Positions 1 to 64,000 of a stretch of DNA of 64,000 bases are shown piece by piece. The translations under genes and the position numbers were made by a program. The DNA lies in assembly GCA_965116025.1 (NCBI GenBank), contig OZ220480.1:512001-576000 (forward strand), given 5' to 3'. The DNA comes from an uncultured candidatus Porisulfidus sp. GTDB lineage: Bacteria; Pseudomonadota; Gammaproteobacteria; Poriferisulfidales; Poriferisulfidaceae. How positions within the stretch are numbered: the first letter of the stretch is position 1; each line of letters begins with the position of its first letter. Below the pieces are notes generated by a model. The model did no database searches and had not been told where the DNA came from. It saw only the letters and a program-made list of their open reading frames with translations.

Positions 1-47
1 ATGTGAAAAAATCGCACGAACTGCTGATATGGAGACATTCGGAATGA
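1..47 (+). CDS. 3' end of probable DNA adenine methyltransferase (partial, window edge)
   Basis: Frame from nt 3 reads VKKSHELLIWRHSE*, resembling the 'E-L-L-I' C-terminus of Dam/D12-class MTases. Its TGA (45-47) overlaps the ATG (44-46) of the next gene. Only 14 residues are visible. Confidence 0.4.
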   Translation, partial: VKKSHELLIWRHSE

Positions 48-835
48 ACGCGAGTCGGGCTAGCAGCCCAGAAGCCGCGAAGAAATATCGGCAAGATGGA
101 CATGACGACGCTTTGGCCTTCGCGCTCACGATAGGCCTGAGCCAAGACTATGAGCGAGACCGAAGAGCCAAAAAAGACGTGATCGATCCTTCTGGAGACG
201 CGCATTCGGTCAAGTCTGGGCAGAAAAAGTGGCAGATCTTTCTCTACAAGAGAAAGCGCTTCCTAGAAGATAATGGATTTCAGGCGCTCAACGGCATCGG
301 CTCGCTTTTGGTGCACTGCATCGATGCCTTCCCGCCTCGTTACAGCGACTATGAGGGCGACAAAGAGGCGGCGAAGCAACGACTTCAGGCACCAATGCGC
401 GAGCTTAAGGACCGCTTCCAACGCAAGGCGTTGCTCCGAGCGTTTCTGCGCAAATCCATCTTCAACGGTGGTGAGGTCAACTATCTGACTATCCTTCATG
501 ACGATATTTACCGTGTCTATTGGAGCGATGATGTGGTCAGAGAGATGGCGAGCGCGTTCGAGGTCGTGAATTCGACGGCGTTACGCGAAGGCGAGTTTGA
601 CGATCAGAAAGTGTTATTCCGTTGGGATGGCAAGAACGTAGGTGAGCTTGAAATGCGAAATGACAGTCCAAGGCATTATGGTGAGGTCAGATTCAATATG
701 CATAAGGAGCGATGCATGGCGGTGCTAGACGCGGCAGACTTGAAATCGAGAGACTGGTCGAGAAAAAACGTCCGACTCTATGGAAAGGCCATCCAGACCT
801 TCGGCAGATGGGTGCCCGCGCATAGAAGCGTATAG
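44..835 (+). CDS. Putative type II restriction endonuclease (PD-(D/E)xK-like)
   Basis: Lower GC than flanks. KKDVID...SVKSG resembles the D...SxK variant of the nuclease active site. GGAGA RBS at 31-35 and ATGA coupling to an MTase-like tail favour a start at 44 over 29. Confidence 0.55.
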   Translation: MNASRASSPEAAKKYRQDGHDDALAFALTIGLSQDYERDRRAKKDVIDPSGDAHSVKSGQKKWQIFLYKRKRFLEDNGFQALNGIGSLLVHCIDAFPPRYSDYEGDKEAAKQRLQAPMRELKDRFQRKALLRAFLRKSIFNGGEVNYLTILHDDIYRVYWSDDVVREMASAFEVVNSTALREGEFDDQKVLFRWDGKNVGELEMRNDSPRHYGEVRFNMHKERCMAVLDAADLKSRDWSRKNVRLYGKAIQTFGRWVPAHRSV

Positions 836-1023
836 ACCAACCGAATCTATAGTTGCGAGTTGAAATCCTTCGGCATGGCCCGACTCTATGACGAATCTCC
901 CAGAGCTTCACCACGTCTCGGATACGCTCCGGCATTTTGGCTTGCAGAGCGCGAGCGGCAACCGTCGGCTGGCCCCGTCTCCGTCATCTTGATTCCTTCA
1001 CTGTCCCAAAGCCTCTCGTAGAA

Positions 1024-2994
1024 ATGTCGCGCAGCAGATCTTCCGAACGGGCCGCCGCCCGCGGACCCCGCTCCTCCAAACCGATCCACGGGCACCTCAT
1101 CGCGCACCGCGACGGCTATGGCTTCGTGACCCCGGACAGCGGGGGGGAAGACATTTTTCTGCCTCAAGCGCAAATGCACACCGCGATGCATGGTGATTAC
1201 GTCTCGGTCTGGCCCGGACGGCCGGATCGGCGCGGGAAGATCAGTGGGATGTTTCACGAGATCCTGGAGCGCAGCCACGAGACCGTGATCGGGCGGTTCC
1301 AGGAATCTGACGGTCACGGGTCGCGCATCATCCCTGAGGATCCCAGGATTCGGCATGCCTTCGAGGCCGCGCCGCGCGCACGGGCGAAAGCCGGGGACCT
1401 GGTAGTGGCGGACATCACGGACTTTCCCCGGAAGGGACGGCCCGGCAAGGCCCGGGTCAGCCGCGTGATCGGCAACGCCGAGCAGAACACGGAGGTGGAT
1501 TTCGCCATCGCCTCGTTCAGCTTGCCGAACTCCTGGCCGCGTCAGGTCCGGAGAGAATTGCCTGGCCTGTCCGAGCTTGAGGACGAGATTCCACGGCGAG
1601 ACCTGATGGATCTGCCATTCGTGACCATCGACGGCGCGGACGCGAAAGACTTCGACGACGCCGTCTGCGCGCGCGCGAGCAAGTCGGGCTGGACCCTGTG
1701 GGTGGCGATCGCGGACGTCGCGCACTACGTTCGTCCGGGCGGCGCGCTGGACGCCGAGGCGCGCAAGCGCGGCACCTCAGTCTATTTCCCGAACCGGGTT
1801 ATCCCGATGCTGCCGCCAGAGCTGTCTGAGGATCTGTGCTCCCTGCGCCCGGACGTGGAGCGCAAGGCGCTGGTATGCGAGATGCGGCTAGATTCCCAAG
1901 GAACATCGCGATCGTCGCGGTTCTATCCGGCGCGGATCCGGTCACGGGCCCGGCTGACGTATTCGGTAGTGGACCAGGCGGTCTTTCAAAACCAGCCCGC
2001 CGCGCGGCGCCAGCTTGCGGACCGTTTGCCGGCGCTGGAGAGCCTGGTCGTCCTGTACCGGCTCCTTCACGCCAAGCGCGCGCGGCGCGGCGCGCTGGAC
2101 TTCGACAGCGTGGAGTGCCGCTTCAAGTTCGATGGGCGCGGGCGGGTCAAGGGCATCCACCCGGTCATCCGGCTGGAATCCCATCGGTTGATCGAGGAGT
2201 GCATGATCCTCGCCAATGTCGCGGCGGCCGACCATCTGCATCGGCACAAGCTGCACGGGCTGTACCGCGTCCACGACAAGCCCCAGCAAGAGAAGATCGA
2301 AACTTTGCGCGCCCTGGTGGCGGGCCTAGGCCTCGATTTCCCGCTTCGCGACCCCGTGACCCCGCTCGACTGCGCCTCCCTGCTTGAGCAAGCGCGGGGC
2401 GGCGAGCGGCAAGAGCTGGTCGAGCGCGCCCTGCTGCGAACCCAGAGCCTGTCCGTCTATTCCCCCGACAACATCGGGCACTTCGGCCTGGCCCTGGACC
2501 GCTACGCGCATTTCACCTCGCCGATCCGCCGCTACCCGGACCTCGCGGTGCATCGAGTGATCCGCCATACTTTGGAACGGGACGAGCGGACGAATCCCGC
2601 GCCATCTCATCGCGATATGACCGCGCTGGGCGAGCACTGCTCCATGACCGAGCGCCGCGCCGACGAGGCCGTGTGGGACGTCGAGGCGGCCTACAAGTGT
2701 CGTCTCGCGGAAAAGCATGTGGGCGAGCGTTTCCGCGGAACGATCACCACGGTCACGGAGTTCGGGATGTTCGTGGAGATGGACGGCCTTCACACGGAAG
2801 GCCTGCTCCATGTCCGAAAGATGGGCCGAGAATACTGTCGTTTCGAGGCGGACGCGCAACGGCTTCGGGGGGAGCGCAGCGGGCGGACCTGGCAAGCGGG
2901 CGACCGCATCGATGTCGTGATTCGGGAAGTCAGCCTGCGCGAGCGCAAGATTTCGCTGGAGTTCCCTCCCGGCCGCGGCCACGCGCGGGGATGA
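1024..2994 (+). CDS. rnr: Ribonuclease R
   Basis: HRDGYGFV cold-shock motif, TIDGADAKDFDDAV RNB motif, HFTSPIRRYPDL, C-terminal S1 domain; followed by rlmB. Confidence 0.95.
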   Translation: MSRSRSSERAAARGPRSSKPIHGHLIAHRDGYGFVTPDSGGEDIFLPQAQMHTAMHGDYVSVWPGRPDRRGKISGMFHEILERSHETVIGRFQESDGHGSRIIPEDPRIRHAFEAAPRARAKAGDLVVADITDFPRKGRPGKARVSRVIGNAEQNTEVDFAIASFSLPNSWPRQVRRELPGLSELEDEIPRRDLMDLPFVTIDGADAKDFDDAVCARASKSGWTLWVAIADVAHYVRPGGALDAEARKRGTSVYFPNRVIPMLPPELSEDLCSLRPDVERKALVCEMRLDSQGTSRSSRFYPARIRSRARLTYSVVDQAVFQNQPAARRQLADRLPALESLVVLYRLLHAKRARRGALDFDSVECRFKFDGRGRVKGIHPVIRLESHRLIEECMILANVAAADHLHRHKLHGLYRVHDKPQQEKIETLRALVAGLGLDFPLRDPVTPLDCASLLEQARGGERQELVERALLRTQSLSVYSPDNIGHFGLALDRYAHFTSPIRRYPDLAVHRVIRHTLERDERTNPAPSHRDMTALGEHCSMTERRADEAVWDVEAAYKCRLAEKHVGERFRGTITTVTEFGMFVEMDGLHTEGLLHVRKMGREYCRFEADAQRLRGERSGRTWQAGDRIDVVIREVSLRERKISLEFPPGRGHARG

Positions 2995-3740
2995 CCTCGC
3001 CAGATCTGATCTATGGGCGCCACGCCGTGCTGGCGGCGCTGAAGGCGCGCCCTGGCGACATCCGAGAGATTTGGATCCAAAACGGAGAGAGCGTCTCGCC
3101 GACCGATCCACTGGTGGTCCAGGCGCGGGAAGCGCGCGTTTCGATTCAGCGCGTCAACGCCGCCACGTTGCGCCGGCGCGTTGGAGACGCGGCGCACCAA
3201 GGCGTGGCCGCTCGGGCCCGGCCAGCCAGCCCGAAAGAGGATCTGGATGGCTTGCTGGAGAGGGATCTGGAGTTCGCGCGCCTTCTCGTGCTGGACGGGG
3301 TCACGGACCCGCGCAATCTAGGCGCCTGCCTGCGCGTCGCCGAGGCGGCGGGCGTTCGCGCCGTCATCGCGCCCGCCCGCCGGCAAGCTCGGCTGGCCAG
3401 CGGCGCTTTCAAGTCAGCCTCAGGCTCGGCTGAGCGAGTGCCTTTGCTGCGAGTTTCCAACTTGGCCCGGAGTTTAGAGCGAATCAAGCGAGCGGGGGTA
3501 TGGCTGTACGCGGCCGCGGCGGATTCCGGGACGGATCTCTGGCGGACGACGTTTCGTCTTCCTTGGGCCATGGTCGTGGGCGGCGAGGGGCGAGGCCTTC
3601 GCGCGCGAACGCGCGCGTTGTGCGATTTTTCCGTCAGCATTCCCATGCGAGGCGAGGTCGAGAGCCTCAATGTGGCTACCGCCTCCAGCGTGTTGCTGTT
3701 CGAGGCCGACCGTCAGTCCCGGGAAGGGAAAGAGCGATGA
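2991..3740 (+). CDS. rlmB: 23S rRNA (guanosine-2251-2'-O)-methyltransferase
   Basis: IYGRHAV, HQGV, LDGVTDPRNLGACLR, GGEG, ESLNVA SPOUT motifs; ATGA overlap with rnr. Confidence 0.93.
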   Translation: MTSPDLIYGRHAVLAALKARPGDIREIWIQNGESVSPTDPLVVQAREARVSIQRVNAATLRRRVGDAAHQGVAARARPASPKEDLDGLLERDLEFARLLVLDGVTDPRNLGACLRVAEAAGVRAVIAPARRQARLASGAFKSASGSAERVPLLRVSNLARSLERIKRAGVWLYAAAADSGTDLWRTTFRLPWAMVVGGEGRGLRARTRALCDFSVSIPMRGEVESLNVATASSVLLFEADRQSREGKER

Positions 3741-5026
3741 AGGTTCTGGTCATCGGGGGCGGAGGCCGGGAGCATGCGCTGGCCTGGAAGCTCGCGCGGT
3801 CGAGGGACGCGGAGCGGGTGTTCGTGGCGCCAGGAAACGCGGGCACGGCGCGAGAGCCGGGAGTTCGAAACGTTCCGATCCCCGCCACGGAAACGGAAAG
3901 CTTGCTGGCGTTCGCGGAGTCGAAGGACATCGGCCTGACCGTGGTCGGGCCGGAAAGCCCGCTGGCGGCGGGACTGGTCGATCAGTTCGAGAAGGCGGGT
4001 CGCCGCGCGCTCGGGCCCCGCGCGGCCGCGGCCCGGCTGGAGAGTTCCAAGGGGTTCAGCAAAGACTTCATGGCGCGCCACGATATCCCCACGGCGCCCT
4101 ACGAGCGGTTCGTGGATTTCAAGGAAGCCCGGCGATTCCTGACCAAGCAAGCCTCCCCGATCGTCGTCAAGGCCGACGGCCTCGCGGCCGGAAAGGGGGT
4201 CGTGGTGGCGGCCACCCTCGCCGAGGCCGAGCGGGCCGCTTCGGCGATGCTGCGGGAAAACCGGTTCGAGAAGGCCGGACGGTCGATCGTGATCGAGAAA
4301 TATCTGGCGGGAGAGGAAGCCAGCTTCATCTGTCTGGTGGACGGCGAGAACGTGGTGAATCTAGCTACGTCGCGGGACCACAAGACGCGCGACGAGGGTG
4401 GCCGGGGTCCGAACACCGGCGGCATGGGCGCGTATTCGCCGGCCACGCCGCTGGTGACGCGGGCGACGGAGGAACGCGCGATGGAAGACATCATCCGACC
4501 CGCCATTCGGGGGCTGGCTTTGGAGGGAACGCCCTACCAAGGATTCCTGTACGCGGGGCTCATGCTGGATCCCGAGGAAGGCCCCAAGACGCTCGAGTTC
4601 AACTGTCGCTTGGGCGACCCCGAGACCCAACCGATCATGATGCGGCTGGATTCGGACTTGCTGGAACTCTGCATGGCCGCCATCGATGGACGCTTGGGCG
4701 AGCGCGCTCCACAGTGGGACTCGCGCCCGGCGCTGAGCGTGACGCTGGCCATCCGCGATTATCCGGGCGACTATCCCAAAGGCGTTCCCGTCTTCGGGCT
4801 GGACGAGGCGGAAGAGGATCCTGACGTGAAGGTCTTCCACGCCGGAACCGCTCTGGACGACGGGCAGGTCGTGACGAATGGCGGCAGGGTGTTTAGCGTC
4901 TGCGCGAAAGCGGACGCCTTGGCCTTGGCCCGAGCCAAGGCGTATCGGGCGGCGGAGAAGATCAGGTTTGAGGGAAAGTTCCTCCGGCGCGACATCGGAG
5001 CGATCAGCCCGGGAGAAGGCCGGTGA
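3737..5026 (+). CDS. purD: Phosphoribosylamine--glycine ligase
   Basis: MKVLVIGGGGREHALAWKL, VVKADGLAAGKGV, GPNTGGMGAYSP, EFNCRLGDPETQ. Confidence 0.97.
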   Translation: MKVLVIGGGGREHALAWKLARSRDAERVFVAPGNAGTAREPGVRNVPIPATETESLLAFAESKDIGLTVVGPESPLAAGLVDQFEKAGRRALGPRAAAARLESSKGFSKDFMARHDIPTAPYERFVDFKEARRFLTKQASPIVVKADGLAAGKGVVVAATLAEAERAASAMLRENRFEKAGRSIVIEKYLAGEEASFICLVDGENVVNLATSRDHKTRDEGGRGPNTGGMGAYSPATPLVTRATEERAMEDIIRPAIRGLALEGTPYQGFLYAGLMLDPEEGPKTLEFNCRLGDPETQPIMMRLDSDLLELCMAAIDGRLGERAPQWDSRPALSVTLAIRDYPGDYPKGVPVFGLDEAEEDPDVKVFHAGTALDDGQVVTNGGRVFSVCAKADALALARAKAYRAAEKIRFEGKFLRRDIGAISPGEGR

Positions 5027-5033
5027 TCCCGAG

Positions 5034-6290
<1,257 letters not shown>

Positions 6291-6488
6291 GTTGGCGTGG
6301 GAAATAAGGATGTGGATGAGGGCGCTAGGGGTCGGAATGTCATGCGGCCTCCGCCGCATGGGGGCGGGAAATGCCGCGTTGCGGCGATCTTCCCGAAACG
6401 GTTATGGAATCGCGGGGCGGACGCCCGGCCTGGAAAGGCCGTCTAGTCTAGCATATCGGCGCGTTCCCGGACCCCGCCTAGGCGAGGG

Positions 6489-6815
6489 CTACAGATGCTC
6501 TTCGATGAACGCGGTCAACTGCGACTTGGACAGGGCGCCAACGCGCTGCCCCGCCATCTCCCCGTTCTTGAAGATGATCAGGGTCGGAATCCCGCGAATT
6601 CCGTATTTCGGCGGAGTCTGGGGATTGTCGTCCACGTTGAGCTTCGCGATCTTGACGCGCCCCTCGTACAGATCCGCGAGCTCCTCGAGCACCGGCGCGA
6701 CCATCCGGCAGGGGCCGCACCATTCCGCCCAGAAGTCCACCAGCACGGGGCCGTCTCCAGAGAGAACCACGGACCCGAAGTCGTCATCGCCGACCGGCGC
6801 GATATTGCTGCTCAA
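6489..6815 (-). CDS. trxA: Thioredoxin 1
   Basis: [10 protein letters not shown] active site; TTG start with GAGGAG RBS; conserved trxA-rho synteny. Confidence 0.95.
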
Positions 6816-7182
6816 TGAAATCTCCTCACTCCGCGGGGCATCCCGATGCGCGAACGTTCGGCCGAAACTGGCCAGTGCCAAATTATAGCACCGAGGCCAA
6901 CGCGCGGGAATCTCGTCCGAGCGCATGCCTCGCGATCAAATTGGCGCGAAACGGCCGGTCACGCATGGACGCCCTCGCTTTCCAAATATCTCGCGCGGCT
7001 CGTTCGCGCCTGATCGCTTCAGCGCCCCACTCCCACGAACCGCTCGCATAGATCATCCACCCTTTCCGCTCGCTTGGTCGAGTCACGGCGCCCACAGAGC
7101 GACCGCGGATTAGCGGTCTCATCTCCCCGCCCGCGTCGGATGGCCCTAAACCCCGGGATACGTTCCCCGCCAACGCGAGGAT

Positions 7183-7216
7183 AGAGAACGGGCGGCCATC
7201 AAGCCGCCCGTTCTCT
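7183..7216. terminator. Perfect 14-bp stem hairpin, terminator-like
   Basis: AGAGAACGGGCGGC-CATCAA-GCCGCCCGTTCTCT, about 200 nt downstream of the RTX gene; U tract weak. Confidence 0.55.
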
Positions 7217-7411
7217 TTGGTCATTGGGGATCGCGTCCTATCCGACCCGTCAAAATCTCTATCGCCTCTCTCGGCCGTGACTAATCCCAACCTCGCGCAT
7301 AAGAAGCAGGTCAAGCTCCTCAGCCGTGAGCTTCTCCCCCACGCTCCCGCTCCAACAGCGCAACTAGTCCCTTCGATTCCTCGCCGTTCCTCGTTTGACT
7401 CGCCTCATCCA

Positions 7412-8269
7412 TCACCCGAGTCCCATGAAATCCCAATCGCCAGAATCGTCCTGCAGGTCACTGAGGTCCGTATTCTCCAGCGTGATGCTCCAGTCTTGAT
7501 CCCGCGCGGAAATCGCCGTTATCTCCACATGCTGACCTTTTCGCTCAATGTCCAGATCCGCGTACGCGTACGCGCGCCCATCAGTGAATTTGATTTTGTC
7601 CGCGTCATCCCAACCGATGATCTTGTCCTCTCCGCTCTGATCGCCGAATATGTACGTATCCGCTCCTTTGTCGCCGTACAGGCTGTCATCGCCTTTTCCG
7701 CCTTGCAGCCTGTCGCCGCCCTCGCCTCCAAACAAGACGTCATCGCCTTTTCCACCTTTCAACCTGTCATCGCCCTCGCCCCCGTACAAGATGTCATCGC
7801 CCGCGCCGCCTTTCAACTTGTCATCGCCCCTGCCTCCGTACAGCCGATCACCGCCCGCGCCGCCGAAAAGCCTGTCATCACCCTCATCGCTGAGCAACCA
7901 GTCATCGCCCTTGCCGCCAAGCATCACGTCATCGCCCGCGCCGCCGCTCAACCAGTCCCCACCCTTGCCGCCGAGCATCGTGTCGTCGCCATCGTGGCCG
8001 TACAGATGGTCATCACCCTTGCCCCCGTACAGATGGTCATCGCCCGCGCCGCCGCGCAACCAGTCCTTGCCCTTGCCTCCTTTCAGAACATCGTCGCCAT
8101 CGCCGCCGGACAGAAAATCGTCGCCAGCGCCACCGAATATCTTGTCATCGCCGTTCATGCCCTTCCGTCTGTCATCGCCTTTGGTTCCAATGATTTCGTA
8201 GTCCGCGTTCGGATCCTTCCAAGTGAAGGAATCGTCCGTCAGGATCGCGTGTCCGGTCTTCCAGCTCAT
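7412..8269 (-). CDS. RTX (hemolysin-type Ca-binding) repeat protein, probable type I secretion substrate
   Basis: 20 consecutive GGxGxDxLx-type nonapeptides, then DTYIF..GEDKI..W and an acidic tail ending WDFMGLG; GGAGG RBS. Confidence 0.9.
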   Translation of the reverse strand: MSWKTGHAILTDDSFTWKDPNADYEIIGTKGDDRRKGMNGDDKIFGGAGDDFLSGGDGDDVLKGGKGKDWLRGGAGDDHLYGGKGDDHLYGHDGDDTMLGGKGGDWLSGGAGDDVMLGGKGDDWLLSDEGDDRLFGGAGGDRLYGGRGDDKLKGGAGDDILYGGEGDDRLKGGKGDDVLFGGEGGDRLQGGKGDDSLYGDKGADTYIFGDQSGEDKIIGWDDADKIKFTDGRAYAYADLDIERKGQHVEITAISARDQDWSITLENTDLSDLQDDSGDWDFMGLG

Positions 8270-8399
8270 GGCCGCCTCCGCTCTTGCTTCGCTAATCAGC
8301 GCGACTTAACGTCTCCGTAGCGTATGCTATCACGAGCTCTTGCGCGGCAACGCCAGCCTCGCTCAGATATTCAGAAGGCACCCGTGCCGGGCCTAGAGC

Positions 8400-8510
8400 C
8401 GGACGCGCGCGACGTGTGATCGACATGGAGATCCTTGACCTTCAGTGACGGCCCCCACGGCCCGGACCGTCTCTCCGCTGGCTTCCGGGCGGGAGATCTA
8501 TGTTTTCCGA
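8400..8510 (-). pseudogene. Possible eroded HNH-domain remnant
   Basis: With two frameshifts the minus strand reads ENIDLPPGSQRRDGPGRG / LKVKDLHVDH / VARV, resembling 'Q..CxGC..LxVDHIVPR' of HNH domains. Confidence 0.25.
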
Positions 8511-8630
8511 GGCCCGAGCTGAATCCGGCATGCTAGGATGATCTTTTGGATTCACGCGGCTCGCGCCGTCCTGACAGTTAGTTCTCGCTATTTTCCATAG
8601 CGTTCATGATTCACGCCCCCAATCGCGCCG

Positions 8631-8978
8631 ATGATTCTGAACGTCACCATTAACGAGAAATCCTATCCGATCCGGATTCCGGGCGGCATGCTCGAAGAGG
8701 CCGCGGACGTGTTCGCCCGCATGGATGCCGACATGGATCGAGGTTGGCAGATGTCCCGGATCTGGGTGGACCGCCCGGACGATTTCCAGCGTTGCCAGAT
8801 CGTCGCGGATCGACTGCTGACGGCCATGGAGAACGGCAACCAGGAACTGGCGACCATGATGGCCGCCTACATCATGGCGCGCGCGCCCGGCGTCCAGGAA
8901 ATCGCGATCGATGCCAGCGGCGACATGACGCGGACCATGATCAAGCGAGAAACGCCGGCTTCGGCCGATCCCTCCTGA
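8631..8978 (+). CDS. Conserved hypothetical protein
   Basis: Host-like codon usage; MDADMDRGWQMSR..QRCQIVADRLL resembles a hypothetical family I recall from sulfur-oxidising gammaproteobacteria. Confidence 0.75.
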   Translation: MILNVTINEKSYPIRIPGGMLEEAADVFARMDADMDRGWQMSRIWVDRPDDFQRCQIVADRLLTAMENGNQELATMMAAYIMARAPGVQEIAIDASGDMTRTMIKRETPASADPS

Positions 8979-9003
8979 CTGGCGCCAGCGCGCGGCGGAG
9001 CGC

Positions 9004-10701
9004 CTATTCGTAAAACGCGGAAACGATTTTTTCGTATTTCTCCTCGAGCGCGTGGCGCCGCAGCTTCAGCGTGGAGGTCAGAAGCCCATCCCGCTCGCTC
9101 CACGGCTCGGTCTCGACGTGCAAGCGCTTGATCCGCGCGTATCCCGGAAAATCGGCCAGCAGTCCCCCGACCGAATCCAGAAGCCGCTCCTCGTCCACCG
9201 GCTCCTCGACCACGACGACCGCCGACAGGAACGGTCGCCCCTCCCCGACCACCCAGGCCTGGCGGATTCCGGGGCCATTGAGCAACGCGCCCTCGATATC
9301 CTCCGGCGGGACCTTCTCCCCGTTGGACAGGACGATGATCTCCTTCGCCCGTCCCACGATGTAGATGTGCCCATCCTCGATTCGCGCCAGATCTCCGGTG
9401 TGAAACCACCCTTCGTCATCAATCGCCGCCCGGGTCGCCTCCGGATCGTCCAGATACCCCCGCATCACCCCTTCTCCCCTCACCAGCAACTCCTTCTCCT
9501 CGCTCAGCCGCGCCTCCACTCCAGGGATAGGCGGCCCGACCGAGCCACGGCGAACGTCGTTCTCCCGGTTGACGCTGACCACCGGGGAGGTTTCCGTCAG
9601 GCCATAGCCCTGCAGCGTTTTCAGCCCGATTCCGGAGAAGAAGTCCGCCACCCTGGCGTTCATCGGGGCGCCGCCCGTGATGGCGACCCGCAGGCGCCCG
9701 CCCAGGCCCCGCAGAACCTTCCGACCGATGAGGTGGCGCGGCAACAGGCCGAAAAGTCTCCACAAGGAGAAAGGGCCCGCGCGGCCCGCTTTCTCGCTCA
9801 AGGACGTAAGAATCCGTCCAATCGGGCCGCTCAACGGTCGTTGCGAGATCAGTCCGCGGTAGATTTTCTCGTACACGCGAGGCACCGACACCATGACGGT
9901 CGGCGGTTGCTGGAGCAGATCCCGGCGCAACGTGGCGATGGAGCGGGCGAACGCCACCGTGGACCCATGGAGCATGGGGGCGTAGTAGCCGACCGTCCGC
10001 TCGAACATGTGCGATAGCGGCAGGAAAGACAGCAACCGGTCTTCCGGCCCGATCGGAACGGCCTCCGTCGCCGCGATCGCGTTGCTCAGGATATTCGTGT
10101 GGGTCAGCGACACCCCCTTGGGGCGTCCAGTGGTTCCAGAGGTGAACACGATGGTCGCGAGAGAGCCAGGATCCTTTCGCGCGACTTGATACGGAGACGC
10201 GGAAGGGGCGAGAGCGAGCTCCTGGAAAAACGGCCTGACCCCCGCGTCCGGGACCGGATCGGCGCTGAAGACATGCTCGACGCCAAACATTCGCCTTCGC
10301 TCATCTCTGAGGGATTCCCACTGGGCCCGTCCGCCGATGAACAGCGCGCGCATGCGGCTGCGCTCGGCCACGTACGCGACGTTGCCGCCCCGGTCCCTGT
10401 AGTAGAGCGGAACGGTCACGACGCCGAGCCCGGCCGCGGCCAGATCCAGAATGACCCAGTACGTCCCCCCGCGCGCCATGATGCCGACCCGGTCATCCGC
10501 CTTGAGCCCCAAGCGCCGCTCGAGCAACCACTGGGCGCGCCCCGCCTGCTGGTGAACCCATCGCCAGCTGTGCGAGAACCATTTGCCCGTCACGTGGCTG
10601 TATTCGACGTAGGCGGCCGCGTCCGGGGTGGCCTTCGCCCGGCTCTCGAACAGCTGCCCCAGAGCGCTAGCGCTCGAGATCCCTTTCAGAGCGGCCATCA
10701 A
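9004..10701 (-). CDS. fadD: Long-chain fatty acid--CoA ligase (AMP-dependent synthetase)
   Basis: FTSGTTGRPKGV, QGYGLTETSP, GWFHTGD, GRAKEIIVLSNGEKV; last gene of the fad operon. Confidence 0.88.
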   Translation of the reverse strand: MMAALKGISSASALGQLFESRAKATPDAAAYVEYSHVTGKWFSHSWRWVHQQAGRAQWLLERRLGLKADDRVGIMARGGTYWVILDLAAAGLGVVTVPLYYRDRGGNVAYVAERSRMRALFIGGRAQWESLRDERRRMFGVEHVFSADPVPDAGVRPFFQELALAPSASPYQVARKDPGSLATIVFTSGTTGRPKGVSLTHTNILSNAIAATEAVPIGPEDRLLSFLPLSHMFERTVGYYAPMLHGSTVAFARSIATLRRDLLQQPPTVMVSVPRVYEKIYRGLISQRPLSGPIGRILTSLSEKAGRAGPFSLWRLFGLLPRHLIGRKVLRGLGGRLRVAITGGAPMNARVADFFSGIGLKTLQGYGLTETSPVVSVNRENDVRRGSVGPPIPGVEARLSEEKELLVRGEGVMRGYLDDPEATRAAIDDEGWFHTGDLARIEDGHIYIVGRAKEIIVLSNGEKVPPEDIEGALLNGPGIRQAWVVGEGRPFLSAVVVVEEPVDEERLLDSVGGLLADFPGYARIKRLHVETEPWSERDGLLTSTLKLRRHALEEKYEKIVSAFYE

Positions 10702-10704
10702 ATC

Positions 10705-12720
10705 TTACTTGCGCAGGTCTTCCGAATCCCAGCCCGGACCCGGGGCGAATCTGGGCCCGTAGCGTCTCTCGAGCTCCTCCAGGCGCCGGCGGACCGCGTC
10801 CGCTCCTCTCTGGCGAACCAGCTGCAGCGGCCCCCCGGTGAAGGGCGCGAAGCCGGTTCCCAGAACCATTCCCGCGTCAATCCAGTCGGCGCGCTCCACC
10901 AGTCCCTCGCGCAGGCAACGCACCGCCTCGCGCGCCATGCTGAGAATCAGCCGGTCCGCGCAATCTGGTGGCGGGGTCCGCCCGCGCGACCGCCTCGCCT
11001 CTCCGTTCTTCCAGCGATAAAACCCGCGCCCGGTCTTGCGTCCCAGTCGTCCCGCCTCGACCTTCTCGATCAAGGTTTTCGGGATTTCCGCGCCGTGGGC
11101 CTCGGCGAGGACCGTCCCGGCCGCGAGACAGATATCGAGCCCCACCATGTCGGCCAGCCTCAGCGGGCCCATCGGCATACCGAACGCCACCGCCGCGCGG
11201 TCGATAGCTCCCGCCGGCAGTCCTTCTTCCCGAAGGCGGACCGCCTCCAGCAGATAGGGCATGAGCACCCGGTTGACCAGAAAGCCCGGCGAGGACCTCA
11301 CCACCAGAGGCGCCCTTCGAATCCGCCGGACGAACCCCGCGGCCCGCTCGATCAGGGCCCGCTGTCCGGGGTCGTGATAGATCACCTCCACCAGCGGCAT
11401 CTTGAGCACCGGGTTGAAGAAATGGACGCCGACCAGCCGAGCGGGATCGTCCAGAACCTCCGCGAGGCTCTCGAGGGGCAAGCTCGAGGTGTTGGTCGCG
11501 AGCAAGGCGTCCGCGCGCGTCCGCGACTGCAGCTGAAGGAACAGGTCTCGCTTGGCCTCGAGGTTCTCGGAAATCGCCTCGATCACGAGGTCCGCGGATC
11601 CCGCGCCATGTCCCTCCGGATCCGGAATCAGGCGGTCCATCGTGGCCTGGGCGTCTTCTGGACGGTGGGCGAGAGTTCGATGGGCGCGCCGAATGACCGG
11701 CGCGATTCTTTCCGGCTCCGTGTCCTGCAACGTCACGCGCAAGCCATTCAAGGCGCACCAGATGGCGATGTCGCCCCCCATCACGCCGCTTCCCACGACA
11801 TGCGCGTGGGCCATCTCCTCGCCGCCGGAGGCTTGGGCCTTGAGCTCTTGGCGAAGCAGGAACATCCGGGTCAGCTGGCGCGCCTGCGGCGACTCGAAGA
11901 GGCTCGCCACCGACCGCGCCTCGGCCTCCAGCGCCTCTTCGGGGTTCCGGCTGATATCCCGCCAGAACTCAAGCAGCTGGTGCGGCGCCGGGTAATGCTC
12001 TCTCGGCGCGGTCTTTTCCACTTGCCGGGCGCACGCCCACGCCACCGCGCGGCGCAGCGTCGGCGCGCGCGGCGCCCGCTCGCGCCATGGCGGACGGCGC
12101 GGCGCGCGGCGGCTCCGCAACATCTCCCGCGCCGTCGCGAGCAGCTGCCGCCGGGGCGCCACCGCGTCCACCAGCCCCAGCCTCAAGGCTCCAGCGGCCG
12201 ACACGGTCCGGCCCGTCACCATCATCCGCAACGCTTTCCAGTCCCCGATCAGGGCCGGCAGCCGCACGGACCCCCCATATCCCGGATGAATGCCCAACCT
12301 CACCTCGGGCAATCCAATTCGGCCTTGGCCCTCGCTCTCGGCGACCCGGTAGTCGCAGGCCAGCGCCAGTTCCAGCCCTCCACCCAAGCAATGCCCCCGA
12401 ATCGCGGCGACGGTCGGGCACTCCAGATTCGCCCAATCCTGGAACAGCCTCTGCCCACGGCGCAGCGTCTCCAGCGCCTGATCCCGATTTTCCAGTTTCG
12501 CGAACTCGGTCACGTCCGCGCCCATCGCGAACGCCCGCTCCGGATCCGAGCTGAGAACGATCCCCGGCGGAGCCCGGGAGCGCAGACGCTCCAGAACGTC
12601 CTCGAACTCGTCCAGAGCCGCGCCATGCAGAACGTTGACCGAGCGGTCGGCCACCGCCAGAAACAGCCGCAGGCCGCCGCCCTCGCCGGCGTCGAGTCGC
12701 CAATGGCGCCAGTCGCTCAT
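10705..12720 (-). CDS. fadJ: Fatty acid oxidation complex alpha subunit (enoyl-CoA hydratase/3-hydroxyacyl-CoA dehydrogenase, FadJ/FadB family)
   Basis: CLGGGLELALACDYR, GLPEVRLG, GSGVMGG, ATNTSSL, HFFNP, PMGP; start MSDWRHW at 12720. Confidence 0.88.
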   Translation of the reverse strand: MSDWRHWRLDAGEGGGLRLFLAVADRSVNVLHGAALDEFEDVLERLRSRAPPGIVLSSDPERAFAMGADVTEFAKLENRDQALETLRRGQRLFQDWANLECPTVAAIRGHCLGGGLELALACDYRVAESEGQGRIGLPEVRLGIHPGYGGSVRLPALIGDWKALRMMVTGRTVSAAGALRLGLVDAVAPRRQLLATAREMLRSRRAPRRPPWRERAPRAPTLRRAVAWACARQVEKTAPREHYPAPHQLLEFWRDISRNPEEALEAEARSVASLFESPQARQLTRMFLLRQELKAQASGGEEMAHAHVVGSGVMGGDIAIWCALNGLRVTLQDTEPERIAPVIRRAHRTLAHRPEDAQATMDRLIPDPEGHGAGSADLVIEAISENLEAKRDLFLQLQSRTRADALLATNTSSLPLESLAEVLDDPARLVGVHFFNPVLKMPLVEVIYHDPGQRALIERAAGFVRRIRRAPLVVRSSPGFLVNRVLMPYLLEAVRLREEGLPAGAIDRAAVAFGMPMGPLRLADMVGLDICLAAGTVLAEAHGAEIPKTLIEKVEAGRLGRKTGRGFYRWKNGEARRSRGRTPPPDCADRLILSMAREAVRCLREGLVERADWIDAGMVLGTGFAPFTGGPLQLVRQRGADAVRRRLEELERRYGPRFAPGPGWDSEDLRK

Positions 12721-14057
12721 GGCGCGCGCTCCAGCAACGCGGCACCGCCTTGCCCGCCGCCAACGCACAGGCTCGCGACCCCGAAACGCCCTTTCGTGCG
12801 CCGCAGCTGCTTGAGCGCGTGCAGCACGATCCGGGCTCCGGTCATTCCCACCGGATGGCCGATCGCCACCGCGCCCCCGTGCGGGTTGAGTCGTTCCTTG
12901 TCGATCGGCTCCAGGCAATCGTCTCGACCCAATTCCGAGCGCATGTACGCCTCATCCCGCCAAGCTTTCAGGCACGCCAGCACCTGCGCGGAAAACGCCT
13001 CGTTGATCTCGAAGCAGTCGACCTCCGCGACCGCGATTCCGGCGCGCTCGAACAGGTCCCGCATCGCGACCACCGGGCCCAGGCCCATCACCGTCGGATC
13101 CAGCGCCACCCAGCTGATATGGCGCAACGTTCCGAGAACCGGCAACCGATGCCGCTCGACCGCCGCCTCCGAGGCCAGCAGCAACGCGGCCGCGCCGTCG
13201 CTAATCTGGGCGCTGTTGCCCGCCGTCACCTTGCCGGTAGGAACGTCGAAGACCGGCCGTAGCCACGCGAGCCGTTCCAGGGAAGAATCGCGGCGCACCC
13301 CGGTGTCCCGATCGTAGACTTTCCCGCTCGCGTCGTACAGCGGCGCGATCTCATCCTCGAAAACTCCGGCGTCCTGCGCCCGCGCGGCGAGCTCGTGGCT
13401 CTCCAGCGCGAACGCGTCCATGGCGCGGCGGGAAACATGGAAGCGGTAGGCCAGCTCCTCCGCCGTCTGGCCCATGCTGAGGTTCACGACCGGATCGGTC
13501 AGGCCGCATTTCAGGGCGCTGACCAACCGCAGCATTCGAGGCCGGAGCCCCGCCAGCCGCCGCAGTCGGGCCCAGAGCCCTTTCGCGCGGGCGAAACCTC
13601 CCAGCCAGGCCACGGCGTCCGGTCCCAGCAGAACCGGAGCCCGGCTCATCGCCTCGACTCCGCCCGCGAGAACCAGATCCGCGTCGCCCCGCGCGACGCT
13701 CCGCGCGGCCGCGTCCAGCGCCTGCATGCCGGAAGCGCAGTTGCGCTGCACCGTATGCGCGGGAACATGATGGCCCAACCCAAGACGGAGACCGATGACG
13801 CGGGCGATGTTGGCCTCGGACTCGCCAGGCATCACGCAACCCCAGACCCCTTCCTGGATATGTTCCCGGACCCGCGGATAGCGAAGCAGAAGGTCCCGGG
13901 CGCAGGCCACCGCCAAATCGCTCGCGGAGAATGGGCCCGGAGAGCCGGACGCCTTCAGGATCGGCGTGCGCCGGCCGTCGACGACATAAACCGGCCGCTC
14001 ATAGCTCGGCCGCGTCGTCTCGCCGGGCCGGCCACCGGAAAGTTCCGCGGCGCTCAC
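12717..14057 (-). CDS. fadI: Acetyl-CoA C-acyltransferase (3-ketoacyl-CoA thiolase, FadI/FadA family)
   Basis: TVQRNCASG, EINEAF, GHPVGMTG, CVGGGQG thiolase motifs; GTG start overlapping the fadE stop. Confidence 0.88.
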   Translation of the reverse strand: MSAAELSGGRPGETTRPSYERPVYVVDGRRTPILKASGSPGPFSASDLAVACARDLLLRYPRVREHIQEGVWGCVMPGESEANIARVIGLRLGLGHHVPAHTVQRNCASGMQALDAAARSVARGDADLVLAGGVEAMSRAPVLLGPDAVAWLGGFARAKGLWARLRRLAGLRPRMLRLVSALKCGLTDPVVNLSMGQTAEELAYRFHVSRRAMDAFALESHELAARAQDAGVFEDEIAPLYDASGKVYDRDTGVRRDSSLERLAWLRPVFDVPTGKVTAGNSAQISDGAAALLLASEAAVERHRLPVLGTLRHISWVALDPTVMGLGPVVAMRDLFERAGIAVAEVDCFEINEAFSAQVLACLKAWRDEAYMRSELGRDDCLEPIDKERLNPHGGAVAIGHPVGMTGARIVLHALKQLRRTKGRFGVASLCVGGGQGGAALLERAP

Positions 14058-16543
14058 CGTTCCGCTCGATCCATCGGGCCGCTCGGCAGGATGGGCGCGC
14101 CACGCGCCCAAGCGTCGCTCGCGAAAGCGTCGACCGCGATGATCTCGTCGACCCGGCGATCAGCCGCGCGCAGCGATTCCACCTGTTTCGGGGTCAGAAC
14201 CCCGACCTCGACCGCCCGCTCCAGATCGACGCCGCTCTCGTCCGCGGCGACCTCGCCTTCCCGAACCGCGCGGCGCAAGGCGCGCCGAACCGGCTCCAAC
14301 TCCACCGCCTCGACCAGCCCCCGCTCCAGCCGAACCGCGGGATCGTCAGGGTCTTGGCCCAAATAGATTCCGGCGCGCAATCGGTCTCGCGGCTCCCCCG
14401 GGGCCGTGATCAAGCGGGCCACGGCGCGGTCCTCCCGATCCAGCCGGGACCGCCCCAGCCGTCCCAACGGCGTGGTGGCGACGCGCATCGCGACGCGCAA
14501 CCAGCGATCGTCCAGATTCCGGATCAGTCCGTCCAGAGCCGCCAGGAAATCTCGTCGGCACTCCAGGAGAGCCCAGTCGCGCAAGGGGATTTCCTCCGCG
14601 CGGGCGCCGTCCGCCTGGAACCGCCGGATCACGCAGACCGCCAAATACTGGGCGGAGAGCATGTCCGCCAAACGCGCCGAGAGCCGCTCGCGGCGCTTGA
14701 GCGACCCTCCGTAGCGCGCCAGCGACGCGTCGACCACCCAAGCGAAGCAGGCGCTCTGCCAAGCCAAGGCGCGGTACGGCTCCGGCGGCATGCCGGGCAA
14801 GGGATAGCGCCCGCCGCTGACGCCCAGCGCGAACGCGCGGGCGAGGTTGCGGAAGGTCGTCCCCGCATGCTGGCGCAGGGTCCGCTCGAACCGCTCCAGC
14901 GCCTCGTTCCCCTCGTCCATCCCCAGGCATTCCATCTCCCGTAGCAGGTAGGGATGGCAGCGCACCAGGCCCTGCCCGAAAATGATCATGTTGCGGGTCA
15001 GCAGGTTGGCGCCTTCCACCGTGATCGCGATCGGCACGGCCTGATACAGGCGGGCCATCTGGTTGCGCGGTCCCATGCAGATCCCCGCGCCGGCGGTGAT
15101 GTCCATGGCGCCGTTCACGACCCGGCGCATGCGCTCGGTCAGCTGTTGCTTGGCGATCGCCGAGGCCACCGAGGAGCACTCCTCGCGGTCTTCCTGTCGC
15201 GCGATCTCGACGCGCGTGGCGTCCATCAGGTACGCGTTCCCGCCGATCTCGGCGAGGACCTCCTCGACCCCCTCGAAGCGAGCGATCGGCAACGAGAACT
15301 GCCGCCGCACCGCGGCGTAGGCTCCGGCGTGGCGGGTCGCCAGCTTGCCGGCCGCCACCGCCAAGGCGGGAAGCGAGATCCCGCGCCCCTCGCCCAGGCA
15401 CTCCATCAGCATCTGCCAGCCGCGCCCCACGCCCGCCCGTCCGCCGATCACCTGGTCCATGGGGACGCGCACGTCGCGCCCGAGAATCGGGCCGTTCATG
15501 AACGGGACCTGCAGGGGCATATGCCGCCGTCCGATCTCGACGCCGGGCGCGTCCGCCGGGATCAGCGCCAGCGTGATCCCCAAATCCCGCTCGCCGCCCA
15601 AAAGACCGTCCGGATCGTGCAGGCGGAACGCCAGACCGATCAGGGTCGCCACCGGCGCCAGGGTGATGTAGCGTTTTTCCCAATTGACGCGAATCCCCAG
15701 CACGCTCTCGCCGTCCTCTTCCCATTGGCAGACCACGCCCGCGTCCGGCAGAGCGGCCGCGTCGGATCCGGCATGCGGGCCGGTCAGGCCGAAGCAGGGA
15801 GTCTCGTCTCCGCGCGCGAGCCTAGGCAGATAGCGATCTTTTTGCTCCCGCGTGCCGTAGCGCAGCAGCAGCTTGCCCGGTCCAAGCGAGTTCGGCACCA
15901 TGACCGTGACCGCGGCGGCGACGCTGCGGCTGGCGATCTTCATGACCGCCTCGGAGTGGGCGAGCGCGGAAAACCCCAGACCGCCGTACCGTTCCGGCAA
16001 GACCATGCCGAAGAATCTCTCCTCCCGGATCATCCGCCAGACTTCCGGCGGGAGGTCATGGTCGGAGGTGGTGACGCGCCAATCGTCCAGAGACGCGCAC
16101 AGGCGCTCGACCGGGCCGTCCAGAAACTCTCGCTCCGCCTCGGTGAGCTCCGCGGGCTGACCGGGCAGAATCTCGCTCCAGTCAGGCGCCCCGGCGAACA
16201 GCGCCTCCTCCCAGCCCGCGACGCCCGCCTGCAGCGCCTCGCGCTCGGTGTCGGACAGGGGCGGCAAAGCCGCGCGCAGGCGGCGCCATGCGGGCCGGAT
16301 GACGAGGGCTCGCCGCCAGCCCGGGTGAAACCCGATCAGCAACGGAGCCCCCCAGGCCGCGACGACCAGAAACGCCAACCAAAACGGTGGCGCGAACGTC
16401 AGCGCCCACAGCAACAGCGCCAGCCCCGCCGCGGCCACCCAAAGCCGAAAGCCGCGGGCGTGGACCGTGATCAACGTCCAGCCCAGCAGCAACGCCCCGA
16501 GCCCGGCCAGCTGGCAAAGGAACGCGCCCACGAAATCAGCCAT
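14054..16543 (-). CDS. fadE: Acyl-CoA dehydrogenase (FadE type)
   Basis: N-terminal TM segments, VMVPNSLGP, FGLTGPHAGSDA, WEKRYITLAP, ITVEGANLLTR. Confidence 0.93.
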   Translation of the reverse strand: MADFVGAFLCQLAGLGALLLGWTLITVHARGFRLWVAAAGLALLLWALTFAPPFWLAFLVVAAWGAPLLIGFHPGWRRALVIRPAWRRLRAALPPLSDTEREALQAGVAGWEEALFAGAPDWSEILPGQPAELTEAEREFLDGPVERLCASLDDWRVTTSDHDLPPEVWRMIREERFFGMVLPERYGGLGFSALAHSEAVMKIASRSVAAAVTVMVPNSLGPGKLLLRYGTREQKDRYLPRLARGDETPCFGLTGPHAGSDAAALPDAGVVCQWEEDGESVLGIRVNWEKRYITLAPVATLIGLAFRLHDPDGLLGGERDLGITLALIPADAPGVEIGRRHMPLQVPFMNGPILGRDVRVPMDQVIGGRAGVGRGWQMLMECLGEGRGISLPALAVAAGKLATRHAGAYAAVRRQFSLPIARFEGVEEVLAEIGGNAYLMDATRVEIARQEDREECSSVASAIAKQQLTERMRRVVNGAMDITAGAGICMGPRNQMARLYQAVPIAITVEGANLLTRNMIIFGQGLVRCHPYLLREMECLGMDEGNEALERFERTLRQHAGTTFRNLARAFALGVSGGRYPLPGMPPEPYRALAWQSACFAWVVDASLARYGGSLKRRERLSARLADMLSAQYLAVCVIRRFQADGARAEEIPLRDWALLECRRDFLAALDGLIRNLDDRWLRVAMRVATTPLGRLGRSRLDREDRAVARLITAPGEPRDRLRAGIYLGQDPDDPAVRLERGLVEAVELEPVRRALRRAVREGEVAADESGVDLERAVEVGVLTPKQVESLRAADRRVDEIIAVDAFASDAWARGAPILPSGPMDRAER

Positions 16544-17535
16544 CAGCCCGTCCCCTTCCCGCCGTCGGGGTCCGGTCCGTCCAGCTTGACGTGCATGATG
16601 ACGCAGTCGTCCAGGCTGTCCCGCGCCTCCTCGGCCAGTCCCTCTTCCGACCACGGCAGCTTCCGGTAGAACCCGATGTCGTCCTCGCCCAGCAGCGGAT
16701 ACTTAATGATGGAGAAGTATGGAGAATGGTCGAAGTCGCGCGGCGTGATCAGGCGAGGATTGCGCTGCAGCATGCGGAACCGCCCCCCATCCTGCACGAT
16801 TAGCGGAACCACGGGAAAGCGGACCCGGGCGAACGCCCTGGCGATCATCGTCGAGCAGATCAAACGGGTCGGGTCCTGATGGTTGCGCTCGAACAGCGAC
16901 GACCGCCAGCGGCGCGGGACCACCGTCCACCAAGGAACCAGAAAGCGCGCGAGGTCCAGGATCTGCCGGACGTTGTAGTCGGCGCCCAGGTGCAGCAACG
17001 CGTAGGTCGAGACCCGGCGAGCGTCCTGGTAGCTCAGCCTCCGCGGCCGACACAGGCGAAGATGATGGTCGCGGTAGCGAAGGATCGAGGAAACGACGGT
17101 GCCACGGCCAAGCTCGGACTCCACGATCAGCGGGGCGTCCAGCTCATCGTCCCGAAGGTAGCCGCGCGCGATCGAGCGCAGCGCCGGGTCCCGCACCTTG
17201 TCCAAGGGGCCGATGACCAGCGCCGAATGCGTCCACACGCTGCTCGTGATACCGCGCACCGCGCTCGCGATCCGCGTGCGTCCCTCGACCAGCAGCACGT
17301 CGCCCATGCGCGCCTCGGCCAGCAAGCGCTCGAAATTGATCGGCGATTTCACGTCCTCCCGCTGCCTCTCGGCCACCAGCCAGAAGGTGGCCTGGCGCTC
17401 CAGCCAGTCGACCGCTCGCCGCCAGCGTTCCGGCGCGCGGCGCGCGTGATCGAGAAGCCACCGCGCGGCGCGGTCCACGGCGCGACGCAGACCCGCCGAA
17501 TCCGGGAAGCGCGGCGAAAGGGAACTCAGAGGCAT
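16543..17535 (-). CDS. Permuted papain-like NlpC/P60 (YiiX/YaeF-like) hydrolase
   Basis: GDVLLVEG, SVWTHSAL (His), ICSTMIA (Cys), LITPRDFD; coupled to fadE. Confidence 0.75.
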   Translation of the reverse strand: MPLSSLSPRFPDSAGLRRAVDRAARWLLDHARRAPERWRRAVDWLERQATFWLVAERQREDVKSPINFERLLAEARMGDVLLVEGRTRIASAVRGITSSVWTHSALVIGPLDKVRDPALRSIARGYLRDDELDAPLIVESELGRGTVVSSILRYRDHHLRLCRPRRLSYQDARRVSTYALLHLGADYNVRQILDLARFLVPWWTVVPRRWRSSLFERNHQDPTRLICSTMIARAFARVRFPVVPLIVQDGGRFRMLQRNPRLITPRDFDHSPYFSIIKYPLLGEDDIGFYRKLPWSEEGLAEEARDSLDDCVIMHVKLDGPDPDGGKGTG

Positions 17536-17837
17536 GGTCTCGATCTTGGCGAAATTCGGGCGGCTCGCTCGCTCAGGCGGGGAACGTCTGGCGCGAGAGA
17601 ATCTTCATCTTCGGATTGTACAGCCTGCCCCCCGACGGAAAGGCATGAAAACGTGATTTGGGCGAGCGGACGAGGCGATAACCTGTGCCGCCCGCGACGC
17701 GAAAACCTGCCTGATCCAAAACCGCCCGTGCATGCTTCATGGGCGCGGGCGCTTCCCTCCCGTTCCCGCATCGAAGCGGACGCGCGACCCCGCTCCGCCT
17801 TCGGACCGACCTCTTGCGGAAACCGGACTCTTTCGCC

Positions 17838-18422
17838 TTACGCGAAGACGATCCAGGTGGTCGCCAGATACTTGACCCCCCGCCGCAAGGTGACGCCCCG
17901 GTGCTGGTGGGTCCAGAATGGCGGAAACAGCACCAGCCGGCCCGCGGCGGGCCGGATCTTCACGCCCTGGTGAAGAAACTCGGTCTCGCCGCCCGGCCCC
18001 TCAACGTCGTTGAGATACCAGATCGCCACTAGTTGCCGATCCGCCAGGGCCGCGCTGTCCGCGTCCACATGCCAATGGTAGTACCCGCCCTCGTCGGTGC
18101 GCTGCACCGCGTACCCCTGGTCCTTGAACCGCCCGCGGAAATACGGATACCGACTCCGCAGATCCCGCAACGCCGCGGACAGCGACGAGAACAGCCAGCC
18201 GTCGACGTCCCGCCATTCCGGCCCCGCCAGCGTCAAGTCGGTCGAGCGCTTGAGCTCGAGCCGCTCGACCGCGTCCGCGCCCGCGCGCCCGCGCGCCTTT
18301 CCGGGGTGCGCCTCGAAGCGCTCGATGAGGGTCTGGCACCGCTCGAGCGCGAGAGCGCCGTCCCGCTGCCAGATGAAACTGCCAGGGAGAACCTCGCGCG
18401 ACCCGGACGAGGGCGCGCTCAC
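17838..18422 (-). CDS. 2OG-Fe(II) oxygenase (prolyl-hydroxylase-like)
   Basis: YHWHVD (HxD), WYLND..GGET.F, FPPFWTHQHRG, KY..TTW; GTGA overlap with the upstream gene. Confidence 0.88.
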   Translation of the reverse strand: MSAPSSGSREVLPGSFIWQRDGALALERCQTLIERFEAHPGKARGRAGADAVERLELKRSTDLTLAGPEWRDVDGWLFSSLSAALRDLRSRYPYFRGRFKDQGYAVQRTDEGGYYHWHVDADSAALADRQLVAIWYLNDVEGPGGETEFLHQGVKIRPAAGRLVLFPPFWTHQHRGVTLRRGVKYLATTWIVFA

Positions 18423-19456
18423 AACGCCGCCTCTTCCAGCAAGCCCACCAATTTCCGCTCTGGACTCCGGCTCCGGCTTCCCGCGCGCAGCAACCGCTTC
18501 GCCACCTTCTCCCAGTGGGCGCGGCCCCGGTCGATCATCCTTCGCAAGGCGCCGTCGTCGCGCTCGTCCCGCCAGCGATCCAGCGCCTTCACCAATTCCG
18601 GAAACAACTGTCCGCGCAGAGCCGTCAGGCTGGCTCGATAGAACAGCAAAGCGGCGCGGTCGCCGTCCGCCAGCAAGGCCGGCAGAGTCACCTGGCAATC
18701 GGCCCAGTGGTCGCGCGCCGCGCGCAGGCCAAGTTCCGCTCTCCCGCGAGGCAAGCCGTGCAGCAACTCGCGCCAGCCATCTCCCAGCTCGCGCCCCACC
18801 TCGATCTCGCCGATCTCGTGCAGGATCAGGGTCCGCGACTCGCGCTCCGTCATCGCGTCGAGCGCCGATTCCATATCCTCGTCGAAAGGATAGCAGCGCA
18901 AGGCTTCGCCCAAGGCGTTTCGCCTTCGGCTCCAGCGCCATTCCTGAAGACGCTCCCACAGCATGCGCCTCAGGGACTCGCGGCGCACGAAAATGGTCTG
19001 GCCCAGCGTCATCGCCGGCGGCGCGGCCAAGTCCCGCGCGCATTCCTCTCGAGCCTGGTAAATCCGACATCCCGCCCGACCGCCCTCGCCCAGCAGGCGG
19101 CCCAAGAAAAAATGCGGGGCCTTGTTCACGCCCAACCCCGCGCTGTAGACGTACCCTTCCGGCAACAGCGCCCGGTTGATCCCCTCGGCGTCGAACGGGT
19201 CGTACTCCCGTCCCTGGATCGGCACCGGGCGATAGGGCTCCTCGCCCAACTTCTCCCAACGCTCCTCCCGCTCCTGGATCCAGCGCCCCACCGCCTCGTT
19301 CGGCAGGGTCGCCGTGAAGTCCAGCCCCATCTCCCAGCGAAAGTACTCGCGCATCTTCAGCAGATACACGCACATGGTCAGGGCGCCCGCGTGGCGGGCG
19401 TCGGCGATGTCGCAGTTGATCTGGACTCGCTCACACAGAGGCTGAATCGGCGTCAT
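18419..19456 (-). CDS. Sfum_1244-family protein, likely DsrS-like
   Basis: VQINCDIADARHAG..CVYLLKMREYFRWE, DPFD..IN, YSAG, PHFFL, LILHEIGE, RAARDHWADC match my recollection of this family. Confidence 0.7.
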   Translation of the reverse strand: MTPIQPLCERVQINCDIADARHAGALTMCVYLLKMREYFRWEMGLDFTATLPNEAVGRWIQEREERWEKLGEEPYRPVPIQGREYDPFDAEGINRALLPEGYVYSAGLGVNKAPHFFLGRLLGEGGRAGCRIYQAREECARDLAAPPAMTLGQTIFVRRESLRRMLWERLQEWRWSRRRNALGEALRCYPFDEDMESALDAMTERESRTLILHEIGEIEVGRELGDGWRELLHGLPRGRAELGLRAARDHWADCQVTLPALLADGDRAALLFYRASLTALRGQLFPELVKALDRWRDERDDGALRRMIDRGRAHWEKVAKRLLRAGSRSRSPERKLVGLLEEAAL

Positions 19457-19562
19457 TTCCAGTCACGACGGGAGAAAGAGAGCGCTTCCGGCCCTCCTAT
19501 CGTGGCGAAAATCGCGCGGTCGTCAAGGCGCGCCGTGTTAGCATCACCGCCCAAACGCCGCC

Positions 19563-20123
19563 ATGCCGCGCCTCTCCCAGCATTGGAACCAACGCGAAAC
19601 GCCGCGCGACGCGGGCCAGACCGCCAGCGCCCTGTCCGTCAATATCTGGAAGATCTCGAGCGCGGCCCTGCTCGCGCTCGAGAACGAGGGATTCGAGACT
19701 TCCGGCTGGTCGCGGCGGCTGGACGTGATCGGCCACTTCGCTATCTTTGGCGCGCATCTGGTCGACCGCGAGGCGAGCGCGCGCCTGCCGGATGAGGAGC
19801 GGGCCCGGCTTATTCCCTCGCTCGCCAAGCACTTGGCGGCGCTGATGCAGGACAATCGCCAGGAGTGCGGCGACCCGGGAGAGCACGCGCGGCGCTTCCT
19901 CGACCAGTTCAACGAGCGATCCGATCTCTACTCTGGCTGCCAATGGTCCGAGGAGACGGGACCGGGCTTCGCGATGCGCCGGGCGCTCGGCGACGCGGTG
20001 GCCGACAGCATGGAGAAGAAAGACCGGGAATGGATCGCCACCTACGTCATCGACCGCGAGGCGCCCAAGCTCGCGACCTCGTTGCGGCGGACTCTGCGGA
20101 GTCTGGTTCGAGGGAAGAGGTAG
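19563..20123 (+). CDS. Conserved hypothetical protein
   Basis: Host-like codon usage; HLVDR, QDN, GPGF..RRALG and W...VID.EAP motifs. Confidence 0.7.
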   Translation: MPRLSQHWNQRETPRDAGQTASALSVNIWKISSAALLALENEGFETSGWSRRLDVIGHFAIFGAHLVDREASARLPDEERARLIPSLAKHLAALMQDNRQECGDPGEHARRFLDQFNERSDLYSGCQWSEETGPGFAMRRALGDAVADSMEKKDREWIATYVIDREAPKLATSLRRTLRSLVRGKR

Positions 20124-20170
20124 GCGTCTCGCTCGAATTTTCGAGCCGCCAGAGATAACATCCGGGAACC

Positions 20171-21187
20171 ATGAACGCCGAAGACACGATCCAGGCGAGG
20201 GCCACCGCGAACAAGTGGATTTCCGACCACTTCCCAACGCACAGAAAGCACATCACCCAAGTCTCGCCAGCATACAGCGAGTCGGAAAAAGTTTGGCTGA
20301 TCGGGTTGGCGGCCCGGGATCTGGATGGCGTTCCGACCATGCTGGGCTCCTTGCTGATCGATGATCGGTGGGCGGTGATCGAGGCGCGAGACCCGGAGAA
20401 GGTTTCCGCGGATCTTTCGCGGATTTTGGAAACTCGGGAAAAGACCGGGATCGTCGCCGGCGACCAACTCGACGGAACCGGCTATCAGTTCGTCCAAGGC
20501 GATGGAATCGAGGGGGCTGCCAAACTGAAGGACCAATCCGTCGACCTTCTGCTGACGGATCCACCTTATGGAATCAGCAACCCATACGCATGCGAGACGC
20601 AAATCCCGCGCAGGCTACGGAAGAATGGCGCGGACTTCATCATGCCGAGAGGGTGCTTCGGGAGTTGGGACTACGATTTCCGGCCCGAGGAATGGACCGG
20701 TATCGTCTTGCCGAAAGTGAAGGGGTGGGCGATCATCTTCTGCGCGCAAGCGCGGATAGGCGAGTATTCCGACATTCTGGAGCGACACGGCTTCGTCGCC
20801 GTGGGAACCATGGTTTGGCGGAAAACGAACCCTGTCCCGTTCAATCATAGATTCAAGCCCATCAACGCCTGGGAAGCGCTGGTGATCGGGAAGCGGCCCG
20901 GAACGAGATTTCACGGTCGCGTGGTGCACAACGTTTTCACCTGCAAGTCTCCCTCGCCACAAGAGAGGATTCACCCGACGCAAAAACCCCTGCAGCTGAT
21001 CAAGAGGTTCCTGACCTTGTTCAGCGACGAGGGAGACCTCGTGCTCGATCCGTTCGCCGGTAGCGCGACGACGGTGCTCGCGGCGGCGAGCATGGGCAGG
21101 AAAATCATCGCCTATGAGAAAGACGCGGAATTCTACAATCTCGCCTGCAGTCGCGTGCGAAAAGAGTTTGGGAAGAGTGCGCCATAA
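20171..21187 (+). CDS. Site-specific DNA methyltransferase (N4-C/N6-A, beta class) with N-terminal extension
   Basis: TDPPY before HPTQKP and LDPFAGS; lower GC than flanks. Confidence 0.9.
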   Translation: MNAEDTIQARATANKWISDHFPTHRKHITQVSPAYSESEKVWLIGLAARDLDGVPTMLGSLLIDDRWAVIEARDPEKVSADLSRILETREKTGIVAGDQLDGTGYQFVQGDGIEGAAKLKDQSVDLLLTDPPYGISNPYACETQIPRRLRKNGADFIMPRGCFGSWDYDFRPEEWTGIVLPKVKGWAIIFCAQARIGEYSDILERHGFVAVGTMVWRKTNPVPFNHRFKPINAWEALVIGKRPGTRFHGRVVHNVFTCKSPSPQERIHPTQKPLQLIKRFLTLFSDEGDLVLDPFAGSATTVLAAASMGRKIIAYEKDAEFYNLACSRVRKEFGKSAP

Positions 21188-21425
21188 GCTAGGCAAGCGG
21201 GCATCATAAAGAAGCCGGGCGCGAGACGCATGGCGGAAGAAAGCCTAGCTACCGCGCTCTTCGGAAAGCCGCGAACTTTCCAGACGATATTCAAGTCATC
21301 AGCCGAGTGGAACGCGCGAGTTTCGAGGCATGCGGAATATCAAGCCGCGCAGTCGATGACCGCCCAAGAGCGGAGGACCGTTCACGGAAATCGCTTCCGG
21401 CGGAATCGGCCGATCCGTCGCGGAG

Positions 21426-21617
21426 TCACGTCCAATTCCCGAAATTTCCGGTCTCCTTTTCCTTACCGTCCTCGAAGCCGGCCTGATAGGCCTCAGTGAC
21501 GCGCTGCTCCTCACGCGGCGGATGGCCCAGATAGCCGCCCTGCCAGCCAAGAACGTACTCGGGGTTAACTCCCAGCTCCTCCATGCGGGTGATCGCGTCT
21601 CGATAGGTTTGATCCAT
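21426..21617 (-). CDS. Alvin_2107-family sulfur globule oxidation protein
   Basis: 63 aa, Y...MEELGV..EYVLGWQGGYLGHPPREEQRVTEAY.AG..DG signature. Confidence 0.8.
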   Translation of the reverse strand: MDQTYRDAITRMEELGVNPEYVLGWQGGYLGHPPREEQRVTEAYQAGFEDGKEKETGNFGNWT

Positions 21618-21718
21618 TAGTCTTCCGCTCGCTCGTCCACGAGAGATCGCATTTTAACACGTCTCCCGCTTCGTCTGCTCTAAAATACGCCTCCGCCAGC
21701 GATCCACCCTCCAACCCG

Positions 21719-22042
21719 ATGTCCCGCGCACGAATCCCCGCCTTGCGCCACCTGGCCCAGACGCTCCCGCTCGGCGTGGGAGTCGCGCTGGCGGCTCTTT
21801 ATCTGATCCAGTTCGACGATCCGCCCTACCCCGCTCTAGTGCCCGTCGCCTTCTGGTTCTTCTACTTGATGTATCTGAGCCTGCTCTGGTCGCTTCGACT
21901 TCTGGGCGGCGGACCCTCGATCTGGCGACAGTCCATGGCGCTCATCGCGAGCGCGACGCTCACCGTCGCCCTGTATCTGGCCGGCCACGTCGGCGAGCAG
22001 CAGCGCGACATCCATCTGCGGGACCGCAGTCTCAGCGACTGA
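21719..22042 (+). CDS. Hypothetical membrane protein (3 TM)
   Basis: Three hydrophobic segments; ends 2 nt before cysS. Confidence 0.6.
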   Translation: MSRARIPALRHLAQTLPLGVGVALAALYLIQFDDPPYPALVPVAFWFFYLMYLSLLWSLRLLGGGPSIWRQSMALIASATLTVALYLAGHVGEQQRDIHLRDRSLSD

Positions 22043-22044
22043 CC

Positions 22045-23418
22045 ATGCTTCGCCTTCATGACACCGCGACGCGCGCGAAGCGCGTCTTCGAGCCGCTCGA
22101 CCCGGAGCGCGTCACCCTGTACGTCTGCGGCCCCACCGTCTACGACCACATTCATATCGGCAACGCTCGCCCGCTGGTAGTGTTCGACGTGCTGGTCCGG
22201 GCGCTGCGCCGTCTCTATCCCCAAGTGATCTACGCGCGCAATCTGACCGACATCGACGACAAGATTCTGGCCCGGGCCGAGCGGGAGGGCTGCCGGCACG
22301 ACGAGCTGACCGCCCGCTTCACTCAGGCCTTCCACGACGTATGCGACAGGCTTGGAGGGCTCCCTGTGGATCTGGAGCCACGGGCGACCGAGACCATTCC
22401 AGCCATGCTGGAGATGATCCAGACCTTGCTGGATTCGGGCCACGCCTACCAGGCGGAGGAGCACGTCCTGTTTTCGGTGGAACGTTTCGAGGGGTACGGC
22501 GCCCTGTCGGGTCGGCGCGTGGAGGAGATGAGCCCCGGCGCCCGCGTGAAGGTCGCCGACTACAAGCGCGACCCGGCGGATTTCGTGCTGTGGAAGCCCT
22601 CGACGCCGGAGCAACCGGGGTGGGACGGCCCGTTCGGGCGAGGACGGCCAGGCTGGCACCTGGAGTGCTCCTGCATGATCGCCCACCATTTGGGTCCAAC
22701 CATCGACATTCATGGCGGCGGGCAGGACCTGGTGTTTCCTCACCATGAGAACGAGCGCGCGCAGAGTCTCTGCGCCTATCCCGGCGAATCGTTCGCGCGA
22801 CTGTGGATGCACAACGGCTACGTCACGGTCGACGGCGAGAAGATGTCCAAGTCCATAGGCAACGTCCGCCTGGTCCAGGACCTGCTCAACCAACACCCGG
22901 GCGAGCTGTTGCGCCTCGCCCTGCTGCACGCGCATTACCGCAAGCCGCTGGACTGGACCGACGACCTGCTCGTCGAGGCCCGCCAGACCCTGGACCGGCT
23001 TTACCGCGCTTGGCAAGACGCGGGGAGCCCGGAAGCCGACGGGATTGAGCCGGACGCGGAATTCCTGCAGGCCCTGCATGACGACCTGAACACCCCACTG
23101 GCCCTGCGGCGCCTTCGGCGCGAGGCCGCGGACCTAGCCCATTTGCGGGGAGCGCGCCGGACGGAGGCCGCCCAGCGGTTGCGCGCGGGCGCCCAAACGC
23201 TCGGACTGCTCGAGTCCTCCGCCGAGGAATGGTTCCATGCCAGCGCGGCTTCTGGAGGACTGGACGACGCCGAGATCGAGTCCCTGCTGGCCGAGCGGGA
23301 GACCGCCCGCCAAAACGGGGACTACGTGGAGGCCGACCGCATCCGCGAGAAACTGACGGAGGCGGGAATCGCGGTCGAGGACCTGGCTGGCGGCAGCCAC
23401 TGGCGGCGAGTCATGTAG
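22045..23418 (+). CDS. cysS: Cysteine--tRNA ligase
   Basis: YVCGPTVYD, HIGN, GRPGWHLECS, HHENE, KMSKS. Confidence 0.97.
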   Translation: MLRLHDTATRAKRVFEPLDPERVTLYVCGPTVYDHIHIGNARPLVVFDVLVRALRRLYPQVIYARNLTDIDDKILARAEREGCRHDELTARFTQAFHDVCDRLGGLPVDLEPRATETIPAMLEMIQTLLDSGHAYQAEEHVLFSVERFEGYGALSGRRVEEMSPGARVKVADYKRDPADFVLWKPSTPEQPGWDGPFGRGRPGWHLECSCMIAHHLGPTIDIHGGGQDLVFPHHENERAQSLCAYPGESFARLWMHNGYVTVDGEKMSKSIGNVRLVQDLLNQHPGELLRLALLHAHYRKPLDWTDDLLVEARQTLDRLYRAWQDAGSPEADGIEPDAEFLQALHDDLNTPLALRRLRREAADLAHLRGARRTEAAQRLRAGAQTLGLLESSAEEWFHASAASGGLDDAEIESLLAERETARQNGDYVEADRIREKLTEAGIAVEDLAGGSHWRRVM

Positions 23419-23451
23419 ACTGCATCGTCGGAATAGTTTTTTCTTCGCGCG

Positions 23452-23922
23452 ATGGCTTCTTTGTTTTTTCCTCGGGAGAGCGTCGAGCAGGTCGAGGAAG
23501 GCGACCGGCTGGCGCCGAAATTCGATTCGAACGGCCTGATCCCCGTCGTCACGACCGACCACGAATCCGGCGACGTGCTGATGGTCGCATGCCAGAACGC
23601 GGAGGCGCTGAGGCGAACCATCGAGAGCGGCGAGGCCTGGTACTACAGCCGCAGTCGCCAGTGCCTGTGGCGCAAGGGCGACACCAGCGGGCTCGTGCAG
23701 AAGGTGCGCGAGCTGCGCGTCGATGACGACCAGGACGCCATCTGGATGCGGGTGACGGTGGAAGGCTCCGGGGCCAGTTGCCATGTCGGCTACCGCTCCT
23801 GCTTCTACCGCAGGGTGCCTACGGGAAAGTCGGCCGGGCGGGCGCTGGAGTTTCTGGAACGCGAGAAAACCTTCGATCCCGAGGAAGTCTACGGCGACGC
23901 TGAGAACCCGACCCGCCTGTAG
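23452..23922 (+). CDS. hisI: Phosphoribosyl-AMP cyclohydrolase
   Basis: [32 protein letters not shown]. Confidence 0.92.
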
Positions 23923-23937
23923 GTCGGGGAATCCCCG

Positions 23938-26900
23938 ATGTCCTCGACTTTCCGACTGCTGCTGACACGGCGGCTCGGCCCCTTCTTTCTCACCCAACTG
24001 ACCGGGGCGTACAACGACAACGTCTTTCGCAACGCCCTGGTCGTCCTGATCACCTATCGCATCACCGAGCTGGCCGGGTTCGGCAGCGAGCAGTTGGTCG
24101 CCGCTTCCGCCGGCATATTCCTGCTTCCGTTCCTGCTGTTTTCCGCTCTCGGAGGGAAGCTGGCCGACCATCTCCCGCGCCACCGACTGATCCAGCGCAT
24201 CAAACTGGCGGAATGCGTTCTGATGGCGCTGACCTGGATCGGCTTCGCCACCGGGTCGATCGGCTTCCTGTTCGCTATCCTGTTCCTGACCGGATTGCAG
24301 TCCGCCCTGTTCGGCCCGGTGAAGTACGCCATCCTTCCCGGCCTGCTGTCGCGCGCCGAACTGCTGGCCGGAAACGCTTGGGTGGCGGTCGGCACGTTCG
24401 TCTCGATTTTGGCCGGCAGCCTGACCGGCGCGTTGCTCATCGGCGTTCCCGACGCCTCTCTCTGGGTTCCCGGCGTGCTGGTGGCGAGCGCGGCCGCGGG
24501 CTACCTGGCGAGTCACCGGATCCCGGTCCAGCCCCCCGGAGAGGCCGGACTGCGATTCTCTCTCGAGCCTTTCGGCGAGACATGGCGAATCCTGCGCGAG
24601 GGGCTGGCCGAGCCGCGCCTGGCTTGGCTGATGCTCGCCATCAGCTGGTTCTGGATGATCGGGGTGGGCATGCTCGTGCAGCTGCCGCTGTTCGTCCGAG
24701 ACGTTCTGGCTGGCGACGAGCGGGCGATGGCCGGAGCGCTCGCGATCTTCACCGTCGGGGTCGGTCTCGGAGCCCTGCTCTGCAACCGCTGGCTCGGCAG
24801 CGCGGCGCGGGCGACCTGGGCGCCACTGGCCGCGGCGGCCCTCGGCGCCGGATTCGCGGCACTGAGCCTCGCGCCCCAGGCCGACGCTCCGCTCCGCGGT
24901 TTCGGCGCGTTGCTGGAAGACCCCCAGGCCGTGAGCTCCCTTGGGATTCTGCTCGCGGTCGCCGTGGCGGGAGGCTTCTACGTCACGCCGCTATACACCC
25001 TGGTGCAGCAACGCGCTCCAGAAGAACGGCGCGCTCGGATCATCGCCTGCAACAATATTCTCAACGCCCTTTTCATGGTGCTGGCGTCGGTGATGTCGAT
25101 CACCATTTTCCAGTTTGGGGGAACCATCGCCACTCTATGGCTGGCGATGGCCGCGACCGCCGTCGCCGCGGCTCTGGCCTTGCTGCTCATCACGCGCGGC
25201 GGCTTTCGCCGCGTCCCTCTGTGGACGGTCGCGTCACTCGCGCTAACCTCGGAGTCCCCGCCGCCCGGCTCGCTGGTTTTCGCCCGGCGCGGAAGCGCGT
25301 GGGTCGCCTGGGCGCTGGCGGCCGCCATTCCAAGCAAGACCGAGATTCACCTCGATCCTTCTCTAGCGCGTCGCGCCAGCATGCGCCTGCTCGCCCGCTG
25401 GGCTCGACTGAGACCGCTGGATCCCGCCGCCATTGATGATCAATGGCCGGACAGCGGGTACGGAGGCGACGCGTCGCCCGTCACGTTGATTCTTTTCTCG
25501 GCCGACCCGCGCGGCCAAGCCGCAACGCTGGAGCTGACGCGGATCGCCCGGCAGAGATCGGACCGCCCCGTCTGGGTCGCGCGCGCTAGCGACCCGGGAC
25601 TCCGCGCGCCACGTCTCTACCCGCGCGTTCAGGTGGGATTCGAGCGTTGCCCACTACCGCCGCGCGCGAGCGAGGACCCTGAGGCCGCCCGCCGCGAAGC
25701 CCTGAAGATCTACGACGCGCTGTGCGATCTGGACTACCGGACGCGACGCGAGGAACGCTCGACGCTGCAATCCCTGTACGCCGCCGCCCGAAAGTTCGGG
25801 GGCGGTTACCCTATTCTGGCCGATCTGGAGCGGTCCCTAACCTATCGCCAATTGCTGCGAGCGGTCCACGCCGTCGCCCTGTCGCTTGAGCGGACCTTGC
25901 CCAAGGAACAGGACACGATCGGCATTTTGCTTCCGAACGTGACGGCCATGCCGGTCATCTTCTTCGCCTCGCACGCGCTGGGCCGCGTCCCGGTCATGCT
26001 TAATTACACCGCCGGGCCGAGCAACGTCGTCAGCGCGTGCCGCACCGCGGGGCTGACCCACATCGTGACGTCCCGCCAGTTCGTCGAGAAAGCCGGCTTG
26101 GGAGATATGGCCGACGCCCTCGCCAAGGACCACATCCTGATTTGGCTGGAAGACCTGAGGGCGCGGATGAGCGGCGGCGTGAAGGTCGCCGCCGCCTGGC
26201 GCGCCGCCCGCCCTCCGCGAGGCAGCGACCCCTCAGATCCCGCCGTGGTGTTGTTCACATCTGGATCCGAGGGCGAGCCCAAAGGCGTGGTGCTGAGTCA
26301 CCGGAACCTGCAACGCAATCGATGCCAGGTCCGCGCCGTGCTGGACCTGAGCCCCGAAGATCGCCTGCTGCTGTGCCTCCCGACCTTTCACTCGTTCGCC
26401 CTTGGCGTCGGTTTGCTACTTCCGCTGATGTCCGGAATCCGCTGCCACCTGTATCCCAGTCCGCTGCTCTACAAGCAGATTCCGAAACGAATCCGCGAAC
26501 TCGGCATCACCGTGTTCTTCTCCACCGACACGTTCCTGAAAGGGTACGGGCAGGCGGCGAGCCGAAAAGACCTCGAGAGCCTGCGGCTGATCGTGGCGGG
26601 GGCCGAACCCCTCAAGTCGAGCACCCGGAAGCTCTGGAAAGAGCGTTTCGGGCTGACCGTCCACGAAGGATACGGAGTGACCGAGACCTCTCCCGCGGTG
26701 AGCGCCAACACGCCCGCCTGTGATCGTCCCGGGTCGGTCGGCCGCCTGATGCCGGAGATCGAGGCGCGCCTCGAGCCGCTGGGCGAGGATCAAGACGGCG
26801 GTGTCCCCGTCCGCCGAGGCCGCCTGTTCCTGCGCGGCCCGAACGTGATGTCCGGCTATTGGATGCCCGGAGAGAATCGGTTGTTGACGCCGCCGGACGA

Positions 26901-27282
26901 CGGCTGGCACGACACCGGCGATGTCGCCGAACTCGATGAGGACGGCTTCCTGTTCCTGCGCGGGCGCGCCAAGCGCTTCGCCAAGATCGGTGGCGAGATG
27001 GTGTCGCTGGCCCATGTGGAACAGCAGGTCAGCGAAGTATGGCCGGAATCCCGCCATATCGTCTGCGCGGTCGAGCATCCGACACGCGGCGAGCAACTGG
27101 TGCTAATCACCGAGCGGCCGGAACCGGACCGAAACCTGCTAGGACAGGCGCTGGGCAAGCGGGGAGTGGCCGAGTTGGCGCGTCCGCGACTGATTCTTCC
27201 AGTCGAAAGCCTGCCACTCCTAGGTAGCGGAAAGCCAGACCTGCGAAAGGCGCAGGAGCTGGCCCTCTCGGTGCTACACTAG
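23938..27282 (+). CDS. LplT(MFS)-Aas-type fusion (lysophospholipid transporter / degenerate acyltransferase / acyl-ACP synthetase)
   Basis: TQ..GAYNDN and QSALFGPVKY MFS N-terminus; FTSGSEGEPKGVVLSH, EGYG.TE.SP, RAKRFAKIGGEMVSL, LGSGK.D C-terminus. Confidence 0.88.
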   Translation: MSSTFRLLLTRRLGPFFLTQLTGAYNDNVFRNALVVLITYRITELAGFGSEQLVAASAGIFLLPFLLFSALGGKLADHLPRHRLIQRIKLAECVLMALTWIGFATGSIGFLFAILFLTGLQSALFGPVKYAILPGLLSRAELLAGNAWVAVGTFVSILAGSLTGALLIGVPDASLWVPGVLVASAAAGYLASHRIPVQPPGEAGLRFSLEPFGETWRILREGLAEPRLAWLMLAISWFWMIGVGMLVQLPLFVRDVLAGDERAMAGALAIFTVGVGLGALLCNRWLGSAARATWAPLAAAALGAGFAALSLAPQADAPLRGFGALLEDPQAVSSLGILLAVAVAGGFYVTPLYTLVQQRAPEERRARIIACNNILNALFMVLASVMSITIFQFGGTIATLWLAMAATAVAAALALLLITRGGFRRVPLWTVASLALTSESPPPGSLVFARRGSAWVAWALAAAIPSKTEIHLDPSLARRASMRLLARWARLRPLDPAAIDDQWPDSGYGGDASPVTLILFSADPRGQAATLELTRIARQRSDRPVWVARASDPGLRAPRLYPRVQVGFERCPLPPRASEDPEAARREALKIYDALCDLDYRTRREERSTLQSLYAAARKFGGGYPILADLERSLTYRQLLRAVHAVALSLERTLPKEQDTIGILLPNVTAMPVIFFASHALGRVPVMLNYTAGPSNVVSACRTAGLTHIVTSRQFVEKAGLGDMADALAKDHILIWLEDLRARMSGGVKVAAAWRAARPPRGSDPSDPAVVLFTSGSEGEPKGVVLSHRNLQRNRCQVRAVLDLSPEDRLLLCLPTFHSFALGVGLLLPLMSGIRCHLYPSPLLYKQIPKRIRELGITVFFSTDTFLKGYGQAASRKDLESLRLIVAGAEPLKSSTRKLWKERFGLTVHEGYGVTETSPAVSANTPACDRPGSVGRLMPEIEARLEPLGEDQDGGVPVRRGRLFLRGPNVMSGYWMPGENRLLTPPDDGWHDTGDVAELDEDGFLFLRGRAKRFAKIGGEMVSLAHVEQQVSEVWPESRHIVCAVEHPTRGEQLVLITERPEPDRNLLGQALGKRGVAELARPRLILPVESLPLLGSGKPDLRKAQELALSVLH

Positions 27283-27337
27283 CCTCCAGACTCGCGGATC
27301 AGAGCGGTCTCCCACGGAAGTCCATCGCGCGGCGCGC

Positions 27338-28849
27338 ATGCGAGAAATCACACCGGTCTCGATGGATCTGCTGCTGAGCGCGGTGGATATCCTGGCCTCC
27401 GTCCTGTTGCTCGGAATCGGGGTCCTGATCTTGGTCGCGATGGCGCTCTACATCATCGACGCCACGCAGACCCGCCACGCGGTGCGCCGCAACTACCCCG
27501 TCATCGGACGCTTCCGGTACTGGTTCGAGCATCTGGGGGAGTTCTTCCGCCAGTACTTCTTCGCCATGGACCGCGAGGAGATGCCGTTCAACCGGGCGCA
27601 ACGCTCCTGGATCTACCGCGCCAGCAAGAACATCACCAATACCCTGCCATTCGGCTCGACCCGGGATCTGACGCGCCCCGGAACCATCCTGTTCGTCAAC
27701 GACCCCTACCCGGATCTGAGCCAGAAAGACGTCCGTCCTCCTCCGCTGACCATCGGCCCGGACACCGCCGAACCCTACTCCAGCGAACGTTTCTTCCATA
27801 TTTCCGGGATGAGCTACGGCGCGATCTCGAACGTCGCCGTCAAGGCGCTGTCGCGCGGCGCCGCCAAGGCGGGCTGCTGGCTCAATACCGGCGAGGGCGG
27901 GCTGTCTCCGTATCACCTGGAGGGCGGCTGCGATCTCGTCTTCCAGATCGGGACCGCCAAGTATGGCGCGCGCGACGAGCGCGGCGGCCTGTCGGAGGCG
28001 CGCGTCCGGGAGCTGGCCCAAATCCCGCAAGTGCGCATGTTCGAGATCAAGCTCTCCCAAGGCGCCAAGCCCGGCATGGGCGGGCTTCTGCCGGGGATCA
28101 AGGTGACGGAGGAGATCGCCCGAATCCGCGGCATCCCGCAAGGCAAGACCTCGCGTAGCCCACGGCGACATCCAGAGATCGGCAACTCCGCGGAGTTGCT
28201 CGACATGGTCGCCCGACTCCGGGATCTGGCCGGCAAGCCGGTCGGCTTCAAGACCGTGATCGGCTCCGAGCGAACGCTGGACGACTGGATTGAGGAGATT
28301 CTGCGCCGGGGGAGCGACTCCGCGCCGGATTTCATCACCGTCGACAGTTGCGATGGCGGTAGCGGGGCCGCGCCGATGCCCCTGCTCGATTCCGTTGGGC
28401 TGCCATTGCGCGAGAGCCTTCCGATGGTGGTCGACCGCCTGGAGCGGAGCGGCCTGCGCGAGCGCGTCCGCGTCATCGCGTCCGGCAAGCAGGTAAATCC
28501 GACCGACGTCGCCTGGGCCTTGTGCCTGGGCGCGGACTTCGTCTGCTCGGCGCGCGCCTTCATGTTCGCGCTTGGCTGCATCCAAGCCATGCAGTGCAAC
28601 CGCAACACCTGTCCCACCGGGGTAACCACGCACGACCCGCGGTTGCAGCAGGGACTGGACCCGGTCGACAAGGCCGTTCGGGTCGCCCACCTCGCGCGCA
28701 ACATGGAGGCGGAGGTCGCCATGATCGCCCACTCCTGCGGCGTCTCCCACCCGCGCGCGCTGGATCGGACCCACGCGCGCATCGTGCAGCCGAACGGCCT
28801 GAGCGTCTCGCTGCGTCAGCTCTATCCTCCGCCCGCCCGCGCCGCCTGA
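27338..28849 (+). CDS. FMN-binding glutamate synthase family protein
   Basis: SGMSYGA, NTGEGG, FEIKLSQGAKPG.GG, GCIQAMQC..NTCPTGVTT; N-terminal TM helix. Confidence 0.92.
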   Translation: MREITPVSMDLLLSAVDILASVLLLGIGVLILVAMALYIIDATQTRHAVRRNYPVIGRFRYWFEHLGEFFRQYFFAMDREEMPFNRAQRSWIYRASKNITNTLPFGSTRDLTRPGTILFVNDPYPDLSQKDVRPPPLTIGPDTAEPYSSERFFHISGMSYGAISNVAVKALSRGAAKAGCWLNTGEGGLSPYHLEGGCDLVFQIGTAKYGARDERGGLSEARVRELAQIPQVRMFEIKLSQGAKPGMGGLLPGIKVTEEIARIRGIPQGKTSRSPRRHPEIGNSAELLDMVARLRDLAGKPVGFKTVIGSERTLDDWIEEILRRGSDSAPDFITVDSCDGGSGAAPMPLLDSVGLPLRESLPMVVDRLERSGLRERVRVIASGKQVNPTDVAWALCLGADFVCSARAFMFALGCIQAMQCNRNTCPTGVTTHDPRLQQGLDPVDKAVRVAHLARNMEAEVAMIAHSCGVSHPRALDRTHARIVQPNGLSVSLRQLYPPPARAA

Positions 28850-28855
28850 TCCGAC

Positions 28856-30106
28856 ATGGAGCTGGTTCTCCTGATCTCCAGCCTCGCGGGCCTGCTGCTC
28901 TTGGGTCTGGTCCTGAAACCCATCCTCAACTACCTGAGGTTTCCGTTCGAGGCGCTGCTTCTCCTCCTCGGCTTCGCCTTCAGCGGGCTGTTCCTCGACG
29001 CCGACCAGCTGGGCCTGCACAGCGGCATGCTGCGCGACATGGTGTTCTACGTGTTCCTGCCCATCCTGATTTTCTCCGCCGCCTACAGCATGGACGTTCC
29101 GAGGTTCGCGCGCAACCTGCCCGGCATCCTTCTTCTGGCGCTGCCGCTGGCGCTGATTTCCCTGGCCCTCACAACCGTGCTGATCTATTACGGCATCAGT
29201 CATCCAACCGGATTTCCGTGGATCGCCGCGCTCCTGACCGGCACCATGCTGATCGCCACGCACAGCCAGGCTCTCCAGCAAGTGTTTCGACACCTGAATC
29301 TGCCTCCAGATCTGCGCACCCTGATCCAAGGGGAGGATCTGCTGAACAACGCGCTCGGCATCGTGCTGTTCGCGCTCCTGCTGGCTTTCGCGCTGGAGCC
29401 CGATCTGGCGCTCGCCCCCGGAGAGATCGCGCTCTACATCGCCTGGGAAGTGATCGGCGGCGCCGTCGTCGGGCTCGCCATCGGCTTCTTCGCGCTAATC
29501 TTCCTCCGGGTGCGCCATCCTTCGCCCCACGAGGTGGCCCTGTTCACCCTGGTCACCGCCTATATGGCGTACTTGGTCGCGGACCACGCGCTCAACGTCT
29601 CCGGTGTCCTGTCCGTGCTGGCGACCGCGCTGATCATGGGCCGCACCATGCACCAGGATTTGGACGCGCCCCGGGACCATTTCGTGGGCGAGTTCTGGCG
29701 CCTCATGGCGACCCTGGCCGAATCCATGCTGTTCCTGATGCTCGGAATCAGCATCTCGATCGACATCTTCTCCGAGCGCTATCTAGCCATCCTGATCGGC
29801 ATCGGCGCGGTGCTCCTGGCCCGCATCGCCGGACTCTCCCTAGTCATGCCGTTGCTGACTCGAACGAACAAGGCACTGAAGGGCCTGCCGGATCACAACA
29901 TCCTGTATTTCAGCAGCGCGCGCGGCGCCGTCACCGTGGGACTGGCGCTTAGCGTGCCGATCGCGCTCGACTACTGGTGGACGATCGAATCCATCGGCTT
30001 CGGGGTGGTGCTGTTCTCGGTGATGGTCCAAGCCCCCTTGCTGGAACTCTGGCGACGGAAAAAGCTGGAAAGCGGGGAAGCGGGGAAACGGGATGGCGTG
30101 AAGTGA
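28856..30106 (+). CDS. Cation:proton antiporter (CPA1/NhaP family)
   Basis: Multi-TM; FLP.LIF.AA, GEDLLNN (GESLxND variant), VSGVL, ARGAVT. Confidence 0.85.
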   Translation: MELVLLISSLAGLLLLGLVLKPILNYLRFPFEALLLLLGFAFSGLFLDADQLGLHSGMLRDMVFYVFLPILIFSAAYSMDVPRFARNLPGILLLALPLALISLALTTVLIYYGISHPTGFPWIAALLTGTMLIATHSQALQQVFRHLNLPPDLRTLIQGEDLLNNALGIVLFALLLAFALEPDLALAPGEIALYIAWEVIGGAVVGLAIGFFALIFLRVRHPSPHEVALFTLVTAYMAYLVADHALNVSGVLSVLATALIMGRTMHQDLDAPRDHFVGEFWRLMATLAESMLFLMLGISISIDIFSERYLAILIGIGAVLLARIAGLSLVMPLLTRTNKALKGLPDHNILYFSSARGAVTVGLALSVPIALDYWWTIESIGFGVVLFSVMVQAPLLELWRRKKLESGEAGKRDGVK

Positions 30107-30363
30107 GCGGGAGGATCCGAGAGGATCGTCGAGACCAGATCTCCGCTTGATACGGAGGAGCGCGAGACTTCAACCAAATCTCGCCAGATTCTCAGCTCAG
30201 CGCGGGCGATCCCACGCGGCGCTCGCTATCATCTGGAGCGCATCCAGCGCGAAATCAAGATGCCATCGCGGCAAGAAAAACTCTCCTTCAGAAAATAGCG
30301 AGGAGCCCATTTCCGGCAAGACGCGGCCCCAGCTTGAGCGCCGGGACCGCGATCAGAAACGGA

Positions 30364-33300
30364 TCAGAAACGAACCTTCAGAAGGACGCTCGCGCCATAA
30401 TCATGATTGTCGCCGCCTGACGCCGCGTAGTGAGCGTCCGCCGAGAGCGTCGATTCCCCCTGCGCGTCCAGCGTCATCACGCCCCCGACGCCAATCCGCG
30501 CCCACGTCGACTCCACCTCCGACTCCAGCCGCGTCCCCGATGCCATCACGGCGCGATCCTCCGAAAACTCATGCTCCACGTCCAATGAGGCGTACGTCGG
30601 ACCATTCTCCAACGACACCCCGACCCGCGCCTTGAGACTGTCCTCCGAGCTGAACTCCACCCGACCGCTTCCGGCCACGCCCGAAACGTCGTCGAAATCG
30701 TCGATGTCCACCGACGACCAGGTCACCCCCCCGCGCGGGATCACCGCCAAACCGTCCATCTCCATCCGCCTGCCGACTTCCACGCCGATCGCGTGGCCGT
30801 CTCCGTCCAAGCCAGACCTCACCATCCCTCGAGTCTCCGAGCTCAGGTCGATGTCCTCGAACCGCGTGTACGAGAACTCCCCATCCGCGTACCAGCCGTC
30901 CTCCGCCCGCCAGGTCGCCGACAAGCCGACGCCCATGCCCGACGCGTCGATCTTCCCGCCGCGCTTGACGTCCGCCTCGCCATCCCGATAGTGCGCGCTC
31001 ACCCCCAGCGTCACGCCCGGCGCGTCCGTGGAAATCACGAAGCCCGTCTCCACGCCCCAGCGCTCGAAGTCCCAAGACAGATCATGTCCGGCATCGTCCA
31101 TGGAAGTCGTGGACATATCCGCCTCGCGCTCGCCGTCGCTCGCCAAGACCCGAGCCCAAACGCCCCCGCCGTCCCGCGTCGCCGACAAGCGCGCCTGACG
31201 ACCACCCGGAGCGCTCATCTCCAGCAGCACCGACGGCAGCGCCTCGTACACCCGAGCCCGGGCGTGATACGCCTGGCCTGAGTCCATGAACTGGTGCCCG
31301 CCCTCAATCGTCTTCAGGGTAACCCTGGTGACATCGTACACGCCGCGCGTCTCGAGGCCCGGGCTGAGGGTGTACTCCCCGTCCACCTTCACCCCATCGA
31401 AGGTCGTCGTTCCGCTGTTGAGCATCTTCCCCTTGACATAGCCAATGCGCCCGACAGCGTCCTTCTTCATCGTGATGATCAGCCCCCCGTCCGACTTCAC
31501 CGCGGTTCCAGATGCAGCCTCGACCTTCGCCTTCGGCCCGATCACCAGCGTTCCGCCCTTCATCATCCGAACGCCAACATAGTCTCCGTCGCCGCCCATG
31601 ACCTTGCCGTTGATCGTGACCGTCTGGTCATATTGCCCTTTCCGGGCGTGGCTGGCGGCGAAGGTCCGCATGCCCTTGACGTACACCCCGTCCTTCTTGG
31701 CTCGGACCATCGCCATCTCCCCCACCGTGACCATGGTCTCCCCGGCCATGGGCGCTTCCATCTCCGTATAGGTGGTGGCGGTCTCGGCGTACACGCCATG
31801 CCCGTCCGCCATGATCGTCCCGCCCGACACGTCGATCGTGACCGGGATGATCATCTTGGCGGCCGCGTCACCCTCGTCGTCCACGTCCTTCACATAGGCG
31901 AGAATCCCGTCCCCCTTCGACGTGATGTCCGCCTTCGACGTGATCTCGATCTTCCCGATCTTGGCATCGTAAGTGGAGGAGTCGCTGGCGCTGAACGTCT
32001 TGCCTTCAACTGTCTTGGGCATCGAGCCTTGGTGCACGGCGAGAATGCCAGCGGTTCGGGTCTTCAGGACATCCGCCAAGAACGTGCCGATGATGTTGGG
32101 CTCATCTCCCGCGATGATCTCGCCCTTCAGATGCTCCACGATCACGTCGCCCCAACCGGAATGCTGAGCGCTGACGCCCGAGCTTTTCGCGTGGATGAGA
32201 CCCTCGTTCTTGACCATGATCTTCGTCTCCTCATCAGCGGTGTTTAAGACGTTTAAGCCCTGAAGGAACAAGCCATGCTGGCCGACCGGCGTCTTCATGG
32301 TCCCGATCATCGCGCCGGACTCGACGACCACGTGAATCGTCGCTCCATGGCTTTTGTTCTTAATGGACACGCCATCCCGACCCACGGTCGGCTCGTCCCC
32401 GTCCATGCCGATCCGCGCCCCCGACTTCAGCGTCACCTTGATATCCCGGTTGTTGTCACCGATGTCGCGTTGAGCGTCGGGCGTCGCGCTCCGGTCAATG
32501 TATATCCCGTCGCTCTTCGCCCCAGCGACCTTGCCCGCGAAGTCCACCTTGATCAGTCCGCCTTTGTGGGCAGTGGCAAGCGGACCGTAAAGAACGTTAA
32601 TTGCATTCCGCGCTCCAGCCTCGCCCTCCGCGTTCCAGCCCGCCGTGATGACGCCCCCCGTCACGTCGATCGTCACCGGAGCCACGCTGGTCCCGGCGCT
32701 TCCCCCCGACGTTACGACGGCGATGCCATGCTCATAAGCGGTGATGTCGCCACTCGAGGTGATCGTGATCTCGCTGCTGGCTTCCTCCGCGGTACCCACG
32801 CCAAAGAGGTCAGTAACGCCAACGACTATGCCGTGGTGGTTGAATAAGGTAGCAGGCTGCCCTTCGTCGTCTTCCGAATATTCGTTATCAGCGTTATCCA
32901 GCGTGGCATCTCCACTCTCGGGGAGCGTTTTCGCGTAGAGGGGCCGCTGCCTCTCATTGATGATCGTCCCGTGATTCGTGATGGTGACATCGCCCCCATT
33001 GACGAGAGCGACCGAAATGCCCTTGCTGGTCACGCTATCCTCCGCCGTCTCGACGGTAACGGTCCCAGACCCTTGATGCAACACTTTGATTCCCTCGTAA
33101 TACCCGTAGATCTCACCCCGATTCACGATTGAGACATCGCCCTGGGCAGTGGCTGATTTGGGATTCGTTGCGAACAATATAAGATTCTTTGTGAAAGAGC
33201 TACTGTATTCCGCCCGCACACCGGTGTGCCCCACCGGGACATCCTTGGTTCCGATCTTCGTATCGGCCCCAACCACGATCTCGATCTTGTCCTCTCTGTT

Positions 33301-33877
33301 GGTGTCGCCGACTTTTTCGTTCAGAACATAGATCCCGTAGTTTTGGCTACCCCGTTGATACTGCGGATCAATGAAGGTCGCGCTTACCTTCGTTCCATCG
33401 TTATCGAACGTGCCCTCGGTCGGCGAAGCCCAGCCACCCGCCTCGTTCACGATCCTCACTTTGCCTTCCAGCTTCACCACCAAAGCGGTATCACCGACCA
33501 CAGTGATACCGGAATACCGGGTGTCGTCGTCAGGGGGAAGGAACGACTTGATGGTCGTCATCTCCCCCGAAGGCTTCACGGTCAGCGTCAGCCCGCCCGT
33601 CTGATCCTTGTACTCGATCGGGTCGGGAGTCGCACTGGTACCGCCGTAGGCCGCGTCGCTACAAATGGCCGCGTTGGAGGCGGGCGGGCCGCACTCGTTC
33701 GCCGCTTGGGCGAAATGCGGTATCAGTGAAATCGAGAAAGCGGCCGTCAGCCCGGCCAGAACGGTCAGGAAGCGGGACATTGCCCCCCCCCCCCCCCCCC
33801 CCCCCTATGCGGGAAGACGACGAAGCGACGCCAAGCGCGGCGCGAGCGGCGTTGGAAATGATTGAAATCTTATTCAT
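30364..33877 (-). CDS. Autotransporter (type Va) adhesin-like protein 1, frameshifted at a poly-G tract in the signal region
   Basis: Beta-helix-like passenger, GGVWAR barrel start, terminal LLKVRF. Main ORF is 30364-33780. Upstream ATG 33877 (AGGA RBS, MNKISIIS...) is +1 out of frame across G23. Confidence 0.88.
33783..33805 (-). repeat. G23 homopolymer (simple sequence repeat)
   Basis: 23 consecutive C on the + strand. Confidence 0.9.
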
Positions 33878-33925
33878 TTTTGGTTCCTGTTTCAACGAAT
33901 ACGGATTTGGAAAACCGAGCGTGAA

Positions 33926-33960
33926 ATTATACAGCGAATCGATCTCGCCCTCCGAGATCG
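33926..33960 (-). promoter_or_regulatory. -10 box and operator-like palindrome upstream of autotransporter 1
   Basis: TATAAT on the minus strand (33926-33931); CGATCTCG-n5-CGAGATCG inverted repeat (33940-33960). Confidence 0.5.
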
Positions 33961-34031
33961 AAGTCCAACCGCTCACTCGCGCTCATCTTCGAGGGAGACC
34001 AACCCAAAATCGGCTCCCCGGCCTTTGGAAT

Positions 34032-35069
34032 CTACCCCTCTGACATCAGGCAATCCTTGAACTCCGCCGCCATCTCGCGGATCATGCCGAAGTAGGCGTC
34101 GGGCCCACTCTCAATAGTGGAGCCGAGAGGGTCGAGCAAGCCCGCCCGCGCCCCCGTGCCCTCAATGATCGTGTCGACTAGGCGCGACTCGAACTGAACC
34201 TCAGCGAACACGCAGGTCGCGCCAAGCCCGCGGATCTTCTCGCGCAGTTCCATGACGCGCCGAACGCTCGGCGACTGGTCCACGCTCACCACTACCGATC
34301 CAACGGCGGTCAGGCCGAACCGATCCTCGAAATGTCGATAGGCATCATGGAAGATGATGAAAGGCTTGGCGCGAATCGGCGCGGTTTGGCGGGCGATTTC
34401 TTGGATCAGGCCGTCCACGCGACCCTGAAACGCGGCGGCGTTGGCCACGTAGGTCTCGGCGTTGGCCGGATCGACCTCGGACAGGACCTCCGCGACCTCG
34501 CGCGCCATCGCTCCCGCGTTCACCGGATCAAGCCAGATATGCATATCGAAAGCGCCGTGCTCGCCTTCCTCGTGGTGATCGTGGTCGTCATCATCATGGC
34601 GCTCGTGCCCATGGCCATGATCGTGGTCGCCGTCGTCATGGCACTCGTGCCCATGGCCGTGATCATGGTCGTGAGCCTCGAACGCGCCCCCCTCGCGGAG
34701 CGATCGATGAACGATTCCGTCCGCTTCCGACAACGTTATGACGCGGGCGTCGCGCGCGAGCGCGCCAACCGCTTTAAAAAGAGTGTTCTCGATCGTGTCG
34801 TCAACCAAGAAGACGACGCGCGCGTTTTGGAGGAGCGCGGAGTCGGAAGGACGCAGATTGAAAGTGTGCGGCGACACGGTTCCTCGCATGAGCAGGCGAG
34901 GCTCGCCAACCCCATCCATGACGGCACTCACCAGCGAGTGCACCGGCTGAATGGAGGCCACCACGCTGGGCGCGCTCTCGTCCGCTGCCGGGGCCGAAGA
35001 CGCGAAGCAGAAGAGAACGGCGGCGAGCGCCGCGCGAAGCGGCGAGTTCAAGGGTTTGGATCGAGTCAT
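34032..35069 (-). CDS. znuA: Zinc ABC transporter substrate-binding protein
   Basis: VVASIQPVHSLV, SPH.F.LRPSD, His/Asp-rich loop, HIWLDP, FHDAY.HFE, LDPLG; Zur box upstream. Confidence 0.9.
   Translation of the reverse strand: MTRSKPLNSPLRAALAAVLFCFASSAPAADESAPSVVASIQPVHSLVSAVMDGVGEPRLLMRGTVSPHTFNLRPSDSALLQNARVVFLVDDTIENTLFKAVGALARDARVITLSEADGIVHRSLREGGAFEAHDHDHGHGHECHDDGDHDHGHGHERHDDDDHDHHEEGEHGAFDMHIWLDPVNAGAMAREVAEVLSEVDPANAETYVANAAAFQGRVDGLIQEIARQTAPIRAKPFIIFHDAYRHFEDRFGLTAVGSVVVSVDQSPSVRRVMELREKIRGLGATCVFAEVQFESRLVDTIIEGTGARAGLLDPLGSTIESGPDAYFGMIREMAAEFKDCLMSEG
34579..34662 (-). repeat. 2 x 42-bp tandem repeat encoding the ZnuA His-rich loop
   Basis: HGHGHECHDDGDHD / HGHGHERHDDDDHD. 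Confidence 0.75.
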
Positions 35070-35140
35070 GCGTTGTGTCTCCAGATTGATTGGGAAAATG
35101 TCCGCTCGGCCCGCGCGTCCCGTCCGCCCGGTCACCTGAC

Positions 35141-35164
35141 GAATTGTTATATTATAACATATTC
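35141..35164. promoter_or_regulatory. Zur box
   Basis: GAAT-TGTTATA-T-TATAACA-TATTC; perfect 7-1-7 palindrome matching the proteobacterial Zur consensus, upstream of znuA. Confidence 0.88.
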
Positions 35165-35277
35165 ATCGAGCGTGGCCCGCTCCTCAAATCGACGCGCGGG
35201 CGCGACCACTGACTCCACCCAGCGCGTCCAACTTCCGAGGTCGAGCGCGACGGCGGCTCCGATTCGCCCGCGCCCGG

Positions 35278-36225
35278 CTATCGGTCCACGACGGCGGGAT
35301 CGTCAGAGCATTCTTCCAGCTCGATCTGCACCGTGACGTGATTGATGCCAAAGCGCTCGTTCAGGCGAGCGCGAATGGCGGCGATGACCGGGTCCGGACG
35401 CGTCCCTTGAGCGACGCGCGCATGCAGGGTCAGCAACGAATACCCTTGCGACAGGGACCATGCGTGGACGTGATGCACGTCCTCGACTTCCGGGACGCGC
35501 GCGACCAGATCCGGCCCAATCTCCCGCACGTTCAGCCGTTCGGGCACGCCCTCGAGCAGCACGTGCGCCGATTCCTTCAGCAGGAACCATGCGGCGCGCG
35601 ACACCAGCGCGCAGACCAGAAGAGAGAGAATCGGGTCGATCGCCATCCAGCCGGTCGCCATGATGATCAGCGCGGCGCTGATCGCCGCGACCGAGCCGAG
35701 CATGTCGCTCGCCACGTGGAGCAGAGCGCCACGGACGTTCAGGTTGTCGCGGTTCGCCCCGTGAAGCAGGGCGAACGCGCCGATGTTGACGAGAAGGCCG
35801 AGCCCCGCCACCACGAGCATGGGACCGGCGAGCACCGCGGACGGATCGAGGATCCGCCCGATCGCCTCGGAGAGAATCCAGCCAACGAGAAACACCAAGC
35901 TGACTCCGTTGGCGAAGGCGGCGAGGACCGGAAAGCGATGGTAGCCATACGTCCGCATCCGGTCCTCCGGGCGGCGGCTCAGCCGGAAGGCGATCCAGGC
36001 GAACAGCAGGGCCACCGCGTCGACCAGCATGTGGGCGGCGTCCGCCAGCAACGCCAGCGAGCCCGAGACCACGCCGCCGATGACCTCGACGACCATGAAT
36101 CCGCTGATCAGGAGGAATGCCTGGAAGACGCGCCGCGCGTTCCGGTTCAGGTCATCGGGGACGGATTCGCGACGGCGCGCGTCGGGGTCGCGGGGCATCG
36201 TCGTCTCCTGCTCGCTCGTCCGCAT
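35278..36225 (-). CDS. Cation diffusion facilitator (CzcD/ZitB-like Zn/Cd/Co efflux)
   Basis: SLALLADAAHM..D, TYGY.R, NVRGALLHV..D, HHVHAW, HVTVQIE. Confidence 0.92.
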   Translation of the reverse strand: MRTSEQETTMPRDPDARRRESVPDDLNRNARRVFQAFLLISGFMVVEVIGGVVSGSLALLADAAHMLVDAVALLFAWIAFRLSRRPEDRMRTYGYHRFPVLAAFANGVSLVFLVGWILSEAIGRILDPSAVLAGPMLVVAGLGLLVNIGAFALLHGANRDNLNVRGALLHVASDMLGSVAAISAALIIMATGWMAIDPILSLLVCALVSRAAWFLLKESAHVLLEGVPERLNVREIGPDLVARVPEVEDVHHVHAWSLSQGYSLLTLHARVAQGTRPDPVIAAIRARLNERFGINHVTVQIELEECSDDPAVVDR

Positions 36226-36364
36226 GGACGCGGCCTCCCGCCGCGGGCGCGACGGACCTCGTCACGGGCGCGGCCGGCGGGTACACTATAATACGCTTTC
36301 GCCCCGCGCCGATTCATCGAGACCCGCCCGAAACACAAACGCGATGTTGGGAAAACCGCGCCGC

Positions 36365-37168
36365 ATGGCGCCCAGAGCGATCTTGCCGAACGTCCGCCAG
36401 CTCGCGGCGGCCGCGGTCCTGTCGTCACTCGCCGGAACGGTGCGGGCGGGCTGGGACGCCCTCAACATGCCCGTCGGCGTCACCGAGATCAGCCGCGCCG
36501 TCTACGACCTGCATATGCTGATTTTCTGGATTTGCGTGGTCATCGGCGCGCTCGTGTTCGGCGCCATGTTCTACTCCATCCTGATGCACCGGAAATCCCG
36601 CGGCGCCACCGCCGCGACGTTCCACGAGAGCACGACCGTGGAGGTGATCTGGACGGTGATCCCCTTCGTCATCCTGGTCGCCATGGCGGTCCCCGCCACC
36701 GCCACGCTCATCAAGATGGAGGACTCCGGCGAATCCGAGATGACGATCAAGATCACCGGCTACCAGTGGCTTTGGCGCTACGACTACCTGGACCATGGCT
36801 TCGGCTTCCACTCGTTCCTGTCCACCCCCCGCGAGGCGATTCGCGACCGCGCCGAGAAAGGAGAGAACTATCTGCTGGAGGTCGACCGGCCTTTGGTCCT
36901 TCCCACCGACACGAAGGTCCGCATGCTGATCACCGCCAGCGACGTGATCCACGCCTGGTGGGTGCCGGACCTCGCCCTCAAGCGGGACGCCATCCCGGGC
37001 TTCATCAACGAGCTATGGACCCAGATCGAGGAGCCGGGAATCTACCGGGGCCAATGCGCCGAGCTATGCGGGCGCGACCACGGCTTCATGCCGATCGAGG
37101 TCCACGCCATGCCGCCGGACGAGTACCGCGCTTGGGTCGAGCGCCAGACCGCCAGCGCGGCCGAATAA
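36365..37168 (+). CDS. coxB: Cytochrome c oxidase subunit II
   Basis: FHESTTVE, GYQW.W.Y, DVIHAWW, CAELCG..HGFM CuA site; start uncertain (36344 or 36365). Confidence 0.95.
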   Translation: MAPRAILPNVRQLAAAAVLSSLAGTVRAGWDALNMPVGVTEISRAVYDLHMLIFWICVVIGALVFGAMFYSILMHRKSRGATAATFHESTTVEVIWTVIPFVILVAMAVPATATLIKMEDSGESEMTIKITGYQWLWRYDYLDHGFGFHSFLSTPREAIRDRAEKGENYLLEVDRPLVLPTDTKVRMLITASDVIHAWWVPDLALKRDAIPGFINELWTQIEEPGIYRGQCAELCGRDHGFMPIEVHAMPPDEYRAWVERQTASAAE

Positions 37169-37183
37169 CCTAACGGAGCCAAC

Positions 37184-38761
37184 ATGAGCGAGACCGCCAT
37201 CCCCGCCCACGACGACCACGACCATCGACCCAGCGGCTTGTGGCGGTGGGTGACCACCACCAACCACAAGGACATCGGGACCTTGTACCTGTGGTTGGCC
37301 ATGATCATGTTCTTCGTCGGCGGAGCGATGGCGCTGGTCATCCGCACCGAGCTGTTCTCGCCCGGCCTGCAGTTCGTCGACCCACAGTTCTTCAACTCGA
37401 TGACCACGCTGCACGCGCTGGTGATGATCTTCGGCGTGGTGATGCCCGCCTTCACCGGGCTGGCCAACTGGCAGATTCCCCTGATGGTCGGCGCCACCGA
37501 CATGGCCTTGCCGCGCATGAACAACTGGAGTTTCTGGATCCTGCCGTTCGCGTTCGCCATGCTGCTGTCCACGCTCTTCCTGGATGGCGGCGGCCCGGCC
37601 GGCGGCTGGACCCTGTACCCCCCTCTCACCCTGCAGACCGGAGACGCCCTGCCTTTCGTGATCTTCTCGATCCACTTCATGGGCATGTCGTCCATCATGG
37701 GCGCGATCAACGTCATCGCCACCATCGTCAACATGCGCGCGCCGGGCATGCGCATGATGCAGATGCCCCTGTTCGTCTGGACCTGGCTGATCACCGCCTT
37801 CCTGCTGATCGCGGTGATGCCGGTGCTGGCCGGCGGCGTCACCATGCTGCTGACCGATAAATTCTTCGGCACCAGCTTCTTCAACGCGGCCGGCGGCGGC
37901 GACCCGGTGCTGTTCCAGCACATCTTCTGGTTCTTCGGCCACCCGGAGGTCTACATCCTGATCCTGCCCTCCTTCGGGGTCGTCTCCAGCATTCTTCCGA
38001 CCTTCTCGCGCAAGCCGCTGTTCGGCTACAGCTCGATGGTCTACGCCACCGCCTCGATCGCCTTCCTCTCGTTCGTCGTGTGGGCGCACCACATGTTCAC
38101 GGTGGGCATGCCGCTGGCGGGCGAGCTGTTCTTCATGTTCGCCACCATGCTGATCGCCGTGCCGACCGGCGTCAAGGTCTTCAACTGGGTCGCCACCATG
38201 TGGCGCGGCTCGATGACCTTCGAGACCCCGATGCTGTTCGCCATCGGCTTCATCGTCATGTTCACCATCGGCGGCTTCTCCGGGTTGATGCTGGCGATCG
38301 TGCCGGCCGACTTCCAGTATCACGATTCCTATTTCGTGGTCGCGCACTTCCACTACGTCCTGGTGCCCGGATCGATCTTCGCGATCATGGCGGCCGTCTA
38401 CTACTGGCTGCCGAAGTGGACCGGCAACCATTACCCCGAGCGCCTGGGCAAGTGGCACTTCTGGCTGTCCACCATCTTCGTCAACTTGACGTTCTTCCCG
38501 ATGCACTTCGTCGGGCTCGCCGGCATGCCGCGGCGCATCCCCGACTACGCCCTGCAGTTCGCCGACTACAACATGCTGGCCTCGATCGGGGCGTTCGGCT
38601 TCGGCTTCGCGCAGCTGCTGTTCCTGTATCTCGTGGTGGTGACCATCCGCGGCGGCGAGAAAGCCACGGACCGGGTCTGGGAAGGCGCCGAGGGGCTGGA
38701 GTGGACTCTTCCCTCGCCCCCGCCCTATCACAGCTTCACCACCCCGCCGGCGATCCGATGA
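37184..38761 (+). CDS. coxA: Cytochrome c oxidase subunit I (aa3, type A1)
   Basis: TTNHKDIGTLY, WFFGHPEVY, WAHHM, VAHFHY, GMPRR. Confidence 0.98.
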   Translation: MSETAIPAHDDHDHRPSGLWRWVTTTNHKDIGTLYLWLAMIMFFVGGAMALVIRTELFSPGLQFVDPQFFNSMTTLHALVMIFGVVMPAFTGLANWQIPLMVGATDMALPRMNNWSFWILPFAFAMLLSTLFLDGGGPAGGWTLYPPLTLQTGDALPFVIFSIHFMGMSSIMGAINVIATIVNMRAPGMRMMQMPLFVWTWLITAFLLIAVMPVLAGGVTMLLTDKFFGTSFFNAAGGGDPVLFQHIFWFFGHPEVYILILPSFGVVSSILPTFSRKPLFGYSSMVYATASIAFLSFVVWAHHMFTVGMPLAGELFFMFATMLIAVPTGVKVFNWVATMWRGSMTFETPMLFAIGFIVMFTIGGFSGLMLAIVPADFQYHDSYFVVAHFHYVLVPGSIFAIMAAVYYWLPKWTGNHYPERLGKWHFWLSTIFVNLTFFPMHFVGLAGMPRRIPDYALQFADYNMLASIGAFGFGFAQLLFLYLVVVTIRGGEKATDRVWEGAEGLEWTLPSPPPYHSFTTPPAIR

Positions 38762-38874
38762 CCCAACCCCGAACGCCCGCGCGCCGCGCCGCGATTCGCA
38801 CCGCTTGGATCATCGGAGCTGTCGCCATGGCGATCTACGTCGGCTTCTACATTCTGGTGGGGAACGCCGGATGA
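38758..38874 (+). CDS. Small single-TM protein in the cox operon
   Basis: 38 aa MTQPRTPARRAAIRTAWIIGAVAMAIYVGFYILVGNAG; ATGA overlaps at both ends. Confidence 0.7.
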   Translation: MTQPRTPARRAAIRTAWIIGAVAMAIYVGFYILVGNAG

Positions 38875-39422
38875 CCACCCATCCGCACCGCCGCACCGCC
38901 GCGCGCCTGGCGGCGTTCTGCGCCCTGATGCTGGGCTTCTCCTACGCGCTGGTGCCGCTGTACGACATCCTGTGCGACATCACCGGGTTGTCCGGGTCGA
39001 CCGACAACCTGACCCAAGCGGCCGTGGCCGCGACCGAGTCTCGCCTCGGCGCCGAACGGCAGATCACCCTGCAGTTCGTCGCCAACGTAGATCGCTCCAT
39101 GCCCTGGGACATCCGTCCCGATCAGTTCGAGATGAAGGTCCAAACTGGACGAACCTATCAGACCGTGTTCCACGCGCGCAACCGGACGGAGCGGCCCATG
39201 GTCGGGCAGGCCGTCCCCAGCGTCGCCCCGCAGAAGGCCGCGCCACACCTGATCAAGCAGGAATGCTTCTGCTTCACCAGCCAGCCGCTCGACGCCGGCG
39301 AGCGCGTCGAGATGCCACTGGTGTTCCGGGTAAGCGAGCGCTTGCCCGAGACCGTCGAGACCCTGACCCTGTCGTACACCTTCTTTGACGCGTCCCGTTC
39401 CTCCGGGGCCCGATCCGGGTGA
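38871..39422 (+). CDS. ctaG: Cytochrome c oxidase assembly protein CtaG/Cox11
   Basis: VPLYD.LC.ITG, GQAVPSV.P, CFCF copper motif, TLSYTFF. Confidence 0.93.
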   Translation: MTTHPHRRTAARLAAFCALMLGFSYALVPLYDILCDITGLSGSTDNLTQAAVAATESRLGAERQITLQFVANVDRSMPWDIRPDQFEMKVQTGRTYQTVFHARNRTERPMVGQAVPSVAPQKAAPHLIKQECFCFTSQPLDAGERVEMPLVFRVSERLPETVETLTLSYTFFDASRSSGARSG

Positions 39423-39427
39423 TCCCC

Positions 39428-40297
39428 ATGTCCGATTCCACGCTCTATTACATCCCCGAGCCGAGCTACTGGCCCATCGTCGGCTCCGTCGGCCTGGCCT
39501 CCGCCCTGGTCGGCGCCGCGATGATGATGCTGGGGTCGGCCCCCGGGCCTTGGTTGCTGGCCGCTGGCTCCCTGATCGTGCTGGTGATGCTGTTCGGCTG
39601 GTTCGGCACGGTCGTCGGCGAGAGCGAGAGCGGAACCTACAACGCGCAAGTTGACCTGTCGTTCCGCTGGGGAATGTTCTGGTTCATCTTCTCGGAAGTG
39701 ATGTTCTTCGCGGCCTTCTTCGGCGCTCTCTACTACGCCCGCCAGTACTCGCTGCCGTGGCTCGGGGGCGAAGGCCCCGGCATCCTGACCAATACCTACC
39801 TGTGGCAGGGCTACGAGGCGCTGTGGCCTTACACCGCGAACGGACCGGGCGAGATCGGGGGAGACTTCGCGCATATGCCGGCTTGGGGGCTTCCCGCGAT
39901 CAACACGCTGATCCTGCTCACCAGCGGCGGCACCGTCACCTGGGCGCACCACGCGCTGAAGGCCGGGCGCCGGGGACAACTGATCGCCGGGCTGACCCTG
40001 ACCGTGACGCTGGGCTTCCTCTTCGTCGCGCTGCAGGCCGGCGAGTACGCGCACGCCTTCGCGGACCTGAACCTGACCCTGGAGTCCGGGATCTACGGCT
40101 CGACCTTCTATATGCTCACCGGCTTCCACGGCCTGCACGTCACGATCGGGGCCCTGATCCTGACCGTCGTGCTGATCCGCTGCGTTCGCGGGCACTTCAC
40201 TTCGGACCGCCACTTCGCGTTCGAGGCGGCCGCTTGGTACTGGCACTTCGTCGACGTCGTCTGGCTCGGCCTGTTCGTCTTCGTCTACTGGCTGTGA
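39428..40297 (+). CDS. coxC: Cytochrome c oxidase subunit III
   Basis: FIFSEVMFF, LTGFHGLHV, AWYWHFVDVVW. Confidence 0.96.
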   Translation: MSDSTLYYIPEPSYWPIVGSVGLASALVGAAMMMLGSAPGPWLLAAGSLIVLVMLFGWFGTVVGESESGTYNAQVDLSFRWGMFWFIFSEVMFFAAFFGALYYARQYSLPWLGGEGPGILTNTYLWQGYEALWPYTANGPGEIGGDFAHMPAWGLPAINTLILLTSGGTVTWAHHALKAGRRGQLIAGLTLTVTLGFLFVALQAGEYAHAFADLNLTLESGIYGSTFYMLTGFHGLHVTIGALILTVVLIRCVRGHFTSDRHFAFEAAAWYWHFVDVVWLGLFVFVYWL

Positions 40298-40308
40298 CCG
40301 CGCCCGGG

Positions 40309-40518
40309 TCACGGCCCGGGGCGCAACCCATGCGGCTCGATCCATCCCATCCAGCCCGCCAGCAACAGTAGAAGAAAAAGGCTGATCGAAAGGCCCACCC
40401 GCCAGGTTAGCGCACGCGCGACGCGATTCGTCGAGCCTTGGTCCCGCACCAGAAACGTCAGCGCCGAGAACAGGCTCGCCAGAATTGCCAGCAATAGAAT
40501 GACGACCAGAGATTTCAT
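40309..40518 (-). CDS. Twin transmembrane helix small protein (DUF2909-like)
   Basis: ASLFSAL..LVRD, ALT.RVGLS, G.I.PH; canonical antisense position between coxC and SURF1. Confidence 0.85.
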   Translation of the reverse strand: MKSLVVILLLAILASLFSALTFLVRDQGSTNRVARALTWRVGLSISLFLLLLLAGWMGWIEPHGLRPGP

Positions 40519-40530
40519 CTTCGGCTCCGC

Positions 40531-41262
40531 ATGATGTCGACGCGCCCGCCTCGCCCAACGTTTTTGCTCGGCTTCGCGAGCGTCGCGCTGGCGGCCACGT
40601 TCCTCTCGCTCGGATTCTGGCAACTGGAACGCGCCGACCACCGTCGCGCGCAGGACGAGCTGAAGCGGGAGCGGGAGCGGCTGAGCCCCGTTTATATCAC
40701 ATCCTTCCCGGAAGACTCGCTCGGGGAGCTAGCCGGACGCCGGGTCCGCTTGCGCGGCCAGTACCTGCCCGATCAGTTCCTGCTCGACAACCAGGTCCAG
40801 GACCGGCGCCCGGGCTACCACGTGCTAAGCCCTTTCGCGCTCTCGACCTACGCGCAGGTGGTGCTGGTCAACCGGGGCTGGGTGCCCGCCCAGGCCGACC
40901 GCTCCCTCCTGCCCTCCGTTCCGGCCCCCTCCGGGACCAAGATCCAGATCGAGGGAATCGTCCATCTCCCTCAGGCGAACCCGCTCACCGACCCGGACCT
41001 CCTAATGGAGGGCCGTGGCTGGCCGCAAGTGATTCAGGACATCGACTACGCCCGCCTCGCCGAGCGGCTGTCCGAGCTCTCGCTCGTTCCCGCCACGATC
41101 CGGCTCGGCGCGGACCAGCCGGACGGCTACGCGCGCGCCTGGCCGGGCCCTCCGATGAGCGCGGAAAAACACTCCGCGTACGCCGTCCAATGGTTCGCCA
41201 TGGCCGCGGCGGTGACGATCCTGTTCCTGCTCTATCTCAAGCGACCGGCTCGGGAGAACTGA
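40531..41262 (+). CDS. SURF1 family protein
   Basis: LGFWQL.RA, LLDN, VLVNRGWV, H..YAVQWF. Confidence 0.92.
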   Translation: MMSTRPPRPTFLLGFASVALAATFLSLGFWQLERADHRRAQDELKRERERLSPVYITSFPEDSLGELAGRRVRLRGQYLPDQFLLDNQVQDRRPGYHVLSPFALSTYAQVVLVNRGWVPAQADRSLLPSVPAPSGTKIQIEGIVHLPQANPLTDPDLLMEGRGWPQVIQDIDYARLAERLSELSLVPATIRLGADQPDGYARAWPGPPMSAEKHSAYAVQWFAMAAAVTILFLLYLKRPAREN

Positions 41263-41843
41263 TGTTTCATCTGGGCTCGCACCCGGACGCCCGGCGCCTG
41301 CTGCGCTCGCGCCTCTACCTGATCGGGCTGGCGCTGGCCTTCGCCGGCCCCCTGATCGCCTCGGTCGTTCTGTACCACAATCCGCAGCTTCGCGGGAACA
41401 CGGGCGACGACAGCCATGGCTCCCTGATCTTGCCGCCCCGACCGCTGGGCCGCGACCTGTTCCGCCCCCCCGGACAGCCCCCGCGCTGGACCCTGCTCTA
41501 CCGCGCGAGCGCGGAGACCTGCGATCTCCAATGCGAGGCCACCCTCTTCATGATGCGCCAAGTCCACGAATCTCTAGGCTCCAGGCGCGCCCGCGCGCGG
41601 ATCTTGATCTGGCTCGACCGTCCGGGCCTGCGCGCGCGCTACGCGTCGGCGCTCGCGCGCTTCCCCCCAGAGCGGGCACGAATCCTCCCCGATTCCGGAT
41701 CGCTCGCGGACGATCTCCCCGCCGACGCCTTGCTCATCGTCGACCCCCTGGGGAACCTTCTGATGCGCTACGACGACCGGTCCACCTCCAAGGGGATCCT
41801 CGCGGACCTGAAGCGCCTGCTCGCCGCCTCCCGGATCGGCTGA
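41262..41843 (+). CDS. Cytochrome oxidase assembly-associated membrane protein (SCO/thioredoxin-like)
   Basis: N-terminal TM helix, G.LI.P, CDLQC, IVDPLGN.LMRY, DLKRLL..SRIG; typical position. Confidence 0.75.
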   Translation: MFHLGSHPDARRLLRSRLYLIGLALAFAGPLIASVVLYHNPQLRGNTGDDSHGSLILPPRPLGRDLFRPPGQPPRWTLLYRASAETCDLQCEATLFMMRQVHESLGSRRARARILIWLDRPGLRARYASALARFPPERARILPDSGSLADDLPADALLIVDPLGNLLMRYDDRSTSKGILADLKRLLAASRIG

Positions 41844-41848
41844 CTCCG

Positions 41849-42850
41849 ATGTGGTTCCGCCACCTTCTGCACCTGACCGCATGCCTGACGTTCCTCGTGG
41901 TGGTGGTCGGGGCCTTCGTGCGACTCACCGACGCCGGGCTCGGCTGCCCGGACTGGCCAGGATGTTACGGCCACCTCGCGTCGTTGCCGGAAACCGAGCG
42001 AGAGATCGCGGCCGCCCAGGCGCGGGACCCGCGCGGCGAGTATGACGCCGGAAAGGCGGCCCGCGAGATGCTGCACCGATATCTGGCTGGCGCGCTCGGT
42101 CTGCTGATCCTGGCGATGGCCGTCCTGTGCCGCTCCCGGCTCGGCGACGCTCGCCTCGCGCGCGGCGCGACGGCGCTGCTGGCCTTGGTCGTCCTGCAGG
42201 CCCTGCTCGGAATGTGGACCGTCACCCTGCAACTGAAGCCCTTGATCGTGACCCTGCACCTGCTGGGCGGCTTCGCGACCCTGGGTCTGGTCTGGTGGCT
42301 CGTCCTGCGCCATCATGACTGGCCGCGCCCAACCGTCCCGCCCGCGCCACGGGCGTTGCGGTATCTGCACGCCGCCGCGCTGATCGGACTCGTCGCGCAA
42401 ATCGCTCTAGGGGGCTGGACCAGCTCCAACTACGCCGCCCTCGCCTGCCCCGATTTTCCGACCTGCCGGGAACGATGGTGGCCCGACGACATCGACTTTT
42501 CCGAGGCTTTCGTGTTGTGGAGAGGACTCGGCGTCGACTACGAGCACGGGGTTCTGGACGGCCCGGCCCGTACCGCCATCCACGTCGCGCATCGGATCGG
42601 CGCGGTCGTGGCCGGCTCGCTGATCCTGGCCCTCGCGGTCGGGTCCCTCCGTAGCGGCCTCCGCGCTTGGCGCGCCAGCGGCTTGCTCCTCTTGGCGCTG
42701 CTGACCATTCAGATCTCGCTGGGCGTCGGCAACATCGTCCTGCATCTTCCGCTCGCCGTCGCCGTCGCGCACAACGCCTTCGCGGCGATTCTGCTGCTGG
42801 CGCTCCTCGCCCAGGGACGGCTTCAGCTCCGGCGCGGAGCCGGCCCGTGA
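41849..42850 (+). CDS. ctaA: Heme A synthase (COX15/CtaA)
   Basis: RLTDAGLGCPDWPGCYG, EMLHRY, ACPDFPTC, HRIGA, HN. Confidence 0.93.
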   Translation: MWFRHLLHLTACLTFLVVVVGAFVRLTDAGLGCPDWPGCYGHLASLPETEREIAAAQARDPRGEYDAGKAAREMLHRYLAGALGLLILAMAVLCRSRLGDARLARGATALLALVVLQALLGMWTVTLQLKPLIVTLHLLGGFATLGLVWWLVLRHHDWPRPTVPPAPRALRYLHAAALIGLVAQIALGGWTSSNYAALACPDFPTCRERWWPDDIDFSEAFVLWRGLGVDYEHGVLDGPARTAIHVAHRIGAVVAGSLILALAVGSLRSGLRAWRASGLLLLALLTIQISLGVGNIVLHLPLAVAVAHNAFAAILLLALLAQGRLQLRRGAGP

Positions 42851-43731
42851 TCCGCGCTTCCTCCTGGCGCGACTACTGGGAGATCACGAAACCGCGGGTC
42901 GTCGCGCTGATGACGTTCACCGCGCTGATCGGCATGGTGCTGGCCGACCCCCTGATGCGCGAGCCGCTGAAGATGCTGCACGGCGCGATCGGCATCACCC
43001 TGATGGCGGCCGCGGCCGCGGCGATCAACCAGATCGCCGACCAGCATGTCGACGCCCGTATGGACCGAACGCGATCCCGCCCCCTCCCGAGCGGCTCTCT
43101 GCGCGCGCCCCAAGCGCTTGGGTTCGCGGCCATCCTCGGAACGGGAGGCTTCGCGCTGCTCTTCGCCCAGGTCAACGGCCTGACGGCCTGGCTCACGCTG
43201 GGCTCCTTGATCGGATACGCGCTGATCTACACCCTCTACCTCAAGCGCGCCACGCCGCAGAACATCGTGATCGGGGGAGCCGCCGGAGCCACGCCCCCCC
43301 TGCTCGGCTGGGCCGCGGTCACCGGCGGTGTCGAGGCTGGCGCGCTGGCCCTGTTCCTGATCATTTTCGTGTGGACGCCGCCGCACTTCTGGGCTCTCGC
43401 CCTGCACCGCAAGGAAGATTACTCGAACGCCGATATCCCGATGCTTCCGGTCACGCACGGAGACCACCACACCCGGTTGCAGATCACGTTCTACACGCTG
43501 TTGCTGACCGCGACCAGCATGTTACCGTTCGTTATCCAACTGTCCGGCCGGGTGTATCTGGCCGGCGCGCTCGCGCTGAACGGCATCTTCCTGGCCTACG
43601 CGATCCGGATGCAGAAAGAGAGCAGCAACCGGCTCGCCATGCCAACCTTCACGTACTCGATCATCTACCTGATGGGGCTGTTCAGCCTGTTGCTCCTGGA
43701 CCGATATCTCGGCCTTTTCGGGATATCCTGA
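42847..43731 (+). CDS. cyoE: Heme O synthase (protoheme IX farnesyltransferase)
   Basis: TKPRV, D..M.RT..RPLP, LKR.TPQNIVIGG, WTPPHFWALA. Confidence 0.95.
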   Translation: MIRASSWRDYWEITKPRVVALMTFTALIGMVLADPLMREPLKMLHGAIGITLMAAAAAAINQIADQHVDARMDRTRSRPLPSGSLRAPQALGFAAILGTGGFALLFAQVNGLTAWLTLGSLIGYALIYTLYLKRATPQNIVIGGAAGATPPLLGWAAVTGGVEAGALALFLIIFVWTPPHFWALALHRKEDYSNADIPMLPVTHGDHHTRLQITFYTLLLTATSMLPFVIQLSGRVYLAGALALNGIFLAYAIRMQKESSNRLAMPTFTYSIIYLMGLFSLLLLDRYLGLFGIS

Positions 43732-43762
43732 TCCCGAGGTCGCGCGGTGGCTCAGGATATCC
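43721..43762. repeat. 11-bp inverted repeat spanning the cyoE stop
   Basis: GGATATCCTGA-n20-TCAGGATATCC. Confidence 0.5.
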
Positions 43763-44037
43763 TCGATCCTCCGGAATTCCCGTCCAGCTCCAAGACCCGA
43801 AAGGAAGATCGCCCGCGAGCCGATATCCCGACGCTTCCGGATCGCGCGCGGAAAACCGTCATGCCCGACGCTCCGTCACGCCGGGAATTCAGCGGAATCT
43901 ATGCGAGAATGCGGGAGTGGCGATAGGCGGGATCGTCGCGCTTGAAAATGGAATCACGTGATGATGGGAATGGGCGGCAAGAGGCGGGAACGCCTTGGAC
44001 TCATCGTTGAGAATAGCGATTCATCCGCGGGGGAGCC

Positions 44038-44937
44038 ATGAATCTGGAAATCCACCTTGGCGACTGCCTGGAAATCACGCCGAATTTCGAGTCCGGCTCT
44101 TTCGACCTGATCTACATCGATCCACCATTCAACACCGGGAAGACCCAATCCCGAAAACGTCTGAAGACGGTACGGGACAAGAATGGAGACCGCGCCGGAT
44201 TCCAGGGAAAGCGATATAAAACTCAAGTCGTGGGAGAGTCGTCTTTCGACGACGACTTCCATGACTTCGCGAAATTCCTTGAGCCGCGACTTAAGGAAGC
44301 GCGTCGACTCCTCTCGCCGCGGGGGTCGTTCTTTTTCCATATCGACTACCGCGAATCTCATTACTGCAAGGTGATGCTGGACAGAATTTTTGGCCGCGAG
44401 TCGTTCAAGAACGAGATCGTTTGGGCATACGATTACGGCGCGCGATCAAAAACGCGTTGGCCCTCCAAGCACGACAACATATTCTGGTACGCCAAGGATC
44501 CGGGCGGCTATACCTATCGCTACGACGACATTGACCGAATTCCCTACATGGCGCCCGGACTCGTGGGGCCGGAGAAGGCGGCGAAGGGAAAGACGCCGAC
44601 CGACGTATGGTGGCAGACGATCGTGAGTCCGAACGGAAAGGAAAAGACGGGATACCCCACGCAGAAGCCTATCGCTATTTTGAACCGTATAGTCCGCGTT
44701 CATTCGAACCCGGGCGACAGGATACTAGATTTTTTCGCCGGGAGCGGGACGACTGGCGAGGCGGCCATTCGGTCTGGACGGGCCGCCGTGCTGGTGGACA
44801 GCAATCCCGAAGCCATGCGAGTCATGAAGCATCGACTCGCGTTCGCTTCCCCGATCATCCACGGAGAAAAGCATGCCGTCGATCCAAGGCCCCGAGGTGG
44901 AGACGCTAGCGACCCGCTCGCGGACCCCGCGATCTGA
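44038..44937 (+). CDS. Site-specific DNA methyltransferase (N6-A/N4-C, beta class), orphan
   Basis: YIDPPF, NEIVW.Y, GYPTQKP, LDFFAGSGTT; no adjacent nuclease. Confidence 0.92.
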   Translation: MNLEIHLGDCLEITPNFESGSFDLIYIDPPFNTGKTQSRKRLKTVRDKNGDRAGFQGKRYKTQVVGESSFDDDFHDFAKFLEPRLKEARRLLSPRGSFFFHIDYRESHYCKVMLDRIFGRESFKNEIVWAYDYGARSKTRWPSKHDNIFWYAKDPGGYTYRYDDIDRIPYMAPGLVGPEKAAKGKTPTDVWWQTIVSPNGKEKTGYPTQKPIAILNRIVRVHSNPGDRILDFFAGSGTTGEAAIRSGRAAVLVDSNPEAMRVMKHRLAFASPIIHGEKHAVDPRPRGGDASDPLADPAI

Positions 44938-45040
44938 TTATCCAAGTGAAGCGTGAAAGCGATCACCCCGTCTGACCTCGCCGCCGAGCGCGGCTAGCCA
45001 AGCCCTGGGCGGGGGTGAGTTTTTCGTCAAAAAACGCCCC

Positions 45041-45153
45041 GAAAGCGCTCGCGTCCGACCCGAAACCGGGCCGAATCCTCGCCGCCGAGCGCCCGCGAAA
45101 TCTCGGACCGGCCAAAATCTTCAGAATCGATTAGCTCGGAGACCGAGGTGGAA
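45041..45153 (+). repeat. Direct repeat copy A (downstream of autotransporter 2)
   Basis: Shares CGAATCCTCGCCGCCGAGC (45072-45090) and TCAGAATCGATTAGCTCGGAGA (45121-45142) exactly with 49019-49136. Confidence 0.8.
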
Positions 45154-45512
45154 CCCAGATTTTGGGGAAATTTCTGAATGGTTTTACGCTTTCGCGGACG
45201 CGCCAATCGGATTTGAGGCGATGCCAAGGCCGGGTTCGGGTGAATTTTCGCGGTCAAAACTCGGATTCCGCCCGATTCTCGAGAGCGCGGGTTGGCTAGG
45301 CGCGAGGCTATACGGGCCACCGTCTTCCGAACGGCTTGTCTCTTTCCTGAAAGCACCAGCTTCGGACGTGAGAACGTGTTGTCCTAGGCCGAAAGGCCAG
45401 ACATTCGGCACGACGCGCTCCTGACATCCAGCGCGTGATCCGTCCAGAAGTCCACCTGCAACCTCCGGGCGCGCCGGATCAGTTTCGCGCTGAGGCCGTG
45501 ATCAGAAGCCGC

Positions 45513-48500
45513 TCAGAAGCGAACCCTCAGCAGGACGCTCGCGCCGTAATCATAATTGTCGCCATCCGACGCCGCGTAGTGAGCGTCCGCCGATAGCGTC
45601 GACTCCCCGCGCGCGTCCAGCGTCATCACGCCCCCGACGCCCAAACGCGCCCACGTGGACTCCGCCTCCGAGCGCAGGCGCGACCCCGACGCCATGACAT
45701 CCCGGCTCTCCGACAGCTCGCGCTCCATGTCCAAAGAGGCGTACGTCTGGCCGTTCTCCAGCAACATTCCGATCCGCGCTCTCACGCTGTCCTCCGAGCG
45801 AAACGACACCCGACCGCTTCCTGTAACGCCCGACACGTCGTCAAAGCCGTCGACGTCCACCCAAGTCCACGTCAATCCCCCGCGCGGAACCAGCGCGAAG
45901 CCATCCATCTCCATCCGCCTGCCGACCTCCACGCCGATCGCGTGACCCTCTCCGTCCAGACCGGACGCCACCATCCCCCGAGTCTCCGAGCTCAGGTCGA
46001 TGTCCTCGAAACGCGTGTACGAGAGCTCCCCATCCGCGTACCAGCCGTCCTCCCCCCGCCAGGTCGCCGAGGCCCCGACGCCCACGCCCGAGACCTTGAT
46101 CTTCCCGCCACGCGCGACGTCCGCCTCGCCGTCCCGGTAGCGCGCGCTCGCGCCCAGCGTCAACCCCGGCGTGTCCGTGGGAACGACGATGCCGGTCTCC
46201 ACGCCCCAGCGCTCGAAGTCCCAAGACAAATCATGCCCGGCCGTGTCCATCGCGGTCGTGGACATATCCGCCTCGCGCTCGCCGTCGCTCGCCATGACCC
46301 GCGCCCAAACGCCCCCGCCGTCCCGCGTCGCCGACAACCGCGCCTGACGACCGCCCGGCGCGCTCATCTCCAGCAGCACCGACGGCAGCGCCTCGTACAC
46401 TCGAGCCCGGGCGTGATACGCCCGGCCCGACTCCTCGAACTGGTGCCCGCCCTCGATCGTCTTCAGGGTGACCCTGGAGACGTCGTACACGCCGCGCGTC
46501 TCGAGGCCCGGGCTGAGCGCGTACTCCCCGTCCACCTTCACCCCGTCGAAGGTCGTCGTTCCACTGTTGAGCATCTTCCCCTTGACGTAGCCAATGCGTC
46601 CGACCGCGTCCTTCTTCATGGTGATGGTCAGCCCCCCGTCCGACTTCACCGCGGTTCCGGACGCCGCCTCGACCTTCGCCTTCGGCCCAACCACCAGCGT
46701 CCCGCCGTTCACCATCCGAACGCCAGCGTGGTCTCCATCGCCGCCCATTACCTTGCCGTTGATCGTGACCGTCTGGTCATATTGTCCCGCCCGGGCGTGG
46801 CTGGCGGCGAACGTCCGCTTGCCCTTGACATGCACCCCGTCCTTCTTGGCCTTCACCGTCGCCATCTCCCCCACCGTGACCTCGATCTTCCCGGCTTTCG
46901 TGGGATCGTCGTAAACGGTGGCGGTCTCCGCGTAGATCCCATACCCGTCGGCCATGATCGTTCCGCCCGACACGTCGACCGTGATCGGGATGATCATGAT
47001 GCCATCTCTCGAATTGTCCATATCTTTCACGTAGGCGAGAATGCCGTCGCCCTTCGACGTGATGGCCGCCTTTGACGTGATCTCGATCTCTCCGATCTCG
47101 GCGGTGTGCGTGGAAGGGTCGTTTCCGTCGAACGTCTTACCTTCAAGCGTCTGGAACTGCGAGCCTCCGTGGAAAGCGAAGACGCCGGCGGTCCGCGGCT
47201 TCAGGTCCGCCAGCTCCGTCTCGTGATCATCCGACAGATCGTCGAACGGGTTGGGCGCGTCGCCCGCGACGATCTCCCCCGCTAGGTGCTTCACCACCGC
47301 GTTTCCCCAGCCATAGTTCCAAGCGATCAGTCCGGAGCCGCTCGCGTGAACGAAGCCCTCGTTGGTGATCGTCATGTCGTTTCCGTCATCATCGTTGAGG
47401 GTCTGAGTGAATATGCCGTATCCGCCGACCGGAGTCTCCGCGGTACCGATCCGCGCCCCCGCGGAGATGTCTACCTTTATCGTCCCCCCGCTGGTGACCT
47501 GCTTAATCTCAACGCCGTGCCTGCCTATGGTCGGCTCATCCCCGTCCACGCCAATCCGCGCGCCGGGTTTCAGCGTCACCTCGACATCCCGATTGACCGG
47601 GTCATCGGGATCGACCGAATTGTACCGGTAGACGTAGATTCCCCTCCCGCCTCTGATCCCCCTCCCGCCGCTCCCCGTCCAGGCGATCTCGCCCGCGAGA
47701 TCCACCTTGATGAGTCCGCCTTTGTGGTAGGCGGAATAAACGTAAATTCCATCTCCCCCAAAATCAGTCTCCGTGTCACTCAGCCTGCCCGCCGTGATAA
47801 CGCCCCCCGTCACGTCGATCATCATCGGAACGATCGAATCTTCTTCGGAATTCTTGTCTCCTTCCGTCTCGACATGGATACCATGCGCGCGGGCCCAAAT
47901 ATCTCCGCTTGAGGTGATCGCGATCACGCTGCTGGAATCCTCGCCGGATGCCGGCGCGGTCGTGTCCACTTGTTTGACGTTTATGCCGTCGCGGCTGATT
48001 GTCGTATCATCCAGTGTAGCCACTCCGCCCGTGAGCGTTTCCGCGTAGAGGGGTCGTTGCCTCTTGCTTACGAGCGTTCCGTGGTTCGTGACCGTGACAT
48101 CGCCTCCCTTGAGGAGAGTGACATGAATTCCCTTACTGGTCACGCTGCCCTTCGCCGTCTCGACGGCGACATCTCCAGACCCCGCGTGGTACACCTGAAT
48201 TCCTCGGTAATACCCATAGATCTGGCCCCGGCTCATGATAGAGACGTCACCTTGGGCGGAAGAATTGCTGTAATACGCCAGAACGCCTTGACGCCCCACC
48301 GGAATCTCATCAGTTCCGATTCGCGCCTCGGTCCCGACCACAATCTCGATCTTGTCCGCTCTGCTAGGGTCGCCAGCTTTGTCGTTCTCGACGTGAATTC
48401 CGTGATTCCTTTGGCCCCGCAGATACTGGGGCTCGATGAAGGTCGCGCTGTACTGTTGACCGTTGAAAGTGTACGTGGCCGGGGTCGTCGTCCACCCCGC

Positions 48501-48936
48501 CTCGTTCACGACGCTCACTTTGCCTTCCAGCTTGACCGTCAGGGCGCTATCGCCGATCACGGTCACCCCGGAGCGCCGACTTCTGGTGTTAGGAGGAAGG
48601 AACGACCTGATGGTCGTCATCTCCCCGGAAGGCTTCACGGTCAGCGTCAGACCGCCCGTCTGACCCGTGTACTCGATGGGATTGGCATCGGCGTTATTAG
48701 TCCCGCCGTAGGTCGCGGCGGCGCAGGTGACCGTTTTGGCGGCGCTGACGGTGCCGCACTCGTCCGCCTCGGCGGAATGCGGAATCAGCGGAATGGAGAG
48801 AACGGCCGTCAATCCGGCCAGAACAGTCAGGAAACGAGGGCTATGCCCCCCCCCCCCCCCCCCCCCCTATGCGGGAAGACGACGAGGCGACGCGAAGCGC
48901 GGCGCGAATCTCGAAAACGGAAAGGTTCTTGGTCAT
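45513..48936 (-). CDS. Autotransporter (type Va) adhesin-like protein 2, frameshifted at a poly-G tract in the signal region
   Basis: Full-length paralog of autotransporter 1, ending LLRVRF. ATG 48936 (GAGG RBS, TATAAT at 48977-48982) is +1 out of frame across G22 and stops at TAG 48841-48843. Confidence 0.88.
48846..48867 (-). repeat. G22 homopolymer (simple sequence repeat)
   Basis: 22 consecutive C on the + strand. Confidence 0.9.
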
Positions 48937-49018
48937 TATTCGTCCCTCTTCAAGGATCAGTCTCGCATGGCCGCGCATTATACGATGCCCCGGCACTAGC
49001 GCGCCTCCCTACTTGGTC

Positions 49019-49136
49019 GAAACCGCTCGCTTCCAAACCAAAAATCGGGTCGAATCCTCGCCGCCGAGCATGTGCGCGAAATTCTTTGACAGACGAGAAC
49101 CGTCAGAATCGATTAGCTCGGAGATCAAGGGTGGAA
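49019..49136 (+). repeat. Direct repeat copy B (upstream of autotransporter 2)
   Basis: Blocks 49051-49069 and 49103-49124 are identical to blocks in copy A. Confidence 0.8.
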
Positions 49137-49253
49137 AAAAACTCTTATTCGACCCAATGGACACGTGCTATAGTTGTAATGATTCACCCTCTGACGAGGC
49201 TTGATGGCTCGATCCTTGAGTGAATCACCAGTTCTATTTGCGAGGTTACTGAT

Positions 49254-49781
49254 ATGAAACGCGACTTGATCCTGCCAGCCGCCATAGGCGCGCTTGGAAT
49301 CGTTTTCGCTCCCTTGACCATGAACCAGGTCTCTTTTCCGGGAGCGACCCTGTCCACCGCTATCGCCAGCGGTCACGCGCATGTGGACCACCCGGACGCG
49401 GCGCGCGCCCAAGCGATGGTGAACCAAGCCCTGAAACATCTGGACGAGCGTGGGGCTTCTTCCCTGATCGAGAAAGTTAACGCGGCCGGTCCCGAGTTTC
49501 ACCAAGGCGAGATCTACGTGTTCGTCCTGAGCCGCGACGGAACCATCGTCGCGCACCCGATCGATCCGAGTCTGGTAGGAAAGGGTCCCCAAGAGCACAC
49601 CGATTCGGCCGGCAACGCGTTCCTTGTGGAAATGGCCGCGACGGCCGCCAGCCACCCGGACGGCACCTGGGTCGACTACCGATGGTGGAACCCGGTCACG
49701 GAGAAAGAGGAGCCCAAATCCAGTTGGGTCATGATGCGCGACGGCCATATCGTCGGCGCCGGCGTCTACCGAAAAGACTAA
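49254..49781 (+). CDS. Stand-alone periplasmic Cache-domain protein
   Basis: Signal/TM segment; A.AMV..A, F..GEIYVFV, AHP, D..G..F, G.WVDY.W.NP, K.SWV, VGAGVY single-Cache pattern; GAGG RBS. Confidence 0.85.
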   Translation: MKRDLILPAAIGALGIVFAPLTMNQVSFPGATLSTAIASGHAHVDHPDAARAQAMVNQALKHLDERGASSLIEKVNAAGPEFHQGEIYVFVLSRDGTIVAHPIDPSLVGKGPQEHTDSAGNAFLVEMAATAASHPDGTWVDYRWWNPVTEKEEPKSSWVMMRDGHIVGAGVYRKD

Positions 49782-49808
49782 TCGCGCGAGCGCCCGCGCG
49801 GGAGGCAC

Positions 49809-50870
49809 TCAGCCTTCCGCGGTTTGGCCTGAACCGGTTCGGAACCGATGCACCTCGTCGATCAGGCAGGCGAGGCGCTCGGGGTCGATATCTGGCGTGA
49901 TGCCGTGTCCAAGATTGAACACGTGCCCCGGATGAGGGCCGTAATCCTCTAGCAGGGCGCGCGCGGCGGCGCGCAGGTCTTTCTCGTCCGCGCGCAACAT
50001 GGCGGGATCCAGGTTGCCCTGCAGGGCGCAAGAATGTCCGACCTCCTCGCGCGCGGCGCGCAAGTCGACGGTCTCGTCCAAACCGATCGCCTCGCAACCG
50101 GTCGCGCTGACCTCGCTCAGTCTTCCTCCCCCGCCGCGCGCGAACACGACGCGTGGAACGGCCGACCCCAGCTTCTCCAGAACGCGTCCGACCGGGCGGA
50201 GCGAGAAGCGGACGTAATCCTCGCCCTCCAGAATGCCTCCCCAACTATCGAAAATCATCACCACGTCGGCGCCCGCCTCAACCTGCGCCTCCAGATACAG
50301 CGCCACGGAATCCGTCAGAATCGAAAGCAACCGGTCCAGCTGATCCGGCTCGGACTTCCGAAATTCGGTCACGCGCGCGAAGCCGTTGCGCCCTCTTCCC
50401 TCAATCATGTAGGTCGCCAGCGTCCAAGGACTGCCGGCGAAGCCGATCACCGGAATTCGCTCCCCAATCTCGCGGGAGAGCAAAGACACCGCGTCGCTGA
50501 CGTAGCGGAGCTCCTGACGCGGATCTGGAACCCCGAGCGCCCGGATATCGGCCGGGCCGCGGATCGGGCGCTCAAAATACGGCCCGGAACCGTCCGCGAA
50601 GCCGAGTCCTAGGCCCATCGCGTCCGGTATGGTCAGAATGTCGGAAAACACGATCGCCGCGTCCAGCGGATAGCGTCGCATCGGCTGCAGGGCCGCCTCG
50701 CAAGCGTATTCCGGCGTGCGGCACAAATTAAGGAAACTCCCAGCGCGCGCGCGCAACTCCCGATACTCCGGGAGATAGCGCCCGGCCTGGCGCATGATCC
50801 ATACGGGCGCGCGGTCGGTCGGCCGCCGTCGCAAAGCGCGAAGGAATCGGTCGTTCTCCGGGGTCGGCAT
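49809..50870 (-). CDS. hemE: Uroporphyrinogen decarboxylase
   Basis: PVWIMRQAGRYLPEY, FSDIL, GSPWTLATY, QGNLDP, FNLGHGI. Confidence 0.97.
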   Translation of the reverse strand: MPTPENDRFLRALRRRPTDRAPVWIMRQAGRYLPEYRELRARAGSFLNLCRTPEYACEAALQPMRRYPLDAAIVFSDILTIPDAMGLGLGFADGSGPYFERPIRGPADIRALGVPDPRQELRYVSDAVSLLSREIGERIPVIGFAGSPWTLATYMIEGRGRNGFARVTEFRKSEPDQLDRLLSILTDSVALYLEAQVEAGADVVMIFDSWGGILEGEDYVRFSLRPVGRVLEKLGSAVPRVVFARGGGGRLSEVSATGCEAIGLDETVDLRAAREEVGHSCALQGNLDPAMLRADEKDLRAAARALLEDYGPHPGHVFNLGHGITPDIDPERLACLIDEVHRFRTGSGQTAEG

Positions 50871-50878
50871 CGCGGAGG

Positions 50879-52339
<1,461 letters not shown>

Positions 52340-52549
52340 TCAGCGGTAGCGCGGTCGAAACTGTTTGGACAACCGCTTGGCGTTGCGCTTGACCGCGGCC
52401 GCGGCCTTGCGCTTGCGCACCTCGGTCGGTTTCTCGTAGCACTCGCGACGACGGGCTTCCGAAAGCACTCCCGATCGCTCGCAGGCGCGACGAAATCGAC
52501 GAATCGCAATGTCGAAAGGCTCGTCTTCCTTGACCCGAATTCCAGGCAT
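52340..52549 (-). CDS. rpsU: 30S ribosomal protein S21
   Basis: MP.I.VKE.EPFD.A.RRF.R.CE, YEKPT..RKRK.AAAVKR. Confidence 0.96.
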
Positions 52550-52736
52550 GTAACTCTGTGACAGAAAAATGGAACGCGTATTGTACATGGTCAGCGCGTC
52601 AGACTCCGAACGTTCCAGAAACGCGATAATTACGTCGGCACCACATTCCTTCCAGATCGCGCCGCCTTGATCCAGGTGCCGACTAGCAACATTTCAACTG
52701 ACGTCCGATAGGATTTCGGACGCGCGCGCCTTGGAT

Positions 52737-52765
52737 TTCCAAGTTTTCGATTTTTGTGGTATAGT
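52737..52765 (+). promoter_or_regulatory. Sigma70-like promoter of the NYN cassette (unit 1)
   Basis: TTCCAA-17 bp-TATAGT with extended TG (52757-52758); CTTGGA-TT-TCCAAG palindrome over the -35. Confidence 0.6.
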
Positions 52766-52771
52766 GCTTAT

Positions 52772-52839
52772 CAATACCCCCCCTGTGGCATTAGACTGCA
52801 GGTCGCGAGGCCCCTTCGGGGGCCTCTGCTTTTTCTCTT
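52772..52839 (+). ncRNA. Candidate structured small RNA, copy 1
   Basis: Stem CCUGUGG/CUGCAGG (52782-52802), linker UCGC, perfect GAGGCCCC-UUCG-GGGGCCUC hairpin (52807-52826), then UGCUUUUUCUCUU. Confidence 0.5.
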
Positions 52840-52941
52840 GGGCGCGCTCAAGTGCTTAATGTGTCGGCATTGTTGCCCTCAATCCCTATCGCATATCTCT
52901 AGCGAAGCAGCTAGAAACCATTTTCATGGTAGGGTAGATTT

Positions 52942-52997
52942 TCCTTGTGGCTTGGGTCACGGGTCTCGGGGCCTCTTCGGATGTCCTCTCTTTTCTT
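52942..52997 (+). ncRNA. Candidate structured small RNA, copy 2
   Basis: Preceded by TG-n-TAGGGT (52927-52935). Stem CUUGUGGC/GUCACGGG (52944-52963), linker UCUC, GGGGCCUC-UUCG-GAUGUCCU hairpin (52968-52987), then CUCUUUUCUU. Confidence 0.45.
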
Positions 52998-53011
52998 GGG
53001 GGCATGGAACG

Positions 53012-53635
53012 ATGCGCACCTTCGTCTACATCGACGGCTTAAATCTCTACTACAGAGCATTGAAGGGCACCCCTTGGAAATGGCTGGATTTGTCCACCCT
53101 GCTCACGAGAATTCTCCAGCCCCATCACGATATCCTGCGGATCAAGTACTACACAGCTCGCGTGTCGGGCACATTTGGCGATCCAACTCAGCAACAGCGC
53201 CAAAGAAAATATATCAGTGCCCTCCGGAAAACCCAACCTAAGATTGAGATATCTTTTGGGCATTTTCTCTCGCACAAGGTAAGGATGCCGCTCGCGCGGC
53301 AGGATACAGTGCCGCGCATGGTGGAAGTCATTAAGACCGAGGAAAAAGCCTCGGACGTGAATCTTGCGGTCCACCTACTCAATGACAGTTGGCTTGATGT
53401 CTACGATTGCGCGGTCGTCATAAGCAACGACAGTGACCTCGCTGAAGCGATGCGCCTCGTCGGGCACCAAAACGGGAAGCGAATCGGACTTATCACGCCA
53501 GGAAAGCACCGGCCATCCCGAAAACTCATGGAGCATGCTGACTTTTCCAGACGCATTCGAGACAACGCGTTACGACAATCCCTGTTGCCGGATCAAATAC
53601 CCGGCACGAACATCAGGAAACCTTCTTGTTGGTAG
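53012..53635 (+). CDS. NYN-domain (PIN-like, LabA/DUF88) ribonuclease
   Basis: [32 protein letters not shown] acidic catalytic motifs intact; lower GC than flanks. Confidence 0.9.
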
Positions 53636-53714
53636 GAACCCATTCGATGAAACGCCGCACTCAACTGGAAAACCAGAAATCTGGATCACTATAGGACGCA
53701 CGGAATCCACCGCC

Positions 53715-54755
53715 ATGGCTCATACCACTAGGGTGCTTGGAATCGAGACTTCCTGCGACGAGACCGGGATCGCGGTGTGGGACAGCGCGCGCGGACTGCT
53801 CGCCCACAAACTCTACAGCCAAGTCAAAACTCATCAACGGTACGGTGGGGTCGTGCCGGAACTGGCCTCGCGCGATCACGTGCGTCGCCTTCCTCAACTA
53901 ACCTTGGACGCGCTGGAGGAAGCGCGTTGCCTGCCCACGGAACTGAACGCCATCGCCTACACGGCCGGGCCGGGATTGATCGGCGCCCTAATGACCGGCT
54001 CCTCGTTCGCCTGTTCCATGGCCTACGCGCTGGACCGGCCAGCACTCGCCATACACCACATGGAGGCTCATCTGCTGGCGCCCCTGATGGACAATCCAGA
54101 CTTCTCTCCCCCTTTCGCGGCGCTGTTGGTCTCTGGAGGACATACCTTGCTGATGCGGGTCGACCAAATCGGGCGATACGCATGTCTCGGGCAAAGCATT
54201 GACGATGCCGTCGGCGAGGCGTTCGACAAGACCGCGCGCATTCTGAATCTCCCTTATCCTGGCGGTCCAGCCTTGGCCAAACTGGCGGAACGTGGCGACC
54301 CGGAACGCTTTCATTTCCCCCGCCCCATGCTAAATCGAGACGGTTGCGACCTGAGCTTCAGCGGCCTCAAGACTCATGCACGTCGATTGGTCGAGGCCCA
54401 CCCGGACGACGATCAGGCGGGAGCGGATATCGCGGCCGGATTTCAGGAAGCGGTGGTTGACGTTCTGATCGCCAAATCTCAACGCGCGCTGGAGGAAAGC
54501 GGTCTGGATCGTCTCGTGGTGGCTGGCGGCGTCGGCGCGAATCGAAGATTGCGAAGCCGACTGTCCCAGGCCCTCGAGAGCGACGGGCAACAAGCGCTTT
54601 GGCCGCCACCCGAATACTGCACGGACAACGGCGCCATGATCGCCTTCGCGGGCTCGTTGCGGCTACGCGACGCGGCGGCAATCAGTGGCCTAGAGATACT
54701 CAGCCGGGCGCGTTGGCCTTTGGAGGAGCTCGCGCCGCCATCCTGCCCTGCCTGA
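53715..54755 (+). CDS. tsaD: tRNA N6-threonylcarbamoyladenosine transferase
   Basis: [53 protein letters not shown]. Confidence 0.97.
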
Positions 54756-54916
54756 GATTCGAGCGAGGCCGGAGAGCGCCGATCCGATCTAGCCACCGGA
54801 AGGCGAAACGGAAGTAGCGGGAGAGGATTCGCCAGCGCGTTTCCACTCATGCCGTAGAACCACAGATCAGACTTCCAGTGAAGCCCGAAGCATGAAGCGC
54901 TGCCGTCTCTCGGAAA

Positions 54917-55477
54917 TCAACCTCCGCCCCCGCCCCACTTTATCGAGCACCCCATGCTCGGAGTCTGGTCTTCGGGACCTTCGCCGGTTTTCGCGATCTG
55001 GACCATCGCCTCGTGCAAATCCCGCCGCGCGGCCGGAACGGGATGCATGCCGCTCGCGTCCAGGCGCCCCCGGTACTGCAACTCGAGGTCCGCGTTGTAC
55101 CCGAAGAAGTCTGGCGTGCAGACCGCGCCGTAGGCTCGCGCCACCCGTTGCGATTCGTCCAGAAGATAGGGAAACGGAAAGTCGTGATCGCGCGCGATCA
55201 CGATCATGTTGTCGAACGAGTCTTCTGGATATTCGGTCGGATCGTTCGACATGATGGCCACCGAATGGACGCCATGCGAGCGCAGCTCGCCCGCGTCTCG
55301 CGCGATCCGGTCGCGCACCGCCTTGACGTAAGGGCAATGGTTGCAGATGAACATCACCAGGGTCCCAGCGTCGCCCCGGCAATCCTCCAGCGACCACTCG
55401 CGTCCGTCGACTCCGGGCAGGGCGAAATCGATCGCCGGGCGACCGAAATCGCAAACTGGAGTTCGCTTGAGACTCAC
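54917..55477 (-). CDS. Thioredoxin-fold protein (AhpC/TSA-like)
   Basis: FICNHCPYVK, YPEDS, A.CTPDFF, YRGRLD, PSMGCSIKW. Confidence 0.9.
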   Translation of the reverse strand: MSLKRTPVCDFGRPAIDFALPGVDGREWSLEDCRGDAGTLVMFICNHCPYVKAVRDRIARDAGELRSHGVHSVAIMSNDPTEYPEDSFDNMIVIARDHDFPFPYLLDESQRVARAYGAVCTPDFFGYNADLELQYRGRLDASGMHPVPAARRDLHEAMVQIAKTGEGPEDQTPSMGCSIKWGGGGG

Positions 55478-56244
55478 GCGCGGACGTCCTCAAGCGCCCG
55501 CGAGGCGGCCTGCGCCAAAAACAGGGCGTCGACGCCAACGCCCACCAAACTGAATCCCATCTCCACGTACCGGGACACCGTATCCGGCTTGAGCCCGAAA
55601 ATGCCCGGAACCTTTCCTGCCTCCCGGCAAGCCGCCAAGACTTCGGCGATCGCTTCCCGAATCGCCGGGGCCCCCACCTGACCCGGTATGCCCATGCTCG
55701 TGGACAGGTCGTAGGGTCCGATGAACAGCGCGTCGACCCCTTCCACGTCGGCCAGTTCCCGAACGTTCTCCACCGCGTCCTTGTGCTCGATCTGGATGAC
55801 CGTCAGCAGCGAATCGTTCGCTTGGGCCAGATACTCCTCGAATCTCGCCCCGTAGCGATGCGCGCGGGCGATGCCCACGCCTCGCTCTCCCCGCGGCGGG
55901 TACTTGGCGTACGTGACCACCTGCTCCGCCTGCGCCACCGTGTTGACTTGGGGCGCGATGATACCGCTCGCACCGACATCCAGCGCCTTCTCGATCCAGG
56001 TCTCTTCATGCACTGGAATCCGGACCAAGCACGGCGTTCTGTCTCCGGTTCCCTGGATGAGCGCTTCAATGGCGAGCGGATCGAACGCGCCGTGCTCGGC
56101 ATCGATGAACAGCCAGTCGAATCCGATATCGCCCATGATCTCGGCCACCTGCGGGCTGTTGATACTGATGATCGTGCCGACCAGCGTCTCGCCAGCGCGG
56201 ACCCGCCGGCGGAAATCGTTCTCGCAGACCAGAGGGCCGCTCAT
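55474..56244 (-). CDS. HpcH/HpaI aldolase family protein
   Basis: FDW.FID.EHG, ALD.GA.GI, YPP.G.RG, IQIE, FIGP.DLS. Confidence 0.9.
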
Positions 56245-56894
56245 GGCAACGTCTCCACTCCCTGGTCGGTGCCGATCAGCAACACGTCGGCGCCGCGCCG
56301 GGCGAACAGCCCGACCGTGACCACGCCGGGAATCTGGTTCAGGGTCGATTCCATCTCGGGGGGATCCAGAATCTCCAGATTGTGGACGTCCAGGATGAGA
56401 TTGCCGTGGTCGGTCACGAAGCCCTCGCGCCATTCCGGCATGCCCCCGCGCCGAACCAGCTCGCGCGCCACCATCGAGCGCGCCATGGGAATGACCTCGA
56501 CCGGCAGGGGAAACGCGCCAAGACGATCCACCAGCTTGCTATCGTCGATGACGCACACGAAGGTCTCGCTGCATTCGGCAATGATCTTCTCGCCCGTCAG
56601 CGCGCCGCCGCCGCCCTTGATCAGGCCGCGATGCCGGGTCGCCTCGTCCGCTCCGTCCACGTACAGTCGCAACGGCCCGACCGCGTTCAGGTCCACGACC
56701 GGTATGCCGATTTCGCGCAACCGCTCGGCGCTCGCGCACGAGGACGGGACCGCGGCCTCGATCTTGTTCTTGACCGAGGCCAAGGCGTCAATGAAGAAGT
56801 TGGCGGTCGAGCCAGTTCCCACGCCCAGGACCTCGCCGGGCTGGATACGCTCCAAAGCGGCCTCCGCCGCTTTTCTCTTCTTGAGATCGACCAT
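56241..56894 (-). CDS. rpiA: Ribose-5-phosphate isomerase A
   Basis: [36 protein letters not shown]. Confidence 0.97.
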
Positions 56895-56941
56895 CTTTAG
56901 GAATCCCTATAATCGTCACGCAAGTTTAACACCCGCGAGCT

Positions 56942-57178
56942 ATGCCGTATTTCGTTTTCCAAATCGAGGGCGCCAACCCGGAAACCCGCGAGATTCATTT
57001 TCTGCGATCCTTCGAGGCCTACCGGGAAGCGCGCGCGAGCGCGCGAGAGGAGCGGGCCAAGCGTCCCGACGCGGAGCCGGAAGCCATTCGCGTGGTCTTC
57101 GCGGAATCCCGGGAATTGGCCGAGGGACTGCTACGGCAGCCCCGCGAGGCCCCGATCCTGCAGGAATGGGAAAAGTGA
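56942..57178 (+). CDS. Small conserved hypothetical protein
   Basis: MPYFVF.I ... F..Y.EA...AR..R ... FAE....AE..L..PRE pattern; host-like codon usage. Confidence 0.65.
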   Translation: MPYFVFQIEGANPETREIHFLRSFEAYREARASAREERAKRPDAEPEAIRVVFAESRELAEGLLRQPREAPILQEWEK

Positions 57179-57402
57179 GATCCGTCCTCGCGCGCGTCTT
57201 CGCGCTAAGATCGATTTTTCCGCCATGCGGTGGAGCATCCTGTTGGTTCGGGGTGATCGCTGGCGTTATGCTGGAACGATCATGGAAATAGTCTTCCCGC
57301 TGACTGGCGAAAACGGGAGCGCGGCCAGACGCGGACCGCGCCAACGGCCGAGAACCGGAAACGGACCGTTCTCCTCACCCGGAGAAATCGCCCGCGAACC
57401 TG

Positions 57403-57843
57403 ATGAATGAAGTCGAGTATCGGAACGCCTACCATGCGATCAACGAGCGGCGGTGTCATTTCGAGAAAACCATAAACGCCCGTGTTTGCGCCTGCCGCCA
57501 TATGCGGAGATTCAACCTGGCGGACCGGGAAGGCGTCGGATGCGATGACTCCGAGGCGCGCGAGACTTGCGCCGAGTGGCTCCACGCGGTCCGCCAAGCG
57601 TCACGCTTCACCCTGTCTCGGCCTCGCTCCGTGGACGTTCTCCCGCACCGGTTGGAAGCGAAAGTCCAGGCGGGCGGCCTTCTGGGTCTCGCCGAACTGG
57701 TCCACGGCGGCGGCGCGGTCGACGATGTCGCGGGCCTGCTGGAACACGCGATCAATGACTATGGCGATATCGCCAGCGTTCCCATTCCCGATATCGTGAC
57801 CACCGTCGCGGGATACGAGCCACGCCCTCGCAAGCGACGGTAG
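57403..57843 (+). CDS. Cys-containing conserved hypothetical protein
   Basis: C.FEK, CAC, LADRE.V.C, LPH, K.Q.GGL.GL pattern. Confidence 0.7.
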   Translation: MNEVEYRNAYHAINERRCHFEKTINARVCACRHMRRFNLADREGVGCDDSEARETCAEWLHAVRQASRFTLSRPRSVDVLPHRLEAKVQAGGLLGLAELVHGGGAVDDVAGLLEHAINDYGDIASVPIPDIVTTVAGYEPRPRKRR

Positions 57844-57871
57844 GAAACCACCCCGATCACCCTCGCGACGC

Positions 57872-57945
57872 TATCTGTCATTATCTATTAATATTTGACT
57901 ATTCATATCTATATTCGCCAAAATATTTGCTACAATTCCACAAGA
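57872..57945 (+). promoter_or_regulatory. AT-rich promoter region of the TA operon
   Basis: Sharp AT-rich patch; TTGACT (57895-57900) and TG-n-TACAAT (57928-57936). Confidence 0.55.
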
Positions 57946-57977
57946 CGGAACTTGAATGGATCTAGACCTTCCCGAAC

Positions 57978-58466
57978 ATGAGCGACCCCATGCGCGCGAA
58001 CAATCCCGTCGCGATGAGGATCGTCGTGGAGGGGCTGCCCACGCTGTCCGCCAAGATCCGGGCGCTGGGCGAGGCGGGGTACGCATGCGCGGACATCGCC
58101 AGATTCTTGAACCGGCGCTACCAGCACGTGCGCAACGTCTTGGCGCGGAAGCCCCCGAAATCCAAATCTAACGAGACGTGCCCCGCGGAGCCCCGCGAGC
58201 CTGGAAATGTCGAGCCGAAGACGTTGCGGGTCGCCGAGAACGGCCGCGTCCTGATCCCCGCTGAGATGCGCGCGGCGATGCTGATCAACGCCGCCAGCCA
58301 TGTGACCGCGCGGGTCATTGAGGGCGAACTGAGAATCATCGCTCCGATGGCCGCGCTCCTGAAAACGCGGAAAGCTCTCCGGAAGAAAATCCCCGCCACC
58401 GTGTCGCTGGTCGACGAGTTCATCGCCGAAAGACGCGCGGAAGCGCGGCGCGAGGCCGATGAATGA
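57978..58466 (+). CDS. vapB: AbrB/MazE-type antitoxin with an extra N-terminal HTH-like domain
   Basis: KIRAL...ADIARFL..RYQHVRNVL, then V..NGRVLIPAEMR.AM and SLVDEFIAERR.EA; overlaps vapC. Confidence 0.8.
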   Translation: MSDPMRANNPVAMRIVVEGLPTLSAKIRALGEAGYACADIARFLNRRYQHVRNVLARKPPKSKSNETCPAEPREPGNVEPKTLRVAENGRVLIPAEMRAAMLINAASHVTARVIEGELRIIAPMAALLKTRKALRKKIPATVSLVDEFIAERRAEARREADE

Positions 58467-58843
58467 GCATGGTTCTCGACGCTTCGGTCGTGCTCGCGGT
58501 CTTCAGCGAAGAGCTTGACGAGAGAAGGACCGAGGAGATTCTGGCCGGGGGACTGATCAGCGCCACGAACTTCTCGGAGGTTCTGTCGAAACTGGTGGAT
58601 GTCGGTCTTGATGACGACGGCGCCGTCAGCGCGCTCGACGCGTTCCCGCTCACTATCGTGCCGGTCGACGCGAGGCAGGCGCGACTCGCGGGACTGCTGC
58701 GCCGCCAGACACGTCGATACGGGTTATCCTTGGGGGACCGCGCCTGCTTGGCCTTGGCGGCGTCAACGGGATTTCCCGCGATCACGGCGGACCGGGTCTG
58801 GGCGAAACTGGACCTCGGCATAGAAACCAAGGTGATCCGATAG
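58463..58843 (+). CDS. vapC: VapC (PIN-domain) toxin
   Basis: VLDAS, IS..N..EV, GLSLGDRACLALA, TADR.W. Confidence 0.9.
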   Translation: MSMVLDASVVLAVFSEELDERRTEEILAGGLISATNFSEVLSKLVDVGLDDDGAVSALDAFPLTIVPVDARQARLAGLLRRQTRRYGLSLGDRACLALAASTGFPAITADRVWAKLDLGIETKVIR

Positions 58844-58983
58844 CGCGAGAGTCCATGGCCACCCGCGAGCGCTCGCCTTCCCATCGCGACCGCCGACCCA
58901 AAAATTCAGAATAGGGATCGGAGAGCCGCGAGCCGACGCGCTATGATGGCGAGAGATTGACTCCCTCGCCGAGGTGAATCCCC

Positions 58984-59601
58984 ATGTCTCCCATTCCAGA
59001 AGAGCTGAGGCTGGACCGACAGGCGCGCGAGCTCCACGTCCGCTTCGACGATGGCGCCCAGTTCGCGCTCCCTTGCGAGTACCTGCGCGTCTTCTCCCCT
59101 TCCGCCGAGGTGAAGGCCGCGCGTTCCCGGGGCGATCTGGTCACGGACAAGCAAGAGGTCCGCATCGAGCGCATCGAGCCGTACGGGGCCTATGCCGTTC
59201 GGCTTCACTTCAGCGACGGCCACGACACTGGGATCTATTCCTGGGATTCCCTTTATCAACTGGGCCGCAACCGCGAGAAGAACTGGAAGAGCTACTTGGC
59301 CGGGCTGGAGCGACTGGGCGAGCCTTCCACGGACGACGAGAGGCGGGAGGTCACCGTCCTGCTTTCCGGCTCCTTGGCCGAGGATCTGGACGCGAAACGG
59401 CTGGACGCGGTGTTGCCCAGCGAAACGGCGACCGTCGCGGAGCTTTTGTATTGGCTGCGTCAGCGCGGAGGCGGATGGCGCGAGGCCATCGACCCTGGAC
59501 GACTGAACGTCATGGTCAACCGGCAATCCGCCGACCCAGGCCTCCGCCTGCGCGACGGAGACGAGGTCTCGCTGACTCCGACTCGCAAGAACGTCTCCTG
59601 A
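58984..59601 (+). CDS. DUF971 (GBBH-N-like) domain fused to a MoaD/ThiS-like domain
   Basis: EYLRV.SPSAEV and YAV.L.FSDGHDTGIYSW, then beta-grasp pattern TVAELL..L, VMVN, L.DGDEV. Confidence 0.8.
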   Translation: MSPIPEELRLDRQARELHVRFDDGAQFALPCEYLRVFSPSAEVKAARSRGDLVTDKQEVRIERIEPYGAYAVRLHFSDGHDTGIYSWDSLYQLGRNREKNWKSYLAGLERLGEPSTDDERREVTVLLSGSLAEDLDAKRLDAVLPSETATVAELLYWLRQRGGGWREAIDPGRLNVMVNRQSADPGLRLRDGDEVSLTPTRKNVS

Positions 59602-59610
59602 GGCGAGCGT

Positions 59611-60939
59611 TCAAGCGACCGCGGAACCCAGCTCGGTCAGCAGGACCCCGGTCAGCGCGCATGTGACCAGCACCGGGACGACCGAAACCCGACCGGCGGT
59701 GAGCGCCAGCAACGCCAGTCCGGCCATCAGCGCCATGTTCCAGTCTGGCGGACCTCCCCAACCGCTCGACCAGACCACATGGCCCGCGAACGTCACTCCC
59801 AGATTCAGCATCACGCCGACTACCGCGGCCGTGATCGCGGTGAGAGGCGCGGTGAACGCGGGGCGCTCGCGCGTCCGCTCAATGTAGGGAGCGCCAATGA
59901 AAATGAACAGGAACGAGGGAAGGAACGTGTACCAGGCGGCCACCGCGGCGGCCAGAATTCCCGCCTCCACGACGCGGTCCGGGCCCAGCAGCTGACCTTC
60001 CCATCCGCCCACGAAACCGACGAACGAGGTGATCGCCACCAAGGGGCCAGGAATCAACTCGCGCAACGCGAGTCCGTCGATCATCTGGGCCGCGGTGATC
60101 CACTGGAAATGCTCGACCGCGCTCTGGTACACGTACGGAAGCACCGCGTAGGCGCCCCCGAACGACAATACCGCGGCCTTGCTGAAGAACACCGACATAT
60201 CGGCCAGCGCGCCACTGTCGTCGACCCAGCGCGCCGCCGCGTACACGCCAGCCCACAAAGCGGCTCCGGTCGCGCACAATCCCACAATTCCCCGTCGAGT
60301 GATCGAGAGAGCGGTCACGAAACCTTCTTCCCGCGTCGCGGCGGTCTCGGCCCCGGGCTCGGGCGGCGCGATCCAGGCGGGCCGAACGTGATGCGCCAAC
60401 CAGCCTAGAACGCCCGCCGAGATGATGATCAGAGGAAAAGGGAGGTGGAGCGCGTGCAGGCCCGCGAACGCCGCGAGCGCCACCGTCCACAGCAGGGCGT
60501 TGCGCAAGACTCGTCGGCCAATTCTCCAGATCGCGCACAGGATCAACGCCGTGACCGCCGGCTTGACTCCATACAGCGACGCGGCCACCCAGCCGACATC
60601 GCCGAACTCCAGATACAGCCAAGCCAGCGCCACGATCATGAGGAGCGAGGGCGCGACGAACAGCGCGCCGGCGACCAGCCCTCCGAGCTTTCCGTGCAGT
60701 AGCCAGCCAATGTAGGTCGCCAGCTGTTGCGCCTCCGGGCCTGGCAACGCCATCGTATAGTTGAGGGCGTGCAGAAACCGTCTCTCCGAGATCCATCGGA
60801 GCCGTTCCACCAGCTCCAGATGCATGATCCCAATGGCGCCGCCCGGACCGCCGAAGCTGACGAATCCCAGGCGCAACCAGTACCGCATGGCGCGCCACAG
60901 ACCGAGCGAGCGCGCCTCAGTCTTGCATGGTTCGGTCAT
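59611..60939 (-). CDS. chrA: Chromate efflux transporter
   Basis: SFGGP.G, WISE.RFLHALNY..LPGPEAQQLA, SFGGAYAVLPY, TFLPSF, AAVVGV. Confidence 0.92.
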   Translation of the reverse strand: MTEPCKTEARSLGLWRAMRYWLRLGFVSFGGPGGAIGIMHLELVERLRWISERRFLHALNYTMALPGPEAQQLATYIGWLLHGKLGGLVAGALFVAPSLLMIVALAWLYLEFGDVGWVAASLYGVKPAVTALILCAIWRIGRRVLRNALLWTVALAAFAGLHALHLPFPLIIISAGVLGWLAHHVRPAWIAPPEPGAETAATREEGFVTALSITRRGIVGLCATGAALWAGVYAAARWVDDSGALADMSVFFSKAAVLSFGGAYAVLPYVYQSAVEHFQWITAAQMIDGLALRELIPGPLVAITSFVGFVGGWEGQLLGPDRVVEAGILAAAVAAWYTFLPSFLFIFIGAPYIERTRERPAFTAPLTAITAAVVGVMLNLGVTFAGHVVWSSGWGGPPDWNMALMAGLALLALTAGRVSVVPVLVTCALTGVLLTELGSAVA

Positions 60940-60983
60940 TTGATGCACACTACTACGCGCGGCAATCAATAAAGGAGGCTTTC

Positions 60984-61301
60984 ATGTCGAATGATATCGT
61001 TTCCCGCTCCGGCGCGGTCGTCGGTCAGTGGGACGGAAAGGACGTCGAGGACCTGCAACGGGAACTGGCGCGAATCAAGCGCGAGGTCACGGGCGACAAA
61101 GTCGAGCCGTCCGGGGTTCCGCATCAGGACCAGTTTCCTGATGACCTGAGGAATTTTACCGCCTATATCCTTTGGGGTTGCGATTCGAGCAACGTCTGCT
61201 TGGTCGGCTCTGGCGCCAACCGCACCGAATCGGTCGATTCGATCCGGGAGTTTTACGGCAACCAGATCGCCAAGGACGCGATGGCCCGGCACGATTCGTG
61301 A
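60984..61301 (+). CDS. Conserved hypothetical protein
   Basis: Strong AAGGAGG RBS; 105-aa ORF with host-like codon usage. Confidence 0.7.
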   Translation: MSNDIVSRSGAVVGQWDGKDVEDLQRELARIKREVTGDKVEPSGVPHQDQFPDDLRNFTAYILWGCDSSNVCLVGSGANRTESVDSIREFYGNQIAKDAMARHDS

Positions 61302-61495
61302 CGTTCGGCGCGTAATTGGCTTGACGGGGACTAGGCGGAAGCCTGGTTGGCGGTTTCGCCTGCCGGCCCCGCTTCCGCTCGTCTCCTCTCAAGAAGGCGC
61401 CGTCCTTCCGTCGCGAGATATCTCGGGCTTTACCGAGAGGCGAGCCCTCTCGCGGGCGGGAAAGCCCGCTCGGCGAGGCGGTACACTGAACTCCC

Positions 61496-62599
61496 ATGCG
61501 AATCTATCTGGTGGGCGGCGCGGTCCGCGATCAACTGCTGGGGCTGCCCATCTCGGAACGCGATTGGGTCGTCGTCGGGTCGAGCCCGCGGCAACTTTTG
61601 GATCTTGGCTACCAAACGGTCGGCCGCGACTTTCCCGTGTTCCTGCATCCCGAGACCGGAGAAGAATACGCGCTAGCGCGCACCGAGCGCAAGACCGGCG
61701 TCGGCTACCACGGGTTCTCGTTTCACTACGACCCGAAAGTCACTCTGGAGGAGGATCTGCTCCGCCGGGATCTGACCATCAACGCGATGGCCCGGAGCGC
61801 GGAGGGAAAATTGATCGACCCCTATGGCGGGCGACGCGACCTGGAGAGGCGCGTTCTACGCCACGTGTCTCCCGCCTTCGACGAGGACCCCCTGCGCGCG
61901 CTTCGGGCCGCGCGCTTCGCGGCGCGTTTTCACGAGCTGGGCTTCCGGATCGCCAAGGAAACCTCCGAGCGAATGCGCGCGATCGCGGAAAGCGGGGAAC
62001 TGGACGCGCTGACCCCGGAACGCGTGTTTCAGGAGTTGCGCCGGGCTCTCATGGAGCCGAATCCGGAAACTTTCGTCTCCGCGCTCGCCAAATGCGGAGC
62101 CTGGCAAACGGTATTCCCGCTGCTGTCCGACCCGGTGACCGTCGCGCGGACCTTGCGCGCGGCGGCTCAGGCGAAGATCTCGCCAACCGCGCGCTTCGCC
62201 TGTCTCTCATGGCATAGTCGCGATGTCGAGGCCTGGTGCGACGCCATCCGCGCGCCCCGCGCACTGGCCAAAGCGGGCGCGTTGCTTCGTCGACTATTTC
62301 CCGTGTGGGCGGACCTGGACCCAGAGGATCCAGCGGCCGTGCTAGCTTTGCTCGAATCGCTTGACGCCACGCGAAGGCCCGAGCAATTCGAGGACTTCAG
62401 CGCGGCCGCCGCCACGCTCGGCCCCGTGTTCGGGCTGGACCGCGCGCGCGCTGACCACCGGCTGAGAATCGCCCGCGCCGCGTTGCTCGATTGCGACGAG
62501 AAGTCCGCCGCCCAGCGAATCGACCACCGGACGATCGGAGAGCGAGTTCGAGAAGCGCGCCTCGACGCCGTGCGCGCCGCCTTAATGGAAGACCAGTAG
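61496..62599 (+). CDS. cca: CCA tRNA nucleotidyltransferase (short form, no HD domain)
   Basis: [53 protein letters not shown]. Confidence 0.93.
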
Positions 62600-63373
62600 G
62601 AGTCCGCCAAGCGCCACCCGATACAGCGCGAACGGCATCATCCCGACGCGCTCGATCAAGCGCAGAAAGAAGTGAATGCACAGCCAAGCGGACCCGCCCG
62701 CGATGAGCGCGCCCAGAATCAACGCGCCCCAATCCGCCTCTTGGGGCGCATGCAAGGATTTTTGAAAGGACCAGACTCCAGCCGCGGCGATCGTCGGGAT
62801 CGCCAGCAGGAACGCCACCCGGGCGGCCGCGACTCGCCGCAATCCTAACGCCAGAGCCGCCGTCATCACGATGCCCGCGCGCGACACCCCCGGCACCAGC
62901 GCGAGGCATTGCGCGGACCCGATCCACACCGCGTCGCTCCAGCGCAACCGCTCCTCCGTCCGCGCCCGAGCGCCACGCGCGTCCGCGAGCCAGAGCAAGA
63001 CGCCAAATCCGAGAGTCGTCCAAGCGATCAGCCGCGCGTCGCGCAAGTCGGTCGACACCACGCCGAACATGACCGCGCCGACGATGACGATCGGGACCGT
63101 CGCCACCGCCAACCACGCCGCCAAATACCGCGCGGGACCAGCCGCGGACGCGTCGCCCGCTATCGCGGCGCGCGACATCGATACGAGCTCCCGGCGGAAA
63201 TAGCCGATCATCGCGAGCAGGGTTCCCACATGCACGGCCACGTCGAACGCGTGGCCCTGATCTTCCCAGCCAAGCAAAGCTGGCGCCAAGATCAAGTGCG
63301 CCGAGCTGGAGACTGGCAAAAATTCCGTCGCTCCCTGCAACAGAGCCAGAGCCAAAACCTCCACCCAGTTCAT
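62582..63373 (-). CDS. uppP: Undecaprenyl-diphosphate phosphatase
   Basis: [35 protein letters not shown]. Confidence 0.94.
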
Positions 63374-64000
63374 CAGAGACGGTTCCGATGGTCCGGACAC
63401 ACCACATGTGGCAAATCCACCGGAAAATCGCGGCCCAGCGCCATCACCCGGAAGCGCTCTCCCATACAGTCGGGATGGATCAGGGTCTCGATCCGCCCGA
63501 TCCACGCGAGCCGCTCGGCCTCATCCGTCAGGGAGTCCGCCTCCTCCAGCAAGCCATACTCCAGAAGAAAGCCGGCCTGCGTGGTGAACATCAAAACGTC
63601 GAGCCCTCGCTCCACCGCCAACTCCGCCACGGCGGTGAAATCCACGTCCACGCTGATGTCTTCCTGTCCGGGCTGGCGGAAGGGATCCGAGCGCGCCCGA
63701 TGGCCCGCGTGGCAACGCAACGTTCCGGTGGAACGCTGGGGATGATAGTACTCCGCGCGCGGATAACCGTAGTCGATGACCAGCGCGACGCCGCGCTGAA
63801 GAGCGCCGTCCAGCTCATCCAACCACGCGCGCAGAGAGTCGTGGCGCCATTCCGAGCGATAACCCGGAGCGGGCGCATCGTCAAGTCCGGCGATCAGCTC
63901 GCGCAAGTCCGCGCCAGGATCGGCCATCTCGGGCGCCCAACGAAACTCGTCCTCGCCCAGGACGGCGACCATACGCTCGCGAGCGCCCTGATCGGTCATC
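63373..64000 (-). CDS. SAM-dependent methyltransferase, MidA/NDUFAF7 family (5' partial)
   Basis: IDYG....YYHPQR..GTL.C, PG..DI...VDFT, Q..FL, MGE.F.V. Confidence 0.88.
   Translation of the reverse strand, partial: MTDQGARERMVAVLGEDEFRWAPEMADPGADLRELIAGLDDAPAPGYRSEWRHDSLRAWLDELDGALQRGVALVIDYGYPRAEYYHPQRSTGTLRCHAGHRARSDPFRQPGQEDISVDVDFTAVAELAVERGLDVLMFTTQAGFLLEYGLLEEADSLTDEAERLAWIGRIETLIHPDCMGERFRVMALGRDFPVDLPHVVCPDHRNRL

Follow-up and report, generated by a model that had tools for sequence, protein, structure and literature searches.

The window, the whole 64-kb stretch of DNA analysed here, carries between rpsU and tsaD a low-GC cassette that holds two related RNA units followed by a gene for a ribonuclease of the NYN (PIN-like) family. 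The features of the region are:

52340–52552, minus strand: rpsU (Pfam)
~52635–53690, plus strand: low-GC cassette inserted between the rpsU-proximal GCGATAAT box and tsaD (boundaries approximate; empty-site alignment and GC profile)
52736–52765, plus strand: putative promoter of unit 1, with TTTCCA (−35-like, 52736), 18 nt and the TG-extended −10 box TGgTATAGT (52757–52765) (consensus scan)
52770–52839, plus strand: RNA unit 1, the canonical copy (covariance model R1, 60.1 bits, E 5.7e-18; terminator scan match)
52782–52802, plus strand: hairpin P1 of unit 1, preceded by an ACCCC 5′ flank and followed by the linker UC
52805–52829, plus strand: terminator hairpin P2 of unit 1, with a UUCG loop, a GC clamp and a bulged U at 52827
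52830–52834, plus strand: U-tract of unit 1, called together with P2 by the terminator scan
52927–52935, plus strand: weak extended −10-like box of unit 2, TGgTAGGGT (read from the sequence)
52931–53001, plus strand: RNA unit 2, the NYN-adjacent, decayed copy (covariance model R1, 21.8 bits, E 4.1e-5)
52944–52963, plus strand: P1 of unit 2, kept (folds at −8.0 kcal/mol)
52968–52988, plus strand: P2 of unit 2, mismatched and with the GC clamp lost (folds at only −7.0 kcal/mol)
to 52997, plus strand: U-rich tail of unit 2
53012–53635, plus strand: NYN (PIN-like) ribonuclease gene, 207 aa, HEC-09 type (Pfam PF01936, 6.5e-13)
53715–54755, plus strand: tsaD (Pfam)

Since the gap between rpsU and tsaD is only ~60–147 nt in three genomes of the same genus (G012, G013 and G008), which also served as the empty sites for placing the boundaries, the window contains an insert of ~1.05 kb. 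The GC profile drops from ~0.60–0.70 in the surroundings to 0.50–0.55 across ~52500–53700. Direct repeats flanking the insert were looked for and none were found. The insertion site is a variable spot within the genus. In a second strain (DNA run X2), the cassette is retained in full; 13 substitutions and 2 indels occur over 1.5 kb, and none of these changes lies inside either RNA unit, where only ~1.3 would be expected by chance. The initial annotation, made from the sequence alone, had described a low-GC insert splitting rpsU and tsaD, two diverged units with promoter-like boxes, hairpins and U tails, and an intact NYN gene 14 nt after the second tail, and all of these were recovered at the same positions. 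Its claim that both copies keep both stems held for P1 in both units and for P2 of unit 1; P2 of unit 2 has decayed.

The NYN reading frame begins with an ATG at 53012, 14 nt past the unit 2 tail, and the gene is single-copy in the genome (one match in G000). Its 207-aa product matches PF01936 at 49.9 bits (cut-off 24.2), the PADLOC HEC-09 profile (PDLC04163, E 2.6e-42, residues 2–207 against profile positions 3–202 of 203) and PHROG 7929 (1e-60). The Pfam scan of the protein returned NYN only, the NCBIfam scan gave no match and a profile search of PDB sequences gave a chance-level match only. The residues that are invariant in the family, judged over 27 aligned homologues, are all present (D8, E110, K112, D115, D125, D140, D142 and W207), and these include the acidic active-site set D8, D115, D125, D140 and D142. 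The protein departs from the family at three positions of at least 90% conservation (F10L, G113A and Q191L) and, because of these substitutions and the decayed unit 2, the window's copy may be attenuated. A 293-aa ORF at 52754–53635 reads the RNA units as the N-terminus of NYN, and long CDS calls in two other loci (L139 and L140) likewise take the RNA array for the NYN N-terminus.

The two units start 161 nt apart and share a mean column identity of 74%. The predicted promoter of unit 1 has nine of 12 consensus matches plus the TG extension (promoter scan), and related loci have, at this same spacing, a −35 box of the TTGA(C/T) type and a TAnAnT −10 box. The consensus promoter scan did not call the −10-like box of unit 2, nor did the terminator scan call a terminator there, and P2 folds at −20.8 kcal/mol in unit 1 versus −7.0 kcal/mol in unit 2. 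The best score outside the units within the window was 9.9 bits, with a covariance model whose seed of 32 rows came mostly from other genomes and had window unit 1 among them; the match of the window's units to the family is more than chance. Folding of the units as single sequences was not significant (z −1.7 and −0.1), so the support for an RNA rests on comparison and not on folding energy. In the window's own genome, the covariance model found only units 1 and 2 and blastn found no more unit copies, which rules out a dispersed repeat element.

In the 32-sequence seed alignment (MAFFT), 91.5% of the cells pair, versus 35–56% when the partners are slid, and compensatory changes occur at 16 of the 19 pairs, a level reached by none of 500 shuffles. 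Among the 92 matches of the covariance model, 94.4% are paired and 17 of the 19 pairs show compensatory changes; many pairs are G-U, with G-U or U-G frequent at six or more stem positions. As G-U pairs become mismatches on the other strand, the hairpins would act as RNA made from the transcribed strand. Judged by comparison across loci, the structured RNA is real and conserved. It is predicted to be ~55–60 nt long and to have a sigma-70-type promoter of its own. A single-stranded ACCCC-type flank forms its 5′ end, followed by P1, a hairpin of 7–9 bp with a conserved CC/GG base, a linker of 1–3 nt and P2, a GC-rich hairpin with a conserved bulged U and GC clamp that probably doubles as an intrinsic terminator. 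The junction is conserved and comprises the CC/GG base of P1, a YGC linker and the GC clamp and bulged U of P2. More distant NYN clades have a second variant of the RNA, in which P1 carries a CGUG loop; this variant is 99% paired, with compensatory changes at five of seven pairs (15 sequences). In Rfam 15, the best match of the window was sbrA, whose 20 bits fall short of the gathering score of 45 and whose alignment covers the terminator portion only, and five representative loci gave no match on the motif at E ≤ 1. The covariation of the stems, together with loop indels whose lengths are not divisible by three, rules out reading the units as small ORFs. Inspection of the alignment revealed no conserved alternative pairing of the antiterminator type, since the two halves of P2 covary freely with each other.

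The RNA and the NYN gene are closely coupled. A covariance model match lies within 120 nt upstream of NYN in 77 of 80 genome loci from many phyla, a count that takes in a partial match at a contig end (L047). The three others are two loci in which contig ends leave out the 5′ end of the gene (L066 and L074) and one in which an IS splits NYN and the RNA still precedes the 5′ piece of the gene (L078). P2 plus UGCUUUUU is likewise conserved in 77/80 loci, and 31 of 41 loci on viral contigs have a covariance model match at E ≤ 0.1; an exact-pattern scan of the viral contigs for the commonest P2 sequence gave no match. No main-clade NYN without the RNA was found among the assessable loci. In some distant homologues of NYN (L143 and L135), an ORF precedes the gene and no RNA is visible, and no Pfam family was found in the upstream ORFs of the RNA-less relatives L209 and L135. 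Since the RNA stands directly upstream, with a median of 8 nt from the 3′ end of the model to the start of the NYN match, NYN would need read-through in this common layout. No conserved neighbouring protein gene, integrase or transposase was linked to NYN across the 80 loci.

Several points of the initial annotation were borne out by these loci. The two-hairpin motif expected upstream of NYN homologues is conserved and shows strong covariation (covariance model, 80 loci), the type III-like layout with a terminator ahead of an RNase recurs as a terminator between the RNA and NYN in most loci, and the lack of a protein antitoxin agrees with the finding that NYN is the only ORF family to recur among the 80 loci. 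The suggestion that read-through sets the RNA:NYN ratio applies to the common layout and is not general, because some RNA genes in prophages and viral contigs are separate from NYN and convergent or divergent to it. Convergent RNA genes, 3′ of NYN on the opposite strand and with their own predicted promoter, occur in L159–L161 and in Mycobacterium phage prophiGD43A-1 and score 47.7–48.9 bits; in the viral contig L165, the RNA gene lies upstream of NYN but is divergent, again with its own predicted promoter. Hence, the element is not always a same-strand 5′-UTR, and some orphan copies have no downstream gene. The idea that the RNAs guide NYN found no support: they are without a variable unpaired segment, which rules out a guide RNA.

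The protein search listed 3545 homologous protein clusters. Homologues occur on 452 PLSDB plasmids, including ones of 3.4–4.6 kb, among them small plasmids from E. coli, Klebsiella and Salmonella as well as plasmids from Leptospira, and also in prophages; the whole system is small, ~0.8 kb. On E. coli, Salmonella and Klebsiella plasmids of 4.5–4.6 kb, P1 is present as four tandem 33-nt repeats (five in one record), and the order is repeat array, single terminator and NYN, the arrangement typical of type III TA (toxin–antitoxin) loci. A related-locus search with the E. coli plasmid NYN protein gave one distant locus only. In prophiGD43A-1, NYN lies within the integrase-repressor region. In four Burkholderiales loci it stands between two neighbour genes that are conserved across them; the pair in L050 gave matches to a DNA methylase and a ResIII helicase. 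The cassette is scattered over unrelated neighbourhoods and phyla, and its plasmid, prophage and HEC-09-type contexts fit TA or defence modules.

NYN genes are frequently damaged beside a retained RNA. Nonsense codons interrupt NYN in L019, L053, L065 and L069 and an IS splits it in L078, with the RNA present in all, and in six further loci NYN lies in two frames, which may be assembly errors, with the RNA retained in all six. An intact RNA stands beside NYN stubs of 25–50 aa in those viral loci with a truncated NYN that were examined, namely L180 (and L181, which scores identically), L182, L183 and L184. Tandem RNA units accompany dead NYN fragments in L033, L053 and G034, and in a genome of the same genus (G006) NYN is absent whereas six RNA genes with promoters are present. 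The copy number of the RNA unit is two in the window, four in L054, three in L053 and three in L033/L070, and NYN was never amplified. Thirteen orphan units pair at 95.1%, an intactness that is partly an ascertainment effect because the orphans were found with the covariance model. An RNA-first scan of 150 class-level genomes with the model gave nine matches, none of the nine with NYN in the 3-kb locus; two of them seem to be genuine orphans, and the others resemble ordinary terminators. The asymmetric decay, with NYN apparently going first, is as expected of a toxin and its antidote, and the persistence of RNA-only arrays in a genome that lacks NYN may also point to an independent function of the RNA.

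We propose that the cassette is a two-gene module, in which the structured RNA of ~55–60 nt would bind the NYN-family endoribonuclease and keep it inactive, by analogy with the RNA antitoxins of type III TA and abortive infection systems. In the usual layout, NYN would be expressed only by read-through of P2, so that the RNA would exceed the protein. If the supply of RNA stopped, through plasmid loss or a phage-induced shut-off of transcription, the RNA would decay and the freed NYN would cleave cellular or phage RNA. In the window, the distal unit 1 would be the dedicated RNA gene with a strong terminator, and the proximal unit 2, with its P1 kept and a leaky terminator, would serve mainly as the 5′ leader of NYN. 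On balance, the sequence evidence tips slightly in favour of a new type III-like family of an RNA antitoxin and a NYN toxin.

If the RNA were instead a required cofactor or scaffold, a structural part of a small ribonucleoprotein nuclease by which NYN is activated, stabilised or targeted, it should decay after the loss of the enzyme, yet promoter-bearing, well-paired RNA-only copies and arrays persist. The repeated amplification of the RNA and never of NYN, the earlier decay of NYN and the absence of a variable unpaired segment for guiding all argue against such a subunit, and a layout that would yield far more RNA than protein suits an inhibitor better. We consider a cofactor unlikely, even though the coupling of RNA and NYN is equally tight under this explanation, RNA variants track NYN clades, the conserved junction looks like a specific protein-binding site and, of the strains in the preprint, the two from which IPTG was withheld because they seemed toxic did not include the HEC-09 clone (bioRxiv 10.1101/2024.01.29.577857). 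The position of the element directly upstream of NYN and on the same strand in 77/80 loci, where NYN needs read-through, would also be met by a cis-acting leader or attenuator only, which would throttle or autoregulate NYN, e.g., by NYN binding its own leader. This is quite unlikely given the convergent (L159–L161, L185) and divergent (L165) RNA genes with their own promoters, the promoter-bearing orphan units without anything to regulate and an alignment with no conserved antiterminator pairing. Because of these convergent and divergent genes, the RNA-only copies, the lack of RNA-less main-clade NYN genes and the plasmid arrays, a trans-acting antidote is favoured over a leader, and the comparison as a whole favours the RNA as a separate, trans-acting partner that is conserved with NYN.

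For the window itself, the decay of unit 2 (21.8 bits, P2 at only −7.0 kcal/mol), the three NYN substitutions and the variability of the insertion site would suit a decaying relic, in which the cassette is now idle and the family may work elsewhere. The full-length NYN ORF with its complete set of invariant residues and the canonical unit 1 at 60.1 bits make this very unlikely, and the second strain, which keeps the cassette without changes in the RNA units, points the same way, weakly so with ~1.3 changes expected by chance. We find it barely credible that the element works as DNA, with hairpins that act as signals for the recombination or transposition of a small mobile cassette. The scatter over unrelated neighbourhoods and phyla and the tandem partial duplications agree with such signals, whereas the G-U and U-G pairs at six or more stem positions would mismatch on the other strand, a conserved promoter precedes the hairpins and a U-tract follows them, linked integrases or transposases are lacking and the window's insert is without flanking repeats.

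A further and rather doubtful reading is that the RNA, more than a simple antidote, is a pseudo-substrate ‘key’ shared across the large NYN family, so that RNA-only genes and arrays in genomes and phages would confer a transferable immunity against NYN cassettes that arrive on plasmids and prophages. Examples are the six RNA genes without NYN in G006 and the intact viral RNA beside a NYN stub. If true, this would imply an arms race between nuclease and RNA decoy, and its shape would show which RNA these nucleases naturally target. If the RNA neutralises NYN, it would represent a new and very widespread RNA-antitoxin family and would explain HEC-09 as a stand-alone gene without a partner. To our knowledge, it would be the first RNA-antitoxin family with a PIN-like/NYN toxin. 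It would also add a well-supported RNA family to the catalogues and correct the annotations that take the RNA array for the N-terminus of NYN (the 293-aa ORF at 52754–53635, L139 and L140).

The closest described protein is HEC-09, which belongs to the same family (PDLC04163; Payne et al., bioRxiv 10.1101/2024.01.29.577857). The main text of that preprint treats HEC-09 as an Hma-embedded candidate defence gene and as a single protein and, in a term search confined to this main text, contained no mention of a non-coding RNA (bioRxiv 10.1101/2024.01.29.577857). The HEC-09 clone, with ~150 bp of upstream sequence included, is reported there to give no protection from the coliphages tried, and this one published test counts against the antidote reading (bioRxiv 10.1101/2024.01.29.577857). 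Unlike HEC-09 in Hma, the copy in the window has no surrounding defence system and sits between rpsU and tsaD. NYN proteins are described as a separate group in the PIN-like superfamily (Matelska et al. 2017, PMC5499597). Another bacterial NYN protein linked to defence, the CRISPR-associated NYN of Bacteroides fragilis, is described as cleaving ssRNA in a Mn2+-dependent, sequence-nonspecific manner and is presented as an accessory crRNA trimmer of type III CRISPR (Chi and White, bioRxiv 10.1101/2024.04.08.588522). It does not form a stand-alone cassette with a hairpin RNA dedicated to it. A full-text search of the main texts of articles found no RNA partner of a NYN nuclease.

Type II TA systems of the VapBC type combine a PIN-domain toxin with a protein antitoxin. 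The present cassette is similar in having a PIN-like RNase as the presumed toxin in a small mobile two-part module, and differs in that the partner is an RNA and not a protein. In type III TA and Abi systems (ToxIN, CptIN and TenpIN), a structured RNA gene and an intrinsic terminator precede an RNase, there is no protein antitoxin and the ToxI repeat is ~36 nt; the RNA binds and inhibits the toxin, which itself processes the antitoxin precursor. The NYN cassette shares the RNase gene behind a short structured RNA and a terminator, the lack of a protein antitoxin and the occurrence on plasmids and in prophages; in the window, a terminator between RNA and toxin gene is found as P2 plus the U-tract in unit 1 and is weak in unit 2. 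The likeness to ToxI extends to 33-nt tandem repeats, in four to five copies, only in the E. coli/Salmonella/Klebsiella clade of 4.5–4.6 kb plasmids. Unlike in type III TA systems, the presumed toxin has a metal-dependent NYN/PIN-like fold outside the ToxN/AbiQ, CptN and TenpN families (Pfam), and the RNA typically consists of one unit that has a promoter and terminator of its own, for which processing would be unneeded; this different fold and the usually single RNA, rather than a processed array, count against a type III assignment. The RNA gene may also stand convergent or divergent to NYN and, unlike type III arrays, in which short direct repeats of tens of nt share one promoter, the units of the window number two, lie 161 nt apart from start to start and have a promoter-like box each. 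Compared with these systems, the pair of RNA and NYN, whether antidote and toxin or a defence system, looks new and undescribed.

The initial annotation had described the insert between rpsU and tsaD as two RNA units followed by an NYN gene, and all of these are present as described (P1, first hairpin of the RNA; P2, second, terminator hairpin):

52340-52552, minus strand: rpsU (Pfam)
Roughly 52635-53690: insert, delimited by alignment with the empty sites of three same-genus genomes (G012, G013 and G008)
52757-52765: extended -10 box of unit 1
52782-52802: P1 of unit 1
52805-52829: P2 of unit 1, then a U-tract
52944-52963: P1 of unit 2
52968-52988: P2 of unit 2, mismatched, with a U-rich tail to 52997
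From 53012: NYN gene, 207 aa
53715-54755, plus strand: tsaD (Pfam)

Scored with the covariance model R1, unit 1 reaches 60.1 bits and unit 2 21.8 bits, and no match above 10 bits was found in the rest of the window. The predicted folding energy of P2 is -20.8 kcal/mol in unit 1 and -7.0 kcal/mol in unit 2, where P1 is kept. In a strain variant from a second DNA run, 13 substitutions and 2 indels lie in 1.5 kb and none falls within either RNA unit, which is weak evidence because the chance expectation there is only ~1.3. A long ORF of 293 aa (52754-53635) spans the RNA units and NYN. The annotated NYN CDS of two E. coli plasmid records (L139, 289-1113; L140, 259-1113) likewise has its N-terminus extended over a repeat array, probably because the start was miscalled, which conceals the RNA.

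The GC content between rpsU and tsaD is 0.50-0.55, compared to 0.60-0.70 in the surroundings, and the two genes are only ~60-147 nt apart in the three genomes with empty sites. Elsewhere in the genus (L102-L106), this gap holds a DNA methylase in G002, and 1000-3000-aa autotransporter/Calx-beta proteins together with IS605 OrfB/TnpB genes in G003, G001, G011 and G009. Since other genomes of the genus carry different inserts, the gap is a variable spot, a hot spot for insertions among these genomes, and not a dedicated defence island. No direct repeats were found flanking the window insert. The cassette lies between tsaD and a conserved GCGATAAT box (window 52620-52635 and 53636-53714), which stands ~55 nt upstream of tsaD in the empty-site relatives. 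A scan of the window called no promoter or terminator between the NYN stop codon and tsaD, so the essential tsaD may now depend on transcription through the cassette.

We examined 80 loci with NYN homologues of 42-75% identity, from a scan of one genome per species, in Alphaproteobacteria, Nitrospirales, Acidobacteriota, Ignavibacteria, Desulfobacterota-type MAGs, Burkholderiales, Arenicellales, Planctomycetota, Actinomycetes and others. In the 130 nt upstream of NYN, nearly all share a common layout: a TTGA-type -35 box and a TAnAnT -10 box, an ACCCC flank, P1, GGG-YGC, a GC-rich P2 with a bulged U and a GC clamp, UGCUUUUU, and a short spacer, often with a Shine-Dalgarno sequence, before the NYN start codon. 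In a MAFFT alignment of 32 diverse copies, the two-helix structure leaves 91.5% of cells paired; sliding the 3′ partners by 1-3 columns lowers this to 35-56%. Of the 19 pairs, 16 show compensatory changes, and none of 500 shuffles reached any of five measures. A covariance model upstream of NYN homologues, the check proposed in the initial annotation, bears out a conserved motif with strong pairing support: R1, built from this alignment, matches at most 120 nt upstream of NYN in 77 of the 80 loci, including a partial match at a contig end (L047). The remaining three are two loci lacking the 5′ end of the gene (L066 and L074) and L078, where NYN is interrupted by an IS256-like transposase and its 5′ fragment still has the RNA in front. 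The 92 R1 matches are 94.4% paired, although the MAFFT figure is the fairer one because it is independent, whereas the 92-match alignment is fitted to R1; 17 of the 19 pairs show compensatory changes, and the many G-U pairs point to transcription of an RNA from this strand. Searches of the window and of five representative loci against Rfam 15 gave no family.

At viral-contig loci with NYN relatives, R1 matches at E <= 0.1 in 31 of 41. The RNA gene of L159, L160 and L161 is encoded on the other strand from NYN and downstream of it, with its own TTGACA-type promoter and with its terminator abutting the NYN stop codon. The RNA is likewise downstream and on the opposite strand (47.7 bits) in Mycobacterium phage prophiGD43A-1, whose NYN, gene 6, lies between the integrase and immunity-repressor genes; at L165 it is upstream and divergent. 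Wherever the upstream region could be read, no main-clade NYN was found to lack the RNA. Nor does any other ORF family recur next to NYN among the 80 loci as a conserved protein partner.

The RNA also occurs in multiple or solitary copies. Four tandem promoter-plus-RNA units with a 188-nt period are found at L054, and three units each at L053 and L033/L070, where the upstream units carry decayed NYN 5′ fragments. An actinomycete (G034) has three units, two of which keep only the last few NYN codons. In this genome (L084; contig 9, ~1677700-1684000), a ~1.5-kb segment is triplicated; in each copy the RNA gene adjoins an ImmA/IrrE-like (HExxH) ORF on the other strand, and one copy has an unannotated 172-aa ORF at the expected NYN place. 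At the viral loci with a truncated NYN that we examined, namely L180 (and L181, with an identical score), L182, L183 and L184, the RNA is intact and precedes an NYN stub of 25-50 residues. G006, a genome of the window's genus (one contig, 98% complete), carries six RNA genes in two arrays, each with its own promoter, and a search run with a positive control found no NYN in it. Scanning 150 class-level genomes for the RNA first yielded two convincing orphans with promoters (L186 and L187) and seven weaker matches that resemble ordinary terminators. No NYN was found in the genomes of the two orphans, one of which is only 71% complete. Thirteen orphan units are 95.1% paired with compensatory changes at 18 of the 19 pairs, a set biased towards intact copies because it was found with R1. 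Among the 80 loci, NYN carries nonsense codons at L019, L053 (two), L065 and L069, is split by the insertion sequence at L078, contains an insertion at L079, and lies in two frames at L036, L037, L042, L075, L082 and L087, the latter being possibly assembly errors. The RNA is present at all of these loci, indicating that NYN decays first and that the RNA outlives it.

The window protein, the sole NYN of its type in the 2.02-Mb genome, matches Pfam NYN, PHROG 7929 and, over its whole length, the PADLOC candidate defence model HEC-09 (2.6e-42); no NCBIfam model matches it. D8, E110, K112, D115, D125, D140 and D142 are invariant among the aligned homologues, and the nuclease is apparently catalytically intact; it departs from the family at three highly conserved positions (F10L, G113A and Q191L). 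The annotation 6-hydroxy-3-succinoylpyridine monooxygenase HspA/NicB, carried by several homologues, has already been questioned by Matelska et al. 2017 (PMC5499597). A distant homologue on Cupriavidus necator plasmid pBB2 (L208, 1399-2418) has a fused C-terminal Xre/MbcA/ParS toxin-binding (antitoxin) domain.

By tblastn, NYN homologues occur on 452 plasmid records, including Klebsiella (207), Xanthomonas (60), Escherichia (45), Rhizobium (20), Mycobacterium (19) and Leptospira (7). In E. coli, Salmonella and Klebsiella, a family of ColE1-like plasmids 4.5-4.6 kb in size (17 records with NYN identities of 99% or more; present in 10 of 5426 complete E. coli genomes) has tandem repeats with a 33-nt period, then one terminator, then NYN. 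The repeat comprises a P1-type hairpin, a C-rich 5′ flank and an A-rich linker; three of the records read have four copies and OW968114 has five. The first 12 nt of the repeat are identical to the corresponding part of unit 1; the NYN proteins are only 36% identical. This arrangement is a type III layout. The same CGUG-loop hairpin, as a single unit with a terminator, precedes NYN on Phaeobacter and Acetobacter plasmids, in an Edaphobacter genome, at second NYN paralogues of two Paracoccaceae genomes and on several viral contigs (15 sequences; 99% paired, 5 of 7 pairs compensatory). On a Granulicella plasmid (L136), NYN is preceded by a P1 hairpin with a longer, different loop, and a terminator. 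In the single examples read of NYN genes at a greater distance, from Klebsiella and Xanthomonas (28-36% identity), hairpins of other sequences and a strong terminator immediately precede the start codon. The leaders differ among Klebsiella plasmids L132-L134, from the group of 207 records; L133 and L134 share a GCGAUUAAGUU motif, once or twice within long hairpins, then a strong terminator, and these single examples may represent a third RNA variant. One Rhizobium and one Mycolicibacterium homologue have an uncharacterised ORF upstream instead. On a 3461-bp E. coli/Serratia plasmid (L128), the sole two annotated genes are NYN and a VbhA-family antitoxin; the NYN leader has three or four hairpins and gives no R1 match.

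From sequence comparison, NYN is genetically coupled to a conserved, strand-specific structured RNA bounded by promoter and terminator, whose gene is cis-upstream, convergent or divergent and has been repeatedly amplified. Four observations argue for a partner gene and not merely a cis-acting attenuator or leader: the convergent or divergent RNA genes at some loci, the RNA-only copies elsewhere, the decay of NYN before the RNA, and the lack of a recurring protein partner. A pure cis attenuator is thus quite unlikely. On balance, we lean towards an RNA antidote to an NYN toxin, in a type III-like manner. The RNA would bind NYN and keep it inactive, most likely through the conserved junction, its most sequence-constrained part (the CC/GG base of P1, the YGC linker, the GC clamp and bulged U of P2, and the single-stranded C-rich 5′ flank). 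The RNA would exceed the protein, owing either to the terminator read-through that NYN requires or to a strong promoter of the RNA gene itself, and loss of the RNA supply would release NYN. Type III toxin-antitoxin and abortive-infection systems follow this logic, with a nuclease held inactive by an RNA and released upon its loss. In the window, unit 1, with its strong P2, would be the RNA gene, and unit 2 a leaky leader that lets NYN be made. That the RNA is instead an activating cofactor of NYN is unlikely, that the cassette is a relic in the window genome very unlikely, and action of the element at the DNA level highly improbable.

The module is widespread and readily testable. The window NYN is a HEC-09 member; Payne et al. 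(bioRxiv 10.1101/2024.01.29.577857) cloned a HEC-09 representative with ~150 bp upstream and saw no defence against the coliphages tried, and we found no mention of a non-coding RNA in their main text. Bacterial PF01936 NYN proteins are listed as of unknown function (Matelska et al. 2017), and a CRISPR-associated NYN is a Mn-dependent ssRNase (bioRxiv 10.1101/2024.04.08.588522). The initial annotation knew of no NYN system with an RNA antitoxin, and a search of literature full texts for an RNA partner of an NYN nuclease likewise found none. Its RNA-antitoxin proposal holds as regards a conserved, coupled RNA and the type III layout in relatives, but two features of type III membership differ: the toxin belongs to none of the ToxN, CptN and TenpN families, and the RNA in the window and most relatives lacks a single-promoter tandem repeat array. 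The module would work by the same logic as type III systems. Comparison across loci considerably strengthens the initial reading, which is partly supported: a type III-like module in which both the RNA and the toxin fold are new.
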